Source of the DNA: an uncultured Acidobacteriota bacterium | Lineage (GTDB): Bacteria > Acidobacteriota > Vicinamibacteria > Fen-336 | Length of the DNA: 64,000 bases | NCBI GenBank assembly: GCA_964561785.1 | Contig: CAZLRF010000029.1 | Location: 1-64,000 of the forward strand | Direction: 5' to 3' | In this document: positions 1 to 64,000 of the stretch, in pieces | Numbering within the stretch: position 1 is the first letter of the stretch | Layout: the number at the start of each line of letters is the position of its first letter | The notes under the pieces: model-generated | The model's input: the letters and a program-made list of their open reading frames with translations, nothing else | Told to the model about the DNA's origin: nothing | The model's database searches: none | Made by a program: the position numbers and the translations under genes

Positions 1-11
1 GCCCCAAAAAA

Positions 12-50
12 GAAGTGGGGGGCGAGATCGCTCTCGACCCCCCCCACTTC
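12..50 (-). terminator. Rho-independent terminator of the micropeptide gene
   Basis: Stem GAAGTGGGGGG-CGAGA / TCTCG-A-CCCCCC(C)ACTTC with a small bulge; on the minus strand it is followed by a T6 tract (plus strand aaaaaa at 6-11) and lies about 10 nt after the stop at 61-63. Confidence 0.8.
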
Positions 51-60
51 CCCGGGGCTC

Positions 61-114
61 TTACTTCTTCTTCTTCGCGGTCTTCTTCTTGGCCGCCTTC
101 TTCTTCGCAGGCAT
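61..114 (-). CDS. 17-aa Lys/Ala-rich basic micropeptide MPAKKKAAKKKTAKKKK
   Basis: ATG at 114-112, TAA at 63-61, all 10 Lys codons are AAG. SD-like AAAGGGGGG sits 9 nt upstream, a sigma70-like promoter lies further upstream and a terminator directly downstream. Too short for the ORF track. Confidence 0.7.
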   Translation of the reverse strand: MPAKKKAAKKKTAKKKK

Positions 115-203
115 CGAGGTGATCCCCCCTTTCAGTCCAAGGATGGACGGTGGAAGCCCTCTTTCAACCTAAAGGGTCTCAAAGGGCTTCGCATACTAGC
201 GGT

Positions 204-232
204 AGGGTAGGAACGCCCCTCACCCTTGTCAA
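204..232 (-). promoter_or_regulatory. Sigma70-type promoter for the micropeptide
   Basis: Minus strand TTGACA (232-227), 17-nt spacer, TACCCT (209-204). Confidence 0.65.
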
Positions 233-451
233 GCACTTTCTGGTCGTCGAGGCTCCGATGGTCCACGCATGGAGAGGCTTAGGCTGTGCACGTCGGTGTG
301 GAAATCTCTCAAAGTAGCTCCAGGAGCCAGTTTGCAGGACGACCTTTCGCGAACTCACTGTCCCGAAGTGCCTTCCGTCGCGGACGACGAAAATGTGGGA
401 GACCGGTGGAGACGGCGCGTTCTTATATGGTAGTTGGAATATGCGCACGCG

Positions 452-1903
452 TCATTCCTCGAGCGGCGGGCGATCGGGGAGGGTGGCGCGGGGGTCGAGG
501 CGGAGGATCGCCGCCGCGGCCGCCGCACGCACCGCGGCGCGTCCGAGCGGCTCCTCCCACGCGCGGCGCCACTCGGCGAGCGCGGCGTCCGTCTCCCCGA
601 GCGCCTCGAGCGCCTGGGCGAGCACCACGCGCGCCGCCGGGCGCAGGCCGGGGTCCGCCGCCGCGTCGAGGACCCCGCGGGCGAGCTCGCGCGCGGCCCG
701 CGCCCGCCCCTCGCGCAGGCTCGCGCGCGCCGCGCACAGGCGCGCCTCCTCGCTCGCGGGGTGCGTGCGGAAGGCGTCGAGGCACGCGGCCTGCGCCCCC
801 TCCTCGTCGCCCCGCTCCGCGAGCCGCCGCGAGAGGGCGAGGAGAGCCGCGCTCTTCGCCTCGGGGGAGAGCGGCGGCGCGGCGAGCGCGCGCGCCCGCG
901 CGAGGACGCGGTCGCGCCGCTCGGCCACCCAGGCCGCGCCGGGCACGTCGCGCACCTCTCGCGCCGCCGCCGCCGCCTCCTCGACCCGCAGGTCGCCGAG
1001 GAGGGCGGAGGCGAGCAGCGCCCCCGCCATGTCCGCCACGACCGGCTGGTAGTTCGCATGGCCGCCCCGGTGCGCGGCGGAGCGGACCTCGCGCGCCACC
1101 GCCGCGCTCTCGGGCCACAGCCCCATGTCGTCGCCGAGGAGCTGCGCGAGCTTGAGCCCCCACAGGGGCCAGCCGGGGTGGCGCTCGCGCATCGAGCGGA
1201 TCCAGCCGACGGCGCGGTCGGGCCGGCGCTCGAAGTACGAGTGGATGTCGTACATCTGCACCCGCGCCTCCTCGTCGTGGAAGAGGCTGCCGCCGCGCGC
1301 GACGCGCGCGATGCGCTCGAGGCCCCGCTCCCGGTCGCCCCCGGGGATGCGGAGCAGGAACGCGACGACCTTGAAGAAGCGGGGCAGGGTGTCGGCGTAG
1401 TAGTCGTACAGGCCGAGCCCGAAGTCGAGGTCGAGCACCGCCGGCCCCGACTCGCGGGCGGCGGCGAGGGCCTCGCGCATGCGCACCGCCTCGCGCGAGG
1501 CGGGACCGCGCTCCCAGCGGAACAGGTGCAGGCGGCTCTTCACGCCGTGGGCGGCGCCGCGGGCGAGCCGCGCCCGGGCGTCGCGGGGGTCCTTGCCGAG
1601 CGCGGCCTCCGCGAGGGAGAGCGCGCGGTCGGCGAGGGCGAGGACCGCCGCGTCGTGGGCGCGGCTGCGCGGATCCTGCTCGAGCCGCCACTCGAGGGCC
1701 AGGGCCTGCAGGTACGGCAGCACGGGGTCCTCCGGGTGCCGACGCGCGAGACGATCGAGCTCCTCCTCCGCCCGGTGGAACTCGCCGTCGTAGACGCGGG
1801 AGAGCGCGGCCCGCGCCTCGTCGTCCTGCGGCCGGCCGGGGCCCGCCGGCTCCTCGGAGCCGGCCGCCACCGCCGCCGCGAGGACGAAAACCGCCAGCCG
1901 CAA
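452..1903 (-). CDS. Secreted TPR-like helical repeat protein (483 aa)
   Basis: TTG start with AGGAG SD, hydrophobic N-terminal signal, Ala/Leu/Arg-rich TPR-like helices, DFGLGLYDYY segment; downstream of ddl in the same direction. Confidence 0.7.
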   Translation of the reverse strand: MRLAVFVLAAAVAAGSEEPAGPGRPQDDEARAALSRVYDGEFHRAEEELDRLARRHPEDPVLPYLQALALEWRLEQDPRSRAHDAAVLALADRALSLAEAALGKDPRDARARLARGAAHGVKSRLHLFRWERGPASREAVRMREALAAARESGPAVLDLDFGLGLYDYYADTLPRFFKVVAFLLRIPGGDRERGLERIARVARGGSLFHDEEARVQMYDIHSYFERRPDRAVGWIRSMRERHPGWPLWGLKLAQLLGDDMGLWPESAAVAREVRSAAHRGGHANYQPVVADMAGALLASALLGDLRVEEAAAAAREVRDVPGAAWVAERRDRVLARARALAAPPLSPEAKSAALLALSRRLAERGDEEGAQAACLDAFRTHPASEEARLCAARASLREGRARAARELARGVLDAAADPGLRPAARVVLAQALEALGETDAALAEWRRAWEEPLGRAAVRAAAAAAILRLDPRATLPDRPPLEE

Positions 1904-1912
1904 CCCCGCTCC

Positions 1913-2980
1913 TCAGGCGCCGTAGTCCGTGCGCAGGCGCTCGCGTGCGGCGTGGCGCTCGATCCCGAGCGCCACCAGCCGCCCGAGCAGCTCCTCGAAC
2001 GGGACGCCGCTCGCCTCCCACAGCTTGGGGTACATGCTGATCGACGTGAAGCCGGGGAGGGTGTTGATCTCGTTGACGAGGAGCCGGCCGCTTCCCCGCT
2101 CGAGGAAGAAGTCGACCCGGGCGAGCCCCGCCGCGTCCACCGCCCGGAAGGCGGCCTGGCCCAGCCGCCGCACCTCCTCCGCGGTCGAGGGGTCGAGCCG
2201 CGCCGGGACGTGGAGCTCGGTCCGGCTCGCGGCCGAGTACTTGGAGTCGTAGTCGTAGAACTCGCGGTCGGGGACGATCTCGCCGGGCACCGACGCCTCG
2301 GCGTCGTCGTTGCCGAGGATGGCGACCTCGATCTCCCGCGCGTCGACCCCCGCCTCCACGATCACCTTGCGGTCGTAGGCGAAGGCGGCGTCGAGGGCGG
2401 GGCCGAGGTCCTCTCTCGTCTTGACCTTGGCGACGCCGACGCTCGAGCCGAGGTTCGCGGGCTTGACGAACACCGGCAGGGAGAGCTCCTCGAGGACGCG
2501 CGCCTCCTCGGCGCCGTCGCGCCGAAGGAGCGTGCGGTGCTCCACCTGGGGCAGTCCCGCCCGCGCGAAGAGGGCCTTCATCATGGACTTGTCCATCGAG
2601 GCGGCCGAGGCGGCGACCCCCGCGCCGACGTAGGGCACCGAGGCGAGCTCGAAGAGCCCCTGCACGGTCCCGTCCTCTCCGTACGTGCCGTGCAGGACGG
2701 GGAAGAAGACGTCGGGCCGAGCGAGCACCCGCGCGTCCTCGAGCCTTCGCAGGCGGCCCGAGTCCCCGGGAGAGGGGGCGAGGAAGACGGGCTCGCCTCC
2801 CTCGGGCTGCGGCGTCTCCCCCTCCTGGAGGAGCCAGCGTCCCGCCTTGTCGACGAGCACGCACCGCACGTGGTGGCGGCCGCGCAGCCCCGTGGCCACC
2901 GACGCGGCGGAGCGCAGGCTCACCTCGTGCTCGCCCGAGCGCCCGCCGAAGAGAAGAGCCACCTCGAGCCGCTCGGTCAT
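1913..2980 (-). CDS. ddl: D-alanine--D-alanine ligase
   Basis: FGGRSGEHEVS, LHGTYGEDG, VKPANLGSSVG, NEINTLPGFT motifs. Confidence 0.96.
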   Translation of the reverse strand: MTERLEVALLFGGRSGEHEVSLRSAASVATGLRGRHHVRCVLVDKAGRWLLQEGETPQPEGGEPVFLAPSPGDSGRLRRLEDARVLARPDVFFPVLHGTYGEDGTVQGLFELASVPYVGAGVAASAASMDKSMMKALFARAGLPQVEHRTLLRRDGAEEARVLEELSLPVFVKPANLGSSVGVAKVKTREDLGPALDAAFAYDRKVIVEAGVDAREIEVAILGNDDAEASVPGEIVPDREFYDYDSKYSAASRTELHVPARLDPSTAEEVRRLGQAAFRAVDAAGLARVDFFLERGSGRLLVNEINTLPGFTSISMYPKLWEASGVPFEELLGRLVALGIERHAARERLRTDYGA

Positions 2981-2987
2981 GGGCGAG

Positions 2988-2997
2988 AGTCTATACT
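2988..2997. promoter_or_regulatory. Overlapping divergent -10 hexamers for ddl and tgt
   Basis: AGTCTATACT reads TATACT on plus (9 nt before the tgt ATG) and TAGACT on minus (7 nt before the ddl ATG) in a 26-bp intergenic gap with no SD. Confidence 0.6.
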
Positions 2998-3006
2998 CGC
3001 TGCCCC

Positions 3007-4146
3007 ATGGCCGGATTCTCGTTCACGGTGGAGTCCCGCGACGGCCGCGCCCGCGCCGGGCGCCTCCTCACCCCGCACGGCGAGGCCGAGACGCCGATGT
3101 TCATGCCGGTGGGCACGGCGGGCGCGGTGAAGGCCGTCCTCCACCGGGACCTGCGCGAGATGGGGGCCCGCTTCATCCTCGCGAACACCTACCACCTGAT
3201 GCTCCGCCCGGGCGACGCGCTCGTTCTCCGGCTCGGGGGGCTCCACGGCTTCACCGGCTGGGACGGGCCATTCCTCACCGACAGCGGCGGCTATCAGGTC
3301 TTCTCGCTCGCGGCCCTGCGCCGGCTCGACGAGGAGGGAGTGCGCTTCCAGAGCCACATCGACGGCACCGCGCACCTGCTCTCCCCGGAGCGGTCGATGG
3401 AGGTCCAGCAGAACCTGGGGGCGGACGTGGCGATGGCCTTCGACGAGTGCCCGCCGGGGGACGCCCCCCGCGAGGCCGTGGCGGAGGCGACCGCCCGCAC
3501 GACCCGCTGGGCCAGGCGCAGCCGCGACGCCCACCGGCGGGCCGACCAGTGGCTGTTCGGGATCGTCCAGGGCGGGGTCCACCTCGACCTGAGGGAGACG
3601 AGCGCGCGCGAGCTCCTCGCCCTCGACTTCCCGGGCTACGCGGTGGGAGGCCTCTCCGTGGGCGAGCCCAAGCCGGGCCGGGACCGCGTCCTCGAGCACC
3701 TCGAGGCGATCCTCCCGCCGGACAGGCCCCGCTACCTGATGGGGGTCGGCACGCCGGAGGACATCATCGACGCCGTGGCCCGCGGGATCGACATGTTCGA
3801 CTGCGTGCTGCCCACCCGCAACGCCAGGAACGGCCAGCTCTTCACGAGCCGGGGGCGGCTGTCGATCCGCAACGCCCGCTTCCGGGACGACCCGCGACCG
3901 CCGGACCCGGACTGCCCCTGCCCCACCTGCCGCACGACGAGCCGCGCCTACCTGCGCCACCTGCACCAGGCGGGCGAGATGGGGGCGGCGACCCTCGCCT
4001 CCGTCCACAACCTCTTCTACTACCTTGACATGATGAGGGCGATGCGGCAGAGTATCCGTTTGTGTCGCTTCGAGGAGTGGCGGGAGAAGACCCTGCGCCG
4101 CCTCGCGGCCACCGAAGAGGACGGGTCGTCGCGCGAACGCTCCTGA
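3007..4146 (+). CDS. tgt: Queuine tRNA-ribosyltransferase
   Basis: TPMFMPVGT, ANTYHL, TDSGGYQ, GIVQGG, RYLMGVG, DMFDCVLPTR and the zinc CxCxxC...H motif. Confidence 0.97.
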   Translation: MAGFSFTVESRDGRARAGRLLTPHGEAETPMFMPVGTAGAVKAVLHRDLREMGARFILANTYHLMLRPGDALVLRLGGLHGFTGWDGPFLTDSGGYQVFSLAALRRLDEEGVRFQSHIDGTAHLLSPERSMEVQQNLGADVAMAFDECPPGDAPREAVAEATARTTRWARRSRDAHRRADQWLFGIVQGGVHLDLRETSARELLALDFPGYAVGGLSVGEPKPGRDRVLEHLEAILPPDRPRYLMGVGTPEDIIDAVARGIDMFDCVLPTRNARNGQLFTSRGRLSIRNARFRDDPRPPDPDCPCPTCRTTSRAYLRHLHQAGEMGAATLASVHNLFYYLDMMRAMRQSIRLCRFEEWREKTLRRLAATEEDGSSRERS

Positions 4147-4206
4147 CGAGCCCCCGCCGCCCGTCCGCATAGCGAGAGAACCCGGAACAGCGGACTGCCC
4201 GGAGAC

Positions 4207-4548
4207 ATGACCGCCATGGCCGACCCCCGCCTCGTCCTCGCCCTCGCCGGGCCCTCCCGCCCGGGCGAGCCCAACCCCCTCGCCAGCCTGGTGATGATGG
4301 GGCTGATCTTCGCGATCTTCTACTTCGTGCTCATCCTCCCGATGCGGCGCAAGCAGAAGAAGCTCGAGGAGCTCGTCAAGCAGCTCAAGGCGGGCGACCG
4401 CGTGGTCCTCAACGCCGGCATCTTCGGCACGATCGTGGGCGTCGAGGACGACGCCTTCCTCGTCCGCGTGGACGACAAGACCAGGATCAAGGTCCTCAAG
4501 AGCGCCGTGGCCGGCCTGGCGCCGGGGGCCGAGAAGACGGAGAAGTGA
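4207..4548 (+). CDS. yajC: Preprotein translocase subunit YajC
   Basis: Single TM (IFYFVLILP) followed by LKAGDRVV...GIFG; canonical tgt-yajC-secD-secF order. Confidence 0.93.
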   Translation: MTAMADPRLVLALAGPSRPGEPNPLASLVMMGLIFAIFYFVLILPMRRKQKKLEELVKQLKAGDRVVLNAGIFGTIVGVEDDAFLVRVDDKTRIKVLKSAVAGLAPGAEKTEK

Positions 4549-6194
4549 TGCCTCCCGCCCTGCAGAACCCCGTGACCCTCTGGCTCCTGCTGACCGCCGC
4601 CCTCGCCGGGCTCGTCTACGCCTTCATGCGCCCGGAGCTGCGCTGGAAGGCGATCGGCTACGGGTCGTTCCTCCTCGCGTGCGCGGTGGCGATCTGGCCC
4701 CCCTACGAGCGGGACGGCGTCCCCGGGCGGATCAAGCTCGGCCTCGACCTGCGCGGGGGCATCCACCTCGTCCTCCAGGTCGTCGTCGAGGACGCGCTCA
4801 ACGCGACCGTCGACGACGCGGTCACGACCGCCCGCGATCAGGCCACGCGCAAGGGCATCCAGTTCGGCGCGGTCACCCGCGTCTCGCCGACGTCCTTCTC
4901 GGTGGAGGGGACCGAGCCGGCCCGGGTGAAGGACATGCGCGACGTGCTGCGCGACTACTTCCGGGGCAGCTGGGAGGTGCGCGAGTCGGGGGAGGGCAAG
5001 TTCACGGTCGAGATGACCGAGCTCTACCAGCGCCAGCTCAAGGACCAGACCGTCCAGGAGGCCCAGCGCACGCTCGAGCGCCGGGTGAACGCCCTCGGCG
5101 TCGCCGAGCCCATCATCGCGGTCCAGGGCGGCCGCGGCGACCAGATCCTCGTCCAGCTCCCCGGGGTGACCGACGTCGAGCAGGCCAAGCGCATCATCAA
5201 GACGACGGCGCAGCTCTCGCTCAAGCTCGTCGAGAGCTCCGCGGCGAGCCCGGAGACCCTCCTCCAGGGCACGGGGGGCAAGGTCCCCGACAACATGGAG
5301 ATGCTGTCCGGCCCGAGCGACACGCCGGGCCAGCCCACGTACTACCTCGTGCGCCGGGAGGCGATGATCACCGGGCGCGACCTCAAGAGCGCCCGGGTCG
5401 GGGTGGACGAGTCGAACCAGCCCCAGATCAACTTCTCCCTGAACGCTCTCGCCACCGACAGGTTCTCCCGGGAGACCGGCCGCAACATCGGCCGCCAGCT
5501 CGCGATCGTCCTCGACGGCACCGTCTACTCGGCCCCCGTCATCCAGAGCAAGCTCGGGTCGGACAACCGGATCACCGGCCGCTTCACCACCCAGGAGGCG
5601 GACGAGCTCGCGAAGATCCTCAAGGCGGGGGCGCTGCCCGCCACCCTGCGCTACCTGCAGGAGCTCACGGTGGGCGCCTCGCTCGGGCGCGACTCGATCC
5701 GGGACGGCGTGAGGGCCTCGATCGCGGCCATGGCGTTCATCGCGATCTTCATGCTCGTCTACTACCGCTTCTCCGGCCTCAACGCGGTGGTCGCCCTCGC
5801 CGCGAACCTCCTCATCGTCCTCGCCGCGCTCGCCTACTCGAACGCGACGCTCACCCTGCCCGGGATCGCCGGGATCATCCTCACCGTGGGCGTCGGCGTC
5901 GACACGAACGTTCTCGTGTTCGAGAGGATCCGCGAGGAGCTGCGCAACGGCAAGACGGTGCGGGCGGCCATCCAGAACGGGTTCGACCGGGTCTGGATCA
6001 CGATCCTCGACACCCACGCGACCGCGCTCATCGCCGCCGCCTTCCTCTTCCAGTTCGGGACCGGGCCCATCAAGGGCTTCGCGGTCACCCTCGTGATCGG
6101 CCTCGTGGCGAACGTGTTCGCCTCGTACTTCGTCAGCAAGTTCCTCTTCGAGTGGGTGCTCGGCAAGCGCCACGTCGAGAGCCTGAGCATCTAG
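4548..6194 (+). CDS. secD: Protein translocase subunit SecD
   Basis: LGLDLRGG, RRVNALGVAEP, AIVLDG, GALP, TLPGIAG, DTNVLVFERIREE. ATG overlaps the yajC stop (alternative GTG start at 4545). Confidence 0.96.
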   Translation: MPPALQNPVTLWLLLTAALAGLVYAFMRPELRWKAIGYGSFLLACAVAIWPPYERDGVPGRIKLGLDLRGGIHLVLQVVVEDALNATVDDAVTTARDQATRKGIQFGAVTRVSPTSFSVEGTEPARVKDMRDVLRDYFRGSWEVRESGEGKFTVEMTELYQRQLKDQTVQEAQRTLERRVNALGVAEPIIAVQGGRGDQILVQLPGVTDVEQAKRIIKTTAQLSLKLVESSAASPETLLQGTGGKVPDNMEMLSGPSDTPGQPTYYLVRREAMITGRDLKSARVGVDESNQPQINFSLNALATDRFSRETGRNIGRQLAIVLDGTVYSAPVIQSKLGSDNRITGRFTTQEADELAKILKAGALPATLRYLQELTVGASLGRDSIRDGVRASIAAMAFIAIFMLVYYRFSGLNAVVALAANLLIVLAALAYSNATLTLPGIAGIILTVGVGVDTNVLVFERIREELRNGKTVRAAIQNGFDRVWITILDTHATALIAAAFLFQFGTGPIKGFAVTLVIGLVANVFASYFVSKFLFEWVLGKRHVESLSI

Positions 6195-6203
6195 GGGCCC
6201 GCC

Positions 6204-7115
6204 ATGGAGATCATCAAGAACCCGAACATCGACTTCCTGGGCAAGGCGAAGTACTTCGTGGTCCTCTCCGTCCTGGTCATCGCGGCCGGGCTGTTCTTCA
6301 TCGCCTCCGGGAAGCTGCGCTACGGGGTCGAGTTCTCCGGGGGGACCCAGCTCATCCTGAGCTTCCAGGGCCCGCCCGAGGTCGACCGGATCCGCGACGC
6401 GGTGACGAAGGTCTCCCCGGGCGCCGTGATCCAGACCTACGGGGACGCGAGGGCCAACAAGGTGCTCGTGCGCATCTCCCAGGAGGCCCCCGAAGCCGAC
6501 CTCGACGCGCCCGCCCGCGCGGTGCGCCAGGCCCTCGCCGAGACCTACGCCCAGAACCCCGTCGTCGAGTCCTCCTCGGAGATCGTCGGGCCCGTCGTGG
6601 GGGCCGAGCTGCGGCAGAAGGCGATCCTGCTCACGGTGCTCGGCCTGCTCTTCCAGCTCGTCTACATCGCCGCCCGCTTCAAGGGCGGGGTGTGGGGGGC
6701 GGGGGCCACGATCGCCGCCCTCCACGACGTGCTCGTCTGCCTCGGGTTCCTCGCCTTCTTCGGCTTCGAGATCACGCTCAACGTGATCGCGGCCCTGCTC
6801 ACCCTCGTGGGCTACAGCGTCAACGACACGATCGTCATCTTCGACCGGGCGCGGGAGAACATGCTCCACCGCCGCAAGGACTCGATGGCGAAGATCCTCA
6901 ACGACGCGCTCAACCAGACCCTCACCCGGACGATCATCTCGAACGGGACCACGTTCCTCGCCGTGCTCGGCCTGTTCCTCTTCGGGGGGGAGGTGCTCCG
7001 CGGGTTCGGCTTCACCATGGTCGTGGGCATCCTCGTCGGGACCTACTCCACCCTCTTCATCGCGGTGCCCCTGGTGAGCTGGTGGTACGCCCGGCAGGGG
7101 CGCTCCTCGGCCTAG
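6204..7115 (+). CDS. secF: Protein translocase subunit SecF
   Basis: GVEFSGGT, VGPVVG, HDV, GYSVNDTIVIFDR, RTI motifs. Confidence 0.96.
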   Translation: MEIIKNPNIDFLGKAKYFVVLSVLVIAAGLFFIASGKLRYGVEFSGGTQLILSFQGPPEVDRIRDAVTKVSPGAVIQTYGDARANKVLVRISQEAPEADLDAPARAVRQALAETYAQNPVVESSSEIVGPVVGAELRQKAILLTVLGLLFQLVYIAARFKGGVWGAGATIAALHDVLVCLGFLAFFGFEITLNVIAALLTLVGYSVNDTIVIFDRARENMLHRRKDSMAKILNDALNQTLTRTIISNGTTFLAVLGLFLFGGEVLRGFGFTMVVGILVGTYSTLFIAVPLVSWWYARQGRSSA

Positions 7116-7276
7116 GCGCCCGACCCGTGACGGCGTTTGACCCCGGCGAGGGGAACGTCGCCGGGGCGCCCGACGTCAGCCGTATCGTCGGGGCCGTGGA
7201 GAGGCAACAACGTCAAAAGGCGTGGAGGCGGCGCCCGTCCCGGCCCGTCCCCGGGCCGGGTGCTAAGATGACGCTG

Positions 7277-8107
7277 ATGACGGGCGAGACGGAGGCTCGG
7301 GCCCCGCGGCACACCCTCGGGGCGCTCGACGAGGACAACCTCTTCGCAACCGGCCTCGCTGCGTCCGCGCCTCGCCCCCGCAGCCGCTGGCAGCGCATCG
7401 GGGCCCGCCTGTCCTTCTTCGCCCACGTCGCCGTGATCGCGGCGATCGTCTTCGTCCCGATCTTCATGCCGGAGGAGCTGCCCGACCAGGGCGACCGCAG
7501 GGTCGTCTTCTTCGACCCGCCCCCTCCACCCCCGCCCCCGCTGCCCAAGGGGAGCCCCACCGTCGCCCAGAAGGCGCAGCCCGAGGCGCCCAAGCCGGTC
7601 ACGGAGAGGCCGAAGCCGGAGCTGACCGCTCCGATCGAGACGCCCCAGCCCCGGGAGACGGCCCGCCTCGAGCCCGAGGCCGGCGTCCGCCCGGAAGATC
7701 AGTTCGGCAGCCTGACCGGCTCCGACTTCGGTGACCCGCTGGGAATGGAGGAGGGCGTCGAGGGCGGGGTGGTCGGCGGCGTGCCCGGCGGGGTCCTCGG
7801 GGGCGTCCTCGGAGGCACCGGGACCGGCCCCGTCATGGACTACGACGCGGCTCCCCGGCCGATCAAGCAGACCCGGCCCCAGTACCCGGCCGAGGCCTTC
7901 GTCAAGAAGATCGAGGGCACCGTCCTCGTGGAGATCCTGATCGACACCCAGGGGCGCGTGGTGAGGGCCCGGGTCATCCAGTCGGTGCCGCTCCTCGACG
8001 CGGCCGCCCTGCAGTGCGTCTACCAGTGGGTGTTCCAGCCCGCGGTCAAGCACGGGCGTCCCGTGCCCACGATCGCCCACGCCCCCGTCCACTTCCGCAT
8101 CTTTTGA
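7277..8107 (+). CDS. TonB family energy transducer (copy 1)
   Basis: N-terminal TM (FFAHVAVIAAIVFVP), poly-Pro linker, TonB C-terminal domain (PQYP...IEGTVLVEILIDTQGRV). The start is chosen at ATG 7277, 7 nt after extended -10 TGcTAAGAT; ATG 7268 is the alternative. Confidence 0.88.
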   Translation: MTGETEARAPRHTLGALDEDNLFATGLAASAPRPRSRWQRIGARLSFFAHVAVIAAIVFVPIFMPEELPDQGDRRVVFFDPPPPPPPPLPKGSPTVAQKAQPEAPKPVTERPKPELTAPIETPQPRETARLEPEAGVRPEDQFGSLTGSDFGDPLGMEEGVEGGVVGGVPGGVLGGVLGGTGTGPVMDYDAAPRPIKQTRPQYPAEAFVKKIEGTVLVEILIDTQGRVVRARVIQSVPLLDAAALQCVYQWVFQPAVKHGRPVPTIAHAPVHFRIF

Positions 8108-8170
8108 TCGTCACCCGGGAACCCCGAGGCCGCGCCGGGTGTCGAAACGGAGGCGAGGGGGACCGTCGTC

Positions 8171-8200
8171 TTGACACCCTCGGAAGCCGGGAGATAGAAT
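8171..8200 (+). promoter_or_regulatory. Sigma70-type promoter of the tonB-exbB-exbD-exbD operon
   Basis: TTGACA (8171-8176), 18-nt spacer, TAGAAT (8195-8200). Confidence 0.7.
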
Positions 8201-8258
8201 CCGCGCTTCTCGCCGAAGAGGCGACTTCTCACGGCCAAAGTGTCAGAAGGGGCGGAGA

Positions 8259-8999
8259 ATGGAAAAGAGGCTGTTCGAGGACCTCATTGACTCGGCCAAG
8301 TCGAAGAGTCGAACGGGCCAGTCCACGACGTGGCCCGTCTCCTTCCTCCTGCACCTGGCGGCGGCGTTGCTCGTCGTTCTCGTCCCGCTTCTCGCCTCCG
8401 AGCAGCTTCCCGAGCCCGCCTCGGCGGTGAAGGCCTTCTTCGTGGAGCCGATGGCGGCACCCGCGCCGCCGCCTCCCCCTCCACCGCCGGCCCCGCGGGC
8501 GGCGTCCGCCCCCCGGGTGGCGCCCAAGCCGATCGTACAGGATAATACGTTCGTCGCCCCCGTCGAGGTTCCCCAGGACATCAAGCCCGAGGAGGGCCTC
8601 GACCTCGGCGTCGAGGGGGGGGTCGCCGGCGGGGTCGAGGGTGGGGTTCCCGGCGGCGTCGTGGGCGGCGTGGTCGGCGGCCTGCCCGATGCTCCTCCCC
8701 CCCCGCCCCAGCAGGCGGTGCGGGTCGGCGGGCAGATCAAGGAGCCCAAGAAGCTCAAGAACGTGAGCCCCATCTACCCGGACATCGCCAAGCAGGCCCG
8801 GGTCCAGGGCGTGGTCATCCTCGAGGCCACCATCTCCCCCCAGGGCAAGGTCAGCGACGTCAAGGTCCTGCGGGGCATCCCCTTGCTCGACCAGGCGGCG
8901 GTCGACGCCGTGAAGCAATGGGTCTATACGCCGACACTATTGAACGGAGTGCCGGTTCCGGTCATCATGACCGTCACGGTCAACTTCAAGCTCTCCTAG
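8259..8999 (+). CDS. TonB family energy transducer (copy 2)
   Basis: TM with His (SFLLHLAA), Pro-rich linker, PIYPDIAKQARVQGVVILEATI TonB_C domain. Confidence 0.92.
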   Translation: MEKRLFEDLIDSAKSKSRTGQSTTWPVSFLLHLAAALLVVLVPLLASEQLPEPASAVKAFFVEPMAAPAPPPPPPPPAPRAASAPRVAPKPIVQDNTFVAPVEVPQDIKPEEGLDLGVEGGVAGGVEGGVPGGVVGGVVGGLPDAPPPPPQQAVRVGGQIKEPKKLKNVSPIYPDIAKQARVQGVVILEATISPQGKVSDVKVLRGIPLLDQAAVDAVKQWVYTPTLLNGVPVPVIMTVTVNFKLS

Positions 9000-9044
9000 G
9001 CCCCGGGCCCGAAGAGCGCGACTTACAGTCCAGGAGGACGCGAA

Positions 9045-9725
9045 ATGCAGTTCGATTTGAGGACCATGGCCGAGCACATGGGCGCGGTCGCGTGGGGCGT
9101 CGTCATCGTGCTCACGATCATGTCCATGTGGTCCATCGCGGTGATGATCGAGCGGTACTGGACCTACCGCCAGGCGACCCTGCAGTCGCGCAAGTACGCG
9201 CCCGACGTCGCCCGGTTCCTGAAGCAGGGCAAGATCAAGGAGGCGATCGACGTCTCCGACGGGAAGCAGTACAAGCTGTCCCACCTCGCCAAGGTGCTGA
9301 AGCCGGGCCTGCAGGAGTGGCAGTACCAGGTCGAGACGGGTGAGGCCGAGAAGGACCGCGACGGCGCGGTCGAGTCGGCCAAGCGGGCCATCCAGCGCGC
9401 GACCGCGGTGAACCTCGCCGACCTCAAGCGGGGGCTGTCCGGCCTCGCCACGATCGGCGCCACCGCCCCGTTCGTCGGCCTCTTCGGCACGACCTTCGGC
9501 ATCATCAACGCCTTCTCGGGCATGGCCCTCACGGGCTCGGGCGGCATCGCCGCGATCTCGGCCGGCATCGCCGAGGCCCTCATCACGACCGCCTACGGCC
9601 TGTTCGTGGCCGTTCCCGCGGTCTGGGCGTTCAACTACTTCAACGGCAAGGTCGAGGGCTTCAACGTCGAGATGGACAACTCGAGCTCCGAGCTGCTCGA
9701 CTACTTCATCAAGAAGGGCGCCTAG
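9045..9725 (+). CDS. MotA/TolQ/ExbB proton channel protein
   Basis: LATIGATAPFVGLFGT and GIAEALITTAYGLFVAVPA motifs. Confidence 0.93.
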   Translation: MQFDLRTMAEHMGAVAWGVVIVLTIMSMWSIAVMIERYWTYRQATLQSRKYAPDVARFLKQGKIKEAIDVSDGKQYKLSHLAKVLKPGLQEWQYQVETGEAEKDRDGAVESAKRAIQRATAVNLADLKRGLSGLATIGATAPFVGLFGTTFGIINAFSGMALTGSGGIAAISAGIAEALITTAYGLFVAVPAVWAFNYFNGKVEGFNVEMDNSSSELLDYFIKKGA

Positions 9726-9745
9726 CCCTAGGCGGATGCGGCGAA

Positions 9746-9771
9746 GACCGGGGTCCCTGGGGACCCCGGTC
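9746..9771. repeat. Perfect 12-bp inverted repeat between exbB and exbD
   Basis: GACCGGGGTCCC-TG-GGGACCCCGGTC. Confidence 0.85.
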
Positions 9772-9794
9772 CCGGCCGACAAGGAGTCACTCCC

Positions 9795-10223
9795 ATGTCA
9801 ATGGCAGTCGGCGGCAAGAAGGGCGGACCGATGGCGGACATCAACGTCACGCCCATGGCCGACATCATGATCGTGCTGCTCATCATCTTCATGGTCATCA
9901 CGCCCATGCTCCAGAAGGGCGTGGACGTGAAGCTGCCGCAGGCGGGCAACACCAAGGAGCGCAAGGACGAGCCCAAGACGATCGTGGTCGCCGTCCGAAA
10001 GGACACCACGACCTACCTCGGGACCCAGAAGCTCGAGAGCCAGGCGGAGCTGCTCCCCCAGATCAAGGAGCGCCTCCAGGACCTGCCCGAGGGCGCCCGC
10101 ATGATCTACCTCAAGGCCGACGAGGGCCTCCCGTACGCCGAGGTCATGAAGGTCATGGACCTCGTCCGCGAGGCGGGGGTCGAGGAAGTCGCGCTCATCG
10201 CCGAGCGCAAGGTGCAGGGGTAG
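9795..10223 (+). CDS. ExbD/TolR family protein (copy 1)
   Basis: INVTPMADIMIVLLIIFMV TM with the conserved Asp. Confidence 0.92.
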   Translation: MSMAVGGKKGGPMADINVTPMADIMIVLLIIFMVITPMLQKGVDVKLPQAGNTKERKDEPKTIVVAVRKDTTTYLGTQKLESQAELLPQIKERLQDLPEGARMIYLKADEGLPYAEVMKVMDLVREAGVEEVALIAERKVQG

Positions 10224-10227
10224 GACG

Positions 10228-10740
10228 ATGACCCACACGAACGACCCCCAGGCCCAGCACCACAAGGAGATGCAGCGCAAGCGGCGTCTGGCCGAGCACG
10301 AGGACGCCCACGCCTCCTCGGGCGCGATGGCCGACATCAACATCACGCCGCTCATCGACGTGATGCTGGTGCTGCTCATCATCTTCATGGTGGTCACCCC
10401 GCTCGCGCAGAAGGGCCTCGACATCTCGCTCCCCCAGCCCCCCCCGCCCAACCAGCCCGAGCAGAAGAGCCAGGCGAACCAGGTGGTCCTCGCCCTCGAG
10501 GAGGGCGCCATCACCGTCAACAAGAACCCCGTCACCGTCGAGGAGCTCGAGGCGAGGCTCCGCGACATCTACCAGGCCCGCTCGGACAAGACGATCTTCG
10601 TCCGGGCCACCGGGACCGTGCCCTACGGCAGCGTCGTGCAGGCGATGGACATCGCCAAGGCCGCGGGGGTCGAGCGGATCGGGATCATCTCCGAGAAGAT
10701 GATCGAGGAGGCGGGAGGCGTCGTCGGCGGCCAGCCCTAG
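10228..10740 (+). CDS. ExbD/TolR family protein (copy 2)
   Basis: INITPLIDVMLVLLIIFMV TM with the conserved Asp. Confidence 0.92.
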   Translation: MTHTNDPQAQHHKEMQRKRRLAEHEDAHASSGAMADINITPLIDVMLVLLIIFMVVTPLAQKGLDISLPQPPPPNQPEQKSQANQVVLALEEGAITVNKNPVTVEELEARLRDIYQARSDKTIFVRATGTVPYGSVVQAMDIAKAAGVERIGIISEKMIEEAGGVVGGQP

Positions 10741-10768
10741 AGAGGCGAAGCGTCGCGGCCGGACGCCC

Positions 10769-10866
10769 GGAAGGGGCCCCGAGAGGGGCCCTTTTCCTTT
10801 CGACTCAGTCCCGAAGATCTACGCCGCGCGCAAGAGGAAAGGGCGCTCCCGAGAGGGGCGCCCTTT
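10769..10866. terminator. Pair of terminator hairpins between convergent exbD and TPR genes
   Basis: GGAAGGGGCCCC-GAGA-GGGGCCCTTTTCC(TTTT) at 10769-10801 and AAAGGGCGCTCC-CGAGA-GGGGCGCCCTTT at 10838-10866. Confidence 0.75.
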
Positions 10867-10900
10867 CGTGGGCGGCGGGCCGTCCCCGCCGCTCGGGGGC

Positions 10901-11959
10901 CTACTTGCCCTCGGCCGCGGCCGCCGCTTCGGGCGGGATCTCCGCGGTCGCGCCGGCGCTCGCCGCCGCCTGAGCCTCCTTGCGCAGGTCCATGGCCTGC
11001 TTCTGCAGGAGCACGGCCTGGTCGAGGTAGCGCTTGCGCTCGGCCATGTTGGGTGCGACCTGGGCCTTGACCCGATAGAGGAGGCCCTTGGTGATGATCG
11101 CCTCCCAGTAGTCGGGCTTCACGGCGAGCGACTTGTCGATCGCCACGATGCCCTTGTCCGCGAGCGCGTTCTTCTCCTTGTCGGAGATGAGGGGGTCGCG
11201 GTAGGCCTTGTCCCAGTAGAACATCGCGAGCTTGTAGTGGCCGGAGGGGTCGGAGGCGTCGATGTCGGCGCAGCGCTCGAGGGTGGCGATCGCCTCGTTG
11301 AACTTGGCGCGCCGCGCGCCCTTGCTGGTGTTCTCCGCCCAGACCGCGCCCTGGTCGTCCCAGAGGGGCTTGTTGTAGAAGGCGGCGAGGGCGCCGCAGG
11401 CCTTCGCGTCGCTCGGGTTCTGCTCGCTGACCTTCACGTACGTGGCCTCCGCCTCGGCCACCCGGTTGAACTTCTCGTAGAGGTTCGCCATCGCGTAGAG
11501 GTTCTTGGTGTCGTTCGGGTTGTCCTTGACGAGCATCTCCGCGTACCCGAGCGCCTTCTCGTAGTTCGAGAGCGGCGGGTCGGAGTAGATCGTGGTGAGG
11601 GCGCCGAGAGCGTTGAGCCGCACCTGCTGGAGGTTCGGTGTGTCGTTCTTGTTGGTGGCGAGCGACTGCTCGTAGTGCTCGATGGCCTTGTCGAGGTGCA
11701 TCCGGTTCTCGTCGCCCTCCTTGCCGGGTCGGTAGAGGGCCTGGTGGGAGCTCGCCAGGTAGAAGTGCGCCTCGGTGAAGTCGGGCTTGAGCTGGACGGC
11801 CCGCTCGTAGTGCTCGATGGCCTTGCGGTAGTTCTCTTCCTTGTAGCGGGCGTTGCCGTCCTTGAACGCGGCCTTCGCCTGGACGAGGGTGCACCCGACA
11901 CTCGCCAGGACGAGCGGCAGAAGGGCGGCGAGGACAGGTGCGTGATATCGGGTTCTCAT
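10901..11959 (-). CDS. TPR-repeat lipoprotein (352 aa)
   Basis: Start at MRTRYHAP with lipobox-like LASVGC; repeated TPR helices (AIEHYERAVQLKPDFTEAHFYLA). Confidence 0.82.
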   Translation of the reverse strand: MRTRYHAPVLAALLPLVLASVGCTLVQAKAAFKDGNARYKEENYRKAIEHYERAVQLKPDFTEAHFYLASSHQALYRPGKEGDENRMHLDKAIEHYEQSLATNKNDTPNLQQVRLNALGALTTIYSDPPLSNYEKALGYAEMLVKDNPNDTKNLYAMANLYEKFNRVAEAEATYVKVSEQNPSDAKACGALAAFYNKPLWDDQGAVWAENTSKGARRAKFNEAIATLERCADIDASDPSGHYKLAMFYWDKAYRDPLISDKEKNALADKGIVAIDKSLAVKPDYWEAIITKGLLYRVKAQVAPNMAERKRYLDQAVLLQKQAMDLRKEAQAAASAGATAEIPPEAAAAAEGK

Positions 11960-12099
11960 CGGCCGTCTCCCGTGAAAGTCATTGAATACAAAAGGACTCC
12001 GAGGAAGCGGATTATAGGCACGCGGCTTCACCCGAGTCAAGGAACCGCGCGGCTCATTTGACCCCGGATCACGCGCTCCCTAGACTCGCCAACAGATCC

Positions 12100-14265
12100 A
12101 TGATCCGCTTCGAGGACATCCAGGACACCGTGCAGCGGCACCACCCGGACGCCGACCTCGACGTCCTGCGCCGGGCGTACGTCTTCTCCGCGGTCGAGCA
12201 CAAGGGACAGGTCAGGGCCTCCGGCGAGCCCTACCTCGTGCACCCCCTCGAGGTGGCGGCGATCCTCGCCGAGATGCGCATGGACCCGATCTGCGTCGCG
12301 GTCGGCCTCCTGCACGACGTGCTCGAGGACACGCTCACGACGCCGGAGCGGCTCGAGGAGTACTTCGGCAAGGACGTGCTGCACATCGTGGAGGGGGTCA
12401 CCAAGATCTCCAAGATCCCCTTCGCCACCACCGAGGAGCGCCAGGCGGAGACGTACCGCAAGATGCTGCTCGCGATGGTCGACGACATCCGGGTCATCCT
12501 GGTCAAGCTCGCCGACCGGCTCCACAACATGCGGACGCTCCAGCACCTGCCCGAGGACCGCCGGCAGCGCATCTCCCGCGAGACGCTCGACATCTACGCG
12601 CCGATCGCCGGCCGGCTCGGGATGGCCAAGGTCAAGAACGAGCTCGAGGACCTCGCCTTCCGCTACCTCGACCCCGCCGCGTACAGCGCCCTCGCGGCCA
12701 AGGTCGAGGAGCGCCGCCAGCGCGCCGCCGCCTTCGTCGAGAAGATCCGGACGACCGTCACCGAGAAGCTCGCGGCGGCGGGGGTCGAGGCGACGATCGA
12801 GGGCCGCATCAAGCGCCTCCACTCGATCCAGCAGAAGCTGAGGCGGCAGCGCATCGACCTCGACCAGGTGTACGACTTCGTGGCCCTGCGCGTGCTGGTG
12901 GACACGGTGCCCGACTGCTACGCCGCCCTCGGCGTGCTCCACAACACGTGGCGGCCCGTGCCCGGGCGCATCAAGGACTTCATCGCGATGCCCCGGCCGA
13001 ACGGCTACCAGTCGCTGCACACCTCGGTCATCTCCGACGACGGGCACCCCTTCGAGGTCCAGATCCGCACCCACGAGATGCACCGCATCGCGGAGGAGGG
13101 GATCGCCGCGCACTGGAAGTACAAGGAGGGGCGCACCGGGGTCGACAAGGACGACCACGCCTTCTCCTGGCTGCGGCAGCTGCTCGAGTGGCAGCAGGAG
13201 GTCAAGGACCCCCACGAGTTCCTGAACTCGCTGAAGCTCGACCTCTACCCCGAGGAGGTGTACTGCTTCACCCCGAAGGGCGAGGTGAAGATGCTCCCCC
13301 GGGGCGCCTCCCCGATCGACTTCGCCTACGCGATCCACACCGAGGTCGGCCACCAGTGCGTGGGGGCGCGGGTCAACGGGAAGATGGTGCCCCTGCGCTA
13401 CAAGCTCAAGAACGGGGACATCGTCGAGATCCTGACCTCTCCCGGCCACAAGCCGAGCCGGGACTGGCTGGGATTCACCGTCACGAACAAAGCCAAGGCG
13501 AAGATCCGGCACTGGCTCAACACCACCGAGAAGCTGCAGGCGCTCGAGATCGGGCGCAAGCACCTCGAGAGGGAGCTGCGCCGCTACGACCTCTCGCTCA
13601 AGAAGGTCGTCTCCGAGCCCTCTCCCCTCGAGTCGCTCGCCCAGGAGCTCGGGGTCGGCTCCCGCCTCGACGACCTGTTCGCCGCGCTCGGCTACGGCAA
13701 GGTCTCGGCGCGGCAGGTGCTCGCCCGCCTCCTCCCTCCGGAGAGGCTGGAGCGGCCCCCGGCGAAGCCGCGGCCGGTGGTGGACGCGGTCAAGCGCCTC
13801 CTGCGCCGGGGCGACGAGCGGATCACGGTCAAGGGGACCGACGACCTCCTCGTCTACCGGGCCAAGTGCTGCAACCCCATCATGGGAGAGCCGATCGTCG
13901 GCTACATCACCCGCGGCAAGGGCGTCTCGGTCCACTCGGTGAACTGCCCGAACGTCACGAACCTCGTCTACGACCCCGACCGCCGGATCGCGGTCGAGTG
14001 GGAGGCGGGGGCGGAGGGAGGCTACGAGGTCCGCCTCGCGGTGGGGCTCGAGGACCGGCCGGGCGCCCTCGCCGCGGTCACCGCCGCGCTCGCCGCGATG
14101 AACACCGACGTCCGCGACGCCCAGGTCCGGACCTTCGACGACAAGACGGCCTCGATCGAGCTGACCGTGCGGATCAACGACCTCAAGCACCTCGACAAGG
14201 TGCTCAAGTCGGTGCGGGGCATCTCCGGCGTCATCGACGTCTCCCGGCAGGCCGTGGCCCGCTAG
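12100..14265 (+). CDS. relA: Bifunctional (p)ppGpp synthetase/hydrolase (long RSH)
   Basis: HD hydrolase (LLHDVLED), synthetase (GRIK, YQSLH, FEVQIRT), TGS, CC (KCCNP) and ACT domains. Confidence 0.96.
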   Translation: MIRFEDIQDTVQRHHPDADLDVLRRAYVFSAVEHKGQVRASGEPYLVHPLEVAAILAEMRMDPICVAVGLLHDVLEDTLTTPERLEEYFGKDVLHIVEGVTKISKIPFATTEERQAETYRKMLLAMVDDIRVILVKLADRLHNMRTLQHLPEDRRQRISRETLDIYAPIAGRLGMAKVKNELEDLAFRYLDPAAYSALAAKVEERRQRAAAFVEKIRTTVTEKLAAAGVEATIEGRIKRLHSIQQKLRRQRIDLDQVYDFVALRVLVDTVPDCYAALGVLHNTWRPVPGRIKDFIAMPRPNGYQSLHTSVISDDGHPFEVQIRTHEMHRIAEEGIAAHWKYKEGRTGVDKDDHAFSWLRQLLEWQQEVKDPHEFLNSLKLDLYPEEVYCFTPKGEVKMLPRGASPIDFAYAIHTEVGHQCVGARVNGKMVPLRYKLKNGDIVEILTSPGHKPSRDWLGFTVTNKAKAKIRHWLNTTEKLQALEIGRKHLERELRRYDLSLKKVVSEPSPLESLAQELGVGSRLDDLFAALGYGKVSARQVLARLLPPERLERPPAKPRPVVDAVKRLLRRGDERITVKGTDDLLVYRAKCCNPIMGEPIVGYITRGKGVSVHSVNCPNVTNLVYDPDRRIAVEWEAGAEGGYEVRLAVGLEDRPGALAAVTAALAAMNTDVRDAQVRTFDDKTASIELTVRINDLKHLDKVLKSVRGISGVIDVSRQAVAR

Positions 14266-14353
14266 AGAGAGGCCGCGCGCCGGGGGCGAAAGCGTTTGCG
14301 CTCCCCGGCCACACCGGATAGGCTCGCTTCGCTCCCTCCAAGGAGGTCCGGTC

Positions 14354-14734
14354 GTGCCCAGCAAGTACGTCTCGACGCCCCACGCCCCGAAGCCCATCGG
14401 GCCCTACTCGCAGGGCGTCATCTCCGGCGGGTTCCTCTTCTGCTCGGGCCAGATCGCGCTCGATCCCCAGACGGGGGAGCTCCTGGACGGGGACGTCGCC
14501 GCCCAGACCGAGAGGGTGCTCCAGAACCTGATGGCGGTGCTCCGCGAAGCCAAGATGGGTCCGGAGAACGTGGTCAAGACCACGGTCTACCTGGCGGACA
14601 TGGCCGACTTCGCGGCCATGAACGAGGTCTACGCCCGCCACCTCGGGGCGAAGCCCCCGGCGCGCACCACGATCGCCGCCGCCGGCCTGCCGCGCGGGGT
14701 GAGGGTCGAGATCGACGTGGTCGCGGCCTACTAG
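14354..14734 (+). CDS. RidA/YjgF family enamine/imine deaminase
   Basis: PIGPYSQ, SGQI, KTTVYL, PARTT, LPRGVRVEID. Confidence 0.93.
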   Translation: MPSKYVSTPHAPKPIGPYSQGVISGGFLFCSGQIALDPQTGELLDGDVAAQTERVLQNLMAVLREAKMGPENVVKTTVYLADMADFAAMNEVYARHLGAKPPARTTIAAAGLPRGVRVEIDVVAAY

Positions 14735-14735
14735 G

Positions 14736-14966
14736 CTAGGCCGAGGCCGCCCCCGCCTTCGACCGGGCCTGGGGGGCGGGCTTCGTCACCTTGCCGGACC
14801 GCAGGCACCGGGTGCAGACCCGAACCCGCTTGTGGGTCCCCCGCCCCACGACCGCCCGCACCGAGACGAGGTTCGGGTTGAACCGGCGGTGGGTCACGTT
14901 GTGCGCGTGGCTGATCCGATTCCCGAACTGCGGGCCCTTGCCGCAGATGTCGCAACGCTGTGCCAT
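14736..14966 (-). CDS. rpmB: 50S ribosomal protein L28 (zinc-ribbon type)
   Basis: CDICGK...[19 protein letters not shown]...CTRCLRSG. Confidence 0.96.
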
Positions 14967-15018
14967 GACGAACGCCTCCCGTGAGGGCCCGAAGAACCGA
15001 CCCTGGAGCCAAAAGATG

Positions 15019-15047
15019 AGTGTATCGAGGCCCGTTCACCCCGTCAA
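15019..15047 (-). promoter_or_regulatory. Sigma70-type promoter of rpmB
   Basis: Minus strand TTGACG (15047-15042), 17-nt spacer, TACACT (15024-15019). Confidence 0.65.
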
Positions 15048-15152
15048 GGCCGGGGCCCTCCACGGGGCCTCCCCTTCGTCCCCCGTGCACGCCGCGCTCC
15101 CAGCGCCCCCGCGCCCGCCGGCGGTGCGTGCTATAGTCCGTCGCGCCCGGTC

Positions 15153-16886
15153 ATGGTCCAGTTCAACTTCAGCGAGCGGACCATCAAAGCGAAGGTGGTC
15201 TACTACGGACCCCCGCAGTCGGGGAAGACCACGAACCTCGAGCAGATCCACCGGATCACCGACCCCGACGGCTCGAACCGCCTCATCTCGCTCAACACGG
15301 CCCAGGACCGGACGCTCTTCTTCGACCTGCTCCCGTTCAGCCTCGGGAGCGTCTCCGGGTACGACTTCAAGATCCAGCTCTACACCGTGCCGGGGCAGGT
15401 GCAGTACAACGCCACCCGGCGGGTGGTCCTCGCCGGGGCGGACGCGGTCGTCTTCGTCGCCGACAGCCAGGCGCAGATGGCGCGCGAGAACCTGATGGCC
15501 TTCGAGAACATGAAGGTCAATCTCCTCGCCAACCGCCTGGTGCCGGAGAAGGTGCCTCTCGTCCTGCAGTACAACAAGCAGGACCTCGGCTCGCTCCTCC
15601 CCCGTTCCGAGCTCGACCGCACGCTCAACGCGTGGGGCCGAAGGGCGTTCCCCGCCGTCGCCTCCCGCGGCGAGGGGGTCATCGAGACGTTCGTCGCCGT
15701 CGTCCAGGACATGCTCGGGGCCATCGCCCAGAAGTACAACCTGAAGGAGAAGGGCCTCGACCCCGCGGCGGTGCCGGAGATCGTCGCCGAAGCGTTCGCC
15801 TCGATCCTCCGCCGGCCGCCGCCGGCGCCCGCCCCCGCCGCGTCTCCCTCCGTGCCCGCCCCCGCCCCCGCCGCGCCCCCCTCCGCCCCCGCGGCTCCCC
15901 CCGCCCGCGTGGTGATCGCTCAGCCCGAGGGGATGGAGCCCGCGTATCCCGGGCAGGCCGGGCCCGAAGCGAGCCCGGTCTCCGAGGAGCTCCTGCACCG
16001 GGCGATCCGCTCCAACGTCGAGCTCGCGGAGGTGCTGGGGCAGGTCGTGCGCGAGATGAGCCAGGGGCTCGTGACGGTCCAGCAGCACGCGGAGAGGCTC
16101 GCCTCGGTCCAGGAGGAGGCCTCGCGAGGGGCCCTCGTCGCGGCGATCCGGGGCGAAGTCCGACGCCTCCAGGGGACGCTGCGCTCGCTCGGCCAGGCCG
16201 CTCCCCCCAAGGCGGCCGTACCCCGGCGCGCGCCGGGGCCGCCCCAGGTGACGCCCGTGCCCCCGCGCCCCGTCACCCCCCCTCCGGCTCCCGGCGACCC
16301 GCGCCGGCCGGCCGCACCCGCGCCCGCGGTCCTCCCGCCCCCCTCCGCGCCGCGCCCGCCGGCTCCGTCTCCCGCGACGACTCCGCCCCGGCCCTCCCCC
16401 CCGCCGCCCGCGCCGGCCGCCGCCGGACCGCAGCCGGCCGGAACCGGCCTCGACGGTCTCGTGGCCGAGGTCCTCGGTGCGGCGCGCGCCGTCCTCGCCG
16501 CGCGCCCGGTCACGGTCGACAACCGTGTCGCCCGGGGCGCGGCGCTGCCGCGGTGCTCCCCGGCGGCGCTGCGCCGCGCCCTCGCCGGGTTCGTGCAGGG
16601 GCTGGCCGGCGTGGCCCCGCCCGCCACCGGGATCCTGCTCCGCGCCGAACGAAAGCCCGTCCTCCTGCGCGGCCGCGACGGCAGCGAGGTGAAGCGCGAC
16701 TTCCTGATGATCGCCTTCACCCAGGCGGGGGGCCTGCTCGACGCGGACCAGCAGCGCATCCTGAAGGGCGCCGACCCCGGCCCCCTCGGGGAGGGGCACC
16801 GCCTCGTGCGCGAGATGGGAGGCTTCCTGCGCTTCGCCCCCCTCCCCGGCGGGGCGCTCGAGACGAGGGTGTTCCTGCCGGCATGA
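15153..16886 (+). CDS. MglA-like small GTPase fused through Pro-rich linkers to a degenerate histidine-kinase-like module
   Basis: YYGPPQSGKTTN, DRTLFFD, TVPGQ and NKQD are MglA-type G motifs; the C-terminal part resembles HisKA/HATPase_c folds without catalytic residues. Confidence 0.8.
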   Translation: MVQFNFSERTIKAKVVYYGPPQSGKTTNLEQIHRITDPDGSNRLISLNTAQDRTLFFDLLPFSLGSVSGYDFKIQLYTVPGQVQYNATRRVVLAGADAVVFVADSQAQMARENLMAFENMKVNLLANRLVPEKVPLVLQYNKQDLGSLLPRSELDRTLNAWGRRAFPAVASRGEGVIETFVAVVQDMLGAIAQKYNLKEKGLDPAAVPEIVAEAFASILRRPPPAPAPAASPSVPAPAPAAPPSAPAAPPARVVIAQPEGMEPAYPGQAGPEASPVSEELLHRAIRSNVELAEVLGQVVREMSQGLVTVQQHAERLASVQEEASRGALVAAIRGEVRRLQGTLRSLGQAAPPKAAVPRRAPGPPQVTPVPPRPVTPPPAPGDPRRPAAPAPAVLPPPSAPRPPAPSPATTPPRPSPPPPAPAAAGPQPAGTGLDGLVAEVLGAARAVLAARPVTVDNRVARGAALPRCSPAALRRALAGFVQGLAGVAPPATGILLRAERKPVLLRGRDGSEVKRDFLMIAFTQAGGLLDADQQRILKGADPGPLGEGHRLVREMGGFLRFAPLPGGALETRVFLPA

Positions 16887-16888
16887 CA

Positions 16889-16923
16889 CCTCTGCGCGCC
16901 CCGGTCGAGCGGGCGCGCAGAGG
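16889..16923. terminator. 13-bp perfect hairpin between convergent genes
   Basis: CCTCTGCGCGCCC-N9-GGGCGCGCAGAGG directly after the GTPase stop; no U-tract. Confidence 0.55.
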
Positions 16924-16973
16924 ACCTCGAAAGCCCCGGCGAAGGCCGGTCCCCCGGGCCCCCTCCGCCCCCC

Positions 16974-17756
16974 CTAGACCCCTCTCTCCAGCAGCTCCCG
17001 CAGCGCGAACGCGTCCTTCGCGACGTGGTCGGGGCGGTGGGCGAAGCGGCCGAGGTCGGCCTCCTTCGAGACCCCCGTGAGCACGAGCACGGTCGTCATG
17101 CCGGTCTGCACCCCGGCGATGACGTCCGTCTCCATGTTGTCGCCCACCATGCACGCCTCGGCCGAGTGGGCGCCGAGGTGGCGCAGGCCGGCCCTCATCA
17201 TGAACGCCGAGGGCTTGCCCACGTAGAACGGCGACTTGCCGGTGATCCGCTCGATCGGCGCGGCGAGGGCGCCGCAGCTCGGGCGGCCGCCGGGGCCGGC
17301 CACGTCGGGGTTGGTGGCGATGAACCGCGCCCCCCTCTGGATGAGCGACGCGGCGCGCTGGATCATCTCGAAGTTGAAGTGCCGGGTCTCGCCGAGGACC
17401 ACGAAGTCGGCGTCCGACTCGGAGATCGTGAAGCCGATCTTGTACAGCTCGTGGACGAGGGCTCCCTCTCCGACCACGAACGCGCGCCGGCGCTCCCCCG
17501 CCTGCTTGTCGAGGAACTCGGCGGTGGCCATGGCCGAGGTGAAGAAGTGCTCGGGCGGGGCCTCGACCCCCGCGCCGGCCAGGCGGTTGGCGAGGTCGAG
17601 CGGCGTCTGCGAGGGGTAGTTCGTCAGGAACAGGAACCGCCGCCGGGAGGCGAGCAGCCACGCGACCAGCTCCCTCGCGCCGGGCAGGGCCTCGTCGTCC
17701 TTCAGCACGACGCCGTCGATGTCGATCAGGTAGGCGCTCGTCGCCGCGTCGCTCAT
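16974..17756 (-). CDS. HAD-IIA family hydrolase, NagD-like
   Basis: DIDGV motif I, TN motif II, GKP motif III, VGDNMETD motif IV. Confidence 0.92.
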   Translation of the reverse strand: MSDAATSAYLIDIDGVVLKDDEALPGARELVAWLLASRRRFLFLTNYPSQTPLDLANRLAGAGVEAPPEHFFTSAMATAEFLDKQAGERRRAFVVGEGALVHELYKIGFTISESDADFVVLGETRHFNFEMIQRAASLIQRGARFIATNPDVAGPGGRPSCGALAAPIERITGKSPFYVGKPSAFMMRAGLRHLGAHSAEACMVGDNMETDVIAGVQTGMTTVLVLTGVSKEADLGRFAHRPDHVAKDAFALRELLERGV

Positions 17757-17769
17757 GGGTCCCCCATCT

Positions 17770-19190
17770 TCACAGCACCTCCGGCCCGGGCCCTGCGTCC
17801 TCGCCGGGGAGAAGCTCGAAGGCCTCGCCGTGGGCGGGAACCCGCGCGGAGAAGCCGCGCTCGCGCACGATGCGGGCGGCGAGGGCCTCCGCGGCCTCCG
17901 CCTCGCCGTGCGTCACGAACACCGTCCGGGGCGGCCGCGCCACCCCGGACATCCAGCGCAGCATCTCCCCCCCGTCGGCGTGGCCGGAGAGGCCCTTGAG
18001 ATCGCGCACCTCGGCGAGCACCGGCACCTCGCCCTTGTGGATCCGCACCACGTGCGCCCCGTCGAGGAGCGCCCGCCCGAGCGTCCCCGCCGCCTGGTAG
18101 CCGGTGATGAGCAGCGTGTTCTCGGGGCGGGGGAGCCGGACGCGGCAGTGGTGCAGGATGCGCCCTCCGGAGAGCATCCCGCTCGAGGAGAGGATCACGG
18201 CCGGGCCCTTCATCTTGTTGAGGGCCTCGGACTCCTGCCGGGTGCGGTGCAGGTGCACCCACTTGCCGTGGAGGAGGCTGCGCCCGCCGATGCCGTTGAG
18301 GCTCACCCGGTGGGCGTCGGGGTAGGAGGCGTAGATCCGGGTCGCGTCGACCGCCATCGGGGAGTCGATGTGGATGGGGAAGGCCCGCACCCGGCCCTCG
18401 GTGACCAGCTGGTCCATAAGGTAGACCATCTGCTGGGCCCGGCCCACCGCGAAGGCGGGGATGAGGAGGACCCCCCCGCGGGCGAACGTCTTCTTGAGGA
18501 CGCCCTCCAGCTGGTCGAGCACGGACAGCTCGGGATGCGTCCGGTTGCCGTAGGTGCTCTCCACCACCATGTAGTCGGCCTCGGGGGCGGGGTCGGGGTC
18601 CTTCGTCAGGACCGCGCCGAAGCGGCCCACGTCGCCGCTGAACAGGACGCGGGTCTCCCGTCCGCCCTCGCGCACCGTCACCTCGGCGGAGGCGGCGCCG
18701 AGGAGGTGCCCGGCGTCGCGGTAGACGAACGAGAACGCCTGGCTCACCTCCTGCGGCCGGCCGAGGGGCACGGTCCGGAAGAGCCGGATCGTCTCCTTCA
18801 CGTCCTCCTCGTCGAAGAGGGGGAGCGCGGGGGCGTGCTTGGTGAGGCCCTTGCGGTTCAGGTACCCGGCGTCCTCCTTCTGCAGGTGCGCCGCGTCGAG
18901 GAGGAGGATCTCGGCGAGCTCCTTGGTCGGCGGGGTGCAGTAGACCGGCCCCCGGTAGCCCTGCTTCACGAGCCGGGGCACGCGGCCGATGTGGTCGAGG
19001 TGGGTGTGGGTGAGGACGATCGCGTCCACGCTCGCGGGCGGGAACTCGGGCGGCGCCCAGTTCCGCAGGCGCAGCGCCTTCTCGCCCTGGAACATCCCGG
19101 AGTCCACGAGGAGCCGTCCGCCGCCGCCCTCGAGGAGGTACTGCGACCCCGTCACCGTCCGCGCCGCGCCGAGGAAGCGGAGGCGGGCCA

Positions 19191-19191
<1 letters not shown>
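17770..19191 (-). CDS. MBL-fold metallo-hydrolase with beta-CASP/RNA-specificity domain (YSH1-like RNase)
   Basis: C-terminal part of track ORF 17770-21216, starting MARLRFLGAARTVTGS; THTHLDHIGR, FSGDVG, ESTYGNR, SGHADG, HGE. ATG overlaps the acnA stop. Confidence 0.92.
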
Positions 19192-21889
<2,698 letters not shown>

Positions 21890-21893
<4 letters not shown>

Positions 21894-22534
21894 GGCCTTC
21901 CTCTCTGCTGTGCAGCCCCGAAGCTTATACCAGCGCGTCGACGGGGGCGGGCGGAGACCGCCGCGCTGTCGGGGTCGAAGAAGCGCAGCCTTCGCGAGGC
22001 CGCCTGCCGGATGCCCACCCGCCGCGCGGCCACCACGCGCCGCGGGGGCGTCCCTTCCCGCAGGGTCAGGGGCGCGTTGCTCTCGAAGATGTGGCGCCCC
22101 GAGAGCCGCGTGTCGATCCCCAGCGCGCGGCAGAGCCTCCCGGGGCCGCGGAGGGCGTCGGGAGCCAGGTCGCTCCCGGGGAGCGGCTCCGCCGCCCGGA
22201 GGAGCACGCAGCCCGCCGTGTCGGGGCCGTCCACCGCCAGGTTGAGGCAGTGGTGCATGCCGTAGACGAAGTAGACGTAGAGGGTGCCGGGGGGGCCGAA
22301 CAGCGGGTCGGTCCGCGGCGTGCGGCCGCGGAACACGTGGGCGGCAGGGTCGCCGGCCCCGAGGTACGCCTCAGCCTCGACGATGCGCGCCGTGAGCGTT
22401 CGCCCACGCGCGCGGCGCACGAGGACGCAGCCGATCAGGCCGCGCGCGGCGTCTTCGGCCGGCCGTGAGAGCAGGGCCCGGAGCCGGGCCCTCGTCCCCC
22501 ACCCGCACGGGCGGGGCTGGCGAAGGGAGGCCAC
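21890..22534 (-). CDS. DNA-3-methyladenine glycosylase (MPG/AAG family)
   Basis: [42 protein letters not shown]; GTG 7 nt after TATACT. Confidence 0.93.
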
Positions 22535-22568
22535 GCGGCGGAGTATAGCCGCGCGCTTCGCGCGTCCC

Positions 22569-22709
22569 TCAGGCCGGCTCGTCGTCCAGGCGGCGGATGT
22601 CGGCCTCGCGCCACGTCACCCGGACGGAGATCGCCCGGACCACGAACCACGCGAGGGCCACCACCGCCACCGTCGGGAGAACCGACATCACGACGTAGAC
22701 CAGCTTCAT
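22569..22709 (-). CDS. 46-aa single-TM small protein
   Basis: ATG at 22709 with GAGGAGG SD; MKLVYVVMSVLPTVAVVALAWFVVRAISVRVTWREADIRRLDDEPA. Confidence 0.6.
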   Translation of the reverse strand: MKLVYVVMSVLPTVAVVALAWFVVRAISVRVTWREADIRRLDDEPA

Positions 22710-22711
22710 CC

Positions 22712-22944
22712 ACCGTCCTCCTCGTTCCCGCGCGCACCAGAGGGGTGCTCCGCGCGAAGCCCTCACCCGCCCCTCGCGGCGCCAACGCCGCGAGTGCGGA
22801 CGCCACCTTTCGGCCTGGAGGAGGGACAGCACCGGGGCCGCGACGGCCCCGAGCTCAGCTGTGGAGCTTCAGGGTGCGAGACACCACGACGGTATCATGG
22901 GCCGTCGTCCCGAGACAACCCTCTGGGTTGTGGTGCCTGCGAGT
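22712..22944 (-). other. Highly structured non-coding region between tRNA-Gln and the small protein gene (candidate ncRNA or structured leader)
   Basis: At least six inverted repeats within about 230 nt; no credible CDS. Confidence 0.35.
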
Positions 22945-23018
22945 TGGCTGGGAGACAGGGATTCGAACCCCGATTCCATGGTCCAGAGCCATGTGTCCTA
23001 CCGTTGGACGATCTCCCA
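22945..23018 (-). tRNA. tRNA-Gln (anticodon CUG)
   Basis: TGGGAGA acceptor stem, anticodon arm CATGG-CTCTGGA-CCATG, GGTTCGAATCC T-loop, encoded CCA; 74 nt. Confidence 0.97.
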
Positions 23019-23033
23019 AGCGCGGCTTCCTTG

Positions 23034-23062
23034 ATCCTAGCCAAAGGCCCGGCGGATTTCAA
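23034..23062 (-). promoter_or_regulatory. Sigma70-type promoter of tRNA-Gln
   Basis: Minus strand TTGAAA (23062-23057), 17-nt spacer, TAGGAT (23039-23034). Confidence 0.7.
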
Positions 23063-23094
23063 CGGTGCTACCATTCCCGCGGAGGCCACTGGTG

Positions 23095-23661
23095 GTGTCG
23101 GCAGCAACCCTTCCGAGCGGCGAACGGCTCGTCACCGGGGAAGAGCTCGCCCGAATGGGCGACGTGGGCCGCTGCGAGCTCGTCGACGGGAGGATCGTGC
23201 CCATGAGCCCGACCGGCTACCAGCACGGCGAGATCGAGGCGAGGATCGCCGAGGCGCTCTCCACCTTCGTGCGGCCGAGGAAGCTCGGACGGGTGCTCAC
23301 CGGCGAGGTGGGGCTCTACACGCGCCGCGACCCGGACCGCGTCCGTGGAGCCGACGTCATCTTCATCAGCGCCGCGGCGTACGCTCGACGCACCCCGGGC
23401 CTGGCCTACCTCGACGTCGCCCCGGAGATCGTCGTCGAGGTGCTGTCGCCCGAGGACAGGGCCGTCGACGTCAACCAGAAGCTCCGCGAGTACTTCGCCA
23501 TCGGCGTCGGCCAGGTCTGGGTGGCCGACCCCCAGGCTCGCGTCCTGACGGTCCACCTCACGCCCACCGACGCCCGGGAGCTCTCCGGGGCCGAGCGTCT
23601 CTCCGGCGGGGACGTGCTCCCGGGGTTCGAGCTCGACGTGGCTTCTCTCTTCGACGAGTAG
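23095..23661 (+). CDS. Uma2 family (PD-(D/E)xK-like) putative endonuclease
   Basis: ELVDGRIVPMSP...HG, PD-like GADV, PEIVVEVLSP, REYFAIGV; GGAGG SD before GTG (23092 or 23095). Confidence 0.88.
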   Translation: MSAATLPSGERLVTGEELARMGDVGRCELVDGRIVPMSPTGYQHGEIEARIAEALSTFVRPRKLGRVLTGEVGLYTRRDPDRVRGADVIFISAAAYARRTPGLAYLDVAPEIVVEVLSPEDRAVDVNQKLREYFAIGVGQVWVADPQARVLTVHLTPTDARELSGAERLSGGDVLPGFELDVASLFDE

Positions 23662-23674
23662 CTTCGTCGAGCCC

Positions 23675-24451
23675 ATGCTCCGCGACACGTCCCGTGAAGC
23701 CGCCGCCGAGTTCCTCGGCACGTTCCTCATCCTCGTCTTCGGCACGGCGTCGGTGGCCCAGAAGGTCCTGAGCGGCGGCGAGCTCGGGTCCGCCCTCTCG
23801 ATCCACCTCTCGTGGGGCCTCGGCGTCACGTTCGGCATCTACGCCTCGGCCGGCGTGTCCGGCGCCCACCTCAACCCGGCCGTGACGCTGAGCGTCGCCG
23901 CGCTGCGCGGCTTCCCGTGGCGAAAGGTCCCCGCGTACGTCCTCGCCCAGACCCTCGGCGCCTTCACGGGGGCCGCGGTCACGTTCCTCACGTACCGCGA
24001 GGCCTTCTCGGCCTTCGACGGCGGGACACGGCAGGTCGCGGGGGAGAAGGCCACGGCGATGATCTTCGCCACCTACCCCCAGCCGTTCCTGAGCGCCTTT
24101 CCCGGCGGCTTCGTCGACCAGGTGGTGGGCACGGCGCTGCTTCTCCTCGTGATCTTCGCCCTCGGCGACCGGCGAAACGCGGGGCCCGCGAGCGGCGGGC
24201 CGGTCCTCGTCGGCGCGCTCGTCGTGGCGATCGGGATGACCTTCGGCATGAACGCCGGCTACGCCATCAACCCCGCGCGCGACCTCGGCCCGCGGGTCTT
24301 CACCGCGCTCGCCGGTTGGGGAGGCGAGGTCTTCACCGCCGGCGGGCACTGGTGGTGGGTGCCGATCGTCGCCCCCTGCCTCGGGGCCGTGCTCGGCGGC
24401 CTTGTCTACGACCGCCTCGTCGGCCGGCACCACCCTCCCGAGCGCGCCTGA
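23675..24451 (+). CDS. MIP family channel, aquaglyceroporin GlpF-like
   Basis: SGAHLNPAVT and GYAINPARDLGPR NPA motifs; IFATYP loop. Confidence 0.94.
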   Translation: MLRDTSREAAAEFLGTFLILVFGTASVAQKVLSGGELGSALSIHLSWGLGVTFGIYASAGVSGAHLNPAVTLSVAALRGFPWRKVPAYVLAQTLGAFTGAAVTFLTYREAFSAFDGGTRQVAGEKATAMIFATYPQPFLSAFPGGFVDQVVGTALLLLVIFALGDRRNAGPASGGPVLVGALVVAIGMTFGMNAGYAINPARDLGPRVFTALAGWGGEVFTAGGHWWWVPIVAPCLGAVLGGLVYDRLVGRHHPPERA

Positions 24452-24456
24452 CGCCC

Positions 24457-26235
24457 GTGCTCGCCCTCCTCCTCCTGCTCGCCGCGGCCTCGCCCTTGCC
24501 CGCGGAGAGCCGGCAGATGGTCCTGTCGGTGAGTGCGGGCTGGGACTCGACGCCGGCGCTCCTCCAGGCGTACGAGAGACCCGCGGTAGGGGCTCCGTGG
24601 CGGCCGGTGGGCCCGCCGATCGAGGCGTCGCTCGGCCGGTCCGGCCTCGCCTGGGGCCGCGGGCTCCATCCGCCGGGGCTCCCCGGCCCGCACAAGCGCG
24701 AGGGCGACGGAAAGTCGCCGGCCGGGATCTTCGAGCTGCGGCTCGTGACGGGCGACGACCCCGCGCCCCCGGTCGGCACGCTCCTGCCCTACCGCGAGGC
24801 CACCGCCACGCTGCGCTGCGTCGACGACCCCCGTTCGACCCACTACAACCGGCTCGCCGACGAGGCGACGGTCGCGAAGGACTGGTCCTCGGCCGAGGAC
24901 ATGCGGCGCAAGGACGACCTGTACCGCCTCGTCGTGTGGGTGGGCCACAACGACGCCCCGGTCCTCCCCGGCGGCGGGAGCTGCATCTTCCTGCACCTGC
25001 GCGCGGGCCCCGACTCCGCCACCGCGGGGTGCACGGCCTTCGAGAGAGAGCCGATGGAGCGCCTCCTCCGCTGGCTCGACCCCGCCGCGCGGCCGCTCCT
25101 CGTCCAGCTGCCCGACGCCGAGCACCGCGGCCGCGCCGCGGACTGGGGCCTGCCCGAGCCGCGCCCCCGCGCCCGCGACCTCGGGCTCGCCCCCGGCGTC
25201 TTCCCGCCGGGTCCCCTGAACGCCATCACCGACGTCGCCGGCGTGCGCGTGGGCCACGCGACGCTCGTCGCGGGCGACGCGGTGCGCACCGGGGTCACCG
25301 CCGTCCTGCCCCACGGCGGCAACCTCTTCCAGGACAAGGTGCCGGGCGCCGTCTTCGTCGGCAACGCCTACGGCAAGCTGGCGGGCTCCACCCAGCTCCG
25401 CGAGCTCGGCACGATCGAGACCCCGATCCTCCTCACGAACACCCTCGCGGTGGGCACGGCGGTCGAGGCCGCGGTCGACTGGACGCTCCGCCAGCCCGGC
25501 AACGAGGAGGTCCGCTCGGTGAACGCCCTCGTGGGCGAGACGAACGACGGGGCGCTCGACGACATCCGCTCGCGCCCGGTGCGCGAAGAGCACGTCCTCG
25601 CCGCGATCCGCTCGGCGCGCGGGGGACCCCTCCTCGAGGGCTCGGTCGGCGCGGGGACCGGCACCGTCGCCTTCGGCTGGAAGGGCGGGATCGGGACGGC
25701 CTCGCGTCGTCTGCCGGAGGGCCTCGGGGGCCACACGCTCGGCGTCCTCGTCCAGGCCAACTTCGGCGGCGTCCTCGTGATGGACGGGGTGCCGGTGGGC
25801 CGCGAGCTGGGGCGAGACGCCCCAGGCCCCGCCGACGGCTCCTGCATGATCGTGGTGGCGACCGACGCGCCGCTCGCGTCGCGCGACCTCGAGCGCCTCG
25901 CCGCCCGCGCGGTGTTCGGCCTCGCCCGCACGGGCTCCTCCTACAGCAACGGCAGCGGCGACTACGCGATCGCCTTCTCGACCGCCCCGTCGCTGCGCCG
26001 CCGCCACGGAGACGTCTCCGCGCGCCCGCGCGAGGAGCTGCCGACGGACGCGCTCTCGCCGCTCTTCCAGGCCGTGCTCGAGGCCACCGAGGAGGCCGTC
26101 CTCAACGCGCTGCTGCGGGCCACGACCCTCACCGGCTCGGGGCGGACCGTGGAGGCCCTCCCTCTCGACCGCCTGCGCGCCGTGCTCGCGAAGCACGGGC
26201 GCGCGAGCGCTCAGGGACGGGCCGCAGAGAGGTAG
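24457..26235 (+). CDS. Secreted fusion: L,D-transpeptidase-like (YkuD/COG3786-type) domain + DmpA/peptidase S58 aminopeptidase (592 aa)
   Basis: Signal peptide VLALLLLLAAA; KREGDGKSPAG and GSCIFLH...TAGC; then RARDLG...NAITDVAGVRVGH, GAGTG, QANFGG and NG|SGD autocleavage-type site; one continuous frame. Confidence 0.85.
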   Translation: MLALLLLLAAASPLPAESRQMVLSVSAGWDSTPALLQAYERPAVGAPWRPVGPPIEASLGRSGLAWGRGLHPPGLPGPHKREGDGKSPAGIFELRLVTGDDPAPPVGTLLPYREATATLRCVDDPRSTHYNRLADEATVAKDWSSAEDMRRKDDLYRLVVWVGHNDAPVLPGGGSCIFLHLRAGPDSATAGCTAFEREPMERLLRWLDPAARPLLVQLPDAEHRGRAADWGLPEPRPRARDLGLAPGVFPPGPLNAITDVAGVRVGHATLVAGDAVRTGVTAVLPHGGNLFQDKVPGAVFVGNAYGKLAGSTQLRELGTIETPILLTNTLAVGTAVEAAVDWTLRQPGNEEVRSVNALVGETNDGALDDIRSRPVREEHVLAAIRSARGGPLLEGSVGAGTGTVAFGWKGGIGTASRRLPEGLGGHTLGVLVQANFGGVLVMDGVPVGRELGRDAPGPADGSCMIVVATDAPLASRDLERLAARAVFGLARTGSSYSNGSGDYAIAFSTAPSLRRRHGDVSARPREELPTDALSPLFQAVLEATEEAVLNALLRATTLTGSGRTVEALPLDRLRAVLAKHGRASAQGRAAER

Positions 26236-28817
26236 AGGGCGTTGAGCAGGGCCGCGTAGGTCACGCGGCTCTGGGCCCGGTACTGGGGCCGGAAGCCGAA
26301 GAGCACGACGCGCCCCTTCCCGAGGGGAACCTCCACGAGGGCGGCCTTTCCCCGGAGCCGCTCGCCCCCGAGCAGCCAGCCGGAGAGCAGCGGATCGCCC
26401 TCGCCGTAGCGCAGGACGACCCGGCCCGTCCCGGTCTCGAAGGCCGGCGAGCCCTCGAACCACACGGGCGTCGTCTCGGGCAGACCGTGGGCGAGAGGGT
26501 CGGAAGGGTCGGCCGAGGCGGCGAGGATCGAGCCGGGGCAGAAGAAGGCCGAGGGCTCGACCCCGGAGAGGACGTTCCTCACCGGCAGGGAGAGCTGCTC
26601 GATCGCGAAGAGCGAGGCGGAATCGAGCGCCACGAGCGTCCCACCCCCTTCGACGAACGCGCGCAGCGCCGCCACACCCTCCGGGCCGAGGCCCCCCGTG
26701 TACTCGTCGGGCATCGAGCCTCTCGCGTGGCCGTTCAGGAGGGCGCCCGGCGCCTGGTCGGGGAGGACGATCGCGTCGAAGCGCTCGGCGAGGCTCCCCG
26801 CCCGGACCTCCCGGTCGTGCAGCTCCCGGTGGCCGACGCCCATCTCCTTCTCGAAGACGAACCGCGTCCAGCCCTCGTCCATGCACGGCACCCACGAGCG
26901 GTAGAGGCCGACCCGCGGGCGACGCAGGCGGAGCGATCTCGGGCGCGCGTCGACGCCTCGGGCGGCGAACCCGAGCTCGCTCGCGAGCGAGGCGACCTCG
27001 CGCCGAGCGCTCCCCGGGACGAGCAGCGTCCCCGCGGGAAACGCGCGGTCCCGGTCGGTGAACGCGTCGAGCGCCCAGCGCACGGCCACCTCCCGCTCCA
27101 GCAGGCGGCCGAGCGCCACGAGCTCGCCGCTCGCGTGGCCGATCGCGAGCATCCGGCCGGCTCCCTCGACGCGGCCCGGGGGGACGGGAGAGTCCCGGAG
27201 CGGCTCGACGTCCGCTTCGAAGGGATGGAGGACCGCCTCCGCCTCGGCCCCGAGGAGCAGCGGCAGCGTGTGCGCGGTCACGTCGTAGGGACGGCGGGGC
27301 GGCCCGCCCTCGTGCTCGCGCAGGTCGGGGTATCGCTGGCGCTCGAGGATCGTCTTCGCGAAGCCGCTCGCCGGCTGCTGCATCCTCACCACGAGCGCGC
27401 CCGCCCCGTGGGCGCGGCCGCCGGCGGTGAAGGGGGCACGTGCCCTTTGCACCTCCACCTCGCCGAGCTGCAGCGTCTCGGCGAGGCGCACGACCGCCGA
27501 GGGGTCGCGCTGGCCCGCCGGCACCACGAACGCGAACGGCACGCGCCGCTCGCTCGCCCGGCGGTTCACGCCGAGCGCGGTGCGCAGCCACTGCTCGCGG
27601 TGGGCCGCGGCGTGCTCGAGGATCGCGAGCGACGCCGCCCGCTGCGTCTCGACGATGTCGGCGAGCCGCCAGGTCCCGCCCCGCCACGGGACGGGGTGGT
27701 TCGCGGAGGCCGTCCGCGGGTCGTACCCCGCCGCGCGCCGGGCGATCTCCTCCGGCTTCACCTCGATCGGCGTCGCGAGGCGGGCGGAGGCCGTTTCGGA
27801 GAGCAGCCTCACCCCGCCGTGGGTGTGCGGGTACGCGCGGCCGGGGGTCCACGCGTCGAAGATCGCCCCCGTCACGACCCCCGCCCGGCCCGCGGTCGTC
27901 AGCTGCGCGGCCACGTGGGAGCCGAGGGCGTTCACGGCCGCCACGAGGGCCCCGTCCACGTTGGGCTCCCAGGGGTCGAGGTAGGGGGGCACGAAGATGC
28001 GCGCCCCGCGGGCGCCCATCTGGTGCACGTCGTGGACGATCTGGGGGTGCCACCGGTGGTAGAGGTGGCGCACCGTGAGCCGGGTCTCGGCCTGCGTGAA
28101 CGCGTACCAGTCGCGGTTGTTGTCGTGGCCGACGTAGGGGTGGTAGAGGACCGGCGGCGACGTGCCCTCGAACGGCGTCCCCTCCTGCCGCGCGGCCCAC
28201 TCGGCCACGATGTCGGTCCCGTCGGGGTTGTGCGACGGCAGGACGAGGAGCACCGTCGCGTCGAGCGCCGCGCGCAGGGGTCCCTCGTCCGTCGTGGCGA
28301 GCTGCTCGAGCAGCCGCAGCGACGCGAGCGTCCCGCCCACCTCGGTCGAGTGGATCGAGAACGCCATCGCGACGATCGCCTTCCCCTCGCGCACGAGCCG
28401 CTCCGCCTCGTCCTCGGACAGCCCGCGCGGGTCGGCGATCCGCGCGTTCGCCCGCCGGATCTCCTCGAGCCGCGCCTGGTTTCGCTCGGACGTCACGATC
28501 GCGAGCACGAAGGGCCGGCCCCCGGTCGTCTTCCCGACCTCCTCGACCCTCACCCGCTCGGAGGCCGCGTCGAGCGCCTTCAGGTACTCGACCACCTGCC
28601 CCCAGCCCGCGAGCTTGCCGTCCTCGCCCGGCACGAAGCCGAGGACCGACGCGGGGGCGGGGATCGGGTGTGCGGCGGGCGCCGCCGGGCCGCACAGCAC
28701 GACCGCGGCGAGGACGTGGGCGACGCCCACCACCAGGGCGAGACGCGTCCGCCCGGGACGGGGTGGGAGGCGAGCCGCGTGTCTCGTGCGCGGCGTGCCG
28801 GGACGCTGCGGCGTCAC
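26211..28817 (-). CDS. M14 family zinc carboxypeptidase-like protein
   Basis: SIHSTE (HxxE), NPDG, DNNRDW, DVHQM. The start is uncertain; GTG overlapping the thioredoxin stop is chosen. Confidence 0.85.
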   Translation of the reverse strand: MTPQRPGTPRTRHAARLPPRPGRTRLALVVGVAHVLAAVVLCGPAAPAAHPIPAPASVLGFVPGEDGKLAGWGQVVEYLKALDAASERVRVEEVGKTTGGRPFVLAIVTSERNQARLEEIRRANARIADPRGLSEDEAERLVREGKAIVAMAFSIHSTEVGGTLASLRLLEQLATTDEGPLRAALDATVLLVLPSHNPDGTDIVAEWAARQEGTPFEGTSPPVLYHPYVGHDNNRDWYAFTQAETRLTVRHLYHRWHPQIVHDVHQMGARGARIFVPPYLDPWEPNVDGALVAAVNALGSHVAAQLTTAGRAGVVTGAIFDAWTPGRAYPHTHGGVRLLSETASARLATPIEVKPEEIARRAAGYDPRTASANHPVPWRGGTWRLADIVETQRAASLAILEHAAAHREQWLRTALGVNRRASERRVPFAFVVPAGQRDPSAVVRLAETLQLGEVEVQRARAPFTAGGRAHGAGALVVRMQQPASGFAKTILERQRYPDLREHEGGPPRRPYDVTAHTLPLLLGAEAEAVLHPFEADVEPLRDSPVPPGRVEGAGRMLAIGHASGELVALGRLLEREVAVRWALDAFTDRDRAFPAGTLLVPGSARREVASLASELGFAARGVDARPRSLRLRRPRVGLYRSWVPCMDEGWTRFVFEKEMGVGHRELHDREVRAGSLAERFDAIVLPDQAPGALLNGHARGSMPDEYTGGLGPEGVAALRAFVEGGGTLVALDSASLFAIEQLSLPVRNVLSGVEPSAFFCPGSILAASADPSDPLAHGLPETTPVWFEGSPAFETGTGRVVLRYGEGDPLLSGWLLGGERLRGKAALVEVPLGKGRVVLFGFRPQYRAQSRVTYAALLNALYLSAARP

Positions 28818-29257
28818 GGCGAGGCGACGAGCGCCTGCAGACGGCCCGCCAGCTCCTCGTAGCTCGTGGCCCCCACGATCCGGGACGCCTCCTGGCCGTT
28901 CTTGAAGAAGACGAACGTGGGGACGGCGGCGATCGCGTACCTCGCGGTCAGGGCGCCCTGGACGCTCACGTCCACCGTGCCGACGAGGGCCCGGCCGTCG
29001 AAGTCGGAGGCGAGGCGCGTGACGATGGGACCCATCGCCTGGCAGTAGGGTCAGGTGGGCGACTGGAACTCCACGAGGCTCGGCCGGGGCGCCAGGAGGA
29101 CGAGCGAGTCGAAGTTGCCCGACTCGAGGACGACGAGCTTCGACGCGCCGCCGCCCGAGGCCGCGGGAGTCGACGCCGCCGGCGACGAGGAGCCGCCCCC
29201 GCCGCAGCTCGCCGCGAGAGCGCTCGCCACCAGCACCACCGCCGCTCTGCGCCTCAC
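28814..29257 (-). CDS. Thioredoxin-family lipoprotein with in-frame UGA, probable selenoprotein (U-P-Y-C)
   Basis: Track ORFs 29051-29494 and 28814-29035 are in the same frame, separated only by TGA-CCC-TAC-TGC-CAG-GCG. GTG start with AAGGAGG SD, lipobox LAASC, continuous Trx fold (NFD..VL..P.LVEF, VPTFVFFKNG). Confidence 0.85.
29021..29039 (-). promoter_or_regulatory. Bacterial SECIS-like hairpin
   Basis: GGCGAUGG-GUC-CCAUCGUC begins 11 nt after the UGA; the apical loop is 19 nt from the UGA and starts with GU. Confidence 0.65.
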
Positions 29258-29388
29258 GCGGTCCTCCTTCCCCGGGGTCGAGATTAGCACGAGGCCGGGG
29301 CCGCACCGGCCCTCGCTCGCCGCCGACGGTGCCGTCGTGCCGTCCGAAGTTCCTTGAAAATCGAAAGCAGGCCGTTCAATATTCAAGG

Positions 29389-30552
29389 ATGCGGATCCTC
29401 CCTCGGCCCGCCCTCGCCCGGCGAGTCGAGACCGCCCTCGGCCGGGCCCCGGTGACAGTCCTCCTCGGCCCTCGGCAGTGCGGCAAGACGACACTCGCCC
29501 GCTCGATCGCTCGCGACCGCAGGGCCGCGGTCCTCGACCTCGAGAACCCCCGCGACGACGCGCGGCTGGCGGAGCCCCTGCTGGCGCTCGAGGGGATGCG
29601 CGACCTGGTCGTCCTCGACGAGATCCAGCGCCGCCCCGACCTGCTGCCCGTCCTGCGGGTGCTGGCCGACCGCCGCCCGCTCCCCGCGCGGTTCCTGCTC
29701 CTCGGCAGCGCCTCTCCCGGGCTCGTCCGGGGCGCCTCCGAGTCGCTGGCGGGGCGGGTCGAGTTCGTCGACATGGGCGGCTTCTCGGTGGAGGAGGTGG
29801 GGGAGCGTCAGTGGCGCCGGCTCTGGACCCGGGGAGGGTTCCCCGAGGCCTTCCGGGCGCGCTCCCGTGAGGCGAGCGCCGCCTGGCGCGAGGGCTTCGT
29901 CCGGACGTTCCTCGAGCGGGACCTGCCGCAGCTCGGCGTCCAGGTCCCGGCGGCGATGCTCCGCCGCTTCTGGACCATGCTCGCCCACTACCACGGCCAG
30001 ACGTGGAACAGCTCGGCCATCGCGTCCTCCCTCGGCCTCTCGCAACCCACGACCCGGCGCTACCTCGACCTCCTCACCGACGCGTTCGTGGTCCGCCAGC
30101 TCCCGCCCTGGTTCGAGAACGCCGGCAAGAGGGTGGTGAAGTCGCCCAAGGTCTACGTCCGCGACTCGGGGCTTCTGCACACCCTGCTCGGCATCGAGGA
30201 CGAGGCGTCCCTCGAGTCCCATCCGAAGCTCGGCGCCTCCTGGGAGGGCTTCGTGCTCGAGCAGGTCCTCGCCTGGCCCATCGAGCGCCAGGCCTGGTTC
30301 TGGGCCACGCACGCGGGCGCCGAGATCGACCTCGTCGTGGTGCGGGGGTCCCACCGATGGGGCTTCGAGTTCAAGTACGCGGACGCGCCGCGGATGACCC
30401 GCTCCATCCACGTCGCCCTTGCCGACCTCAGGCTCGACCGCGTGTTCGTGGTTTCGCCGGGGGAGAGGTCCTATCCTCTGCACGACCGCGTCGAGTGCGT
30501 CTGCCTGGCCGACCTGCCGCGAATCCGTCGGATCGTGATGGGGGGACCGTGA
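29389..30552 (+). CDS. AAA_14 ATPase with DUF4143 domain
   Basis: GPRQCGKT Walker A, VVLDEIQ Walker B, LLGSAS, ESLAGR, GGFP, KSPKVYVRDSG, EIDLV. Confidence 0.9.
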   Translation: MRILPRPALARRVETALGRAPVTVLLGPRQCGKTTLARSIARDRRAAVLDLENPRDDARLAEPLLALEGMRDLVVLDEIQRRPDLLPVLRVLADRRPLPARFLLLGSASPGLVRGASESLAGRVEFVDMGGFSVEEVGERQWRRLWTRGGFPEAFRARSREASAAWREGFVRTFLERDLPQLGVQVPAAMLRRFWTMLAHYHGQTWNSSAIASSLGLSQPTTRRYLDLLTDAFVVRQLPPWFENAGKRVVKSPKVYVRDSGLLHTLLGIEDEASLESHPKLGASWEGFVLEQVLAWPIERQAWFWATHAGAEIDLVVVRGSHRWGFEFKYADAPRMTRSIHVALADLRLDRVFVVSPGERSYPLHDRVECVCLADLPRIRRIVMGGP

Positions 30553-30583
30553 TGAGGACGAGACCGGACGAGGGACGCTCTCC

Positions 30584-31813
30584 GTGCTGAACGCCATCTG
30601 GGCGGCGTTCTTCCTCGCGGCCTTCCTCGCGGGGCTGCACCAGTGGCTCGTGCTCGGCAACTCCCAGGTGTGGGCCCAGATGGTGGCCGCCGCGTTCGAC
30701 ATGGCGAAGACCGCGTTCGAGGTCTCGCTCGGCCTCACCGGGGTCATGTGCCTCTGGCTCGGGTTCATGAAGCTCGGCGAGCGGGGCGGGGCGGTCACGT
30801 TCCTCGGCCGCGCGGTCGATCCCCTCTTCCGCAGGCTGTTCCCCGGGATCCCGGCCGGCCACCCGGCCGGCCCGTCGATCGTCATGAACATGTCCGCGAA
30901 CATGCTCGGCCTCGACAACGCGGCGACGCCGCTCGGGCTCAAGGCGATGAGGGAGCTGCAGGAGCTCAACCCGGAGAAGGACACCGCCACCGACGACATG
31001 ATCCTGTTCCTCGTGATCAACACCTCGGCGGTGACGGTGATCCCGGTCGCGATCATGACCTACCGGGCGCAGCTCGGGGCGAAGGACCCGACCGACGTCT
31101 TCCTGCCCCTCCTGATCGCCACCTACTGCAGCACGCTCGCCGGGCTCCTCGTGACGGCCTGGGTGCAGAAGCTGCGCCTGCGCGACCCGGTGGTCGTCGC
31201 GTACGTCGGTGCTCTCACCGCGCTCGTCGGCGGGATCGTGGCCTGGGCCTCGCGGCTCGACCGCGCGACGCTCGAGGCGCACGCCGGCTTCTTCAGCAAC
31301 TTCGTGATCTTCGGCCTCATCCTCTCGTTCGTGGCCCTCGCCGCGTGGCGCAGGGTGCCGGTCTACGAGGCCTTCGTGGAGGGGGCGAAGGAGGGCTTCC
31401 AGGTGGCGGTCGGCATCATCCCCTACCTCGTGGCGATGCTCGTGGCGATCGGCATCCTGCGCGCGAGCGGCGCGCTCGACCGGGTCCTCGACGTCGTCCG
31501 GTGGGCCGTCACCTCTCTCGGGCTCGACACGCGCTGGGTGGACGCGCTGCCCGTCGGGCTCGTCCGGCCGCTCTCCGGCAGCGGCTCGCGCGGCCTCGTG
31601 ATCGAGACGATGAAGACGTTCGGGGCGGACTCGTTCGCCGGCCGCCTCGCCTGCGTCATCCAGGGCAGCACGGAGACGACGTTCTACATCCTCACCGTCT
31701 ACTTCGGCTCGGTGGGGATCCGGAAGTGGCGCCACGCCGTGCCCTGCGGGCTCGCCGCGGAGCTCGTGGGCTTCGTGGCCGCGGTGATGGTCAGCTACCT
31801 CTTCTTCGGATAG
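30584..31813 (+). CDS. SpmA/SpmB fusion, nucleoside-recognition (gate) domain membrane protein
   Basis: NMLGLDNAATPLGLKAM, FVEGAKEGF, RPLSGSG, GSTETTFYILTVYFGSV. Confidence 0.9.
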   Translation: MLNAIWAAFFLAAFLAGLHQWLVLGNSQVWAQMVAAAFDMAKTAFEVSLGLTGVMCLWLGFMKLGERGGAVTFLGRAVDPLFRRLFPGIPAGHPAGPSIVMNMSANMLGLDNAATPLGLKAMRELQELNPEKDTATDDMILFLVINTSAVTVIPVAIMTYRAQLGAKDPTDVFLPLLIATYCSTLAGLLVTAWVQKLRLRDPVVVAYVGALTALVGGIVAWASRLDRATLEAHAGFFSNFVIFGLILSFVALAAWRRVPVYEAFVEGAKEGFQVAVGIIPYLVAMLVAIGILRASGALDRVLDVVRWAVTSLGLDTRWVDALPVGLVRPLSGSGSRGLVIETMKTFGADSFAGRLACVIQGSTETTFYILTVYFGSVGIRKWRHAVPCGLAAELVGFVAAVMVSYLFFG

Positions 31814-31817
31814 GGCC

Positions 31818-32774
31818 ATGCACGACACTCGGGTGGCCGCCGTGCAGATGGAGTGCGCGGCGGGGGACAAGGCCGCCAACTTCGCGACGGTCGAGCGCCT
31901 CGCGCGCGAGGCCGCGTCGCGAGGGGCCGCGCTCGTGCTCTTTCCCGAGTGCTGCCTCACCGGCTACTGGTTCCTGCGCCGGCTGAGCGTCCCCGAGCTG
32001 GGTGCGCTCGCCGAGCCGGTGCCGGGCGGGCCGAGCTGCGAGCGCCTGCTCGCTCTCGCCGCCGGGCTCGGGGCGAGCGTGGGCGCGGGGCTCGTCGAGT
32101 CGGCGGGCGGGGGCGTCTTCCACGACACCTACGTCGTCGCCCTGCCCGACGGGCGGCTCGCCCGCCACCGCAAGATCCACGCCTTCGAGCACCCGTCGAT
32201 CCACGGCGGCGACGAGGTCACGGTGTTCGACACGCCGCACGGGTTCCGCGCGGGGCTGCTCGTCTGCTACGACAACAACATCGTCGAGAACGTGCGGATC
32301 GCGGCGCTGCGCGGGGCGGAGGTGCTGCTCGCCCCGCACCAGACCGGCGGCTGCCGGACGACCAACCCCCACCTCATGGGCGCGATCGAGCGCCGGCTCT
32401 GGGAGGAGCGCCACGCGCACCCGGAGGCGATCCTCCGGGAGCTGCGGGGCGAGAAGGGCCGGGGCTGGCTCATGCGCTGGCTGCCGAGCCGCGCCCACGA
32501 CAACGGCGTCTTCCTCGTCTTCAGCAACGGGGTCGGCGTCGACGACGACGAGATCCGGACGGGCAACGCGATGGTCCTCGACCCGTACGGCCGGGTGCTC
32601 GCCGAGTCCGAGAAGGCGGGCGACGACGTCGTGATCGCGGACCTCGACGCCTCGCTCCTCGAGAAGGCCACGGGGCGGCTGTGGATGCAGGCGCGCCGAC
32701 CCGGGCTCTACGCCGAGATCGCGCGGCCGACCGGCCGGGAGCGCGACGTGCACGATCTCAAGCACGAGGAATAG
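31818..32774 (+). CDS. Carbon-nitrogen hydrolase (nitrilase superfamily)
   Basis: FPEC (Glu), RKIH (Lys), VCYD (Cys) catalytic triad. Confidence 0.9.
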   Translation: MHDTRVAAVQMECAAGDKAANFATVERLAREAASRGAALVLFPECCLTGYWFLRRLSVPELGALAEPVPGGPSCERLLALAAGLGASVGAGLVESAGGGVFHDTYVVALPDGRLARHRKIHAFEHPSIHGGDEVTVFDTPHGFRAGLLVCYDNNIVENVRIAALRGAEVLLAPHQTGGCRTTNPHLMGAIERRLWEERHAHPEAILRELRGEKGRGWLMRWLPSRAHDNGVFLVFSNGVGVDDDEIRTGNAMVLDPYGRVLAESEKAGDDVVIADLDASLLEKATGRLWMQARRPGLYAEIARPTGRERDVHDLKHEE

Positions 32775-32811
32775 GCCCCGGCGTGTCCGGGCGGTCCTCT
32801 ATGATGGGCGG

Positions 32812-35800
32812 GTGAGCGCCCGCCCGGCCGAGCTGCCGTTCCGGCCCGCCGTGCGGGAGTGGTTCGCCGACACGTTCGAGGCGCCCACGAAGGCGCAGCG
32901 GCTCGGCTGGGCCGCGATCGCGCGGAGGGAGAGCGCCCTCGTCTTCGCGCCCACCGGCTCCGGGAAGACGCTCGCCGCCTTCCTCGCCGCGATCGACCGG
33001 CTGCTCTTCGACCCCGTGCCGACGAAAGCCGACCGCTGCCGCGTCGTCTACGTCTCGCCGCTCAAGGCCCTCGCGGTCGACGTCGAGCGGAACCTGCGCT
33101 CGCCGGTCGCGGGCATCGCGCGCGTGGCCGGACGGCGCGGGGAGGCGGTCCACCTCCCGCAGATCGCGATCCGCACCGGCGACACGCCGTCCGAGGAGCG
33201 CGCGCGGATGCTCCGCCACCCCCCCGACATCCTCATCACGACGCCGGAGTCGCTCTTCCTCGTCCTCACGTCGCGCGCCCGGGAGCTCCTGGGCTCGGTC
33301 GAGACCGTGATCGTGGACGAGATCCACGCCCTCGTGGGGACGAAGCGCGGGGCCCACCTCGCGCTCAGCCTGGAGCGGCTCGAGGAGACGGCGCGGCGGC
33401 CCCTCCAGCGGATCGGCCTCTCGGCGACGCAGCGCCCGCTCGAGGAGGTGGCGCGCTACCTCGGCGGGGGCGAGGGCCTGCGGACGTGGAAGCCGCGGCC
33501 GGTCGCGATCGTGGACGCGGGGGCGAAGAAGGCCTTCGACCTGCGGGTCGAGGTGCCGGTCGAGGACATGGCGCGGCTCGGGGAGGAGATCGTCCCCTCC
33601 CCGGACGAGATCCCCGAGGGCCCGGCGAGCGTCGTGAGCCGGCGCTCCATCTGGCCCGCGATCCACCCGCGGCTCCTCGAGCTCGTGCGGGCGCACCGCT
33701 CGACGATCCTCTTCGTCAACTCCCGGCGCCTCGCCGAACGGCTCGCCGCCGCCCTCAACGATCTCGCGGGGGAGGAGATCGCCCGAGCCCACCACGGCTC
33801 GATCGCCCGCGAGGAGCGCCTGATCGTCGAGGACGCGCTCAAGGCCGGGCGCCTGCCGGCCCTCGTGGCCACGTCCACGCTCGAGCTCGGGATCGACATG
33901 GGGGCGGTCGACCTCGTCGTCCAGATCGAGACCCCGGTGTCGGTCGCGAGCGGGATGCAGCGGATCGGGCGCGCGAGCCACCGGGTGGAGGCCGTCTCGC
34001 GCGGGGTGATCTTCCCCAAGTACCGGGGCGACCTGCTCGCGAGCGCCGCGATCACGAAGGCGATGAAGGAGGGCGCGGTCGAGGAGACGCGCGTCCCCCA
34101 GAACCCGCTCGACGTCCTCGCCCAGCACCTCGTGGCCGCGGTGGCGCTCGGCGAGCGCAAGGCGGACGAGCTCTACGCGCTCGTGCGCCGGGCGGCGCCG
34201 TACTCGGCCCTCGCCCGGGCCCAGTTCGAGGGCGTTCTCGACATGCTCTGCGGCCGCTACCCCTCGGACGAGTTCGCAGAGCTGCGGCCCCGCCTCGTGT
34301 GGGACCGCCTGCGCGGCGTGGTGAAGCCGCGCGAGGGCACGCAGCGGCTCGTCGTGCACAACGCGGGCACGATCCCCGACCGGGGGCTCTACGGCGTCTT
34401 CCTCGCCGAGGGCGACGGCGGCGGCCGGCGGGTCGGCGAGCTCGACGAGGAGATGGTCTTCGAGAGCCGGGTGGGCGAGGTCTTCGTCCTCGGGGCCACG
34501 AGCTGGCGGATCACGGAGATCACGCGCGACCGCGTCCTCGTCGTGCCCGCCCCCGGCGAGCCGGGCAAGATGCCGTTCTGGAAGGCCGACCGGGGCGGCC
34601 GGCCGGTCGAGATGGGCCGGGCGATCGGCCGGCTCACCCGCGAGATCGCCGCGATGACGCCGGAGGAGGCGAACGAGCGGCTCCAGCGCGAGCACGACCT
34701 CGACCCCCTCGCGGCGAAGAACCTCCTCGCCTACCTCGAGGAGCAGCGCGAGGCGACCGGCGTGCTCCCCGACGACCGGACGATCGTCCTCGAGCGGACC
34801 CGCGACGAGATGGGCGACTGGCGCCTGTGCCTGCTGTCCCCGTGGGGAGGCCGCGTCCACGCGCCGTGGGCGACCGCGCTCGAGGCGCACCTGCGCCGCT
34901 CGGGGGAGGCCGAGGTCGAGTCCGTCTTCTGCGACGACGGGATCGTCCTGCGCCTGCCGGAGCGCGAGCGCCCGCCCGAGGCGGCGGACCTCCTGCCGGA
35001 CCCGGAGGAGATCGAGGACCTCGTGGTGCGGGAGCTGGGGGGCACGAGCCTCTTCGCCGCGCGCTTCCGCGAGGCGGCGGCGCGGGCCCTCCTCCTCCCG
35101 CGCCGGCGGCCGGGCCAGAGGACACCCCTGTGGATGCAGAGGAAGCGCGCCCACGACCTGCTGCAGGTCGCCTCGCGCTACCCGTCCTTTCCGATCGTCC
35201 TCGAGACCTACCGCGAGTGCCTGCGCGACGTGTTCGACCTGCCCGGCCTCGTGGAGCTCGCACGGCGCGTGCGCCGCCGCGAGATCCGCCTCGTCACCGT
35301 CGACACCCAGGCGCCCTCGCCCTTCTCGGCCTCGCTCCTCTTCGGCTACGTCGCGAACTACCTCTATGAGGGCGACGCGCCCCTGGCCGAGCGGCGGGCC
35401 CAGGCCCTCGCCGTCGACCAGGCTCAGCTGCGCGAGCTACTCGGCGAGGCGGAGCTGCGCGAGCTGCTCGACCGACACGCCCTCGCCGAGCTCGAGACGA
35501 CGCTGCAGTGCCTCGACCCGGCGCGCCAGGCCACGAGCCCCGAGCGGCTCCACGACCTGCTGCTCCGCCTCGGCGAGCTCTCGCGGGAGGAGGCGGCGGC
35601 GCGCGTGCGGCCTCTGCCCGACGGCGACGCCGCGGCGGCGGCCGCGGCCTGGCTCGCGACGCTCGAGCGCGAGCGCCGGGCGATCCGCGTTCACGTGGCC
35701 GGCGAGGAGCGGTGGGCCGCGGCCGAGGACGCCGGCCGGCTGCGCGACGCGCTCGGCGTGGTCCCGCCCCCGGGCCTTCCCGGGGCGTTCCTCGAGCGCC

Positions 35801-37344
35801 AGCCCCACGCCCTGCGCGAGGTCGTCTCGCGCTACGCCCGGACCCACGGACCGTTCACCGCGGCCGAGCTCGCCCGCCGCTACGCGACGGGCGAGGCCCC
35901 CGTGCTCGCGGCCCTCGTCGAGCTCCAGGCGGACGGCCGGGTTCTCGAGGGCGAGTTCCGGCCCGGGGGCCACGGACGCGAGTGGTGCTCGGCCGACGTC
36001 CTCGCCACGCTGCGGCGCCGGTCGCTCGCCGCCCTGCGCAAACAGGTCGAGCCGGCCGAGCCCTCCGCCCTCGCCCGGCTCCTCGTGGACTGGCAGGGGA
36101 TCGCCCTCGCGCCCTCGACCCGCCGCGGCCCCGACGCCCTCCTCGACGTCGTCGAGCAGCTCCAGGGCGCGGCGGTGCCGGCCTCGATCCTCGAGCGGGA
36201 CGTCCTGCCGGCGCGGCTTCCCGGCTACTGGCCGGAGGACCTCGACACGCTGTGCGCCGCGGGCGAGGTCGTCTGGGTCGGCCTCGGCCCGCTGGGCGAC
36301 CGCGACGGGCGCCTCGCCCTCTTCCTGGCCGACGACCTGCCGCTTCTCCTCCCGCCCCGGTCCGAGCCCCCGCTCGGCGAGGTCCACGAGCGCGTCCGCG
36401 AGCACCTCGCGAAGCACGGGGCGTCCTTCTTCGGGGAGATCCAGGACGCGGCGGGCGGCGGTCTCGCCCGGCCGGTCCTCGACGCGCTGTGGGACCTCGC
36501 GTGGGCGGGCGAGGTCACGAACGACACGCCGGGGGCGCTGCGGGCCTTCGTCGCGACGCACGCGGTCCGGGCGGAGCGCCGCTCTCGCGTGTCGGTCTTC
36601 CGCTCGCGGAGGCAGGTGCCGCCCTCGGCGGTCGGCCGGTGGAGCCGGGTGCCGCTGCCCCGCCGCCCGCCGAGCCCCACCGAGAGGATGAAGGCGCTCG
36701 CCGAGCAGCTCCTGAAGCGCCACGGCGTGCTCACCCGCGACGCGGTCGTCTTCGAGGAGGTGCCGGGCGGCTTCTCGGCCGTCTACCCGGTGCTGAAGGC
36801 GCTCGAGGAGGCCGGCCGTATCCGCCGCGGGTACTTCGTGGCCGGCCTCGGCGGCCTGCAGTTCGCCGACCCCGGCGCCCTCGACCGCCTGCGTGCGCGG
36901 CGCGAGGCCGACCCCGAGTCGCCGCAGGCGGTCGTCCTCGCCGCGGCCGACCCCGCGAACCCCTACGGTGCGGCGCTCGGCTGGCCGCGAGCCGGCGACG
37001 CGCGCCTCGCCCGCGCGGCCGGCCCGCACGTCGTCCTCGTGGACGGCGCGCTCGCGGCGGTCGTCGCCCGGGGCGGCCGCCAGGTCACGCCTCTCCTGCC
37101 GGACGAGGAGCCGGCCCGCTCGCACGTGGCCACTGCCGCCGCGCAGGCCCTCCGCCGCTGGTGCGAGAGAGGCGGCGGCCCCGCCCTCGGCTGGGCGGTA
37201 GGTGAAGGCCCGGCCCTCGCCGAGAGCCCGCTCGCACCGTATCTCGTCGAAGCCGGGTTCGTCCGATCCGGGCCGGGGTTTCGCACCTCTCGGGACCCCG
37301 GTGGAGCGGGTCCCGAGAGGCCCACCGATCTCGCAGAACCCTGA
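32812..37344 (+). CDS. lhr: Lhr-type ATP-dependent DEAD/H helicase, long form (1510 aa)
   Basis: APTGSGKT, DEIH, SAT, TSTLELGIDMG, QRIGRA, plus a long C-terminal winged-helix region typical of bacterial long Lhr. Confidence 0.92.
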   Translation: MSARPAELPFRPAVREWFADTFEAPTKAQRLGWAAIARRESALVFAPTGSGKTLAAFLAAIDRLLFDPVPTKADRCRVVYVSPLKALAVDVERNLRSPVAGIARVAGRRGEAVHLPQIAIRTGDTPSEERARMLRHPPDILITTPESLFLVLTSRARELLGSVETVIVDEIHALVGTKRGAHLALSLERLEETARRPLQRIGLSATQRPLEEVARYLGGGEGLRTWKPRPVAIVDAGAKKAFDLRVEVPVEDMARLGEEIVPSPDEIPEGPASVVSRRSIWPAIHPRLLELVRAHRSTILFVNSRRLAERLAAALNDLAGEEIARAHHGSIAREERLIVEDALKAGRLPALVATSTLELGIDMGAVDLVVQIETPVSVASGMQRIGRASHRVEAVSRGVIFPKYRGDLLASAAITKAMKEGAVEETRVPQNPLDVLAQHLVAAVALGERKADELYALVRRAAPYSALARAQFEGVLDMLCGRYPSDEFAELRPRLVWDRLRGVVKPREGTQRLVVHNAGTIPDRGLYGVFLAEGDGGGRRVGELDEEMVFESRVGEVFVLGATSWRITEITRDRVLVVPAPGEPGKMPFWKADRGGRPVEMGRAIGRLTREIAAMTPEEANERLQREHDLDPLAAKNLLAYLEEQREATGVLPDDRTIVLERTRDEMGDWRLCLLSPWGGRVHAPWATALEAHLRRSGEAEVESVFCDDGIVLRLPERERPPEAADLLPDPEEIEDLVVRELGGTSLFAARFREAAARALLLPRRRPGQRTPLWMQRKRAHDLLQVASRYPSFPIVLETYRECLRDVFDLPGLVELARRVRRREIRLVTVDTQAPSPFSASLLFGYVANYLYEGDAPLAERRAQALAVDQAQLRELLGEAELRELLDRHALAELETTLQCLDPARQATSPERLHDLLLRLGELSREEAAARVRPLPDGDAAAAAAAWLATLERERRAIRVHVAGEERWAAAEDAGRLRDALGVVPPPGLPGAFLERQPHALREVVSRYARTHGPFTAAELARRYATGEAPVLAALVELQADGRVLEGEFRPGGHGREWCSADVLATLRRRSLAALRKQVEPAEPSALARLLVDWQGIALAPSTRRGPDALLDVVEQLQGAAVPASILERDVLPARLPGYWPEDLDTLCAAGEVVWVGLGPLGDRDGRLALFLADDLPLLLPPRSEPPLGEVHERVREHLAKHGASFFGEIQDAAGGGLARPVLDALWDLAWAGEVTNDTPGALRAFVATHAVRAERRSRVSVFRSRRQVPPSAVGRWSRVPLPRRPPSPTERMKALAEQLLKRHGVLTRDAVVFEEVPGGFSAVYPVLKALEEAGRIRRGYFVAGLGGLQFADPGALDRLRARREADPESPQAVVLAAADPANPYGAALGWPRAGDARLARAAGPHVVLVDGALAAVVARGGRQVTPLLPDEEPARSHVATAAAQALRRWCERGGGPALGWAVGEGPALAESPLAPYLVEAGFVRSGPGFRTSRDPGGAGPERPTDLAEP

Positions 37345-37360
37345 GGAAGGCCGGTCCCCC

Positions 37361-38068
37361 ATGCCCCCTGCTCCCCACCCCCTCGTCGACTCCGCCCAGC
37401 GCCTCACCCGCCACCTCTCCGAGGACTTTCTCGGCGGACCCCGCCCCCTGCGCATGGCCGACGTCATCAACTTCCAGAAGGGCCTCACCGCGCCGTTCGT
37501 CCTCGCCCTGATGGCCCTCTACGACAACTTCACGACCACCGCGTGGGTCTACCTCGCTCTCCACGGCTCGTACGGCCTTCTCTGGCTGATGAAGCACCGG
37601 GCCTTCCCCGACGCGCGCTGGGAGAAGCGCGTCACGATCGGCGGCGCCGTGATGTCCTTCCTGCTCGTCCTCGGCCCCTACTGGGTGCTGCCGTGGCTGC
37701 TCGTCTCCCGCCAGACGCAGGCTTGCGCGCCGCTCCTCGCCGCCGCGATCGCGCTGCACACGGTGGGCGTCGCGGTCATGCTCGCCGCCGACGCGCAGAA
37801 GCACTTCACGCTCCGCGCGCGGCCCGGGCTCATCACCGACGGGATGCACGCGCGCAGCCGCCACCCCAACTATCTCGGCGAGATGATGCTCTACGGCGCC
37901 TACGCCCTCCTCGTGCGGCACTGGCTGGCGTGGGCGATCCTCGCCTGGGTGTGGACCGCGATCTTCCTCGTCAACATCCTCGCCCAGGAGGCGTCGCTCG
38001 GGCGCCACCCCGGCTTCGCCGCGTGGCGCGCGCGCAGCGGGCTGCTCCTGCCCCGGCTGCGCCCCTGA
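37361..38068 (+). CDS. DUF1295 / steroid reductase-methyltransferase-like membrane protein
   Basis: Multi-TM; ADAQK and GLITDG...SRHPNYLGEM motif. Confidence 0.75.
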   Translation: MPPAPHPLVDSAQRLTRHLSEDFLGGPRPLRMADVINFQKGLTAPFVLALMALYDNFTTTAWVYLALHGSYGLLWLMKHRAFPDARWEKRVTIGGAVMSFLLVLGPYWVLPWLLVSRQTQACAPLLAAAIALHTVGVAVMLAADAQKHFTLRARPGLITDGMHARSRHPNYLGEMMLYGAYALLVRHWLAWAILAWVWTAIFLVNILAQEASLGRHPGFAAWRARSGLLLPRLRP

Positions 38069-38155
38069 GCCCCGGCCGCCGGTGGTATCGTCCCCGGAGT
38101 CTCCCCGGGGGCCCTGCGACGAAGCGGAGCCCGGGGGCTTCACAGGAGGAGTCCG

Positions 38156-38728
38156 ATGGAGATCGACAAGGACAAGCTGGCCGCGATCCTCGCCCGGAAC
38201 TGGTGGGTGCTGCTCCTGCGCGGGGTCGTCGCCATCGCCTTCGGCGTGGTGGCCTGGCTGCAGCCGGGCCTCTCGGTGGCGGCGCTGGTGCTCTTGTTCG
38301 GCGCGTACTCGCTGGCGGACGGCGTCCTCGGCGCGTGGTCGGCGATCGCGGGGCGCAAGGAGAAGGAGCACTGGTGGGTTCTGCTGCTCGAGGGGCTCGT
38401 GGGCATCGGCGTGGGCCTGCTCACCCTCTTCGCTCCCGGCATCACCGCCCTCGCGCTGCTGTTCTACATCGCGATCTGGGCGATTGCGACCGGCGTCCTC
38501 GAGATCGTGGCCGCCATCCGCCTGCGGAAGGAGATCGAGGGCGAGTGGCTGCTCGTCCTGGGCGGGCTCGCCTCGGTGGCGTTCGGTGTCCTGCTGATGG
38601 CGCGGCCCGGGGCGGGGGCGCTCGCGGTGCTGTGGCTGATCGCGGCCTACTCGATCGCGTTCGGGGTGATTCTCGTGATCCTCGCCTTCAAGGCGCGGGG
38701 CTTCGGACAGGCCCTCGCCGCGAAGTAG
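38156..38728 (+). CDS. HdeD family membrane protein
   Basis: NWWVLLLRGVVAIAFG, six TM segments, GVLEIVAAIRLRKEIEGEW. Confidence 0.85.
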   Translation: MEIDKDKLAAILARNWWVLLLRGVVAIAFGVVAWLQPGLSVAALVLLFGAYSLADGVLGAWSAIAGRKEKEHWWVLLLEGLVGIGVGLLTLFAPGITALALLFYIAIWAIATGVLEIVAAIRLRKEIEGEWLLVLGGLASVAFGVLLMARPGAGALAVLWLIAAYSIAFGVILVILAFKARGFGQALAAK

Positions 38729-38737
38729 CGGGCGCCG

Positions 38738-39541
38738 GTGCCCGAGGGCGACACGCTCTGGAAGACCGCACGGTCGCTCGACGCGGCCCTCGCGCGGAAG
38801 GTCCTGGTCGGCCTGGCGTCGCCCCTGCCGGCGGTCGCCGCCGCCGCGCGGCGGCTGGGCGTCGTCGGCCGGACGATCACGGCGGTGGAGGCCCGCGGCA
38901 AGCACCTCCTCGTGCGCTTCGAGGGCGGGGCGGCGCTGCACACCCACCTCGGGATGCGGGGGAGCTGGCGCATCGCTCGCCGGGCGAGCGCGACGGCTCC
39001 CTCGCCGCGGGGGCGGGTGGTGGTGCTGACGAGCGACGTCGCGGCCGCGTGCACGCTCGCACCGGTCGTGGAGCTGCTCTCGCCGGACGAGCTCGCCCGG
39101 CACCCGGCGCTCGTCCGGCTCGGGCCCGACCTGCTCGCGCCCGGCTTCGACCCCGCCACCGCCCGCCGCCGCCTGCGGGAGCGGGGCGAGCTCCCGGTCG
39201 GCGTCGCCCTCCTGGACCAGACCGCGCTCGCCGGCATCGGCAACGTCTACAAGTCGGAGGTCCTGTTCCTCGGCCGCGTCTCGCCCTTCGCCCGCGTGCG
39301 CGACCTGGATGACGCGACGCTCGACCGTCTCGTCGCCACGGCCGCAGAGCTCCTGCGCCGCAACCTCGGCGCCGGGACACGACGGACCACCTCGCCCCTC
39401 GCCCCCGGGCGGCTGTGGGTCTACCGGCGGTCGGGCCTGCCGTGCCGGCGATGCGGGGCGCAGATCGTCCGCCGCGTCCAGGGCGAGCAGGCGCGCTCGA
39501 CGTACTTCTGCCCCGTCTGCCAGGCCGCGCCCGTCGGTTAA
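38738..39541 (+). CDS. Fpg/Nei family DNA glycosylase (Nei-like)
   Basis: N-terminal PEG, GKHL, H2TH motif LLDQ..AGIGNVYKSE, C-terminal zinc finger CxxC...CxxC. Confidence 0.92.
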   Translation: MPEGDTLWKTARSLDAALARKVLVGLASPLPAVAAAARRLGVVGRTITAVEARGKHLLVRFEGGAALHTHLGMRGSWRIARRASATAPSPRGRVVVLTSDVAAACTLAPVVELLSPDELARHPALVRLGPDLLAPGFDPATARRRLRERGELPVGVALLDQTALAGIGNVYKSEVLFLGRVSPFARVRDLDDATLDRLVATAAELLRRNLGAGTRRTTSPLAPGRLWVYRRSGLPCRRCGAQIVRRVQGEQARSTYFCPVCQAAPVG

Positions 39542-39589
39542 CGGTCGGCCCCGCCCCGGCGTCTCGTCATCGAAACGGGAGGAGACACG

Positions 39590-40207
39590 ATGCGAACGAG
39601 GCTCGCGCTCGCGGCAATGATGGCGGCGTCCCTGCCGGTCCGAGCGCCCGGTGCCCCGTCCGCGGCCGGGCCCTGCGCCGGGGCGCCGGCGCGCCTCGTG
39701 ATCGCCGGGTCGCAGGAGAGAGGGACCCCGCTGCGGGTCAAAGGACGCGTGCTCCAGCCCGACGGCCGGACGCCGGCTCCGGGAGTCACGGTCTACGCCT
39801 ACCAGGCCGACGCGAGCGGGCTCTACGCCCGCGAGGGGGGCGCGGAGCCGCGGCTGCGGGGCTTCCTGACGACGGATGCCGAGGGCCGCTTCGAGTACCG
39901 GACCGTCCGTCCTGCGCCCTACCCGGGAGGCCGCGTGGCCGCACACGTCCACCACCAGCTCTGGGGAGGCGGGTGGCCCGCGCAGTGGAGCGAGGACCTG
40001 CTCTTCGCGGACGACCCTCTCGTCAGCCCGCGCGAGAGGGAGCGCTCCGCGCAGCGCGGCCGCTTCGGCGGGATCCGGCAGCCGGTCCGGGGACCAGACG
40101 GCGTGCTCGAGGTCGAGATCGAGCTGCGACTCGAGCCGCGGGGCGACCGCTTCGAGCCCGGGACCCGCCACGGGATCGACGCCTGCGGGATCGCGCCCGC
40201 GCCCTGA
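39590..40207 (+). CDS. Secreted intradiol ring-cleavage dioxygenase-like protein
   Basis: Signal peptide; GTPLRVKGRV, YQADASGLY, RGFLTTDAEGRFEYRTVRPAPY, AHVH. Confidence 0.8.
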   Translation: MRTRLALAAMMAASLPVRAPGAPSAAGPCAGAPARLVIAGSQERGTPLRVKGRVLQPDGRTPAPGVTVYAYQADASGLYAREGGAEPRLRGFLTTDAEGRFEYRTVRPAPYPGGRVAAHVHHQLWGGGWPAQWSEDLLFADDPLVSPRERERSAQRGRFGGIRQPVRGPDGVLEVEIELRLEPRGDRFEPGTRHGIDACGIAPAP

Positions 40208-40211
40208 GGGC

Positions 40212-41729
40212 TCACCTCCCCCGCAGCTGGGCGACCGTGCCGTCGACGCCCGGGGGCGGCTGCTCGTCGGCGAAGCGGTCGTCGTCCTCGAGCTCGGCCC
40301 GCAGCCGCGCGAGCGTCGCCTGGAGCTCGGCCGTCACCTTCTCCTGCCCCGGCTGGCCGTAGAGGTTGACGAGCTCCGCGGGGTCGGAGCGCAGGTCGAA
40401 CAGCTCCCACTGGCCCTTCTTCCAGAAGTGGATGAGCTTGTGCGTCGTGGTGCGGACGCCGTAGTGGGCGCGGGTGTCGTGGTGGCCGGGGTCGTGGTAG
40501 TAGCGGTAGTACATCGCCGTCCGCCAGTCGGCGGGCGTTCTCCCCCGCAGGACGGGCACGAGGCTCCGGCCCTGCATCGACGCGGGCACCGCCACGCCCG
40601 CCGCCTCGAGGAACGTCGGGGCGAAGTCGAGGTTCGTGGCCATCGCGGCGGCCTCCGAGCCGGGTCGGACGACGCCCGGCCACCGCACGAGGAGCGGCGT
40701 GCGCAGGCTCTGCTCGTACATGAAGCGCTTGTCGTACATCCCGTGGTCGCCGAGGAAGAAGCCCTGGTCCGAGGTGTAGACGACGATCGTCGTGTCCTCG
40801 AGGCCGTCTTCCTTCAGGACGTCGAGGAACCGGCCCAGGTTGTCGTCGACCGACTGCACGCAGGCGAGGTAGTCCTGCATGTAGCGCTGGTACTTCCACC
40901 TCGCGAGCGCGCGGCCGGCGAGGGTGGTCGTCTCGCCGTCCCGGCTCAGCGTGACCTCGGTCGGCTTCACGGAGAGCCACGCCTCGCGCTCTCTCCCCTC
41001 GAGCCCGGGCGGCGGCACGAGCTTGAGGTCCCGCCGGGTCAGGTCGTCGGCCACGCGCTGCCGGTTCTCCCGCAGCGCGTCGGTGCGGGTCGCGTAGTCG
41101 TCCCACAGCGTCGGCGGCTCGGGGATCGTGCGCCCGGCGAACATCCTCCGGTGCTTCTCGTCGGGCGTCCACTCCCGGTGGGGCGCCTTGTGGTGGAGCA
41201 TCAGGAAGAACGGCCGGTCCCGCGGGCGCTCGCGGAGGAACTCGATCCCGAGGTCGGTGATGACGTCGGTCGCGTAGCCGGGGTAGGTCTTCTCGCCGGT
41301 CGCGGTGTAGAGGACGGGGTCGACGTAGACCCCCTGCCCCGGAAGGATCTCCCAGCGGTCGAAGCCCGTGGGGTCGCTCCCGAGGTGCCACTTGCCGATC
41401 ATCCCGGTGTGGTACCCCGCGGCCTGAAGCAGCTTCGCCACCGTCGTCTGCGAGCCGTCGAAGCGGTTGAAGACCGGCACGCCGTTCTTGTGCGAGTACA
41501 GGCCGGTCAGGATCACCGCGCGGCTGGGCGTGCAGATCGAGTTGGTGACGAACGCGTTGCGGAAGAGCATCCCCTCCCGGGCGAGCCGGTCGAGCTGCGG
41601 CGTCTCGTTCACCCGCGAGCCGTAAGCGGAGATGGCGTGCGCGGCGTGGTCGTCCGTCATGACGAAGACGATGTTCGGGCGCGGGGCGGGGGCGGCGGCC
41701 AGGATCGCGGCGGCGAGCGCGCAGAGCAT
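40212..41729 (-). CDS. Sulfatase (formylglycine-dependent family)
   Basis: PNIVFVMTDD, CTPSR, GKWHLG, HKAPH, SDQG, GDHG, DKR. Confidence 0.93.
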   Translation of the reverse strand: MLCALAAAILAAAPAPRPNIVFVMTDDHAAHAISAYGSRVNETPQLDRLAREGMLFRNAFVTNSICTPSRAVILTGLYSHKNGVPVFNRFDGSQTTVAKLLQAAGYHTGMIGKWHLGSDPTGFDRWEILPGQGVYVDPVLYTATGEKTYPGYATDVITDLGIEFLRERPRDRPFFLMLHHKAPHREWTPDEKHRRMFAGRTIPEPPTLWDDYATRTDALRENRQRVADDLTRRDLKLVPPPGLEGREREAWLSVKPTEVTLSRDGETTTLAGRALARWKYQRYMQDYLACVQSVDDNLGRFLDVLKEDGLEDTTIVVYTSDQGFFLGDHGMYDKRFMYEQSLRTPLLVRWPGVVRPGSEAAAMATNLDFAPTFLEAAGVAVPASMQGRSLVPVLRGRTPADWRTAMYYRYYHDPGHHDTRAHYGVRTTTHKLIHFWKKGQWELFDLRSDPAELVNLYGQPGQEKVTAELQATLARLRAELEDDDRFADEQPPPGVDGTVAQLRGR

Positions 41730-41762
41730 GGCCGGGAGTCTAACGCGTTATCCTAGGCCCCG

Positions 41763-42617
41763 ATGCCCGCCTCCTCGCCGGACGCCCCCCGCCTTCTCAT
41801 GGTCGCCCCCGACCCCTCCTTCGTCGAGGCCCTCCAGGCCGAGCCCGGGATGGCGCTCGTCGAGATGGACGCCGCGGCGGGCGGCGCCGACGCCCTGCGG
41901 CTCCTGCGGGCGTGGCCCTACGACGCGATCTTCACCTCCCCGGCGAGCCCGATCCGGGAGGACCTCGCCCTCGTCGAGCAGATGCAGCTCGTCCGCCCGG
42001 GGGCGAAGGCCTTCGTCCTCGCCCCGCACGCCGCGCCCGAGGAGGTCATCGCCACCCTGAAGGCCCACGCGTTCGCCTGCTTCGTGGCCCCGTGGGAGAT
42101 GGCCGAGGTGGCCGAGATGGTGCGCCGCGCCGTCCGGGAGCCGGGGTGGCGGGACGGCCTCCAGGTTCTCTCCGCCCGCCCCGACTGGCTGTCGCTGCGC
42201 GTCGACTGCCGCCGGCTCGCCGCGGAGAGGCTTCTCCACTTTCTCGGGGAGCTCGCCCGCGACGTGCCGGACGTGACGCGGGACGACCTCCTGACCGCCT
42301 TCCGCGAGATCGTTCTGAACGCGATGGAGCACGGGGCGGGCTTCGCGCCCGACCAGGTGGTGGAGGTGACCGCGGTGCGCACGCGGCGGGCGATCGTGTA
42401 CTACGTGAAGGACCCCGGGCCCGGCTTCGACATCCGCGACCTGCCCCACGCGGCCATCGGGAACCCGCCCGAGGCGCCGCTCGCCCACGCCGCCCGCCGC
42501 GAGAGCCTCGGGCTGCGGCCCGGTGGCTTCGGCCTGCTCATCGCCCGCCGGGTGGTCGACGAGTTCCTCCACAGCGAGAAGGCGAACGAGGTCCTGCTGA
42601 TCAAGCACACGGCCTAG
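41763..42617 (+). CDS. Degenerate receiver domain + RsbW/SpoIIAB-like ATP-binding (HATPase_c_2) protein
   Basis: REIVLNAMEHG, VKDPGPGFD, RPGGFGLLIARRVVDE; the N-terminal REC-like part lacks the canonical Asp residues. Confidence 0.75.
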   Translation: MPASSPDAPRLLMVAPDPSFVEALQAEPGMALVEMDAAAGGADALRLLRAWPYDAIFTSPASPIREDLALVEQMQLVRPGAKAFVLAPHAAPEEVIATLKAHAFACFVAPWEMAEVAEMVRRAVREPGWRDGLQVLSARPDWLSLRVDCRRLAAERLLHFLGELARDVPDVTRDDLLTAFREIVLNAMEHGAGFAPDQVVEVTAVRTRRAIVYYVKDPGPGFDIRDLPHAAIGNPPEAPLAHAARRESLGLRPGGFGLLIARRVVDEFLHSEKANEVLLIKHTA

Positions 42618-42621
42618 GCCC

Positions 42622-43686
42622 TCAGGCCCGGACGAGCGAGGCGCCCCAGGTCATCCCCGCCCCGAAGGCCACCATCAGCACGAGGTCGCCCGGCCGCAGG
42701 CGCCCGTCGCGGACGCACTCGTCCCACAGGAGCGGGATCGTGGCCGCGGTGGTGTTGCCGTACTTGTGGATGTTGTGGGGGACCTGGTCCTCGCGCAGGG
42801 CGAGCGCCTTCGCGCAGTACTCGTTGATCCGCTTGTTGGCCTGGTGCATCAGGACGAGGCGGAGGTCGCCGGGGGCGACGCCGTTTCTCAGCATCACGGA
42901 GCGCGCGACGTCGACCATGCTCGTGGTCGCCATCTTGAAGACGTGGCGGCCGTCCATCACCGGGATGTGGTCCCCGCGGCGGAACTGCTCGGGGTCGGTG
43001 TAGGGCCGGTGCTTGAAGCCCGTGCCCGGCACGTAGAGCTTCTCGTAGTCCGCCCCCGACCCGTGCAGCTCGTGGTCGAGGACGCCCCGCTCGCCGTCCG
43101 GCGCCGCCTTGAGGACCACCGCGGACCCCGCGTCCCCGAAGAGCACGACGAGGTGGCGGAAGCGCGAGTTCCAGTCCCACTCCTCCTTCGTGGGCGGCAC
43201 CTCGGACTCCCCGAGCGCGTAGGCGTAGTTCTCCTTCGTCCACGGCATGAAGCCGATGTGCACCTCGGCCCCGACGAGAAGGACGGTCCTGGCGAGGCCG
43301 GCGCGGACGTGGGCGTCCGCGAGCTGCAGCCCGTAGAGGAAGCCCGAGCACTGCTGGCGGATGTCGAAGCAAGGCACGCTGCGCAGGCCGAGCTTGTGCT
43401 GGAGGATCGTCCCGCAGCCGGGGAAGTAGTGGTCGGGGGTCATGGTCGCGAAGACCACGAGGTCGACCTCCTCGCGGGCCACCCCGGCCGCCTCGAGGGC
43501 CTTCGCCGCCGCCGCCGCCCCCAGGTCGGAGGTGGCGACGTCCGGGGTCGCGAAGTGGCGCTCTTCGACCCCGCTGCGCTCCCGGATCCACTCGTCGCTC
43601 GTGTCCAGGATCCGGGCCATCTGGACGTTGGTGACCCTCGTGGGCGCGATCTCGCTCCCGCTTCCGACGATGACCGCCCTCGTCAT
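42622..43686 (-). CDS. Beta-ketoacyl-ACP synthase III (FabH-like)
   Basis: QQCSG (Cys), HQAN (His), YGNT (Asn), FGDAG, GAGMTWG. Confidence 0.9.
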   Translation of the reverse strand: MTRAVIVGSGSEIAPTRVTNVQMARILDTSDEWIRERSGVEERHFATPDVATSDLGAAAAAKALEAAGVAREEVDLVVFATMTPDHYFPGCGTILQHKLGLRSVPCFDIRQQCSGFLYGLQLADAHVRAGLARTVLLVGAEVHIGFMPWTKENYAYALGESEVPPTKEEWDWNSRFRHLVVLFGDAGSAVVLKAAPDGERGVLDHELHGSGADYEKLYVPGTGFKHRPYTDPEQFRRGDHIPVMDGRHVFKMATTSMVDVARSVMLRNGVAPGDLRLVLMHQANKRINEYCAKALALREDQVPHNIHKYGNTTAATIPLLWDECVRDGRLRPGDLVLMVAFGAGMTWGASLVRA

Positions 43687-43808
43687 GAGGCCTCCTCGGG
43701 GCGCGCCCGCTCACCGGCGGCGCCCGCGGGGGCGATGATACCCTCGCTCTCCCCCGCCCCATGGGTCGCCTTGCCGCCGGGGCGCGGGCGTGGACAATAG
43801 GACCGCCG

Positions 43809-45545
43809 ATGCTGACGGACATCGCCCGCAGCCCGATCGCCGACGCCGTCCGCCGGCTCTCCGCCGAGCGGCGCAGCGGCGATCTGCAGGTGCGCTCCGG
43901 CCGGATGGTGAAGATCGCCTTCTTCGACCACGGGCGGATCGTCTTCGCCGCGAGCAACCTGCGCCGCGACCGCCTCGGCGAGGCGCTCGTGGCCGACGGC
44001 CGGATCACGCAGCAGGACTTCGACCGCGTCTCCGCCCTCATGCGTGCGGACCGGGGCCGGCGCTTCGGGGAGGCGCTCGTCCGGGCCGGGGTCATGGACC
44101 GCTACGAGGTCGGCACCGCAGTCGCCCGCCAGGTCCGCCGGGTCGCGCTCTCGCTGTTCGAGCTCGCGGACGGGGCGGCGGTCTTCGAGGAGCGGGCCTG
44201 CTCGATCCCCCTCGAGTACATGGTGAGCCTCTCCGTCCACCGCCTCCTGTACGACGGGATCCGGGCGATGAAGAACGAGGAGCTCGTGCTGAAGGGGCTC
44301 GGGAATCTCGACCGCGGGGTGGTGCTGGCCGAGGTGCCGCCGTTCCCCTACGAGCCGCGCGGCCGCTCCACCGAGGAGCTCGAGATCCTCGACCTCGCCC
44401 AGCGCCGGGTCACCGTGCGCCGGCTGGGCTGGGGCGAAGGCGGTCTCGCCTTTCCCCGGCTGCGGGCGGTCTACGCGCTGCTCTCGGCCGGGATCCTGCG
44501 AGAGGCGGACGCCCCCGCCTCCGCCCCCCAGCCGGTCGTCCAGACCGAGACCGGGATGTTCCTCCTCTCCGCCCTGCACGCCCGGCCCGACCCCTCGCTG
44601 CGGGACGCGATCCGCCGGGAGGTCCAGCAGGAGCTTCAGCACTCGGCCCGCCTCGACCGCGACGCCTGGCTGAAGCTGGCCCGCGCGGCCCCGCGCGACG
44701 AGCTCGTGCGGGCGCTCGAGGAGAAGATGGAGCGCTACCACGCGCTGCGCGACGGCGTCGCCGAGGACGACCCGCTGCGCACCGACATCGACGTGGTTCT
44801 CGGGCGCGCGTCGTCGGCCCTGCGCCTCGCCCGCCAGGCCCCCGAGACCGCGAGCGCCGAAGCGGTGCTCGCGCGGCACGCGGCGGAGGCGGCCGCGGCC
44901 CTGCGGGTGGCCGCGACCCCTCCCGTTCCCGCGCCGGCACCGCCTCGCCCCCCCGGGCCCGCGGCCGTCGCGGCCCCCCCGGTCGCCCCTCCCGCGGATG
45001 CGGCCCCCGCGCCGGCCTCGCCCGCGCCGCCGGACGAGACCCATCCCCCCGCCCGGGGCCCGCGGGCCGGCGACCTCACGCGGCCTCCGCTCGGCCGGCC
45101 CGACGACTCGCTCCAGGCGGCCCCGCCGGGCTCGAGCGCCTTCGAGGGCCAGGCCCAGATCGAGCACCTGCTCATGGAGGGGGAGGTCCGCATGACGGTC
45201 GCGGACTACGCGAACGCGGTGAAGGTCTACGACAAGCTGGTGAACATCGCGCCCCGGGTGGCCGCCTTCCACCTCCGGCTCGCCGTGGCCATGGCCTGCT
45301 ACCCGCGCACCTCGAAGCTCGCCGAGCGCGAGTTCTACGAGGCCGCGCGGCTCGAGCCCGAGAACGCCGAGATCCATTACCAGTGGGGGCTCTACTACAA
45401 GGTCATGAAGATCAAGAGCCGCGCGATCGCGGAGATGCGCACGGCGGTGCGCCTGAGCCCCAAGCACAAGGCCGCGCGCGCCGAGCTCGAGTCGATGTCC
45501 CCCAAGGACTCGGCCCTCAGCAGCCTGAAGAAGCTGTTCCGCTGA
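43809..45545 (+). CDS. DUF4388 (PatA-N-like) domain protein with Pro-rich linker and C-terminal TPR
   Basis: SGDLQV...FFDHGRIVFAASN..DRLGEALV; TPR-like helices at the C-terminus. Confidence 0.75.
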   Translation: MLTDIARSPIADAVRRLSAERRSGDLQVRSGRMVKIAFFDHGRIVFAASNLRRDRLGEALVADGRITQQDFDRVSALMRADRGRRFGEALVRAGVMDRYEVGTAVARQVRRVALSLFELADGAAVFEERACSIPLEYMVSLSVHRLLYDGIRAMKNEELVLKGLGNLDRGVVLAEVPPFPYEPRGRSTEELEILDLAQRRVTVRRLGWGEGGLAFPRLRAVYALLSAGILREADAPASAPQPVVQTETGMFLLSALHARPDPSLRDAIRREVQQELQHSARLDRDAWLKLARAAPRDELVRALEEKMERYHALRDGVAEDDPLRTDIDVVLGRASSALRLARQAPETASAEAVLARHAAEAAAALRVAATPPVPAPAPPRPPGPAAVAAPPVAPPADAAPAPASPAPPDETHPPARGPRAGDLTRPPLGRPDDSLQAAPPGSSAFEGQAQIEHLLMEGEVRMTVADYANAVKVYDKLVNIAPRVAAFHLRLAVAMACYPRTSKLAEREFYEAARLEPENAEIHYQWGLYYKVMKIKSRAIAEMRTAVRLSPKHKAARAELESMSPKDSALSSLKKLFR

Positions 45546-45593
45546 CCGGACGGTCTTCGTCGGGGCCTTCCAAGACGGACCACGGCCCTCCAA

Positions 45594-45614
45594 AACGGAC
45601 AACGGACAACGGAC
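45594..45614. repeat. Heptamer tandem repeat (AACGGAC)x3 followed by a partial unit
   Basis: Directly visible in the convergent intergenic region. Confidence 0.8.
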
Positions 45615-45625
45615 AACGGCAACTC

Positions 45626-45651
45626 CCGCGGGAGCCTGGCGGCTCCCGCGG
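45626..45651 (-). terminator. Terminator-like hairpin after the acyltransferase gene
   Basis: CCGCGGGAGCC-TGGC-GGCTCCCGCGG perfect 11-bp stem followed on minus by a U-rich repeat. Confidence 0.55.
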
Positions 45652-45656
45652 TGGCG

Positions 45657-46775
45657 TCACCACGGCCGCACCAGGAACTCGTACAGGAACGTCACCGTCG
45701 CGAACACGAGCAGCAGCTGCGCCTCGTGGGGGGCGCGCTGCTTCGCCGAGCGCCAGAGCCAGGCCGCGCCGAGGAGCACGGGCAGCATGAGGGCGAGGGC
45801 GAGGAGCGCCCCGCCGAGCCCCGTCACGTGGTGCCAGCGGGCGAGGGGCGAGGGGCCGAAGACGCCCCCGAAGAGCAGGTGGAGGTGCAGCACGTAGACG
45901 AGGAGCGTCTCGTGGCCGAGGAGGGCGAGGGCCCGGATGCCGGGCAGCGCCGCGTCCGCGGCCGCCTCGACCGTCCGCAGGAGGAGCAGCAGGCCGCCGA
46001 GGCGGACGACGGCGTACGCCGGCGACGCGCCCCAGAAGTCCACCCGACCCGCGAGGAGGAGGGCGAGGAGCGCCCCGAGGGCGACGAGCCCCATGCCCCA
46101 CGCCAGCTCCCGACGGTGCCGCCTCCCCGGCTCGCTCCGGCCGATCGCCGCGCCGACGAGGGTGCCCGCGAGCACGAAGGCGGAGAACGGGAACAGTGGG
46201 AAGCGCGAGCCCGTGCCCGGGTCGAGCCACGGGGCCGCGGCCTCGGGCAGCCGGGCGGACGCTCCGGAGGACCACACGAACGGCGTCGCCGCCACGACCA
46301 GCGCGGCGAGCCCGGCCGCCCATCGCGTCCAGTGCCGCCCGGCCGCCCACTGCAGGGCGAGGACGACGAGCTGCGTGAGCGCGATGACCTGCAGCGCGTT
46401 GCACGCGAACAGGGCCGCCCGCTCCGCCGGGGTCGCGGCGGCGAGGGTCTTCCACAGCGAGAAGTAGGGCAGCTGCAGGAAGTAGCCGACGCCGAGCACG
46501 AACAGCAGGCGCCGCGCGCGGCGCAGGCTCGCGCGCAGCGACAGCGGCGCGCGGGGCAGCCCGGCCACGAAGCCCGAGGCGAAGAGGAAGCCCGGGGCGG
46601 TCGATCCGTGGAAGGCCTGCTGGAAGACGTACCAGGGCGCGTGCGTCGCCTCCGCGGTGAGGAGGGTGTCGGTGACGTGGCCCTGGACCATCACGAGGGC
46701 CATCAGCCCCCGGAAGACGTCGATGTAGACCTCCCGGCGCGGGCTCGAGGGAGACTGCGGCGCCGCCCCGGACAT
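45657..46775 (-). CDS. Membrane acyltransferase, HGSNAT/DUF1624-like
   Basis: YIDVFRGLMALVMVQGH, APGFLFASG, many TM segments, LGHETLLVYVLH. Confidence 0.78.
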   Translation of the reverse strand: MSGAAPQSPSSPRREVYIDVFRGLMALVMVQGHVTDTLLTAEATHAPWYVFQQAFHGSTAPGFLFASGFVAGLPRAPLSLRASLRRARRLLFVLGVGYFLQLPYFSLWKTLAAATPAERAALFACNALQVIALTQLVVLALQWAAGRHWTRWAAGLAALVVAATPFVWSSGASARLPEAAAPWLDPGTGSRFPLFPFSAFVLAGTLVGAAIGRSEPGRRHRRELAWGMGLVALGALLALLLAGRVDFWGASPAYAVVRLGGLLLLLRTVEAAADAALPGIRALALLGHETLLVYVLHLHLLFGGVFGPSPLARWHHVTGLGGALLALALMLPVLLGAAWLWRSAKQRAPHEAQLLLVFATVTFLYEFLVRPW

Positions 46776-46780
46776 GGCGC

Positions 46781-48073
46781 CTAGACCCAGCTCGGGAACC
46801 AGGTCCACAGCCCGCCCGCGCCGGGGAAGCGGAAGCCCCACAGGGACAGGGGCACCGGCAGCCCGACGAGGAACGGCAGGAAGAGCAGGAACAGCGCGGC
46901 GGCGAGCGACACGTAGCCGCGGGGGAGGAGGGGGCGCCGGCCGTCCCACGCGCGGTCGAGGAGGATCCCGAGCGACAGGCAGGCGTACGGGATCGCCTCG
47001 AACAGGTAGTGGCTGAAGTTGAGCGTGCGCGGGGAGAGCCCCCACGGGAGGTACAGGAAGAAGAACCCCGCGCCGGCGAGGACGCGACGGGGGTCGCGCC
47101 AGCGCACGCCCGTCGCCGCCGCCCAGGCCGCCGCCGGGACCGACGCCCACCAGATCGCGGGGTTGCCGAGGGCCACGATGCCCCGCACCCAGCCCTCGCC
47201 CGACCACCAGAAGTACCAGGTCGGACGGTAGAGCCAGGGCCAGGTCCACCAGGGGCTGTAGTAGGTGTGCCCCGCGCTGAGGTTCGCGTGGTAGCCCCAG
47301 ATGTCGCGCTGCATGAGGACGGCCTCTTTCACCCGTCCCGCCCAGCCCGAGAGCCCCTGCGGGTGCGCCTGCTGCATCCACGGGACGTAGCTGAGGAGGT
47401 ACACGGCGGCGGGGACCGCGGCGAAGGCGAAGCCGGCGAGGACGAGCTCGCGCGGCGCGAAGGCGCGCGCGCGCCGGCGGGCGAGGAAGACGAGGCCGAG
47501 GAAGCCCCACGCCCACAGGCTCGTCCACCGCGTGCTGAGCGCGAGGCCGAGGGCGAGCCCGAGCCCAGCCATCCGCCCGAGCGAGAGCCGGCGCTCGTCC
47601 GTCGCCCGCAGCAGCGCGAGCGCCGAGAGCAGCTGGAAGAGCACCGCGAAGACGTTGGTCATCGCCACGCGGCTCTGCACGAGGTAGACGCCGTCGAGCA
47701 GGAGCAGGAGCGTCGCGAGGAGCGCGGCCCGCTCGGTGGCGAGGACGCGGCGGGCGAGGAGGAAGAAGACCCCGGCGAGGAGCGTGCCGGCGAGGGCGGG
47801 CACGAGCCGCCACGCCCACGGCTCGTATCCGAAGAGGGCGACCCCGACCGCGATCAGCAGCTTCGCGGTCGGCGGGTGGACCCACTCGGTGGGGGGCTCC
47901 CCCCTCAGGTACTGCAGCGCCGTCTTCGCGTGGTAGATCTCGTCGAAGTACTCCTCCGCCGGGAAGCCGAGGCCGGGGAGGCGGAACAGCGCGGCGGCGA
48001 GGAAGATCCCCGCGAGGAGGAGCCGGGTGCGACGGGGCTCGGGGGGGAGCCGCTCGAGGAGGCGGTCGAGCAC
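46781..48073 (-). CDS. Lipid-carrier-dependent glycosyltransferase, PMT (protein O-mannosyltransferase)-like
   Basis: YFDEIYH, VHPPTAK, WAWRL, SRVAM, HTYYSPWWTWP, IVALGNP, YLPW. Confidence 0.8.
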   Translation of the reverse strand: MLDRLLERLPPEPRRTRLLLAGIFLAAALFRLPGLGFPAEEYFDEIYHAKTALQYLRGEPPTEWVHPPTAKLLIAVGVALFGYEPWAWRLVPALAGTLLAGVFFLLARRVLATERAALLATLLLLLDGVYLVQSRVAMTNVFAVLFQLLSALALLRATDERRLSLGRMAGLGLALGLALSTRWTSLWAWGFLGLVFLARRRARAFAPRELVLAGFAFAAVPAAVYLLSYVPWMQQAHPQGLSGWAGRVKEAVLMQRDIWGYHANLSAGHTYYSPWWTWPWLYRPTWYFWWSGEGWVRGIVALGNPAIWWASVPAAAWAAATGVRWRDPRRVLAGAGFFFLYLPWGLSPRTLNFSHYLFEAIPYACLSLGILLDRAWDGRRPLLPRGYVSLAAALFLLFLPFLVGLPVPLSLWGFRFPGAGGLWTWFPSWV

Positions 48074-48078
48074 GGGCC

Positions 48079-48588
48079 TCAGCGGCCGGCCACGATGTCC
48101 TCGACGCCCGGGGCGCCGATCCGCCGCTCGACCGCGGCCTCGCCGAGCTTCGCCCAGCTCGACGAGCCGATCCGGACGTAGATCTCGACCCGCGGGTCGA
48201 CGAACCCCGGCGAGCGGAGCAGCTCCTCCGCCTCGGCCGCGGCGTGGTAGCGGCCCGCCGAGCGCACGGTGACCACGGCCTCCCGGCCCGGCTCGAGCGG
48301 CCGCTGCCACGTGCTCACCTGCTCCTGGATCGACCCCCAGGTCTCGTCCTGGCCGGGGGCGGGGAAGCGGGCGCGGGCCTGGACCGAGCCGAGGGTCTCT
48401 CGGCCCACGTTCTTCAGGCGAAAGCGCACCGCGGGCGCGATGAAGTTCTCACCCTGCTGCGGCGAGTCCACGATCCAGTAGGTCTCGATGCCGCTCACGG
48501 CGAGCTCCCGGGCGGGGTCGTGGCCCTGGCAGGCCGGGAGGGTGAGGAGAAGGCTCGCGGCGAGCGTGGCGCCGCGCGGGACAGGCAT
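48079..48588 (-). CDS. Hypothetical lipoprotein
   Basis: Lipobox-like LTLPAC; ATG 48588 lies 7 nt after TAGAAT; leads the PMT-acyltransferase operon. Confidence 0.65.
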   Translation of the reverse strand: MPVPRGATLAASLLLTLPACQGHDPARELAVSGIETYWIVDSPQQGENFIAPAVRFRLKNVGRETLGSVQARARFPAPGQDETWGSIQEQVSTWQRPLEPGREAVVTVRSAGRYHAAAEAEELLRSPGFVDPRVEIYVRIGSSSWAKLGEAAVERRIGAPGVEDIVAGR

Positions 48589-48598
48589 GACGCGCATT

Positions 48599-49786
48599 CT
48601 ACCGCGGCGCGGGCGGGCTGAGCGGGAGGGCGAGGCGGAAGCGGGCGCCCCGTCCGGGCGAGCTGTCGACGAGCTCCACCCGCCCGCCGTGGTCCTCCAC
48701 GAAGCGCCGGGCGACCGCGAGGCCGAGCCCCGTGCCCTGCTTCTTCCCGAGGGTGACGAAGGGCTCGAAGACCCGGTCCCGGATCTCGGGGGGGACGCCC
48801 GGCCCCTCGTCCTCGAGCTCGATCACGAGGTGCTCCGGGGGCCCGTCCGCCCCGGGCAGGGCCTCGACCCGGGCGGCGAAGGCGAGCCGGCCCCGGCCCC
48901 CCATCGCGTCGCGGGCGTTCGCGGCCACGTTGATCACCGCCCGGCGGACCTTGTCGACGTCGAGGGCGGCCCGGCGGCCCGCCGGGACGTCGAATTCGCG
49001 CTCCACCGAGAGCCCCGGCAGGTCGGCTTCGATGCTCGCCGCGAGGTCGGCGAGGAGCAGCGAGAGGGGCACCGCACGCAGGGCGAGCCGCTCCGCCCCC
49101 CGCGCGAAGTCGAGCGTCTCCCCGGTCATGCGCTCCAGCCGGTCGACCGCCTCGACGATCGCCCGCGCCCGCGCGGCCGTCTCCTCCGGGGGCAGGTTGC
49201 CTTCGAGGAGCGTCTCCGCCCAGCCCCGGATGAGCGTCATCGGCCCGCGCAGGTCGTGGACGAGCATCCCGGCCATCGTCCCGAGTGCGGCTAGCCGCTC
49301 GGAGGCGATGAGCTCTCTCTGGTAGAAGTGGTTCTCGACGGCGAGGGCGGCGCGCGCGGCGACGAGCGACACGAGGCGGGCCTCGGCCTCGGACACGGGC
49401 CGGTCGCGGCCGCCCGCCGGCCGCAGGACCAGCATCCCGGCGAGCCCGCTGCGGGCGAGCAGGGGCACCAGCATGCCTTCTTCCGCCCCGGGTGCGGTCT
49501 CGAGGAGCTGGCCGTCCGAGAGCAGCCAGCGCGTCTTCGGCCCGCCGGCGCCCGCGACCTCGGGGGCGAACGTGCGCAGGCGCCCGCCCTCGGCGAGGGC
49601 GAGGCCCTCGAAGCTCTCGAGCCGGCGGTCCCACAGGAGCAGCGTCGCCTGCTTCGCGCCGAGGGCTCGCGGGAGGTCCTCGGTGAGCAGCCGGGTCAGG
49701 GAGGGCAGGTCGGGGGCCTCGAGGACCCTCTCGGCGATGTGGCCGAGGGCCGAGCGGCGCCGGGAGCGGAGAGCGAACACGCGCAT
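48599..49786 (-). CDS. GAF-domain sensor histidine kinase
   Basis: GAF-like N-terminus; VHDLRGP H-box, NVAANA, EDEGPG, GTGLGL. Confidence 0.9.
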   Translation of the reverse strand: MRVFALRSRRRSALGHIAERVLEAPDLPSLTRLLTEDLPRALGAKQATLLLWDRRLESFEGLALAEGGRLRTFAPEVAGAGGPKTRWLLSDGQLLETAPGAEEGMLVPLLARSGLAGMLVLRPAGGRDRPVSEAEARLVSLVAARAALAVENHFYQRELIASERLAALGTMAGMLVHDLRGPMTLIRGWAETLLEGNLPPEETAARARAIVEAVDRLERMTGETLDFARGAERLALRAVPLSLLLADLAASIEADLPGLSVEREFDVPAGRRAALDVDKVRRAVINVAANARDAMGGRGRLAFAARVEALPGADGPPEHLVIELEDEGPGVPPEIRDRVFEPFVTLGKKQGTGLGLAVARRFVEDHGGRVELVDSSPGRGARFRLALPLSPPAPR

Positions 49787-49796
49787 CGCGGGAGGT

Positions 49797-49826
49797 TTGA
49801 CACCCCGAAAGAGCCGTCGCTATGAT
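49797..49826 (+). promoter_or_regulatory. Sigma70-type promoter of the gld-like ABC operon
   Basis: TTGACA (49797-49802), 18-nt spacer, TATGAT (49821-49826); the -10 overlaps a minus-strand TATCAT for the kinase. Confidence 0.65.
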
Positions 49827-49945
49827 ACTTGGACCGGTCTCGGGACGAGGCGATTGCGCAGCGTCCCGCGGGGCGAGCGCCCTCGACGGCCTCCCGTGCC
49901 CCACCGGACTCCGGCCCGCGGGCCAGAACACGGAGAAGCGATCGG

Positions 49946-50905
49946 ATGATCGAGGTCGACAACCTCACCAAGAGGTACGGCCGCGCGACGGCGGTGGACG
50001 GGGTCTCGTTCCGGGTCGAGCGTGGCGAGATCCTCGGCTTCCTGGGCCCGAACGGGGCGGGGAAGACGACGACCATGCGCATCCTCACCTGCTACCTGCC
50101 CCCGACGGAGGGCACGGCGCGGGTGGCGGGCCACGACGTCTTCGCGCAGCCCATGGAGGTCAAGAAGCGGGTCGGCTACCTGCCCGAGACGCCCCCGCTC
50201 TACCCCGACATGAGCGTGCGGGACTACCTGGAGTTCTGCGCGCGCATCAAGGGTGTCCCGGGGAGCGAGCGGCGGACGCGCGTCGCCGACGCGATCGAGA
50301 AGTGCCGGGTGGGTGACGTGCAGGGCAAGCTGATCGCCAAGCTCTCGAAGGGCTACCGCCAGCGGGTGGGCCTCGCCCAGGCGATCCTCCACAACCCCGA
50401 CGTCCTCATCCTCGACGAGCCCACCGCGGGGCTCGACCCCAAGCAGATCATCGAGACCCGCGAGCTCATCCGCTCGCTCGCCGGCAGCCACACCGTCGTC
50501 CTCTCCACCCACATCCTGCCCGAGGTCTCGATGACCTGCGGGCGGGTCGTGATCATCAACAAGGGCCGGGTGGTGGCGGAGGACACCCCGGAGAACCTGA
50601 CCCGCCGCCTCAAGGGCGCGGGCACCATCCGCGTCGAGGCCCGGGGCGACGCCGCCGCCGTCCTCGAGGCGCTGAAGGCGGTCCCCGGCGTCCTCGCCGC
50701 GCACCCGCGCGGCGGCCACGACGGCGCGGTCGTCGTGGACGTGGAGGCCGAGGCGGGCCGGGACGTGCGGGCCGAGATCGCCTGGGCGGTGGTCACGAGG
50801 GGCCACGGCCTTCTCGGCCTGCAGCAGATGGGCATGAGCCTGGAGGAGATCTTCCTCCACCTCACCACCACCGACGCCGCCGCCGAGCCGGCGAGCGCCG
50901 CCTGA
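49946..50905 (+). CDS. ABC transporter ATP-binding protein (GldA-like)
   Basis: GPNGAGKT, LSKGYRQR, ILDEP, STH. Confidence 0.92.
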   Translation: MIEVDNLTKRYGRATAVDGVSFRVERGEILGFLGPNGAGKTTTMRILTCYLPPTEGTARVAGHDVFAQPMEVKKRVGYLPETPPLYPDMSVRDYLEFCARIKGVPGSERRTRVADAIEKCRVGDVQGKLIAKLSKGYRQRVGLAQAILHNPDVLILDEPTAGLDPKQIIETRELIRSLAGSHTVVLSTHILPEVSMTCGRVVIINKGRVVAEDTPENLTRRLKGAGTIRVEARGDAAAVLEALKAVPGVLAAHPRGGHDGAVVVDVEAEAGRDVRAEIAWAVVTRGHGLLGLQQMGMSLEEIFLHLTTTDAAAEPASAA

Positions 50906-50925
50906 GGCGAAGGAGAGACAGGAAC

Positions 50926-51720
50926 GTGACCGCGCTTCGCAACGTCGCCGCGATCGTCGGCAAGGAGTGGCGCCACTACTTCGGCAGCCCCATCGCCTGG
51001 GTGGCGCTGTTCGTGTGGACGATGCTCTTCGGCATCTTCTTCTACTTCGCCCTCTCCTACTTCCTCGAGGCGTCCATGCGCGTGGCGCAGCAGGGGATGG
51101 AGTTCGGGGGGGGGATGAAGCTGTCCCTCAACGAGGTCATGATCCGGCCGCTCTTCCACAACATGGCGGTCGTGGCCCTCTTCATCGCCCCGATGCTGAC
51201 CATGAGGCTCTTCGCCGAGGAGAAGCGGCAGGGCACGATCGAGCTGCTCGCGACCTCCCCGGTGAGCGACCTGCAGGTGGTCCTCGGGAAGTTCCTCGCC
51301 GCGGCCGCGCTGTACGCCCTCATGATCCTCGCCGGGCTCGTCAACGTGGCCCTCATGTGGGCGTACGCCTCGAGCCCGCCGGAGTGGAAGCCGATCCTCA
51401 CCGGGGCGCTCGGCCTCTTCCTCCTCGGCTCGTGCTTCCTCGCCATGGGCACCTTCGTCTCGACGCTCACGAGGAACCAGATCGTGGCCGGGATCCTCTC
51501 CTTCTGCCTCTTCCTCGGGATGTGGACGCTCGGCTGGGCGGAGGACCCCATGGGCGGGACGGTCTCGAAGGTGGTCGCCTACCTCGGGGTCACCACCCAC
51601 CTCGAGGACCTCGTGAAGGGCGTGGTGGACCTCAAGGACGTGGTCTTCTACCTCAGCGTGATCACCTTCGGCCTCTTCCTGGCCCACCAGTCGGTCGAGA
51701 GCCAGCGGTGGAGGGCGTGA
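50926..51720 (+). CDS. ABC-2 type permease (GldF-like)
   Basis: YFGSPIAW, TMRLFAEEKRQGTIELL, TRNQIVA. Confidence 0.88.
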   Translation: MTALRNVAAIVGKEWRHYFGSPIAWVALFVWTMLFGIFFYFALSYFLEASMRVAQQGMEFGGGMKLSLNEVMIRPLFHNMAVVALFIAPMLTMRLFAEEKRQGTIELLATSPVSDLQVVLGKFLAAAALYALMILAGLVNVALMWAYASSPPEWKPILTGALGLFLLGSCFLAMGTFVSTLTRNQIVAGILSFCLFLGMWTLGWAEDPMGGTVSKVVAYLGVTTHLEDLVKGVVDLKDVVFYLSVITFGLFLAHQSVESQRWRA

Positions 51721-51725
51721 GAGCC

Positions 51726-53315
51726 ATGAAGAGACTCGTCGACCTCCTCTCCCCGCTCGGCTTCCTCGTCGCGATCGCCGCCCTCGCCTGGACGCGCTTC
51801 ACCCCCATGGGCAAGCCCCTGCCGGGCGGCCTGCGGCCCTGGCTCGTCGGCGCGCTCGCCCTCGTGCTCCTGCACGTCGTCCTGCGCTGGGAGGACGTGG
51901 TCCGCGGGCTCGGCCGCCGCCAGCTCAAGTACGGGACGAACACCTTCGTGCTCGTCGTCGCGGTCCTCGGCATCCTCGGCTTCGCGAACTACTTCACGAG
52001 CCGCTGGACGAAGCGCTTCGACCTCACCAAGGGCCAGCGCTACAGCCTCTCCGACCAGACCCGCAAGGTGCTCGCCTCTCTCCCGGAGGAGGTCAAGATC
52101 ACCTACTTCCAGCGCCAGCGCGACATGGCGCGCGGGCAGGACCGCCTCAAGGAGTACCAGGCGCTGTCCCCGAAGCTCAGGGTCGAGTTCGTGGACCCCG
52201 TCCAGAGCCCGGCCAAGGCGCGGGCCTACGACGTGCGCTCCCCCTGGCCCGTGCTCGTGGTCGAGCGGGGCGACAAGCGCGAGAGGCTCTCGAACGACGG
52301 CGAGCAGGAGATCACGAACGCGCTCATCAAGGTCACGCGAGAGGGGCGAAAGACGGTGTGCCTCCTCGAGGGCCAGGGCGAGAGGAGCGGCGAGGAGACG
52401 GGAGAGCGCGGCTTCTCGGGCGTCAAGAGCGCCCTCACCAAGAGCCTCTACGACGTGAAGAACGTCCTCCTCCTGCGCGAGAAGACCGTCCCCGGCGACT
52501 GCACGGTGCTCCTCGTCGGCGGCCCGGAGAAGGACCTGCTTCCCGAGACGACGGGGGCGATCCGCGACTTCGTGAAGAAGGGCGGCAAGGCCTTCGTGAT
52601 GGTCGAGCCCGAGCTCAAGGAGCCCTACCCGAACCTCGTCGCACTGCTCAAGGACTGGAACATCGAGGCCGGCAGCGACATCGTGGTGGACGTGTCGGGG
52701 ATGGGCCAGCTCTTCGGCATCTCGGAGCTCGCCCCGATGGCCATGGACTACCCGTGGCACCCGATCACGAAGGACTTCCGCCTGCCCACGGTGTTCGGCG
52801 GGGCGCGCAGCGTCCAGGCGGGCCAGGGGACGGTCGAGGGCGTCTCCGCACAGGACCTCGTGAAGACCTCGGCCCAGTCGTGGGCGGAGACGGACCTCGC
52901 GATGAAGGGTCCCATCAAGTTCGACGAGGGCAAGGACCGGATGGGGCCGATCTCCCTCGCCGCGGTGGCGACCGTGAAGGGCCCCGCCCCCGCGCCGACG
53001 CCCACCCCGTCTCCCGCGCCGTCTCCCGCGCCCGAGGAGCCGAAGGCCCCCGAGGGCCGCGTCGTCGCGGTGGGCGACGCCGACTTCGCCTCGAACGCGC
53101 TCCTCGGCTTCCAGGGCAACCAGGACTTCTTCCTCAACGCGGTGGCGTGGCTCGCGGAGGACGCCGACCTCATCTCGATCCGCCCGAAGGAGCCGGAGAA
53201 CCAGGCGCTCTTCCTGAGCCGCCAGGTCCAGCAGAACGTGGCGTGGTTCGCGCTCGTGATCCTGCCCGGCCTCTTCGTGGTCCTCGGCGTGGCGAGCTGG
53301 TGGCGGAGGCGGTAG
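51726..53315 (+). CDS. GldG-like ABC auxiliary protein
   Basis: RFDLTKGQRYSLS, GQGE, VGGPEKDL, GRVVAVGDADF, NQDFFLNAVAWL. Confidence 0.85.
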   Translation: MKRLVDLLSPLGFLVAIAALAWTRFTPMGKPLPGGLRPWLVGALALVLLHVVLRWEDVVRGLGRRQLKYGTNTFVLVVAVLGILGFANYFTSRWTKRFDLTKGQRYSLSDQTRKVLASLPEEVKITYFQRQRDMARGQDRLKEYQALSPKLRVEFVDPVQSPAKARAYDVRSPWPVLVVERGDKRERLSNDGEQEITNALIKVTREGRKTVCLLEGQGERSGEETGERGFSGVKSALTKSLYDVKNVLLLREKTVPGDCTVLLVGGPEKDLLPETTGAIRDFVKKGGKAFVMVEPELKEPYPNLVALLKDWNIEAGSDIVVDVSGMGQLFGISELAPMAMDYPWHPITKDFRLPTVFGGARSVQAGQGTVEGVSAQDLVKTSAQSWAETDLAMKGPIKFDEGKDRMGPISLAAVATVKGPAPAPTPTPSPAPSPAPEEPKAPEGRVVAVGDADFASNALLGFQGNQDFFLNAVAWLAEDADLISIRPKEPENQALFLSRQVQQNVAWFALVILPGLFVVLGVASWWRRR

Positions 53316-53319
53316 GCCG

Positions 53320-54738
53320 ATGAAGGAGTTCTGGAAGACCGGGGCCGCGATCCTCGTCCTCGGCGGGCTCGTCTCGTTCTGGTGGTTCTTCGAGCGCAAG
53401 CGCGAGCCGAAGCCGGAGGGCGAGCGCGAGAAGGTGACGGTGCTCGCCGTCGACAAGGCGAAGGCGAGGGAGATCTCGCTCGCCCCGGCCGGACAAGAGC
53501 CGGTCCGCCTCGTGAAGGACGGCGACGCCTGGAGGGTCGCCGCCCCGTTCGCCGCTCCCGCCGACGGCTCGGCCGTGGAGTCGCTGCTCACGAGCCTCGA
53601 GCGTCTCGAGGCCGACGAGGTGGTGGTCGAGCAGGCGGCCGACCCCGCCGAGTTCGGGCTCGACCGGCCGAGCCGCACCGTGAGCGCGACGGTCGAGGGC
53701 GCGGCCGCGCCCCTCGTCGTCGAGTTCGGCGCCAGGTCCCCCGACGGGTCGAGCGTCTACGCCCGCTCCGCCGGGTCTCCGAGGGTCTTCCTCGTGCCGA
53801 GCTGGGTCGAGGGCACCTTCGACAAGAAGCCGTTCGACCTGCGCGACCGGGACATCCTCAAGGTCAAGCGCGACGACGTGCGCTCGCTCGAGGTCACCGG
53901 CCCCGAAGGCGGCTATGCCCTCGCCCGCACCGACGAGGGGGAGTGGGCGTTCACGAAGCCGCTCGCCACCCGCGCCGGCCGCTGGTCGGTGGACGGCCTC
54001 CTCGGCACCATCGAGAACCTGCGCATGGAGTCGGTGGCGGCGGAGGCGCCTGCGGACGTGAAGGCGTACGGCCTCGACACGCCGGCCCGCACGGTGAGCC
54101 TCGTGCTCAAGGACGGCTCCACGCGCGCGCTCGAGATCGGCGCGGCGGCCCCTGACCCCACCGCGACGCCTTCGCCGTCGCCCTCTCCGGCGAAGAAGGG
54201 CGAGAAGCCGGAGCCGCCGAAGCCGACGAAGTACTACGCGCGGCAGGCGGGCCGCGGCCTCGTGGCCGTCGTCCCGGCCACCCTCGCCGACGACCTCGCC
54301 AAGGGCATGGGCGAGCTGCGGGCGAAGCGCCTCCTCGAGGTCGCCACGTACGAGACCGAGGGCTTCGAGGTCGTCGCGGGAGGGGTGAAGAAGACCTACG
54401 CCAAGAGCACGACCAAGGACAAGGACGGCTTCGACAAGACCCAGTGGAAGCGCACCGCCCCCGACGCCAAGGAGCTCGAGACCACGAAGGTCGAGGACGC
54501 CCTGTTCAAGATGGGCGGGGTCGAGGTCTCCGAGTTCGTGGACGCGCCGCAGGCGAGCTCGGCCTACGGCCTCGACGCGCCCGTTCTCAAGGTCACGGTG
54601 AAGGCCAAGAGCGAGAGCGTCGTCGAGCTCGGGAAGAAGGACGGGGCCTTTTACGCCCGCCGCAGCAACGACGCGGCGGTCCTCAAGCTCGACCCGGCGA
54701 AGGCCGAGGAGCTCGTGAAGGCGTTCTCCGAGCTGTAG
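53320..54738 (+). CDS. DUF4340 domain protein
   Basis: N-terminal TM and repeated W...P...AD...V..LL..L...FGLD.P modules; typical partner of gldAFG-like operons. Confidence 0.78.
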   Translation: MKEFWKTGAAILVLGGLVSFWWFFERKREPKPEGEREKVTVLAVDKAKAREISLAPAGQEPVRLVKDGDAWRVAAPFAAPADGSAVESLLTSLERLEADEVVVEQAADPAEFGLDRPSRTVSATVEGAAAPLVVEFGARSPDGSSVYARSAGSPRVFLVPSWVEGTFDKKPFDLRDRDILKVKRDDVRSLEVTGPEGGYALARTDEGEWAFTKPLATRAGRWSVDGLLGTIENLRMESVAAEAPADVKAYGLDTPARTVSLVLKDGSTRALEIGAAAPDPTATPSPSPSPAKKGEKPEPPKPTKYYARQAGRGLVAVVPATLADDLAKGMGELRAKRLLEVATYETEGFEVVAGGVKKTYAKSTTKDKDGFDKTQWKRTAPDAKELETTKVEDALFKMGGVEVSEFVDAPQASSAYGLDAPVLKVTVKAKSESVVELGKKDGAFYARRSNDAAVLKLDPAKAEELVKAFSEL

Positions 54739-54759
54739 GCGACGGCCATCCCGGGGGGG

Positions 54760-55401
54760 TCAGGGGGTGGGAGCGGCCACCGGGGCCTCGGCCTTCAACT
54801 CTCGGGCCTTCTTGATCACGACCCCGACCTGGGGAACGTTCTCGTGCGGCCCGCGGCTCGTGGTGGGGACCATCGCGATCCGGTCCACCACGTCCATGCC
54901 CTCGACGACCCGGCCGAAGACGGCGTAGCCCGCCCCGGAGATCCCGAAGTCGAGGCGGTGGTTGTCCCGCAGGTTGACGAAGAACTGGCTGGTCGCGCTG
55001 TGGGGGTCGTTCGTGCGGGCCATGGCCACCGCGCCCCGGGAGTTGCGCAGGCCGTTGCGCGCCTCGTTGCGGATGGCGGGCCGCGTCGGCTTCTCCTCGA
55101 GCTCGGGCGTGAAGCCGCCGCCCTGGATCATGAAGCCGGGGATGACGCGGTGGAACACCGTGCCGTCGTAGTGCCCGGAGCGCACGTAGCCGAGGAAGTT
55201 CTCGACGGTGACCGGCGCCTTCTCCGGGTCGAGGGCGATCGTGATCGTGCCCAGGCTCGTCCGGCCCTGGGCCACCTCGAGGGCGACGAGCGGCCCGGAG
55301 GGAGCCGTCTCCGGGGCGGTCTCGGAGGCTGTCGGGGCCGACGGGGCCGCGGGGGCGGCGGCGGCCTGGGCGAGGGCGAGGACGCAGGCGAGAAGGGACA
55401 T
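54760..55401 (-). CDS. Cyclophilin-type peptidyl-prolyl cis-trans isomerase
   Basis: [44 protein letters not shown]; signal peptide. Confidence 0.95.
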
Positions 55402-55487
55402 GGGGACGGGTCTCCGGCCCGATTCTAGCAGGTGGGATCAGGGGCGTTGCGCGAGCGGGGAGGGGGCCATAGAATGCCCGCAACCGC

Positions 55488-56717
55488 ATGGTGCTCTTCA
55501 ACTACTCGACCAAGGAGCTGACGGCCAAGGTGGTCTACTACGGCCCGGGCCTGTGCGGGAAGACCACCAACCTCCAGTGGGTCCACGAGAAGCTGCCCAT
55601 CAAGAACAAGGGCAAGATGCTCTCGCTGGCCACCGAGACGGACCGGACCCTGTTCTTCGACTTCCTGCCGATCGAGATCGGCACCATCCGGGGGATGAAG
55701 ACGCGGATCCAGCTCTACACCGTCCCCGGCCAGGTCTTCTACAACGCCACCCGCCGGATGGTGCTGAAGGGCGCCGACGCCGTCTGCTTCGTCTGCGACT
55801 CGCAGGAGGCGATGCTCGACGCCAACCTCGAGAGCTTCGAGAACATGCGGCAGAACCTGGAAGCGAACGAGATCGACCCGGACGAGATCCCGGTCGTGCT
55901 CCAGTACAACAAGCGCGACCTGCCGAACGCGCTGCCGATCGAGATCCTCAACGAGCGGATGAACCCCCGCAACTACCCCTTCTACGAGGCGATCGCGGTC
56001 AAGGGGATCGGGGTCGAGGACACGCTCAAGGCCGTCACGAAGCTGGTCTTCAAGTCGCTCTCGGTGAAGTACGGCGAGGGTGCCCCCGCCGCCTCTGCGC
56101 CGGGCCGGGCCCCCGGGCCCCCGCGGTCGATGCCCGCGCCCTCCTCGCTCACCCCGGCTCCCCCCGTGCCGCTGACCACGGAGGACCTCCTCGGCGAGCT
56201 CGACCTCGGGGGGCCGGAGCCCCCCGCCTCCGTCCCCGAGATGCCCTCGATCGAGCTCGACGAGAACACGCCGGTCGGGTCCACCTTCGCCCCCTCCGTG
56301 CCGGCCGTCTCGCGCCCCCCGACGCCCCGGCCCGCCCCGGTCCCGACGCCGGTGCCCGCCCCGGTCCCGACGCCCGCGTTCGAGCCCACGCGCCCCCCGG
56401 TCGCGAAGCACCGTCCGCAGAACACGCTCGTGTCGAACCGGGACGAGTCCGACGAGCTGCGGCGGCACATCCGCACCCCCGGGATTCCCGCGGTCGAGGA
56501 GGAGATGGAGCTCGAGGCGATCGACGAGCTCGACCACCCCACGCAGGCGAAGATCGTCCCCGGAGCTCGCCAGGACACGAGGGCCCCGGAGCCCGTCTTC
56601 GAGCCCGAGGCGCCCTCCGCCACCGAGGTCGAGGTGCCGATCGACATCGAGGTGGCGCCCGGCACGACGCGCATCAGCCTCAACATCAAGCTGATGCTGA
56701 GCCTGCGGCGGCGATAG
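55488..56717 (+). CDS. MglA-like small GTPase with long Pro-rich C-terminal extension
   Basis: YYGPGLCGKTTN, DRTLFFDF, TVPGQ, YNKRD, EAIA. Confidence 0.88.
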   Translation: MVLFNYSTKELTAKVVYYGPGLCGKTTNLQWVHEKLPIKNKGKMLSLATETDRTLFFDFLPIEIGTIRGMKTRIQLYTVPGQVFYNATRRMVLKGADAVCFVCDSQEAMLDANLESFENMRQNLEANEIDPDEIPVVLQYNKRDLPNALPIEILNERMNPRNYPFYEAIAVKGIGVEDTLKAVTKLVFKSLSVKYGEGAPAASAPGRAPGPPRSMPAPSSLTPAPPVPLTTEDLLGELDLGGPEPPASVPEMPSIELDENTPVGSTFAPSVPAVSRPPTPRPAPVPTPVPAPVPTPAFEPTRPPVAKHRPQNTLVSNRDESDELRRHIRTPGIPAVEEEMELEAIDELDHPTQAKIVPGARQDTRAPEPVFEPEAPSATEVEVPIDIEVAPGTTRISLNIKLMLSLRRR

Positions 56718-56730
56718 GCCCCGCTTCCGG

Positions 56731-57639
56731 CTACTCCGCCGGCGCCGCGAACGTCGAGGCCCGCTGCACGTCCTCGTAGCGGACCTTCGACACGTCGAAG
56801 CCCTCGATCGCCGCGAGGAGCCTCGCGAACGTCTGGTCGAAGGACGGCACGGTCTTGCGGGCGCGGGTGAGCGGGCTCGTGCGGGCCAGCACGTAGTTCT
56901 TCACGTACGGGTGGTGGATGCCCCGCTTCTTCAGGGCGGCGACCGCCTTCGCGAGCGCGTCGTCCGCGGCCCTCACCTTCGCCGCGCGCTCCTGCCGCTC
57001 CCCGAGCGAGTCGGCGAGCCTCCCCTTCAGGAAGCGGTCGACGCGCCTCAGGATCGGGGCGAACGCGCCCCCCGCGAAGCGCTTGTTCTCCTCGTAGAGG
57101 AGCCCCAGGGTGACGAAGTGGGGGGCCTCGAACTGGAACGCCCAGTCCTCCTCGCTCGTCCGCGGCTGCTCCTCGGCGAGGCCGCGGTACATGCGGACGA
57201 CCTCGAGGGACTTCTCCTTGAGGTTGTGGGCCTTTTCGGTGTTGAGGGCGAGGATCTGGAAGGCCACGTCCGCCTCGGGGACGAGGATGGCGGGAACGAG
57301 CTTCGCCTTGAGCTTCTCGAGCGCGGTTCGCCGGTGGTGGCCGTTCGGCGTCCAGTAGACGCCCGGCCGCGGCGACACCACGACGATCGGGTCGACGAAG
57401 CGGCCGACCTTCCTCACCACCTCGGTGAGCCGCTTCGCGTGGGCGGGGGAGAGGTCGCGCTGGTAGGGCGTGGGCGCGACCGCCTCGAGGGGCAGGAGGC
57501 AGAAGGCCTGCCAGTTCCCGCCCACCGGCTCGCGGTAGACGGCGAGGACGTGGCCGCCGTCACGGTCCACCTGCTCGAGGAGAGGGGCGAGGGCCCGGGG
57601 GAGCGGCTCGCCGTCGGGGTGCTGGCCGGGAGGCTTCAT
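56731..57639 (-). CDS. ParB/Srx N-terminal domain protein (non-canonical)
   Basis: PTPYQRDL, DPIVV, PNGHHR (GxxR box); no adjacent parA. Confidence 0.75.
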   Translation of the reverse strand: MKPPGQHPDGEPLPRALAPLLEQVDRDGGHVLAVYREPVGGNWQAFCLLPLEAVAPTPYQRDLSPAHAKRLTEVVRKVGRFVDPIVVVSPRPGVYWTPNGHHRRTALEKLKAKLVPAILVPEADVAFQILALNTEKAHNLKEKSLEVVRMYRGLAEEQPRTSEEDWAFQFEAPHFVTLGLLYEENKRFAGGAFAPILRRVDRFLKGRLADSLGERQERAAKVRAADDALAKAVAALKKRGIHHPYVKNYVLARTSPLTRARKTVPSFDQTFARLLAAIEGFDVSKVRYEDVQRASTFAAPAE

Positions 57640-57669
57640 GCCGCGGAGGCTACTACAATCGTTCTCCTG

Positions 57670-60324
57670 ATGGTCCCCCGCCGCGTCGGTTTCGCCGTGC
57701 TCGCCGTGCTCGCGGCCCTCGCCGCCGCGCCGCCCCTCCGGCCCCTCGACCTCGAACGGGGCGCGAGCGGCCTCCAGCTGGCGCTGCGCCGCGTCGGCGT
57801 CGCGGGGCGCGTCCTGTACGTGACCGCCCACCCCGACGACGAGATGAACGGCGTCCTCGTGCGCCTCTCCCGAGGCCTCGGGCTGCGCACGGCGCTGCTG
57901 AGCCTCACGCGGGGCGAGGGCGGGCAGAACGCGATCGGACCGGAGCTGTTCGATGCCCTCGGCGTGCTGCGCACGGGGGAGCTCGACGCGGTGCACCGCT
58001 ACGACGGGGCGGAGCAGTACTTCGGTCGCGCGTACGAGTTCGGCTTCTCGTTCAGCGTCGAGGAGACCTTCGCGCGGTGGGGACACGAGGAGACGCTCGG
58101 GGACGTCGTGCGCGTGCTGCGCGCGTTCCGGCCCGACGTCGTCCTCACCCTCCCCCTCGAGGGCGAGGGGGGCGGGCAGCACCACCAGGCGGCCGCCCGC
58201 CTCGCTCTGGAGGCCTTCCGCGCGGCGGCCGACCCCGCGCGCTTCCCGGAGCAGCTCGCGGCCGGCCTGCGCCCCTGGCAGGCGCGCCGGATCTACCAGG
58301 GCGGGGTCGGGGGCTACGGGACCGTGCCGGGGACCCCTGTCCGGGTGCCGACCGGCGTCTTCGACCCGGCGCTCGGCGAGACGTGGCAGCAGCTCGGCAG
58401 CCGGGCGCGGGCGATGCACCGCTGCCAGGGCACCGGGCAGCTCGTGGCCGACCCGGGGCCGGCGGAGGGCGTCTTCTCGCTCCTCGACTCCGAGCCCGCC
58501 GCGGCCTCCGCCGGGGGGGACCTCCTCACGGGGATCGACGTGTCGCTGCGGGGGATATCTCGGTTCGCGCCAGGGCTCGCCGCCGACCTCGAGGCCCTCC
58601 AGGCCCGGGCCGACGCCGCCCGGGCGGCCTTCCGTGCCGACGACCTCCCCGCCGCCGCCCCGGCCCTCGCGGAGACGCTTCGCGCCGTGCGTGGCCTCGC
58701 GGACGGGCTCGGGGGCCGCGTGGCCGACCCCGCCTCACGGGCCGAGGTGGAGGAGCGCCTGCGGGACGAGGAGGCGGACGTCGAGCGCGCGCTCGCGCGG
58801 GCCCTCGGTCTCGCCCTCGACGCGCGGGCCGACGACGGCCTCGTCACCCCCGGGCAGGAGGTGGGGGTCTCACTCGTGCTCGCGAGCGGGGCGGGCCTGG
58901 CCGTCGACGTCCTGGCCTTCGAGGTCGAGGCCCCGGCCGGCTGGACGGTCGCCCCGCGCCACGCGCAGACGGGCCCGCTCCCGGCCGGCGACGTGCGTCG
59001 CGCGGGCTTCGCGGTGACGGTGGCCGCGGACGCGCGACCCTCCCAGCCCTACTGGCGGCGGGAGCCGGACCGCGACCGGCACCACCTCCTCGTCCCCGCG
59101 GACGAGTCGCGGCCGTGGAGCCCCCCCGTCCTCCTCGCACGGGCCCGCGTGCGCGCGGCGGGCGTCGCGACGACGCTCGCCGCGCCGGTGGCGTGGCGCT
59201 ACGAGGGCCCGTTCGTCGGGGGCGAGCGCCGGCACGAGGTGCAGGTCGTGCCCGCGCTCTCGCTGCGCACGTCCCCCGAGATCGCCCCCGTGCCGCTCGC
59301 GCTCCCGCGGCGCCCCCTCGAGGTGCGGGTGTTCGCGCGCAGCCTCGCGCGGGGCGCGGGAGCGGCGGAGGTGCGGCTCGACGCTCCTGCGGGCTGGACG
59401 GTCGACCCGCCGTCCGCGCACCTCGTCTTCGCCCACGAAGGCGAGGAGGCCGCGGCCCGCTTCCGGGTGACGCCGCCCGCCTCCCTCGAGCCGGGGACCC
59501 TCGCCCTGCGGGCGGTGGCCGTGCGGGACGCTCGCGAGCACCGCGACGGCGTCCAGGCCGTCGAGTACGACCACGTGGAGCGCCGCCAGCTGCTGCGTCC
59601 CGCCGAGACGCGCGTCCTCGTCCTCGACCTGCGCACGTCCCCCGAGGCGTCCGTGGGCTACGTCATGGGCCCGGGCGACGCGCTCGCCGACGCGATCCGG
59701 CAGATGGGCGTCCCCGTGACGCTGCTGAGCGCCGAGGACCTCCTCTTCGGAGACCTCGGGCGGTTCACCACGATCGTGACCGGCATCCGGGCGTACGAGA
59801 CGCGGGCCGACCTGCGCGCGTCGCACGGCCGGCTCCTGCGATGGGTCGAGGCGGGCGGGCACCTCGTCGTGCAGTACAACCGGGACGCCTTCAACCGCCT
59901 CGCTCCCGGGGCGCCCGCGCCGGCGCCGGGCGCGCCGAGCCCCTACGTCCCGCTGCCGGCCGTGGTCACTCCCGCGCGGGTCAGCGACGAGACCGCGCCC
60001 GTCCGGGCGTTGGTCGGCGGCCACCGGCTCCTGTCGCAGCCCAACCGCATCGGCCCCGCCGACTGGGAGGGCTGGGTGCAGGAGCGCGGCCTCCAGCTCC
60101 TCGCCCCGCGGGATCCCGGCTACGTCGACCTGCTGGCCGCGACCGACCCGTTCCCGTTCAACCCCGGCGAGAAGAAGGGATTCCTCGTCGAGGCGAAGGT
60201 GGGCCAGGGCACGTGGACCTACGTGGGCCTCGCCCTCTTCCGGCAGGTCCCCGCCGGCGTCCCCGGCGGCTGGCGGCTCCTCGCCAACCTCGTCAGCCGC
60301 CCGAGGGGTCAGATCTTGAATTGA
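57670..60324 (+). CDS. Secreted PIG-L/LmbE family deacetylase with C-terminal beta-sandwich and GATase-like regions
   Basis: TAHPDDE, TRGEGGQN, GQHH, WVQERG. The stop codon lies inside the left repeat (protein ends GQILN*). Confidence 0.88.
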   Translation: MVPRRVGFAVLAVLAALAAAPPLRPLDLERGASGLQLALRRVGVAGRVLYVTAHPDDEMNGVLVRLSRGLGLRTALLSLTRGEGGQNAIGPELFDALGVLRTGELDAVHRYDGAEQYFGRAYEFGFSFSVEETFARWGHEETLGDVVRVLRAFRPDVVLTLPLEGEGGGQHHQAAARLALEAFRAAADPARFPEQLAAGLRPWQARRIYQGGVGGYGTVPGTPVRVPTGVFDPALGETWQQLGSRARAMHRCQGTGQLVADPGPAEGVFSLLDSEPAAASAGGDLLTGIDVSLRGISRFAPGLAADLEALQARADAARAAFRADDLPAAAPALAETLRAVRGLADGLGGRVADPASRAEVEERLRDEEADVERALARALGLALDARADDGLVTPGQEVGVSLVLASGAGLAVDVLAFEVEAPAGWTVAPRHAQTGPLPAGDVRRAGFAVTVAADARPSQPYWRREPDRDRHHLLVPADESRPWSPPVLLARARVRAAGVATTLAAPVAWRYEGPFVGGERRHEVQVVPALSLRTSPEIAPVPLALPRRPLEVRVFARSLARGAGAAEVRLDAPAGWTVDPPSAHLVFAHEGEEAAARFRVTPPASLEPGTLALRAVAVRDAREHRDGVQAVEYDHVERRQLLRPAETRVLVLDLRTSPEASVGYVMGPGDALADAIRQMGVPVTLLSAEDLLFGDLGRFTTIVTGIRAYETRADLRASHGRLLRWVEAGGHLVVQYNRDAFNRLAPGAPAPAPGAPSPYVPLPAVVTPARVSDETAPVRALVGGHRLLSQPNRIGPADWEGWVQERGLQLLAPRDPGYVDLLAATDPFPFNPGEKKGFLVEAKVGQGTWTYVGLALFRQVPAGVPGGWRLLANLVSRPRGQILN

Positions 60325-60343
60325 CGCATTCCGTCGCCCGGAT
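60305..60343. repeat. Left (truncated) copy of a palindromic REP/MITE-like element
   Basis: GGGGTCAGATCTTGAATTGACGCATTCCGTCGCCCGGAT is 38/39 identical to the reverse complement of 62278-62316. Confidence 0.9.
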
Positions 60344-60348
60344 TGCTC

Positions 60349-61245
60349 TCAGGGCGTGTCGCGCCCGGCGGACCTCGAGTGGAGCCACACGTGGGGCAGG
60401 GTGAGGGCGAGCAGCGCCTGGAAGACGATCCGGACCCCGCTTTCGAGGGGAGGCCCCGGGAGGGCCAGCCAGGTCGCGGCCCCAGCGACGACCACGCCGA
60501 GCGAGAGCGGCAGGCCGAGGACGAAGCGCCTGCCGGCCTCGTGCCAGGACCGGGCCGGGCCCGGCAACCGCAGATCGAGGGTGTGGCGGACCGCGTGGAC
60601 CGCGCAGAAGTACACGAGGAAGGACGCGAGCGGGGAGAGGACGAGGAACAGGGTGAGGAGGAGCGCGATCTCGGCGGCGGAGCGCAGGGGGGCGACGCGG
60701 CGCTCGCGAAGCGCCCGGCCGGCTTCGACGAGGGCGAGGAGCACCGCCGCCGGAACGAGGGCGAGCCCGGCACGGCCGAGCGCCTGTCCCAGCGGCGACG
60801 GGGTGCCGGGGGGCAGTCCCTCGACCGCGCCGAGCAGGAGCGCCGCCGCCTGGGGATGGGCGAGGGCGGGAGCGACGAGCGGCAGGGAGCCCCGCACCAC
60901 GATCTCTGCCCGTCGCCCCCCGCGCGACGGACCGCCGCTCCCGTCCTCGAGGCCGAAGTGCAGGGCGGAGAGGGCGAGCAGGGCGCAGAGGGTGAGCCGG
61001 GGCGCCAAGGCGAAGGCCAGCAGGGCGCCGGCGGCGAGGCCGGCATACGCCAGGGTCGAGGCCAGGCGTCCGTCGCGCGGGCCACGGCGAAGTACCTCGA
61101 GGTCGAGGGCGCCGTGGGGAAGACCGAGAAGCACGATCAGGCTCAGGATGAGGAAGGCTTGCTCCCCCGCGCCCGGCAGCAGCAAGCTCCCCGTGATCGC
61201 GACGGGAAGAACGAAGAGGAGCGCTTGCTGGTGCTGCGTCTGCAC
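60349..61245 (-). CDS. blh: Brp/Blh family beta-carotene 15,15'-dioxygenase
   Basis: GLPHGALD, LHFG, HAVRH, LTLPH iron-ligand His motifs; multi-TM; directly downstream of the opsin. The start is uncertain (GTG 61245 chosen; ATG 61323 possible). Confidence 0.88.
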   Translation of the reverse strand: MQTQHQQALLFVLPVAITGSLLLPGAGEQAFLILSLIVLLGLPHGALDLEVLRRGPRDGRLASTLAYAGLAAGALLAFALAPRLTLCALLALSALHFGLEDGSGGPSRGGRRAEIVVRGSLPLVAPALAHPQAAALLLGAVEGLPPGTPSPLGQALGRAGLALVPAAVLLALVEAGRALRERRVAPLRSAAEIALLLTLFLVLSPLASFLVYFCAVHAVRHTLDLRLPGPARSWHEAGRRFVLGLPLSLGVVVAGAATWLALPGPPLESGVRIVFQALLALTLPHVWLHSRSAGRDTP

Positions 61246-61332
61246 ATCCACCTGTCCTCGGCACGTCCCAAGCGCGCTCCTCGAGTGACTGATGCGGGGT
61301 ATGGGCGCCACACAAGAACCCATGGACCGAGA

Positions 61333-61363
61333 GGGGCGGGCGGATCGAGGACCCGCCCGCCCC
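61333..61363 (-). other. Stem-loop between the opsin and blh genes
   Basis: Perfect 11-bp inverted repeat GGGGCGGGCGG-N9-CCGCCCGCCCC, 10 nt after the opsin stop; no U-tract. Confidence 0.7.
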
Positions 61364-61373
61364 AGAGGGACCG

Positions 61374-62150
61374 TCAGACGGTGGCGAGCGGGGCCGGCGC
61401 GGGGGCGAAGTGCTCCGCGGCCGACTTCGCGCGCGCGATCCCGAAGACGTACAGGCCGAGACCCACCTTGGCGACGAGGTCGGCGATCGTGTAGCCGACC
61501 TGGAGCGCCACCTCGGCGGTCGCCCCTCCCAGACCCAGGTCGGGCGCGAGGAACGCGATCGGGTAGAAGCTCCAGGAGAGCAGGATCAAGAGCCGGGCCC
61601 GGGCCACGAGGTCCTTGACCGCGTCGGGCTGCCGGTCGATCGAGCGGGAGAGCTGCGACCAGAGCACGTACATGATGTAGAGGAACGGGAGCATGCTGAG
61701 CGACCACCAGAGCAGGCGGGTCGGTGTGGCGTCCGCCACCTCCCCGGGGTAGCCGAGCCCGATCATGAGCGTGGCCGCCACGACCAGCTTCGTGAGGAGG
61801 GGGCGGGCCACCGCGGCCGCGAGGGCGAGGACGGCGACCAGCTCGACGAGAAGCAGCGGAACCGTGAGGAGCCAGTCGGCGTAGCGGTACGCGTCATTGA
61901 AGGGGAGGCCGGTGGGGGCGTACGCGCCTCCCTGGAGGGCGTAGGCGGCCTTCCAGCTCTCGTAGATGCGGAAGTAGTGGTAGCAGGCGATCGCCGTCAC
62001 CAGTCCGGAGACGGTGAGAGCGGTCCGGTACTGGGGGGCGACCTGGGCTCGCGACAGGAAGAAGAACAGGGTCGCCGCTCCCATCCCGGCAACGGTCAGG
62101 GAGAGCAGGTTCGCCACCAGCCCAAACTGTCCGGGGTTCAGGGTTTCCAT
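61374..62150 (-). CDS. Microbial rhodopsin, xanthorhodopsin/Gloeobacter-rhodopsin family, DTE proton-pump motif (258 aa)
   Basis: YHY (His), YRYADWLLTVPLLLVE, GYPGE, SWSFYPI, GYTIADLVAK (retinal Lys); ATG 62150 with AAGGAG SD. Confidence 0.95.
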   Translation of the reverse strand: METLNPGQFGLVANLLSLTVAGMGAATLFFFLSRAQVAPQYRTALTVSGLVTAIACYHYFRIYESWKAAYALQGGAYAPTGLPFNDAYRYADWLLTVPLLLVELVAVLALAAAVARPLLTKLVVAATLMIGLGYPGEVADATPTRLLWWSLSMLPFLYIMYVLWSQLSRSIDRQPDAVKDLVARARLLILLSWSFYPIAFLAPDLGLGGATAEVALQVGYTIADLVAKVGLGLYVFGIARAKSAAEHFAPAPAPLATV

Positions 62151-62254
62151 CGAGTGAGACTCCTTGTGGGGCAAGCGCATCGAGCGCCGTCACTCTTGAA
62201 GACGCCCCGGCCGAGTCTATGTTTTGTAAAACTTTTGAATAGCCCAGGAGACGA

Positions 62255-62316
62255 GGGGTCAGATCTTGAAATAGCGCATCCGGGCGGCGGAATGCGTCAA
62301 TTCAAGATCTGACCCC
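62255..62316. repeat. Complete 62-bp palindromic element with 16-bp terminal inverted repeats (GGGGTCAGATCTTGAA ... TTCAAGATCTGACCCC)
   Basis: Directly visible; it contains the amidohydrolase stop codon (62297-62299). Confidence 0.9.
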
Positions 62317-63982
62317 CTTCGTAGAGCACGCGGCCGTCGAGGACCGTCATCTCCACGCGGGTGTGCAGCAGCCGCTCGTCGGGCACCGACAGGATGTCCT
62401 GGGAGAGGACGACGAGGTCGGCGAGCTTCCCGACCTCGATCGAGCCCTTCTCGCGCTCGGCGAAGCTGCCGTAGGCGGCGTCGAGCGTCATCGTCCGCAG
62501 GGCCTCGCTCCGGGTGAGCCTCTGGTCGGGGTCGAAGCCGCCCGGCGGCCTGCCGCTCGCGTCCTGCCGCGTCACGGTCGCGTGGAAGTTCTGGATCGGC
62601 GAGAGGTCTTCCACCGGCGCGTCGGTGCCGTTGAGGACCCGCGCGCCCGCGTCGAGGAGCTTGCGCCACGCATAGGCGCCCTCCCTCACGCGGTCCTCGC
62701 CCAGGCGGAGGGGGGCCCAGGGGCGGTCCGAGGGGCAGTGGATCCCCTGCACGGCGGCGAGGACGCCGAGCCGCCCGAAGCGCGGGAGGTCGGCCGCGTC
62801 GAGGATCTGTGCGTGCTCGATCCGCAGCCGCGGGTCCTTCGCCTCGGGGCGCTCGGCCATCGCCTTCTCGTAGGCGTCGAGGACGATCCGGTTCGCCCGG
62901 TCGCCGATCGCGTGGGTCCCCACCTGGAAGCCGCGGGCGAGGGCGAAGCGCACGGCCTCGAGGATGGCGTCCGGGGGGGTGACGAGGAGGCCGGAGTGGC
63001 CCGGGTCGTCCGCGTACGGCTCGAGCAGCGCCGCCCCGCGCGAGCCGAGAGCGCCGTCCGCGTAGAGCTTGACCGCGCGCACGGCCAGGAAGCCGTTTCC
63101 CGGATCGGGCCTTTCGAGCTCACGCATCGTCGGCAGGCCCGCCGCCATCACGTACAGCCGCGTCCGCAGCCTCCCCGCCGCGGCCGCCGCGCGGTACAGC
63201 GCGATCACGTCCGCGCCCGCGCCCGCGTCGGTGAGGCTGGTGACCCCCTTCGAGAGGCACTCGTCCATCGCCAGCTCGAGCGCCCGCCGGAGCTCCTCCG
63301 CGGACCGCTCGGGGGCCGCCACCAGGCGCTCCGCGTTGTCCACGAAGACGCCGGAGGCCTCGCCGGCGGCGTCGCGAAGGATCTCGCCGCCCTCGGGCGG
63401 CGCCGTCGTCCGCGTGATCCCCCGCAGCGCCATCGCGCGGGCGTTGGCGAGCACGGCGTGCCCGTCCGCCCGCTCGAGCACGACGGGGTTGTCCGGGGAG
63501 ACGGCGGTGAGGGCGTGGTGGGTGGGAAAGCCGCGCACCGCGCCCGGCGCCGGCGCGTCCCACTTGCCCTCGTGCCAGCCGCGGCCGCGCACCCACTCCC
63601 CGGGCCGCCGGGTGCGGACCGCCGCCGCCACGCGCTCGACCACCTCCGGCCAGCTCCTCGTCCCCGTGAGGTCCACGTCGAGCCGGGCGAACCCGATGCC
63701 CAGCATGTGGGCGTGCGAGTCGTCGAAGCCGGGGACGACGGTCCGGCCCGCGAGGTCGACGACGCGGGTTTTCGGCCCGACGAAAGCCCTCGCCTCCGAG
63801 GCGGAGCCCACCGCCACGATGCGGTTGCTGCGCACCGCCACCGCCTCCGCCCGCGGCCGCTTCACGTCGACGGTGTGGACGACGCCGTTCGTCAGGACGA
63901 GGTCGGCCGGGTCGGCCGCCCGCGCGCGGGGCGCGAGGGCGAGCAGGACCGCCGCGGCGAGGGTGGGGGAGATGCGGGTCAT
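62297..63982 (-). CDS. Secreted amidohydrolase family 3 (YtcJ-like)
   Basis: DSHAH, KLYADGALGSRGA, HAIGD, RIEHAQ, NGTDAP, GSIEVGKLADLVVL. Ends GQILN* within the right repeat. Confidence 0.92.
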   Translation of the reverse strand: MTRISPTLAAAVLLALAPRARAADPADLVLTNGVVHTVDVKRPRAEAVAVRSNRIVAVGSASEARAFVGPKTRVVDLAGRTVVPGFDDSHAHMLGIGFARLDVDLTGTRSWPEVVERVAAAVRTRRPGEWVRGRGWHEGKWDAPAPGAVRGFPTHHALTAVSPDNPVVLERADGHAVLANARAMALRGITRTTAPPEGGEILRDAAGEASGVFVDNAERLVAAPERSAEELRRALELAMDECLSKGVTSLTDAGAGADVIALYRAAAAAGRLRTRLYVMAAGLPTMRELERPDPGNGFLAVRAVKLYADGALGSRGAALLEPYADDPGHSGLLVTPPDAILEAVRFALARGFQVGTHAIGDRANRIVLDAYEKAMAERPEAKDPRLRIEHAQILDAADLPRFGRLGVLAAVQGIHCPSDRPWAPLRLGEDRVREGAYAWRKLLDAGARVLNGTDAPVEDLSPIQNFHATVTRQDASGRPPGGFDPDQRLTRSEALRTMTLDAAYGSFAEREKGSIEVGKLADLVVLSQDILSVPDERLLHTRVEMTVLDGRVLYEGGQILN

Positions 63983-64000
63983 CGTCGACTCTCCTTGGGG

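What the first reader, a model, noticed from the sequence alone, without database searches (positions are those of the whole stretch)
24457..26235. L,D-transpeptidase-like domain fused to a DmpA self-cleaving D-aminopeptidase
One frame contains a signal peptide, a YkuD-type domain with an intact H...TAGC catalytic motif, and then (from about nt 25160, RARDLG) a full DmpA/S58 peptidase with the G|S autoproteolysis site (NGSGD). DmpA enzymes release N-terminal D-Ala or beta-amino acids (established). YkuD folds act on peptidoglycan stems as L,D-transpeptidases or carboxypeptidases (established). Inference: a two-step periplasmic stem-peptide trimming or recycling enzyme; the fusion is unusual to my knowledge. 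A convergent M14 carboxypeptidase overlaps its 3' end.
Basis: partly seen in the sequence, partly recalled or inferred. Interest (0 to 1): 0.55.

Follow-up and report, generated by a model that had tools for sequence, protein, structure and literature searches.

The report
Cell-wall peptidase fused to DmpA-type aminopeptidase
A soil or freshwater Acidobacteria genus has welded two neighbouring genes into one exported protein that joins a cysteine peptidase resembling enzymes that clip the terminal D-alanine from cell-wall peptides to a self-cleaving DmpA-type aminopeptidase; the fusion is real and conserved but narrow in range, and its chemistry is inferred, not shown.

Summary
Window 24457-26235 (+) is one 592-codon ORF. 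Residues 17-233 form a YkuD-fold domain and residues 238-592 a complete S58/DmpA peptidase, with only about four linker residues between them.

The fusion is not an artefact. 72 full-length homologues at 69-92% identity keep every catalytic residue of both domains. Independently assembled contigs cross the junction without indels.

One detail is wrong. Self-cleavage is at G461|S462 (ADG|SCMIVVATDAPL), not at NGSGD, which is the DmpA Ser288 motif.

The N-domain looks hydrolytic rather than transpeptidase-like. Its best structural matches are the L,D-carboxypeptidases Pgp2 and Csd6 (Z 13). It has Ala rather than Arg two residues after the catalytic Cys. It keeps counterparts of Csd6 Lys107, Glu110, Tyr133 and Trp158.

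The fusion arose from an adjacent, translationally coupled gene pair that is still separate in related genomes. Inside the fused clade the S58 domain was later cut out in frame at least four separate times.

Both domain families fuse elsewhere with D-Ala-directed peptidases. The best reading is therefore an exported enzyme that trims or degrades peptidoglycan stem peptides in two steps. This is inferred and untested. I rate it a new variant of a known kind, of moderate interest.

The parts
24457..26235 (+). Whole fused ORF: 592 codons plus stop. GTG start lies 5 nt after the stop of the upstream MIP gene.
   Evidence: 72 full-length homologues at 69-92% identity.
24457..24504 (+). N-terminal hydrophobic leader (VLALLLLLAAASPLPA). 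Probably a short Sec signal peptide, with no basic n-region.
   Evidence: A helix at residues 2-8 followed by coil in both models. Export is inferred.
24505..25155 (+). YkuD-fold Cys/His domain (residues 17-233). It belongs to a large, mostly stand-alone family of 240-300 aa proteins.
   Evidence: Pfam YkuD 23.9 bits. 4139 representative clusters at E<=1e-3. AF2 pLDDT 96.8. Z 13.0 to Pgp2 and Csd6.
24694..24708 (+). K80-R-E82-G-D84 motif. It corresponds to the Lys107/Glu110 region of Csd6 that binds the D-centre of meso-diaminopimelate.
   Evidence: K80 in 150/151, E82 and D84 in 151/151 family members. Profile alignment to Pgp2 and Csd6. Roles taken from PMC4599014 and PMC10653827.
24988..25038 (+). 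Catalytic loop F178-L-H180 ... T189-A-G-C192-T-A194. It holds the His/Cys dyad, an aromatic residue at the Csd6 Trp158 position, and Ala (not Arg) at Cys+2.
   Evidence: H180 and C192 fall on Csd6 His160 and Cys176. Arg versus Ala at Cys+2 is described in PMC10653827.
25156..25167 (+). Fusion junction (E234-P-R-P237) between the family-conserved WGLP end of the N-domain and the RPRARDLG start of mature S58. No stop codon or signal peptide remains.
   Evidence: Contigs from other samples cross it without gaps.
25168..26232 (+). Complete S58/P1 (DmpA-type) Ntn-hydrolase domain, residues 238-592.
   Evidence: Pfam E 3e-112. PDB sequence hits 2drh 1e-88 and 1b65 1e-59. Foldseek target-normalised TM-score 0.91-0.92 to 2drh and 0.88 to DmpA.
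25837..25842 (+). Predicted autoproteolysis site G461|S462. Ser462 would become the N-terminal nucleophile.
   Evidence: Aligns with DmpA Gly249|Ser250. Invariant in 72 of 72 fused homologues.
25759..25761 (+). Asn435, the counterpart of DmpA Asn218.
25948..25962 (+). N498-G-S500-G-D502, the counterpart of the DmpA N287-S288-G289-D290 motif.
26211..26235 (.). 25-nt overlap of the 3' ends of the fused gene and the convergent M14 gene. This stretch encodes the tail kept in all natural S58-deletion forms.
26211..28817 (-). Convergent gene for a secreted M14 zinc carboxypeptidase of about 830-870 aa. The start is uncertain (GTG 28817 or 28733). It is syntenic with the N-domain gene across several genera.
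   Evidence: Pfam M14 E 1.5e-13. Synteny. Atlas clusters of 828-843 aa. Start candidates.
23675..24451 (+). Upstream MIP (aquaporin/GlpF-like) gene ending 5 nt before the fusion start. This adjacency is conserved within the genus.
   Evidence: Pfam MIP E 7e-45. Synteny.

Best explanation
The ORF encodes an exported bifunctional peptidase made by fusing a two-gene operon.

Domain 1 (residues 17-233) is a YkuD-fold Cys192/His180 enzyme of the hydrolytic type. It resembles an L,D-carboxypeptidase more than a cross-linking transpeptidase. It would attack the meso-diaminopimelate-D-Ala bond of peptidoglycan stem peptides through an acyl-cysteine intermediate that is resolved by water, releasing the C-terminal D-Ala.

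Domain 2 (residues 238-592) is a DmpA-type Ntn hydrolase. It would cleave itself at G461|S462 and then use Ser462 to remove small N-terminal residues (D- or L-Ala type) from short peptides.

The N-domain stays covalently attached to the S58 alpha chain. If the S58 part forms a tetramer as DmpA does, four N-domains would sit on one particle. Together, and possibly with the neighbouring secreted M14 carboxypeptidase, the enzyme would trim or dismantle stem peptides that contain D-amino acids, for wall remodelling or for scavenging wall debris.

Shown here: the architecture, conservation of all catalytic residues, both folds, the evolutionary origin, and the fusion partners. Inferred: export, autoproteolysis, both substrate specificities, and any coupling between the two reactions.
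For: Reality of the fusion:
- Single ORF.
- 72 full-length homologues have every catalytic residue of both domains invariant or nearly so. The N-domain averages 77% identity and the S58 domain 84%.
- The probable source contig is identical. Contigs from two other samples (X3 24973-25250, X4 24876-25194) cross the junction without gaps.

Origin:
- In L011/G021 and L022 the two parts are adjacent genes in different frames. The S58 gene has its own signal peptide. In L011 the stop and start overlap as ATGA.

N-domain type:
- Z 13.0 to Pgp2 and Csd6, 10.8 to Bd1075, 10.0 to DpaA.
- K80, E82, Y156, F178, H180 and C192 correspond to Csd6 K107, E110, Y133, W158, H160 and C176.
- Ala194 sits at Cys+2, as in DpaA. 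Many L,D-transpeptidases have Arg there.

Functional context:
- The same N-domain family is fused elsewhere to VanX/VanY M15 D-Ala-D-Ala peptidases, to NlpC/P60-like DUF1287 and to an amidohydrolase.
- The same S58 subfamily (55-72% identical) is fused elsewhere to beta-lactamase-family hydrolases (43 of 120 listed), M14 carboxypeptidases, a PBP transpeptidase, M19 and M20 peptidases, and Asp/Glu racemases.

S58 domain:
- E 3e-112 in Pfam. The DmpA catalytic positions are all present. Target-normalised TM-score 0.88-0.92 to solved S58 enzymes.

Whole protein:
- The full-length model has pTM 0.93. That is compatible with a fixed domain arrangement.
Against: - No member of this N-domain family or of this S58 subfamily has been assayed, so substrates are unknown.
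- The residue correspondences to Csd6 and Pgp2 rest on weak profile alignments (E 0.04-0.5) plus fold similarity.
- The His-to-Cys spacing is 12 residues here against 16 in Csd6.
- The NTF2-like peptidoglycan-binding domain of Csd6, Pgp2 and Bd1075 is absent.
- The S58 domain has been deleted at least four times inside the fused clade. The coupling is therefore dispensable and could be selectively neutral.
- Among 80 species representatives that carry an S58 homologue, only two have the N-domain gene nearby.
- The leader is atypically short for a signal peptide.
- Some multi-domain proteins may be gene-call merges.
Confidence: 0.55

Rival explanations
1. The fusion is functionally neutral. Two exported enzymes that happened to be neighbours were joined when the stop codon and the second signal peptide were deleted. 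Each domain works alone on unrelated substrates: a cross-linking or D-amino-acid-exchanging L,D-transpeptidase, and a general aminopeptidase for nutrition.
For: - The S58 domain was lost at least four times within the clade, while the N-domain was always kept.
- The pair is adjacent in only a few lineages.
- The S58 subfamily also fuses with partners that have no obvious wall link, such as metallophosphoesterases, SASA esterases and UbiA.
- The Pfam family assignment is YkuD, 'L,D-transpeptidase'.
Against: - The fusion is kept with all catalytic residues across 72 clusters down to 69% identity, and the S58 part is the more conserved half.
- The ancestral pair was translationally coupled.
- Both families independently fuse with D-Ala-directed peptidases.
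- The N-domain has Ala, not Arg, at Cys+2, and its best fold matches are carboxypeptidases.
Confidence: 0.25
2. The enzyme scavenges foreign material. It works outside the cell or in the periplasm on peptidoglycan debris or other D-amino-acid peptides from dead cells, together with the M14 carboxypeptidase, and does not remodel the organism's own wall.
For: - Stand-alone S58 relatives in this class all carry signal peptides.
- A large secreted M14 carboxypeptidase is syntenic with the N-domain gene in several genera.
- S58 fusions with Asp/Glu racemases suggest D-amino-acid catabolism.
- The S58 domain is dispensable.
Against: - Nothing in the sequence separates own-wall from foreign substrates.
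- The solved YkuD-fold L,D-carboxypeptidases act on the cell's own sacculus.
- No uptake system for peptides was seen next to the gene.
Confidence: 0.15
3. The single ORF is an assembly or sequencing artefact: a lost stop codon or a frameshift that joins two genes.
For: Relatives L011 and L022 have two genes in different frames. Several database entries from long-read assemblies are riddled with frameshifts, for example P0281.
Against: - 72 independent full-length clusters from JGI, ENA, NCBI and Logan share the same junction.
- The junction lacks the signal peptide present in the split forms, so it is a deletion and not a frameshift.
- Contigs from other samples cross the junction without indels.
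- Fused forms occur in at least three genomes of the genus without internal stops.
Confidence: 0.02

Closest known systems
Csd6 (H. pylori), Pgp2 (C. jejuni) and Bd1075 (B. bacteriovorus): YkuD-fold L,D-carboxypeptidases
   Same: Best structural matches, with Z 13.0, 13.0 and 10.8. They share the Cys/His dyad, the K-x-E-G-D element that binds the diaminopimelate D-centre, a Tyr and an aromatic residue at the D-Ala pocket positions, and a non-Arg residue at Cys+2.
   Different: Only 16-19% identity. There is no C-terminal NTF2-like domain. The N-domain has an extra N-terminal beta-sheet. The His-Cys loop is shorter, 12 residues against 16. Phe replaces Trp158 and Ser replaces His155. Activity is untested. 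Here the domain is fused to an S58 peptidase.
DpaA / YafK / LdtF (E. coli): YkuD-fold amidase that detaches Braun's lipoprotein
   Same: Z 10.0. It is a single compact hydrolytic YkuD-type protein with Ala at Cys+2 and a Lys on loop 1.
   Different: DpaA has Met at the Trp158 position and lacks the aromatic D-Ala pocket. This family keeps Phe there. No Lpp-type substrate is indicated.
DmpA (Ochrobactrum anthropi L-aminopeptidase D-Ala-esterase/amidase, PDB 1b65), BapA, and PH0078 (2drh): peptidase family S58/P1
   Same: 39-49% identity with full-length alignment. The Gly|Ser self-cleavage site, Asn218 and Ser288 counterparts are all present.
   Different: Here the domain is the C-terminal part of a fusion without its own signal peptide. 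Its substrate is unknown. The closest solved relative, PH0078, is itself uncharacterised.
ElsL (Acinetobacter baumannii): cytoplasmic YkuD-family L,D-carboxypeptidase for cell-wall recycling (PMC8649774)
   Same: It is a precedent for a YkuD-fold protein acting as a recycling carboxypeptidase rather than a transpeptidase (title and abstract only).
   Different: It is cytoplasmic. It was not compared by sequence or structure here.
Uncharacterised fusions of the same N-domain family with VanX/VanY-type M15 peptidases or with DUF1287
   Same: The N-domain is the same family at 45-52% identity, joined to another enzyme that acts on wall peptides.
   Different: The partner and the domain order differ, so these are independent fusion events. 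None has been studied.

Membership tests
Peptidase family S58 / P1 (DmpA-type Ntn hydrolases) | Full-length match to the family profile | tested here: met
   PF03576 E 3.1e-112, profile positions 1-306 of 307.
Peptidase family S58 / P1 (DmpA-type Ntn hydrolases) | Gly|Ser (or Thr/Cys) self-cleavage site aligned with DmpA Gly249|Ser250 | tested here: met
   G461|S462 aligns with DmpA G249|S250. Invariant in 72 of 72 fused homologues.
Peptidase family S58 / P1 (DmpA-type Ntn hydrolases) | Counterparts of DmpA Asn218 and Ser288 | tested here: met
   N435 and S500.
Peptidase family S58 / P1 (DmpA-type Ntn hydrolases) | DmpA-type fold | tested here: met
   Foldseek target-normalised TM-score 0.91-0.92 to 2drh, 0.91 to 5tzb, 0.88 to 1b65.
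Peptidase family S58 / P1 (DmpA-type Ntn hydrolases) | Actual autoproteolysis and aminopeptidase activity | not testable with these tools
   Needs expressed protein.
YkuD (PF03734) L,D-transpeptidase-fold superfamily | Profile match above the curated cut-off | tested here: met
   23.9 bits against 23.4, so marginal. 26.9 bits in the genome scan. Stand-alone relatives score 26-36 bits.
YkuD (PF03734) L,D-transpeptidase-fold superfamily | YkuD fold | tested here: met
   Z 11.1 to B. subtilis YkuD. Z of about 9-10 to more than 20 L,D-transpeptidase structures. Unrelated chains fall to Z of about 2.
YkuD (PF03734) L,D-transpeptidase-fold superfamily | Catalytic His ... Cys motif | tested here: met
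   H180 and C192, conserved in 150/151 and 145/150 family members and in 72 of 72 fused forms.
Cross-linking L,D-transpeptidases (LdtMt2, YcbB, Ldtfm type) | Arg two residues after the catalytic Cys, exposed in a two-entrance groove (PMC10653827) | tested here: not met
   The sequence is G-C192-T-A194. The family consensus is GCTA. Groove geometry was not examined.
Csd6/Pgp2-type YkuD-fold L,D-carboxypeptidases | Residues essential in Csd6: Glu110, Tyr133, Trp158, His160, Cys176 (PMC4599014) | tested here: inconclusive
   Counterparts E82, Y156, F178, H180 and C192 are all conserved in the family. The alignment is weak (E 0.04-0.5). Trp is replaced by Phe, and His155 by Ser.
Csd6/Pgp2-type YkuD-fold L,D-carboxypeptidases | C-terminal NTF2-like peptidoglycan-binding domain | tested here: not met
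   The N-domain ends at P233 and is followed directly by S58. Structural alignment covers only the catalytic domains of Pgp2 and Csd6.
Csd6/Pgp2-type YkuD-fold L,D-carboxypeptidases | Conversion of tetrapeptide stems to tripeptides without cross-linking | not testable with these tools
   Needs a muropeptide assay.

The most novel reading that the evidence does not exclude
The two active sites may act in sequence on one bond system. The Cys domain would cut the diaminopimelate-D-Ala bond of the donor stem inside a 4-3 cross-link, or of a pentapeptide. This leaves a D-Ala, or D-Ala-D-Ala, with a free amino terminus. That is exactly the kind of substrate a DmpA-type D-aminopeptidase removes. The fused enzyme would then be a previously undescribed two-step remover of cross-links or terminal D-Ala residues, and the large stand-alone N-domain family would be a new class of L,D-endo/carboxypeptidase that habitually partners with D-Ala peptidases such as VanX, VanY and S58.
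Probability: 0.1. Interest if true: 0.7.

Novelty: new variant of a known kind. Interest (0 to 1): 0.4.

Why it matters
Both domains belong to known enzyme families. The combination, however, has not been described in any paper I could search, and the databases label it only 'D-aminopeptidase'.

Three points give it some value.
- It points to a very large uncharacterised branch of the YkuD superfamily, more than 4,000 clusters at 50% identity. That branch carries carboxypeptidase-like rather than transpeptidase-like signatures and repeatedly fuses with D-Ala-directed peptidases. Its current annotation as 'L,D-transpeptidase' is therefore probably misleading.
- It links the poorly understood exported DmpA-like peptidases of soil bacteria to the turnover of cell-wall peptides.
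- It is a clean natural series: a coupled gene pair, then a fusion, then repeated in-frame loss of one domain, with the retained tail explained by an overlapping gene on the other strand. The natural variants are ready-made controls for biochemistry.

Tried and rejected
- NGSGD as the cleavage site: rejected by the DmpA alignment.
- Assembly artefact or frameshift: rejected.
- P0281 as an independent, distant S58 fusion: rejected. It is a frameshift-ridden copy from the same clade.
- The S58 gene generally lying beside the N-domain gene: rejected. Only 2 of 80 species-representative S58 loci have the N-domain within 6 kb.
- NCBIfam gave no hit for the fusion, either domain, or the M14 protein.
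- The PDB sequence search for the M14 protein gave nothing.
- Literature searches for YkuD with D-aminopeptidase, and for DUF1287 with YkuD, found no paper.
- Model coordinates and inter-domain error estimates are not exposed, so I could not measure the distance between Cys192 and Ser462 or inspect the domain interface.
- All runs laid were assembled contigs, not raw reads, so a true read-level check was not possible.
- P0075 and P0076 may represent a second, independent fusion. Their junction differs and they group with the split forms at 88/94 support. I could not settle this.
Full report
**Observation**

Window 24457-26235 (+) is a single open frame of 592 codons. It starts at a GTG five bases after the stop of an upstream MIP/aquaporin gene.

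Pfam finds a complete Peptidase_S58 domain at residues 255-564 (E 3e-112). It also finds a marginal YkuD match at residues 68-210, scoring 23.9 bits against a cut-off of 23.4. NCBIfam has no model for it.

A convergent M14 carboxypeptidase gene ends at 26211 and overlaps the last 25 nt.

**Correction to the cleavage site**

The alignment to DmpA (PDB 1b65) places the DmpA self-cleavage bond Gly249|Ser250 on G461|S462, within ADG|SCMIVVATDAPL at nt 25837-25842.

- DmpA Asn218 falls on N435.
- The DmpA N287-S288-G289-D290 motif falls on N498-G-S500-G-D502.

NGSGD is therefore a conserved active-site motif, not the cleavage site. The S58 part of the full-length model superposes on PH0078, a Burkholderia beta-aminopeptidase, DmpA and BapA with target-normalised TM-scores of 0.85-0.92 at 39-49% identity.

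**Is the fusion real?**

A search of 5.8 billion proteins returned about 75 clusters of 590-617 residues at 69-92% identity with near-full coverage. They come from JGI, ENA, NCBI and Logan assemblies.

In an alignment of the 72 full-length ones, every catalytic residue of both domains is invariant or nearly so. The junction reads WGLP-x-PRPRARDLG in all but two. The S58 half is the more conserved, at 84% mean identity against 77%.

When public assemblies were laid on the locus, the probable source contig was identical. Contigs of a roughly 95%-identical strain from two other samples crossed the junction without any insertion or deletion. These were contigs, not raw reads.

The organism is a Vicinamibacteria-class Acidobacteriota. 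The genome is 5.2 Mb and rated 100% complete. It holds a single copy of this N-domain family, three canonical YkuD proteins and one distant second S58 gene.

**What the N-domain is**

An exhaustive profile-free search found 4139 representative clusters at E<=1e-3. Nearly all are stand-alone proteins of 240-300 residues that align over the whole of residues 11-233. Databases call them 'L,D-transpeptidase family protein'.

Family-wide invariant or near-invariant residues include K80, E82, G83, D84, P88-A-G90, Y130-N131, Y156, N165, G174-S-C176, F178, H180 and T189-x-G-C192-T.

An AF2 model built on 136 family members has mean pLDDT 96.8. Its structural matches are as follows.

| Structure | Known activity | Z |
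|---|---|---|
| Pgp2 | L,D-carboxypeptidase | 13.0 |
| Csd6 | L,D-carboxypeptidase | 13.0 |
| B. subtilis YkuD | L,D-transpeptidase | 11.1 |
| Bd1075 | L,D-carboxypeptidase | 10.8 |
| DpaA | amidase | 10.0 |
| Many L,D-transpeptidases | cross-linking | about 9-10 |
| Unrelated chains | - | about 2 |

The only PDB sequences the family profile touches are Pgp2 and Csd6, and only weakly (E 0.04-0.5). Those local alignments put H180 and C192 on Csd6 His160 and Cys176, E82 on Glu110, Y156 on Tyr133 and F178 on Trp158. In Csd6 these are the residues whose mutation abolishes L,D-carboxypeptidase activity (PMC4599014).

The DpaA structure paper notes that many L,D-transpeptidases carry an exposed Arg two residues after the Cys, whereas DpaA has Ala145. 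It also notes that a loop-1 Lys binds the D-centre carboxylate of diaminopimelate (PMC10653827). This protein has A194 and K80 at those positions.

On these grounds I read the domain as a hydrolase of the carboxypeptidase type, not a cross-linking enzyme. Caveats remain. The sequence alignment is weak. The His-Cys spacing is shorter, 12 residues against 16. The NTF2-like domain of Csd6 and Pgp2 is absent.

**Origin of the fusion**

Among 80 species-representative loci carrying close S58 homologues, only L011 and L022 also have the N-domain nearby. There the two parts lie in different frames, as two genes.

- The N-domain gene ends at ...EWGLPAQ-stop.
- The S58 gene follows with its own canonical signal peptide, for example MKLLAGLVLFAALAGA|EEARPRARDLG.
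- In L011 the stop and start overlap as ATGA. In L022 about 20 nt separate the stop from the S58 signal-peptide coding sequence.

The fused form lacks exactly the stop codon and the second signal peptide. Stand-alone S58 relatives in this class all carry signal peptides.

Two early-branching fused forms, P0075 and P0076, have a different junction that keeps a few residues of the signal-peptide end. They group with the split forms at 88/94 support. A second independent fusion is possible but unresolved.

**Repeated loss of the S58 domain**

In 41 genomes of the genus, family and order, three (G000, G003, G007) hold a full-length fused match without internal stops. Three more (G008, G013, G016) hold a contiguous match that spans the junction but breaks off inside the S58 part. 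Other genomes of the same genus have only the N-domain at the same locus, between MIP and the convergent M14 gene.

These N-only genes are not primitive, because they keep remnants of the fusion.

- P0317: ...WGLPEPRPRA|SAQGRAAER
- L095: ...WGLPRRGAQGSAAER
- L096: ...WGLPEPSRVGATPVESVRAALAKDGRAQRGSAER, which keeps the last S58 helix
- L097: ...WGLPDQGRAAER
- L106: ...WGLPLPAPQGSAAER

A careful maximum-likelihood tree of N-domains places these deletion forms at four separate positions inside the fused clade. Well-supported branches require four events, and all 200 bootstrap trees gave four. L106 was not included in that tree.

The tail that always survives corresponds to the 25 nt shared with the 3' end of the M14 gene on the other strand. 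That overlap explains why the tail is kept. The S58 module is therefore dispensable in this lineage, while the N-domain and its M14 neighbour are the constant core.

**Functional context from other fusions**

- **N-domain family.** Outside this clade it is joined, in different orders, to M15 VanX/VanY-type D-Ala-D-Ala peptidases (at least seven clusters), to DUF1287 (about 25 clusters) and once to an amidohydrolase. DUF1287 is placed among NlpC/P60-like amidases in PMC10318531.
- **S58 subfamily.** At 55-72% identity to this domain it is joined elsewhere to beta-lactamase-family serine hydrolases (43 of the 120 listed), M14 carboxypeptidases (5), Asp/Glu racemases (6), a PBP transpeptidase, and M19 and M20 peptidases. 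It is also joined to partners with no obvious wall link, such as metallophosphoesterases and SASA esterases.
- **Caveat.** Some of these may be gene-call merges. Several are supported by many members and contigs.
- **Triple fusion.** One in-clade variant (P0272, 1079 aa) carries a further alpha/beta-hydrolase domain.

**Mechanism proposed**

After export the S58 part would cleave itself at G461|S462. The N-domain would remain attached to the alpha chain (residues about 17-461), associated with the beta chain (residues 462-592). DmpA is a tetramer (my own knowledge), so four Cys/His domains may decorate one particle.

The four-residue linker and the full-length model's pTM of 0.93 suggest a fixed arrangement. 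I could not inspect the interface.

The Cys/His domain would remove the D-Ala that follows diaminopimelate. The Ser462 site would remove small N-terminal residues from the resulting or related peptides.

Shown here are the architecture, the folds, residue conservation, the evolutionary history and the partner spectrum. Inferred are export, self-cleavage, both specificities and any channelling between the sites.

**Verdict**

This is a real, conserved but lineage-restricted domain fusion of two known enzyme families, with a corrected cleavage site and a well-resolved evolutionary history. I rate it a new variant of a known kind, with interest about 0.4.

Noticed in passing
L095:4163-4870, L096:3883-4640, L097:3938-4612 (-), L106:767-1444 (-); proteins P0317, P0318, P0324: Natural in-frame deletions removed almost the whole S58 domain from the fused gene. 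Each has a different breakpoint. All keep the last 7-25 residues, which overlap the convergent M14 gene. The tree indicates four independent events.
   Followed up: yes
protein P0272 (1079 aa, JGI contig of 19.9 kb): An in-clade variant carries a third domain after S58: an alpha/beta hydrolase with a TAP-like C-terminal region (PF00561, PF12146, PF08386). It is seen on a single contig, so a lost stop codon cannot be excluded.
   Followed up: partly
proteins P0193, P0124, P0275, P0292, P0299, P0303, P0305, P0308, P0279-P0310: The stand-alone N-domain family is fused in other phyla to VanX/VanY-type M15 peptidases and, more often, to DUF1287, an NlpC/P60-like domain. JGI names some N-domain-only proteins 'D-alanyl-D-alanine dipeptidase'. 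That name was probably transferred from such fusions.
   Followed up: partly
proteins P0335-P0444: Close relatives of this S58 domain are fused to beta-lactamase-family (PF00144) hydrolases in many Planctomycetota. Others are fused to M14 carboxypeptidases and Asp/Glu racemases. None appears to have been studied.
   Followed up: no
L101:5379-7295 (genome G024); protein P0123: In another genus of the family the N-domain gene is followed by a 400-aa CxxCxxCC (PF03692) protein and then two convergent M14 paralogues. P0123 (722 aa) reads the N-domain and the CxxCxxCC part as one protein.
   Followed up: no
window 26211-28817 (-): A large secreted M14 carboxypeptidase of about 830-870 aa. Pfam matches only the first half of the M14 profile. 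It has no sequence match (E <= 0.001) to any PDB chain and no NCBIfam model. It is syntenic with the N-domain gene across genera.
   Followed up: partly
window 21890-22534 (-), 23065-23661 (+): A methylpurine-DNA glycosylase gene and a Uma2-family putative endonuclease gene lie upstream. The glycosylase-MIP-fusion order is conserved within the genus, but the Uma2 gene was not seen in the relatives examined.
   Followed up: no

What the first reader, a model, noticed from the sequence alone, without database searches (positions are those of the whole stretch)
28814..29257. Hidden selenoprotein: lipid-anchored thioredoxin with a U-P-Y-C active site and SECIS-like hairpin
Seen: the ORF track splits this gene at a TGA that sits exactly at the first (nucleophilic) position of the CxxC motif (EFQSPT-TGA-PYC). 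The thioredoxin fold continues in frame on both sides. A G-U-looped 8-bp hairpin begins 11 nt downstream, matching bacterial SECIS geometry (established). The N-terminus has a strong SD, a lipobox (LAASC) and a Gly/Ser/Ala linker, so the protein would be an exported, membrane-tethered Sec oxidoreductase. Extracytoplasmic Sec thioredoxins are uncommon. Its stop overlaps the GTG of the secreted M14 peptidase, suggesting coupling.
Basis: partly seen in the sequence, partly recalled or inferred. Interest (0 to 1): 0.8.

Follow-up and report, generated by a model that had tools for sequence, protein, structure and literature searches.

The report
Lipid-anchored selenocysteine thioredoxin gene, mis-annotated
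The in-frame TGA is almost certainly a genuine selenocysteine codon in an exported, lipid-anchored thioredoxin. About 70 related soil and sediment Acidobacteria (class Vicinamibacteria) share it, and public databases hold it only as a truncated 73-residue fragment. It is a solid new member of a known kind of selenoprotein.

Summary
A minus-strand gene (29257..28814) encodes a lipoprotein signal peptide, a Gly/Ser/Pro linker and a thioredoxin domain. Its CxxC motif reads TGA-P-Y-C, with the TGA at 29051-29053.

The TGA is not an error or a private mutation:
- Three other assemblies carry the identical gene.
- 70 related genome and metagenome loci have TGA in the same column. Basal relatives have TGC or TGT there.
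- 65 of 67 of these genes also end in TGA, so TGA is a normal stop in these organisms.

The hairpin after the TGA is unremarkable by single-sequence folding. Comparison makes the case. Its 8-bp stem is invariant in 70/70 Sec forms. Synonymous variation is zero across codons +4 to +11, apart from the loop codon. The stem is degraded in 8/8 basal Cys forms. It meets all four published bacterial SECIS constraints. Three Cys forms nested inside the Sec clade still carry an intact or decaying hairpin.

Two contigs that carry the Sec-thioredoxin also encode a peroxiredoxin with TGA at its catalytic Cys.

Not shown: selA, selB, selD and tRNA-Sec in this genome, selenium incorporation, and the redox direction or substrate.

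Sec thioredoxins and exported Sec oxidoreductases are already known, so this is a new member of a known kind.

The parts
28814..29257 (-). Complete selenoprotein gene: 147 codons plus stop. It encodes a prolipoprotein thioredoxin with active site U69-P70-Y71-C72.
   Evidence: The identical gene is found in L110-L112. Orthologues with TGA occur in 70 loci.
29280..29292 (-). Conserved upstream motif TCGTGCTAATCTC. It looks like an extended -10 (TGnTAnnnT) and is the probable promoter of the gene.
   Evidence: The same motif (TCGTGCTAaCCTC) sits about 30-40 nt before the start codon in most related loci. Promoter function is inferred.
29263..29267 (-). Shine-Dalgarno sequence GGAGG, 5 nt upstream of the GTG start.
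   Evidence: GGAGG is also present before the start in most relatives.
29204..29257 (-). Lipoprotein signal peptide, residues 1-18: n-region VRRR, h-region AAVVLVASALAA, lipobox A-A-S-C18.
   Evidence: A lipobox-type motif followed by CGGG is present in all 42 relatives where the reading frame upstream of the TGA lies within the contig and the pattern was found, most often AAGC. This is a pattern match only; no signal-peptide predictor was available.
29141..29203 (-). Flexible Gly/Ser/Pro/Thr/Ala linker (residues 19-39) between the lipid anchor and the domain.
   Evidence: The linker varies in length and composition among relatives.
28838..29134 (-). Thioredoxin-fold domain (residues 42-140), including the cis-Pro loop V-P-T.
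   Evidence: Pfam PF00085, E 1.3e-19. The best solved-structure matches by sequence are classical thioredoxins, E 4e-18. P113 and T114 are invariant.
29051..29053 (-). In-frame TGA, the selenocysteine codon (U69), followed by C (UGA-C).
   Evidence: TGA is found in 70 loci. The same column is Cys in 8 loci and in 12 database proteins.
29016..29044 (-). SECIS element. Lower stem UGC (the Cys72 codon, 29044-29042) pairs with GCG (29018-29016). A 2x2 internal loop CA/AC follows. Upper 8-bp stem is 29039-29032 paired with 29028-29021. Apical loop is GUC (29031-29029).
   Evidence: Fold. The stem is invariant in 70/70 Sec forms and is lost in basal Cys forms. Synonymous variation is zero at codons +4 to +11 except the loop codon. 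It meets the bSECIS constraints quoted in PMC13188914.
26211..28817 (-). Downstream gene for an M14-family metallopeptidase-like secreted protein (868 aa). Its GTG start (28817-28815) overlaps the thioredoxin stop.
   Evidence: Pfam PF00246. It lies immediately downstream of the thioredoxin gene in about 45 loci. In relatives a VRRL... signal peptide starts at the overlapping GTG. JGI gene calls start 81 nt later on L110, so the start in the window is not certain.

Best explanation
The gene encodes a real selenoprotein.

Steps inferred from the established bacterial Sec pathway:
1. During translation, the hairpin 11 nt downstream of UGA-69 binds SelB-GTP-Sec-tRNASec.
2. Selenocysteine is inserted instead of terminating.

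Steps inferred from the signal peptide and lipobox:
3. The full-length 147-residue precursor is exported.
4. It is lipidated on Cys18 and cleaved by signal peptidase II.
5. A thioredoxin domain ends up tethered to a membrane on the periplasmic side by a linker of about 20 residues.

Inferred from thioredoxin chemistry: the domain catalyses thiol-disulfide exchange. Sec69 is the attacking nucleophile. It forms a mixed selenenylsulfide with the substrate, and Cys72 resolves it.

Not established: the direction of the reaction (reductant, isomerase or oxidant) and the substrates. My best guess is a reductant or protector of envelope protein thiols. In most lineages, including this one, it is co-expressed with an M14-like secreted protein.

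Evolution shown here: Sec arose once from Cys within this Vicinamibacteria lipoprotein-thioredoxin family. It reverted to Cys at least three times, leaving fossil hairpins.
For: Shown:
- The TGA sits at the CxxC nucleophile position inside a significant thioredoxin match.
- The identical gene with TGA occurs in three independent assemblies.
- TGA is in the same column in 70 loci, including four GTDB genome assemblies named Acidobacteriota or Vicinamibacteria.
- Cys occupies that column in 8 loci and in all 12 full-length database homologues.
- 65 of 67 Sec-type genes also terminate with TGA, so there is no codon reassignment.
- Among 57 unique Sec-type sequences (median 83% nucleotide identity), the four-fold codons GCG, CCC, GTC and ACG in the hairpin never vary. 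The rare GTT loop codon is kept in 49 of 53. Elsewhere, 21 conserved four-fold codons have a mean synonymous entropy of 0.67 bits (Mann-Whitney p about 0.001).
- The upper-stem energy is -11.0 to -11.4 kcal/mol in 70/70 Sec forms. In the 8 basal Cys forms it is -6.3 to +4.3.
- The few changes in the stems preserve pairing: U-A to U-G in one sequence, and U-G/U-A alternation in the lower stem.
- The geometry meets all four published bSECIS constraints: a 3-5 nt loop starting with G followed by G or U, an 8-bp stem, 18-19 nt from UGA to the loop, and MFE below -7.5 kcal/mol.
- Cys forms nested in the Sec clade keep the hairpin: L105 and L108 intact, L107 decaying.
- A second selenoprotein gene, an AhpC/TSA peroxiredoxin with TGA at the peroxidatic Cys, lies on two of the same contigs, L100 and L045.
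- The lipobox is conserved in relatives.
- Some Acidobacteriota are known to decode Sec (PMC1794560; PMC12013277).
Against: - No selA, selB, selD or tRNA-Sec is present in the 64-kb window. No tRNA-Sec was found in 605 kb of related loci. The rest of the genome could not be reached.
- No Rfam family matches the hairpin.
- Single-sequence folding is not significant.
- There is almost no true compensatory covariation, because the element is nearly invariant. The RNA argument therefore rests on synonymous-site conservation and on the Sec/Cys contrast.
- Part of the conservation could reflect the conserved peptide PYCQAMVPIVT. However, Cys forms with the same or a similar peptide use other codons (L006, L107).
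- Export and lipidation are inferred from a pattern only.
- No redox partner (DsbD, CcdA or DsbB) is found in the window.
Confidence: 0.9

Rival explanations
1. The TGA is a sequencing or assembly error, or a private nonsense mutation. The gene would then be a pseudogene of an ordinary Cys thioredoxin.
For: TGC to TGA is a single-base change. A relative 94% identical over the domain (P0019/L108) has TGC. Gene callers and public records treat the gene as a fragment.
Against: The identical TGA occurs in three other assemblies. TGA is present in 70 diverged loci, with the reading frame and high GC3 maintained on both sides. The downstream hairpin is conserved only in TGA forms.
Confidence: 0.01
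2. UGA is decoded, but not as selenocysteine. Either the organism has reassigned the codon, or the hairpin stimulates read-through by a near-cognate tRNA that inserts Cys, Trp or Arg.
For: The Sec machinery was not seen in the sequence available. Downstream hairpins can stimulate read-through in other systems (established knowledge).
Against: TGA is the normal terminator of 65 of 67 of these same genes and of roughly half of the genes in the window. The codon aligns only with Cys at a redox nucleophile position, which is the classic Sec signature. The hairpin matches the SelB-type SECIS model, including G then G or U at the start of the loop. A second gene, a peroxiredoxin, has TGA exactly at its catalytic Cys on the same contigs.
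Confidence: 0.04
3. Termination at the UGA is the normal outcome. The locus would then make a 68-residue lipopeptide and, by reinitiation at the ATG five codons downstream, a separate 73-residue C-terminal piece, which is the form in public annotation.
For: An ATG (Met74) is conserved 12 nt after the TGA. The 73-residue ORF is what databases hold.
Against: No Shine-Dalgarno sequence precedes that ATG, and the ATG lies inside the 8-bp stem. The split would cut the fold before its active-site helix and separate the two redox residues. Full-length Cys homologues exist at every depth of the tree. The Met is also conserved in the Cys forms, so it is simply a residue of the fold.
Confidence: 0.03

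Closest known systems
Selenocysteine-containing thioredoxin (Trx selenoprotein family, PF00085, UxxC). It was verified experimentally for Treponema denticola Trx, as listed in PMC13188914 (citing Kim et al. 2015) and PMC1794560.
   Same: Same Pfam fold family. Sec occupies the first position of the redox motif (UxxC). It is decoded through a bacterial SECIS just downstream of the UGA, and Cys-containing homologues exist.
   Different: The known examples listed are from Spirochaetes, Deltaproteobacteria and Clostridia, and I know of no signal peptide on them (my own knowledge, not checked here). This protein has a lipoprotein signal peptide and a linker, the motif U-P-Y-C, and comes from Vicinamibacteria (Acidobacteriota). 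Orthology with those proteins was not tested.
Exported Sec thiol-disulfide oxidoreductases: DsbA-like, DsbG-like, 'thiol:disulfide interchange protein' (PF13098), and UGC-containing TlpA-family and Redoxin-family selenoproteins (PMC1794560, PMC13188914).
   Same: A thioredoxin-fold domain with UxxC-type Sec that acts outside the cytoplasm. This shows that Sec proteins can be exported.
   Different: Those belong to other subfamilies: DsbA, TlpA/Redoxin and Thioredoxin_2. This protein scores best as classical Thioredoxin (70.6 bits). It scores only 34 bits for PF13098 and does not match Redoxin, AhpC-TSA or DsbA. Lipid anchoring is not reported for them in the texts I read.
Thioredoxin-family lipoproteins of the cell envelope, such as Streptococcus pneumoniae Etrx1 and Etrx2 (PMC3914529).
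   Same: A lipid-anchored thioredoxin-fold protein facing the outside of the cytoplasmic membrane. Etrx proteins supply reducing power to envelope repair enzymes, which is the role I think most likely here.
   Different: Etrx proteins use Cys only, come from a Gram-positive organism and have a known partner (MsrAB2). This protein uses Sec, the host is presumably diderm, and the partner is unknown.
Escherichia coli fdhF SECIS and the general bacterial SECIS model (bSECISearch constraints quoted in PMC13188914).
   Same: A hairpin immediately 3' of the UGA. The apical loop begins with G followed by G or U. UGA-to-loop spacing is 18-19 nt (allowed range 16-37), the upper stem is 8 bp, and MFE is below -7.5 kcal/mol.
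   Different: There is no sequence similarity, and no bulged U is evident. The loop is very small (3-5 nt). Binding by SelB was not tested.
Extracytoplasmic or lipoprotein selenoproteins of the SAO system: SaoB, SaoC and SaoX (bioRxiv 10.1101/2022.07.06.499078).
   Same: A precedent for signal-peptide- or lipoprotein-bearing selenoproteins that databases truncate at the UGA.
   Different: Those are unrelated folds (substrate-binding proteins, CC-COOH proteins) with CU motifs, found in anaerobic Firmicutes.

Membership tests
Bacterial selenoprotein (SelB/SECIS-dependent UGA recoding) | In-frame UGA aligned with Cys in homologues | tested here: met
   70 TGA against 8 TGC/TGT loci in the same column. 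All 12 full-length database homologues have Cys.
Bacterial selenoprotein (SelB/SECIS-dependent UGA recoding) | UGA conserved among orthologues and coding signal maintained on both sides | tested here: met
   57 unique Sec-type sequences down to 62% nucleotide identity. The identical gene occurs in three further assemblies.
Bacterial selenoprotein (SelB/SECIS-dependent UGA recoding) | SECIS hairpin meeting the bSECIS model: 3-9 nt loop with G in its first two positions, 4-16 bp upper stem, 16-37 nt from the UGA, MFE <= -7.5 kcal/mol | tested here: met
   8-bp stem. Loop GUC, or GGUCC, GUUCC or GUGCC if the closing pair opens. 18-19 nt spacing. -11.4 kcal/mol for the upper stem alone. Constraints taken from PMC13188914.
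Bacterial selenoprotein (SelB/SECIS-dependent UGA recoding) | Selection on the RNA structure beyond selection on the protein | tested here: met
   Zero synonymous variation in the stem codons against 0.67 bits elsewhere (p about 0.001). The hairpin is lost in basal Cys forms. True double-sided covariation is absent because the element is nearly invariant.
Bacterial selenoprotein (SelB/SECIS-dependent UGA recoding) | selA, selB, selD and tRNA-Sec present in the same genome | not testable with these tools
   None is present in the window. Indirect support: a second TGA-at-Cys gene, a peroxiredoxin, lies on related contigs.
Bacterial selenoprotein (SelB/SECIS-dependent UGA recoding) | Selenium physically present in the protein | not testable with these tools
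   Needs 75Se labelling or mass spectrometry.
Thioredoxin family (Pfam PF00085) | Score above the Pfam gathering threshold across the whole domain | tested here: met
   70.6 bits against 23.5, residues 42-140 matching profile positions 3-101 of 103. The best matches among solved structures are thioredoxins, E 4e-18.
Thioredoxin family (Pfam PF00085) | CxxC-type motif and cis-proline loop in register | tested here: met
   U69-P-Y-C72 aligns with WCGPC, and V-P113-T114 is invariant.
Canonical cytoplasmic thioredoxin TrxA (NCBIfam TIGR01068 equivalog) | Score above the equivalog cut-off | tested here: not met
   57.2 bits against a cut-off of 96.8. No NCBIfam model reaches its cut-off. The protein is thioredoxin-fold but not a TrxA orthologue, and no curated selenoprotein model covers it.
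Bacterial lipoprotein | Signal peptide ending in a lipobox with an invariant Cys | tested here: met
   VRRR-AAVVLVASALAA-S-C18 in the window. An L-A-[AG]-[AG]-C-G-G-G type is conserved in relatives. This is a pattern match only. Lgt/LspA processing was not tested.
TlpA/ResA/CcmG-type or DsbA-type periplasmic oxidoreductases | Match to Redoxin/AhpC-TSA (TlpA-like) or DsbA Pfam models | tested here: not met
   Only Thioredoxin, Thioredoxin_2 and TraF are reported at E <= 0.01.

The most novel reading that the evidence does not exclude
This would be the first recognised lipid-anchored selenocysteine thioredoxin. It would define a selenium-dependent thiol-protection or reduction pathway in the cell envelope of widespread soil and sediment Vicinamibacteria. 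In that pathway the enzyme would be translationally coupled to, and would serve, the secreted M14-like protein. For example, it could keep that protein's single conserved cysteine (Cys769 of the reading frame as extracted) reduced, much as DsbG protects lone cysteines in E. coli.
Probability: 0.15. Interest if true: 0.65.

Novelty: new member of a known kind. Interest (0 to 1): 0.45.

Why it matters
1. It corrects a systematic annotation error. At least five database clusters, about 80 sequences, hold this protein as a 73-residue 'thioredoxin 1' or 'thioredoxin family protein' fragment, for example HYN05019.1. No NCBIfam model would rescue it.
2. It implies that Vicinamibacteria, an abundant but little-studied soil and sediment class, decode selenocysteine. 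It places a selenoenzyme in their cell envelope.
3. The family is a clean natural series: Cys ancestors, one Sec clade, and three Cys revertants with intact or decaying SECIS. It could be used to study how Sec is gained and lost, and what Sec buys a thioredoxin outside the cytoplasm.

It does not change what is known about the mechanism of Sec decoding.

Tried and rejected
- Single-sequence folding of the hairpin region is not better than shuffles (z = -0.23). I did not use it as evidence.
- Rfam found nothing at gathering thresholds or at E <= 10 around the site. Rfam has no model that captures this element.
- The window was annotated with Pfam to look for selA, selB, selD, DsbD, CcdA or DsbB. 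None was found.
- A search for tRNA-Sec in the window found only tRNA-Gln.
- ARAGORN on all 605 kb of loci found no tRNA-Sec.
- The first alignment (A1) was too diverse to seed a collection scan, so I rebuilt it (A2, A3).
- An exact look-up of the 868-residue M14 product found nothing. Public gene calls use a later start.
- P0013/L001 looked at first like a TGA-split fragment. It is instead a relative whose N-terminal half, including the active site, is missing, with the upstream motif sitting right before the remnant.
I judged it unnecessary given.
- I considered M14 as an obvious disulfide substrate and rejected it. Only one Cys is conserved, in 5 of 6 full-length relatives.
- The M14 protein has no solved relative by sequence. 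Its C-terminal half has no significant Pfam match.
- I considered a Tat signal, because RR is frequent in the n-region. RR is not invariant among relatives, so this stays undecided.
- I screened the window for other in-frame TGA genes. The same-frame neighbours found are separate genes (Ddl and a TPR protein; DUF1295 and DUF308).
Full report
**What is there.** The window is 72.8% GC. On the minus strand, 29257..28814 reads GTG ... TGA and translates to VRRRAAVVLVASALAASCGGGGSSSPAASTPAASGGGASKLVVLESGNFDSLVLLAPRPSLVEFQSPT*PYCQAMGPIV...LQALVASP*. The internal stop is a TGA at 29053-29051, codon 69. With Cys substituted there, Pfam Thioredoxin (PF00085) matches residues 42-140 across the TGA (E 1.3e-19, 70.6 bits against a cut-off of 23.5). 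The closest solved structures by sequence are classical thioredoxins, with E down to 4e-18 over about 91-100 residues. In those alignments the TGA falls on the first Cys of WCGPC. A GGAGG lies 5 nt before the GTG. The N-terminus is a lipoprotein-type signal peptide: n-region VRRR, an Ala/Val/Leu h-region, then A-A-S-C18. A Gly/Ser/Pro/Thr/Ala linker of 21 residues follows. The stop TGA overlaps a GTG (GTGA) that opens the frame of an 868-residue protein with an N-terminal M14 peptidase domain.

**Is the hairpin more than chance?** Not on its own. GGCGAUGG-GUC-CCAUCGUC starts 11 nt after the TGA and is the core of the predicted fold. However, the 66-nt region folds no better than dinucleotide shuffles (z = -0.23). 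Rfam has no match. The case rests on comparison with relatives.

**Relatives.** A protein search returned 12 full-length homologues at 54-74% identity. All have the same lipobox-CGGG N-terminus, and all have Cys at the TGA column, in motifs CPAC, CPYC, CSAC and CSHC. Protein databases cannot show Sec forms, so I fetched DNA instead.
- Four GTDB genome assemblies named Acidobacteriota or Vicinamibacteria (L002-L005, 70-75% identity) all read KFQSPT-TGA-PYCQAMVPIV.
- A metagenome scan seeded on motifs downstream of the active site returned 80 loci.
- Over both scans and the window, 70 loci have TGA in that column, 6 have TGC and 2 have TGT.
- The window's own gene, identical in sequence and including the TGA, occurs in three further assemblies: two JGI metagenomes and one SRA-run assembly (L110-L112).

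A sequencing error or a private nonsense mutation is excluded.

**TGA is still a stop in these organisms.** 65 of 67 Sec-type genes also end in TGA. So do about half of the genes in the window. Codon reassignment is therefore excluded.

**Evidence for selection on the RNA.** I compared 57 unique Sec-type sequences, with median pairwise nucleotide identity 83% and minimum 62%.
- The 34 nt after the TGA are almost invariant: CCGTACTGCCAGGCGATGG(T/G)(T/G)CCCATCGTCACGC.
- The four-fold degenerate codons inside the stem never vary: Ala GCG, Pro CCC, Val GTC, Thr ACG.
- The loop codon is the otherwise rare GTT in 49 of 53 cases.
- Elsewhere in the gene, 21 equally conserved four-fold codons have a mean synonymous entropy of 0.67 bits, with a minimum of 0.13 (Mann-Whitney p about 0.001).
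- Imposing the 8-bp stem gives -11.0 to -11.4 kcal/mol in 70/70 Sec forms. It gives -6.3 to +4.3 in the 8 Cys forms from the scans.
- The rare changes keep pairing. One sequence has U-A changed to U-G. In the lower stem, the U of the Cys72 codon pairs with G (26 sequences) or A (31 sequences).

The full element is: UGA, 6 nt, lower stem (C)UGC/GCR(G), a 2x2 internal loop CA/AC, an 8-bp upper stem, and a loop of GUC, UUC or UGC. If the closing G-C pair opens, the loop becomes GGUCC, GUUCC or GUGCC. This meets all four constraints of the published bacterial SECIS model (PMC13188914): the loop is 3-9 nt with G in its first two positions, usually followed by G or U, the upper stem is 4-16 bp, the spacing from the UGA is 16-37 nt (here 18-19), and the MFE is at or below -7.5 kcal/mol. 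Because the element is so conserved, there is essentially no double-sided covariation. That limitation should be kept in mind.

**Evolution.** A neighbour-joining tree of the domain places all Sec forms in one clade nested within a grade of Cys forms. Three Cys forms sit inside the Sec clade.
- L108 (P0019) is 94% identical to the window over the domain and 88% overall. It has TGC with the hairpin intact.
- L105 (P0009) has TGC with the hairpin intact.
- L107 (P0002) has TGC with a partly decayed hairpin that still keeps the GTT codon.

These look like Sec-to-Cys reversions carrying fossil SECIS elements. One contig (L109) has TCA (Ser) with an intact hairpin. That is either a loss-of-function variant or an error.

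**Sec trait in the lineage.** The window contains no selA, selB, selD or tRNA-Sec. No tRNA-Sec occurs in the 605 kb of loci held. I could not reach the rest of the genome. I screened all loci for in-frame TGA codons flanked by coding signal. This found a second family: an AhpC/TSA peroxiredoxin (Pfam E 2.2e-27) with TGA exactly at the peroxidatic Cys (FFFPKAFTAG-TGA-TREAGEF). It lies on L100 and L045, two contigs that also carry the Sec-thioredoxin. The two copies are 88% identical, both have the TGA, and in L100, where it was folded, a strong hairpin lies downstream. Peroxiredoxin is a known selenoprotein family (PMC1794560, PMC13188914). This is independent evidence that these Vicinamibacteria decode Sec, although it is not from the window's own organism. 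Sec-decoding Acidobacteriota are already on record (PMC1794560; PMC12013277; PMC13582414).

**Context.** An M14-like gene follows directly in about 45 loci. The junction is GTGA in 45 of 67. In relatives a typical signal peptide (V-R-R-L-L-L...A-x-A) begins at that overlapping GTG, which supports translational coupling. JGI gene calls on the window's twin contig start the M14 gene 81 nt later, so the start in the window is less certain. One subclade, the L002 group, lacks the M14 gene. There the thioredoxin stands alone, or converges on an opposite-strand gene. M14 has only one partly conserved Cys, so it is not an obvious disulfide substrate. A conserved motif TCGTGCTAaCCTC lies about 30-40 nt before the start codon in most loci. 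It looks like an extended -10 promoter. In the window, an AAA_14/DUF4143 ATPase gene sits between the thioredoxin and the divergent 'Gate' gene that is its direct neighbour in other loci.

**How it most likely works.** The following points are shown:
- a recoding-type UGA at the nucleophile position of a thioredoxin fold;
- a SECIS under selection;
- a conserved lipobox.

The following is inferred from established Sec biology. SelB-GTP-Sec-tRNASec binds the hairpin and delivers Sec at UGA-69. The UGA-C context is a weak terminator.

The following is inferred from the signal peptide. The protein is exported, lipidated at Cys18 and tethered on a flexible linker.

The following is inferred from thioredoxin chemistry. 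Sec69 attacks substrate disulfides or sulfenic acids, and Cys72 resolves the selenenylsulfide.

The redox direction is unknown. The x-x dipeptide Pro-Tyr is the glutaredoxin type, and the position equivalent to the buried Asp26 of E. coli thioredoxin is Glu here and Lys in most Sec forms. No DsbD, CcdA or DsbB lies in the window.

**Comparison with what is known.** Thioredoxin (PF00085, UxxC) is a listed bacterial selenoprotein family, verified experimentally for Treponema denticola. DsbA-like, DsbG-like, thiol:disulfide-interchange and TlpA-family Sec proteins are known or predicted exported relatives (PMC1794560, PMC13188914). Signal-peptide-bearing and lipoprotein selenoproteins are known in the SAO system (bioRxiv 10.1101/2022.07.06.499078). 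This protein is not a TrxA equivalog (57 bits against 96.8), and no NCBIfam model covers it. Public records hold it as a 73-residue fragment named 'thioredoxin 1' or 'thioredoxin family protein [Vicinamibacteria bacterium]'. I found no paper that links Vicinamibacteria with a selenoprotein.

**Verdict.** This is a genuine, widespread and mis-annotated selenoprotein subfamily. It is a new member of a known kind and of moderate interest (0.45).

Noticed in passing
L100 1533-1970 (minus strand) and L045 3844-4260 (minus strand): A second hidden selenoprotein: an AhpC/TSA (BCP-like) peroxiredoxin with in-frame TGA at the peroxidatic Cys (FFFPKAFTAG-TGA-TREAGEF). In L100, the copy that was folded, a strong hairpin follows. 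It lies on the same contigs as the Sec-thioredoxin, and the two copies are 88% identical with the TGA conserved.
   Followed up: partly
L108 1017-1463, L105 978-1424, L107 312-752: These are Cys (TGC) versions nested inside the Sec clade. They still carry the SECIS hairpin: intact in L108 and L105, partly decayed in L107. They look like recent Sec-to-Cys reversions with fossil SECIS elements.
   Followed up: yes
L109 543-860: One contig has TCA (Ser) in place of the TGA, with the hairpin intact (SPT-S-PYC). It is either a loss-of-function variant or a read error. It was seen once only.
   Followed up: no
window 61377-62189 (minus strand): A bacteriorhodopsin-like gene (Pfam PF01036, E 1.8e-41). 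It has a D-T-E motif in helix C (RYADWLLTVPLLLVE) and the retinal lysine (ADLVAKVG). This points to a proteorhodopsin- or xanthorhodopsin-type proton pump in a Vicinamibacteria-like contig.
   Followed up: partly
window 29280-29292 (minus strand) and the equivalent position in most related loci: A conserved motif TCGTGCTAaCCTC lies about 30-40 nt upstream of the thioredoxin start codon. It resembles an extended -10 promoter element (TGnTAnnnT).
   Followed up: partly
window 29389-30552 (plus strand): An AAA_14/DUF4143 ATPase gene lies between the thioredoxin gene and the divergent 'Gate' (nucleoside-recognition domain) gene. In L003, L038, L049, L078 and others the Gate gene is the direct neighbour, so this looks like an insertion in the window's lineage. 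It is also present in L110-L112.
   Followed up: no
L001 1-569: A relative in which the thioredoxin gene lacks its N-terminal half, including the active site. The upstream motif sits directly before the remnant, and the M14 gene still follows with a GTGA overlap. This is either a deletion or an assembly chimera.
   Followed up: partly
window 26211-27401 (minus strand), the C-terminal 396 residues of the M14-like protein: A large C-terminal region has no significant Pfam match (only DUF4350 at E 0.008) and no solved relative by sequence. It contains the only partly conserved cysteine (FFCPGS).
   Followed up: partly

What the first reader, a model, noticed from the sequence alone, without database searches (positions are those of the whole stretch)
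60302..62316. A 1.95-kb rhodopsin + blh phototrophy cassette bracketed by a palindromic mini-element that also supplies both neighbours' stop codons
Seen: the right flank is a full 62-bp element with 16-bp terminal inverted repeats. The left flank is a 39-bp reverse-oriented copy (38/39 identical) truncated 5 nt before the blh stop. The 19-mer CGAGGGGTCAGATCTTGAA occurs as a direct repeat at 60302 and 62252. The two convergent flanking genes (PIG-L deacetylase, amidohydrolase) both end in GQILN* because their stops lie in the repeats. Recombination between the direct repeats would remove exactly 1,950 bp and leave the PIG-L gene ending GQILK*, so gain or loss is harmless to both neighbours. 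No transposase or integrase is in the window. Inference: a minimal light-harvesting module mobilised in trans by a REP/RAYT- or MITE-type system, or inserted by recombination at such repeats.
Basis: partly seen in the sequence, partly recalled or inferred. Interest (0 to 1): 0.88.

Follow-up and report, generated by a model that had tools for sequence, protein, structure and literature searches.

The report
Rhodopsin cassette inserted beside a hairpin repeat
One soil Vicinamibacteria population gained a two-gene light-driven proton-pump module at the edge of an old hairpin repeat between two converging genes; relatives have the same site empty, but whether the repeat's transposase moved the module is not shown.

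Summary
A full 62-nt palindrome lies at 62255-62316. A 39-nt inverted copy (38/39) lies at 60305-60343. A 19-nt direct repeat is spaced 1,950 nt apart. Both neighbouring genes end GQILN* inside the repeat.

The genes are a xanthorhodopsin-type proton pump (DTE motif, Schiff-base lysine) and Blh.

The 93%-identical relative has neither repeat nor cassette at this junction. The only close rhodopsin homologues (91% and 87%) lie at other loci. So the cassette was acquired.

The repeat belongs to a large dispersed family: at least 120 metagenome stretches, 221 arms, none at this junction. RayT-type Y1 transposase genes are themselves flanked by the same arms. The arm ends GGGGTCAG fit the published GGGGWSAS motif of TIRtron repeats. 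Stop codons supplied by the arms are a family-wide property.

The left copy is a local duplicate of the resident repeat's arm plus loop, not an imported family member.

Insertion at the repeat is well supported. Mobilisation in trans is untested, and no transposase was found in the window. I rate it a new member of known kinds, of moderate interest.

The parts
57670..60324 (+). PIG-L/LmbE-family deacetylase with an NPCBM_assoc domain, 884 aa. Its last codons (GQILN) and its TGA stop (60322-60324) lie in the left repeat copy.
   Evidence: Pfam hits. The exact 884-aa product is on record. Orthologues end GQRPPS* in L004, GGQILK* in L005 and RRQISK* in L209.
60302..60320 (+). Copy 1 of the 19-nt direct repeat CGAGGGGTCAGATCTTGAA (3 nt of PIG-L sequence plus the 16-nt arm end).
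60305..60343 (+). Left partial repeat: the 25-nt arm plus a 14-nt loop segment. It is an inverted copy of 62278-62316 (38/39). It has no partner arm and no hairpin.
60349..61245 (-). blh, beta-carotene 15,15'-dioxygenase of the Brp/Blh family, 298 aa.
   Evidence: PF15461 7e-41. TIGR03753 160.8 bits, cutoff 95.25.
61333..61363 (-). GC-rich hairpin with a 14-bp stem between rhodopsin and blh, with no T-tract. It may attenuate read-through into blh.
   Evidence: Inverted repeat I25. -18.2 kcal/mol, z = -5.2. The blastn match between the window and L006 runs through this intergenic stretch, to window 61320.
61374..62150 (-). Xanthorhodopsin-type rhodopsin, 258 aa. It has D92/T96/E103 (DTE), D224 and K228. 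W149 sits at the position of the antenna glycine of Gloeobacter rhodopsin (G178).
   Evidence: PF01036. PDB matches psXR 9e-87, Gloeobacter rhodopsin 1e-84 and xanthorhodopsin 2e-75, with alignments.
62151..62251 (-). Leader and presumed promoter region of the cassette. It is AT-richer than its surroundings (61% GC), with the Shine-Dalgarno AAGGAG at 62160-62165. About 100 nt are alignable with the 91% homologue L006.
   Evidence: No sigma-70 consensus match was found.
62252..62270 (+). Copy 2 of the 19-nt direct repeat.
62255..62316 (.). Resident 62-nt hairpin repeat (arm dimer, REPIN-like): inner arm 62255-62279, loop 62280-62291, outer arm 62292-62316.
   Evidence: Orthologous copies with a similar loop occur in L005 and L209. 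62 nt is one of the two most common lengths in the family.
62297..63982 (-). Amidohydro_3 (YtcJ-like) amidohydrolase, 561 aa. Its GQILN* tail and its stop (62297-62299) lie in the outer arm.

Best explanation
What it is. A compact 1.9-kb module was acquired horizontally by one Vicinamibacteria (Acidobacteriota) population. It consists of its own leader, a xanthorhodopsin-type outward proton pump, a hairpin, and Blh, which makes retinal from beta-carotene.

Where it sits. It lies immediately outside an old, vertically inherited 62-nt hairpin repeat. That repeat fills the gap between two converging housekeeping genes.

What the repeat is. It is a dimer of 25-nt arms from a large dispersed family. 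The family's autonomous relative is a RayT/TIRYT-type Y1 (HUH) transposase gene bracketed by the same arms. The arms carry stop codons in two of three frames, so they terminate both neighbours.

How the insertion happened. The event used the resident repeat. The insert is bounded by a 19-nt direct repeat (the arm end plus 3 nt). Its far end carries a 39-nt inverted copy of the resident outer arm plus loop.

Shown: the acquisition, the residency of the repeat, family membership, and the local origin of the left copy.

Inferred: the joining mechanism. I favour host recombination or a replication strand switch at the palindrome. A nascent strand that leaves the 16-nt arm end and copies the other arm reproduces CGA + arm + loop + AT exactly. 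I rank transposase-catalysed strand transfer at the arm end second.

Consequence. Recombination between the 19-mers would remove the module cleanly and restore the state seen in L005.
For: Empty orthologous sites:
- L004 has 93% DNA identity on both flanks. The window's extra segment is 60313-62310.
- L005 and L209 carry one palindrome and no cassette.
- In the 90%-identity PIG-L cluster, only the 100%-identical alleles end GQILN. Nine alleles at 91-95% identity end GQRP[PL]S*.

Foreign origin of the cassette:
- The only rhodopsins above 67% identity among the best 120 hits (91% and 87%) are at other loci, next to DUF427 and PIN genes. Neither has arms.

Residency of the right element:
- Its loop is TCCGCCGCCCGG. 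L209 has TCCGCGCCCCGG and L005 has CCGCCCCGG. The same TTGA/CTAT asymmetry between the arms is seen in L005 and L209.

Local origin of the left copy:
- It has 1 mismatch to the resident arm plus loop, 9 to the inner arm read directly, and at least 5 of 14 to any of 220 other family arms.

The family:
They hold 221 arms and 87 dimers of 48-105 nt, and none is at this junction.
- A control of 1.38 Mb of unrelated loci gave 1 hit.
- Four loci carry a Y1_Tnp / REP_Tyr_transpos gene between inverted arms.
- Most of the 120 RayT homologues end in arm-encoded tails.
- The GGGGWSAS motif of TIRtron repeats is described in PMC3733652.

A similar layout with other cargo: L150.

Pump and Blh residues.
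Against: - No joining model accounts for everything. The strand-switch model needs a second junction to the blh end. A crossover in the 19-mer needs a circle that already held a copy of the resident loop.
- The 3-nt extension (CGA) of the direct repeat beyond the arm could be chance (1 in 64).
- The L004 footprint (GGGGTC-G-CTGACCCC) fits loss of the repeat alone and loss of repeat plus cassette equally well. So the gain may predate the split from the 93% clade.
- The donor was not identified.
- No carotenoid genes were found in the window, so the substrate supply for Blh was not checked.
- Expression and function are untested.
Confidence: 0.65

Rival explanations
1. The cassette is the cargo of a non-autonomous transposon whose ends are the repeat arms. 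A RayT/TIRYT encoded elsewhere in the genome mobilises it in trans, in an IS200/IS605-like way: single-strand cleavage at ...CTGACCCC^ and insertion 3' of a resident arm end.
For: - The RayT genes of this family are themselves bracketed by inverted arms about 925 nt apart, and end inside an arm.
- Other genes are bracketed in the same way: a Peptidase_M15_3 gene in L156, and an ~870-nt insert between a dimer and a solo arm in L150.
- The insertion point is exactly at an arm end.
- The L004 junction keeps just the two GGGGTCAG motifs, like a resealed donor site.
Against: - Only one insertion site of this cassette is known. All four contigs with the identical rhodopsin show the same locus.
- The 91% homologue L006 has no arms within 3 mismatches.
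- The left arm shares its loop with the resident element, which points to local copying rather than imported ends.
- The rhodopsin-proximal end of the insert has no arm of its own other than the resident dimer.
- No RayT is in the 64-kb window.
- RayT-catalysed movement of cargo has not been demonstrated for any family, to my knowledge.
Confidence: 0.18
2. The insertion has nothing to do with the repeat. The gap between two converging genes is simply a harmless landing place. The left copy arose separately, for example as a second copy of the element that was later truncated.
For: - Members of the family occur as clusters and nested copies (L104, L141-L143).
- Solo arms are common: 47 of 221.
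- The CGA extension of the direct repeat could be chance.
Against: - Both ends of the insert coincide with repeat sequence to within 0-5 nt.
- The left copy is nearly identical to the resident arm plus loop, so it is recent and local.
- L150 shows the same dimer-insert-solo-arm layout with unrelated cargo.
Confidence: 0.1
3. The cassette is ancestral at this junction, and all sampled relatives lost it by recombination between the flanking repeats.
For: - Recombination between the 19-mers would give exactly the L005 state.
- The L004 footprint is compatible with loss of everything between the outer arms.
Against: - Among the best 120 rhodopsin hits, only two fall in the 80-95% identity range expected for vertically inherited orthologues, and both lie at other loci.
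- Four orthologous junctions sampled across the amidohydrolase tree lack the cassette (tree).
- The two repeat copies differ by 1 of 39, which implies a recent duplication.
Confidence: 0.05
4. It is an assembly chimera formed at repeated sequences.
For: Contig L002 ends inside the left arm.
Against: The window and three other assemblies, from other samples and differing by 2-3 SNPs, agree on the right junction. The window, L001 and L002 agree on the left junction.
Confidence: 0.02

Closest known systems
TIRtrons / TIRYTs (Di Nocera et al. 2013, PMC3733652)
   Same: RAYT-like Y1 transposase genes flanked by long terminal inverted repeats that share GGGGWSAS at their ends (GGGGTCAG here). The repeats form moderately abundant families, often as dimers. 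The flanking repeat can overlap the 3' end of the transposase gene. An acidobacterial group of TIRYTs is described.
   Different: This arm sequence appears in no searchable paper. The cited work reports no cargo genes between arms. The family here was seen only in metagenome contigs, so its copy number per genome is unknown.
REPIN/RAYT systems (Bertels & Rainey 2011, PMC3116915)
   Same: Two inverted short repeats form a hairpin of roughly 50-100 nt. They are dispersed and mostly extragenic, persist at orthologous sites over long times, and are associated with a RAYT flanked by the repeats (for the papers; for the data).
   Different: There is no GTAG tetranucleotide. Single arms are not themselves palindromes. 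The RayT here carries a C-terminal HTH domain.
REPs as targets of insertion sequences (Tobes & Pareja 2006, PMC1525189; ISPpu9 in REPs, PMC12288879)
   Same: Foreign DNA lands in or next to extragenic palindromes, which spares the neighbouring genes (titles and abstracts).
   Different: The insert here carries no transposase. It is a functional two-gene module, and part of the target repeat was duplicated in inverted orientation.
MITE-bracketed cargo units, such as integron mobilization units and MITE-flanked integrons in Acinetobacter (from my own knowledge, not checked here)
   Same: Cargo genes without a transposase lie between two copies of a miniature inverted-repeat element and are thought to move in trans.
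   Different: Those use DDE-transposase MITEs with short target duplications and two complete copies. Here one complete hairpin dimer and one half copy of a Y1-type repeat are present, with a 19-nt direct repeat.
Laterally transferred rhodopsin + blh (+/- crtEIBY) modules of marine and freshwater bacteria (from my own knowledge; see also L210 and L211)
   Same: A minimal photosystem of opsin plus retinal synthase sits at different loci in related genomes. L210 has the full rho-crtEIBY-blh operon, and L211 has the rho-blh pair in another Acidobacteriota MAG.
   Different: The host is a soil Vicinamibacteria lineage. No paper in the library holds both 'rhodopsin' and 'Vicinamibacteria'. The insertion junctions are resolved to the base, with empty sites in relatives.
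Gloeobacter rhodopsin / xanthorhodopsin clade (PDB 6nwd, 3ddl, 9wfa)
   Same: The DTE motif, the counter-ion Asp and the Schiff-base Lys are conserved. E-values are 1e-84 to 9e-87.
   Different: Trp149 replaces the glycine (GR G178, XR G156) that opens the site for the carotenoid antenna. That role is from my own knowledge. A carotenoid antenna is therefore unlikely.

Membership tests
REPIN/RAYT or TIRtron-type repeat family | A short repeat present in many dispersed, mostly extragenic copies | tested here: met
All are in different flanks and none is at this junction. A 1.38-Mb control gave 1 hit. Copy number in the source genome itself was not measured: there is one locus in 64 kb.
REPIN/RAYT or TIRtron-type repeat family | Copies paired in inverted orientation to form a hairpin (dimer) | tested here: met
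   87 dimers of 48-105 nt, most often 54 or 62 nt. The window element folds at -25.6 kcal/mol, z = -7.5.
REPIN/RAYT or TIRtron-type repeat family | A Y1 (HUH) RAYT-type transposase gene flanked by the same repeat in inverted orientation | tested here: met
   L096, L160, L175 and L193. Y1_Tnp 7e-10; NCBIfam REP_Tyr_transpos 76.1 bits, just under its cutoff of 80. The C-terminal tails of most of 120 homologues are encoded by the arm. All four loci have the G-type arm (GGTCAGGTC); no RayT with the window's A-type arm was found.
REPIN/RAYT or TIRtron-type repeat family | A cognate transposase present in the same genome as the window's element | not testable with these tools
   Only 64 kb of the source genome is available. 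There is none in the window.
Classical REP (GTAG-tagged) | A conserved GTAG tetranucleotide at one end of the palindromic unit | tested here: not met
   The arm consensus GGGGTCAG[A/G]TCTTGAA[T/A]T[G/A][A/G]CGCAT holds no GTAG. The ends instead fit the GGGGWSAS motif of TIRtron repeats.
Transposon with cargo (mobile as a unit) | The same cargo with the same ends at more than one site, or polymorphic presence or absence within one population | tested here: not met
   All contigs with the identical rhodopsin show one locus. The 91% and 87% homologues lack arms. No GQILK empty-site allele occurs among the alleles of at least 90% identity.
Proton-pumping xanthorhodopsin-like rhodopsin | Seven-helix opsin with DTE motif, counter-ion Asp and Schiff-base Lys | tested here: met
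   D92, T96, E103, D224 and K228 align with D121, T125, E132, D253 and K257 of Gloeobacter rhodopsin. PF01036 1.7e-41. Pumping itself was not tested.
Antenna-bearing xanthorhodopsin | A glycine at the fenestration (XR G156 / GR G178) that admits the carotenoid ring | tested here: not met
   W149 aligns with GR G178. The role of that glycine is from my own knowledge.
Brp/Blh beta-carotene 15,15'-dioxygenase | A match to the family model above its curated cutoff | tested here: met
   TIGR03753 160.8 bits against a cutoff of 95.25; PF15461 141 bits against 28.

The most novel reading that the evidence does not exclude
The arms of a RayT/TIRYT-associated repeat family can capture ordinary genes and move them. 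Under this reading, the rhodopsin-blh module (window), a peptidase gene (L156) and another small insert (L150) are non-autonomous cargo transposons. A single-copy Y1 transposase serves them in trans. They insert at the ends of resident repeat copies and leave GGGGTCAG|CTGACCCC scars when they leave, as in L004. REPIN-type repeats would then be a vehicle for adaptive gene cassettes, not only selfish hairpins.
Probability: 0.15. Interest if true: 0.8.

Novelty: new member of a known kind. Interest (0 to 1): 0.5.

Why it matters
Rhodopsin photosystems are known to spread by lateral transfer, but the joints are rarely seen. Here the acquisition is resolved to the base. The same site is empty in relatives, in two states: repeat only, and a repeat scar.

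It happened in a soil acidobacterial class for which I found no report of rhodopsins.

It also documents a large, apparently undescribed hairpin-repeat family with its own RayT-type transposase in high-GC soil bacteria. The family's arms routinely supply the stop codons of flanking genes.

If arm-bounded cargo proves mobile, that would extend what REPIN/RAYT systems are thought to do. If not, this is a clean example of extragenic palindromes acting as safe landing pads for new functions.

Tried and rejected
- Genome-collection scan with an amidohydrolase alignment.
- Rfam scan on 60000-62600: no family matched the repeat.
- Viral contigs scanned for the arm 23-mer: none.
- Sigma-70 promoter and intrinsic terminator scan: nothing. 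The cassette promoter is therefore not located.
- tblastn of the four locus proteins against all 120 repeat-bearing metagenome loci. None is this junction and none carries a rhodopsin.
- Arms sought with up to 3 mismatches around other rhodopsin cassettes (L006, L007, L210, L211): none.
- The idea that the window's loop derives from a RayT 3' end, because of a shared CCGCCGC. Only 2 of 220 arms have it, so I dropped it as low-complexity coincidence.
- Reading the left copy as a direct duplicate of the inner arm. Rejected: 9 mismatches, against 1 for the inverted reading.
- Literature searches for the arm sequence and for rhodopsin plus Vicinamibacteria found nothing.

Full report
OBSERVATION.
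- The right flank (62255-62316) is a 62-nt palindrome. It has perfect 16-nt ends, GGGGTCAGATCTTGAA / TTCAAGATCTGACCCC, and 25-nt arms around a 12-nt loop.
- The left flank (60305-60343) is a 39-nt inverted copy of 62278-62316, with one mismatch. It stops 5 nt before the blh stop codon.
- The 19-mer CGAGGGGTCAGATCTTGAA is a direct repeat at 60302 and 62252, 1,950 nt apart.
- With up to three mismatches allowed, the 16-mer occurs three times in the 64-kb window, all at this locus. Shuffled sequence gives a mean of 0.19.
- The PIG-L gene (57670-60324, +) and the amidohydrolase (62297-63982, -) both end GQILN* inside repeat arms.
- The right element folds strongly as a single strand (-25.6 kcal/mol, z = -7.5). 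The left copy does not (z = -0.09).
- Three further assemblies from other samples differ from the window by 2-3 SNPs. All three carry the same right junction, and two also carry the left junction. This is not a misassembly.

THE GENES.
- Gene 61374-62150 (-) is a microbial rhodopsin (PF01036, 1.7e-41). Its closest solved relatives are psXR, Gloeobacter rhodopsin, thermophilic rhodopsin and xanthorhodopsin (E-values 9e-87 to 2e-75).
- In the alignment to Gloeobacter rhodopsin it keeps D92/T96/E103 (the DTE proton-pump motif), D224 and the Schiff-base lysine K228. It has Trp149 where Gloeobacter rhodopsin has G178, the glycine that admits a carotenoid antenna (that role is from my own knowledge). 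It is therefore probably a plain outward proton pump without an antenna.
- Gene 60349-61245 (-) is a Brp/Blh beta-carotene dioxygenase (TIGR03753, 160.8 bits against a cutoff of 95).
- A Shine-Dalgarno AAGGAG sits 9 nt upstream of the rhodopsin ATG.
- A hairpin with a 14-bp stem separates the two genes.
- The rest of the window is ordinary chromosome: Ddl, SecDF, TonB-ExbBD, RelA/SpoT, aconitase, Lhr helicase, Fpg and others. About 40 ORFs were scanned, and no transposase, integrase or carotenoid gene was found.
- Amidohydrolase homologues at about 80% identity are named Vicinamibacteria by NCBI.

THE SITE IN RELATIVES.
- L004 is the closest relative, with 93% DNA identity on both flanks. There the two genes converge and overlap by 19 nt. 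The junction reads GGGGTC-G-CTGACCCC. The window's extra DNA is 60313-62310.
- Nine further PIG-L alleles at 91-95% identity share that junction (tails GQRPPS* or GQRPLS*). Only the 100%-identical alleles end GQILN.
- L005 (about 80% identity) has a single 59-nt palindrome and no cassette. Its arms are identical to the window's. The amidohydrolase ends GQILN* and PIG-L ends GQILK*.
- L209 (about 80%) has the same element with a decaying second arm.
- The loops are recognisably the same: window TCCGCCGCCCGG, L209 TCCGCGCCCCGG, L005 CCGCCCCGG. The right-hand element is therefore an old resident of this junction. The L004 clade has lost its interior.
- Repeat-encoded tails of the amidohydrolase occur in at least four places in its tree, alongside decayed versions.
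- L208 has no element. There the amidohydrolase reads on into the antisense of its neighbour's 3' end.

THE CASSETTE ELSEWHERE.
- Among the best 120 hits to the rhodopsin, only two exceed 67% identity.
- One (91%, L006) is followed by blh but sits next to a DUF427 gene and a truncated ABC-ATPase fragment.
- The other (87%, L007) is a 5'-truncated copy next to a PIN gene.
- Homology between the window and L006 runs from about 100 nt upstream of the rhodopsin start to the end of blh. The unit is a tight 1.9-kb module.
- Neither locus has repeat arms within three mismatches.
- More distant relatives show either the classical rho-crtE-crtI-crtB-crtY-blh operon (L210) or the minimal rho-blh pair (L211).
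- Together with the empty sites, this makes acquisition in, or shortly before, the window's lineage the parsimonious reading.

THE REPEAT FAMILY.
- In these 555 kb there are 221 arms and 87 hairpin dimers of 48-105 nt. The commonest lengths are 54 and 62 nt. 47 arms have no partner within 150 nt.
- There are two subtypes: GGTCAGGTC (187 arms) and GGTCAGATC (33 arms; the window has this type).
- The first 25 nt are conserved and the loops vary.
- None of the 120 loci is the amidohydrolase/PIG-L junction.
- A control of 1.38 Mb of unrelated loci gave one hit.
- Four loci carry a gene of about 290 aa between inverted arms roughly 925 nt apart. The gene has a Y1_Tnp domain (7e-10), a near-threshold match to NCBIfam REP-associated tyrosine transposase (76.1 bits against 80), and a C-terminal HTH.
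- Its 120 listed homologues are named RayT by JGI. Most end in tails encoded by the arm itself..IQDLTPA* or ..MxQFKT*.
- Di Nocera et al. (PMC3733652) described this arrangement as TIRtrons: RAYT-like genes flanked by long inverted repeats that share GGGGWSAS, with repeat families that form dimers, including an acidobacterial group. GGGGTCAG fits that motif. The classical GTAG tag is absent.
- The arm sequence itself appears in no searchable paper, in no Rfam family, and not in viral contigs.

STOP CODONS. The arm reads GGGGTCAGNTCTTGAA..., which puts TGA in frame 0 (..GVRS*) and a stop at offset 17 in frame 2 (..GQ[IV]L[NK]*). In 32 of 217 arms a long, high-GC3 ORF ends this way. In L133, L150 and L192 both converging neighbours do.

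HOW THE INSERT IS JOINED.
- The left copy matches the resident outer arm plus loop with 1 mismatch in 39.
- Read as a direct copy of the inner arm it has 9 mismatches.
- Its 14-nt post-arm part differs at 5 or more positions from every one of 220 other family arms.
- It was therefore copied from the resident element, in inverted orientation, and not imported with the cassette.
- The 19-nt direct repeat consists of the 16-nt arm end plus CGA, which is PIG-L coding sequence (compare L004).

I considered three mechanisms.
(a) A nascent-strand switch at the palindrome. A strand ending in CGA plus the 16-mer can re-pair with the other arm. It would then copy TTGACGCAT + loop + AT, which is exactly 60302-60343. 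A second junction to the blh end is still needed.
(b) A single crossover within the 19-mer between the chromosome and a circle. This gives the observed order, but it requires the circle to have already carried a copy of the resident loop.
(c) Y1-transposase strand transfer 3' of ...CTGACCCC. This explains the position, but not the shared loop.

L150 shows a comparable layout with unrelated cargo. A pgi-like gene ends GQVLK* in a dimer. An ~870-nt insert follows. Then comes a solo arm in which a converging gene ends GVRS*. There, however, the second arm is a direct copy of the inner arm. L156 has a peptidase M15 gene between inverted solo arms. These cases suggest the arms take part in such insertions, but they do not show transposition.

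VERDICT.
- The insertion reading is well supported, and the repeat is of REP/RAYT (TIRtron) type.
- The repeat at this site is an old resident. It was partly duplicated by the event rather than being a vehicle that arrived with the genes.
- Mobilisation in trans remains untested. Only one insertion site of this cassette is known, its nearest homologue has no arms, and no RayT is in the window.
- I rate this a new member of known kinds: a laterally acquired rhodopsin-blh module, and a REPIN/TIRtron repeat family that acts as a landing site. Interest is moderate. There is a minority reading, arm-bounded cargo moved by a RayT, that would be considerably more interesting if shown.

Noticed in passing
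L006:480-640: The N-terminal fragment of an ABC-transporter ATPase (MIEVEGLTRRYG...GDSGSGRS) breaks off about 100 nt upstream of the conserved rhodopsin leader. The 91%-identical rho-blh module there seems to have landed in a gene or truncated it, without any repeat arms.
   Followed up: partly
L007:780-900: An 87% rhodopsin homologue lacks its first ~58 codons and is joined to unrelated DNA next to a PIN-domain gene. It is either a decayed copy or a chimeric contig.
   Followed up: no
L096:100-987, L160, L175, L193; proteins P0241-P0360: RayT homologues of this family end inside the flanking arm in one of two frames (..IQDLTPA* or ..MxQFKT*). The arm is therefore both the transposon end and coding sequence. 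They also carry a C-terminal HTH domain.
   Followed up: partly
L004:4926-4945: The closest relative's junction, GGGGTC-G-CTGACCCC, keeps only the GGGGTCAG motifs of both arms (minus one base). This could be hairpin deletion by slippage or a transposase excision scar. Nine alleles at 91-95% identity share it.
   Followed up: partly
window:60305-60329, L005:7553-7577 and L209:3630-3654: The 25-nt arm next to the amidohydrolase is identical in all three, and the second arm is also identical between the window and L005, although the flanking genes are only about 80-83% identical in DNA. This suggests selection on the arms or conversion among copies.
   Followed up: no
window:61333-61363: A GC-rich hairpin with a 14-bp stem lies between rhodopsin and blh (-18.2 kcal/mol, z = -5.2). 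A similar GC-rich inverted repeat lies at the same place in L006. It may be an attenuator that sets the opsin:Blh ratio.
   Followed up: partly
window:61704-61706 (codon W149 of the rhodopsin): Trp sits at the position of the antenna-fenestration glycine of Gloeobacter rhodopsin (G178) and xanthorhodopsin (G156). Carotenoid antenna binding is unlikely.
   Followed up: partly
L104:1136-1196 and L143:2988-3072: A G-type arm is followed 8 nt later (arm starts 24 nt apart) by a complete A-type dimer (complete in L143; L104 runs off its contig end). Two subtypes are nested or in tandem at one site.
   Followed up: no
L150:6354-7274 and L156:229-1009: Other genes lie between arms. L150 has a dienelactone-hydrolase-like fragment plus a small ORF. 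L156 has a Peptidase_M15_3 gene.
   Followed up: partly
L131:666 and L181:1405: Exact matches to the arm 23-mer occur as solo arms in contigs of about 50% GC, far from the 64-77% GC of the rest. These may be chance matches, or a different host.
   Followed up: no
L002 (its end, at window 60304) and L003 (its end, at window 61358): Independent assemblies break exactly inside the left arm and at the rho-blh hairpin. These are typical break points at repeats or hairpins. They could also hide population variants.
   Followed up: no
L208:4040-4142; proteins P0011, P0035, P0112: Where no repeat is present, the amidohydrolase reads on into the antisense of its neighbour's 3' end (..DPAGG*). Tail-to-tail gene overlap is the repeat-free state of this junction.
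   Followed up: partly
window:62196-62240: The AT-rich leader holds a short palindrome, GTTTTACAAAAC. L006 has the related GTTTTGCAGAAC at the aligned position. This may be an operator of the cassette.
   Followed up: no
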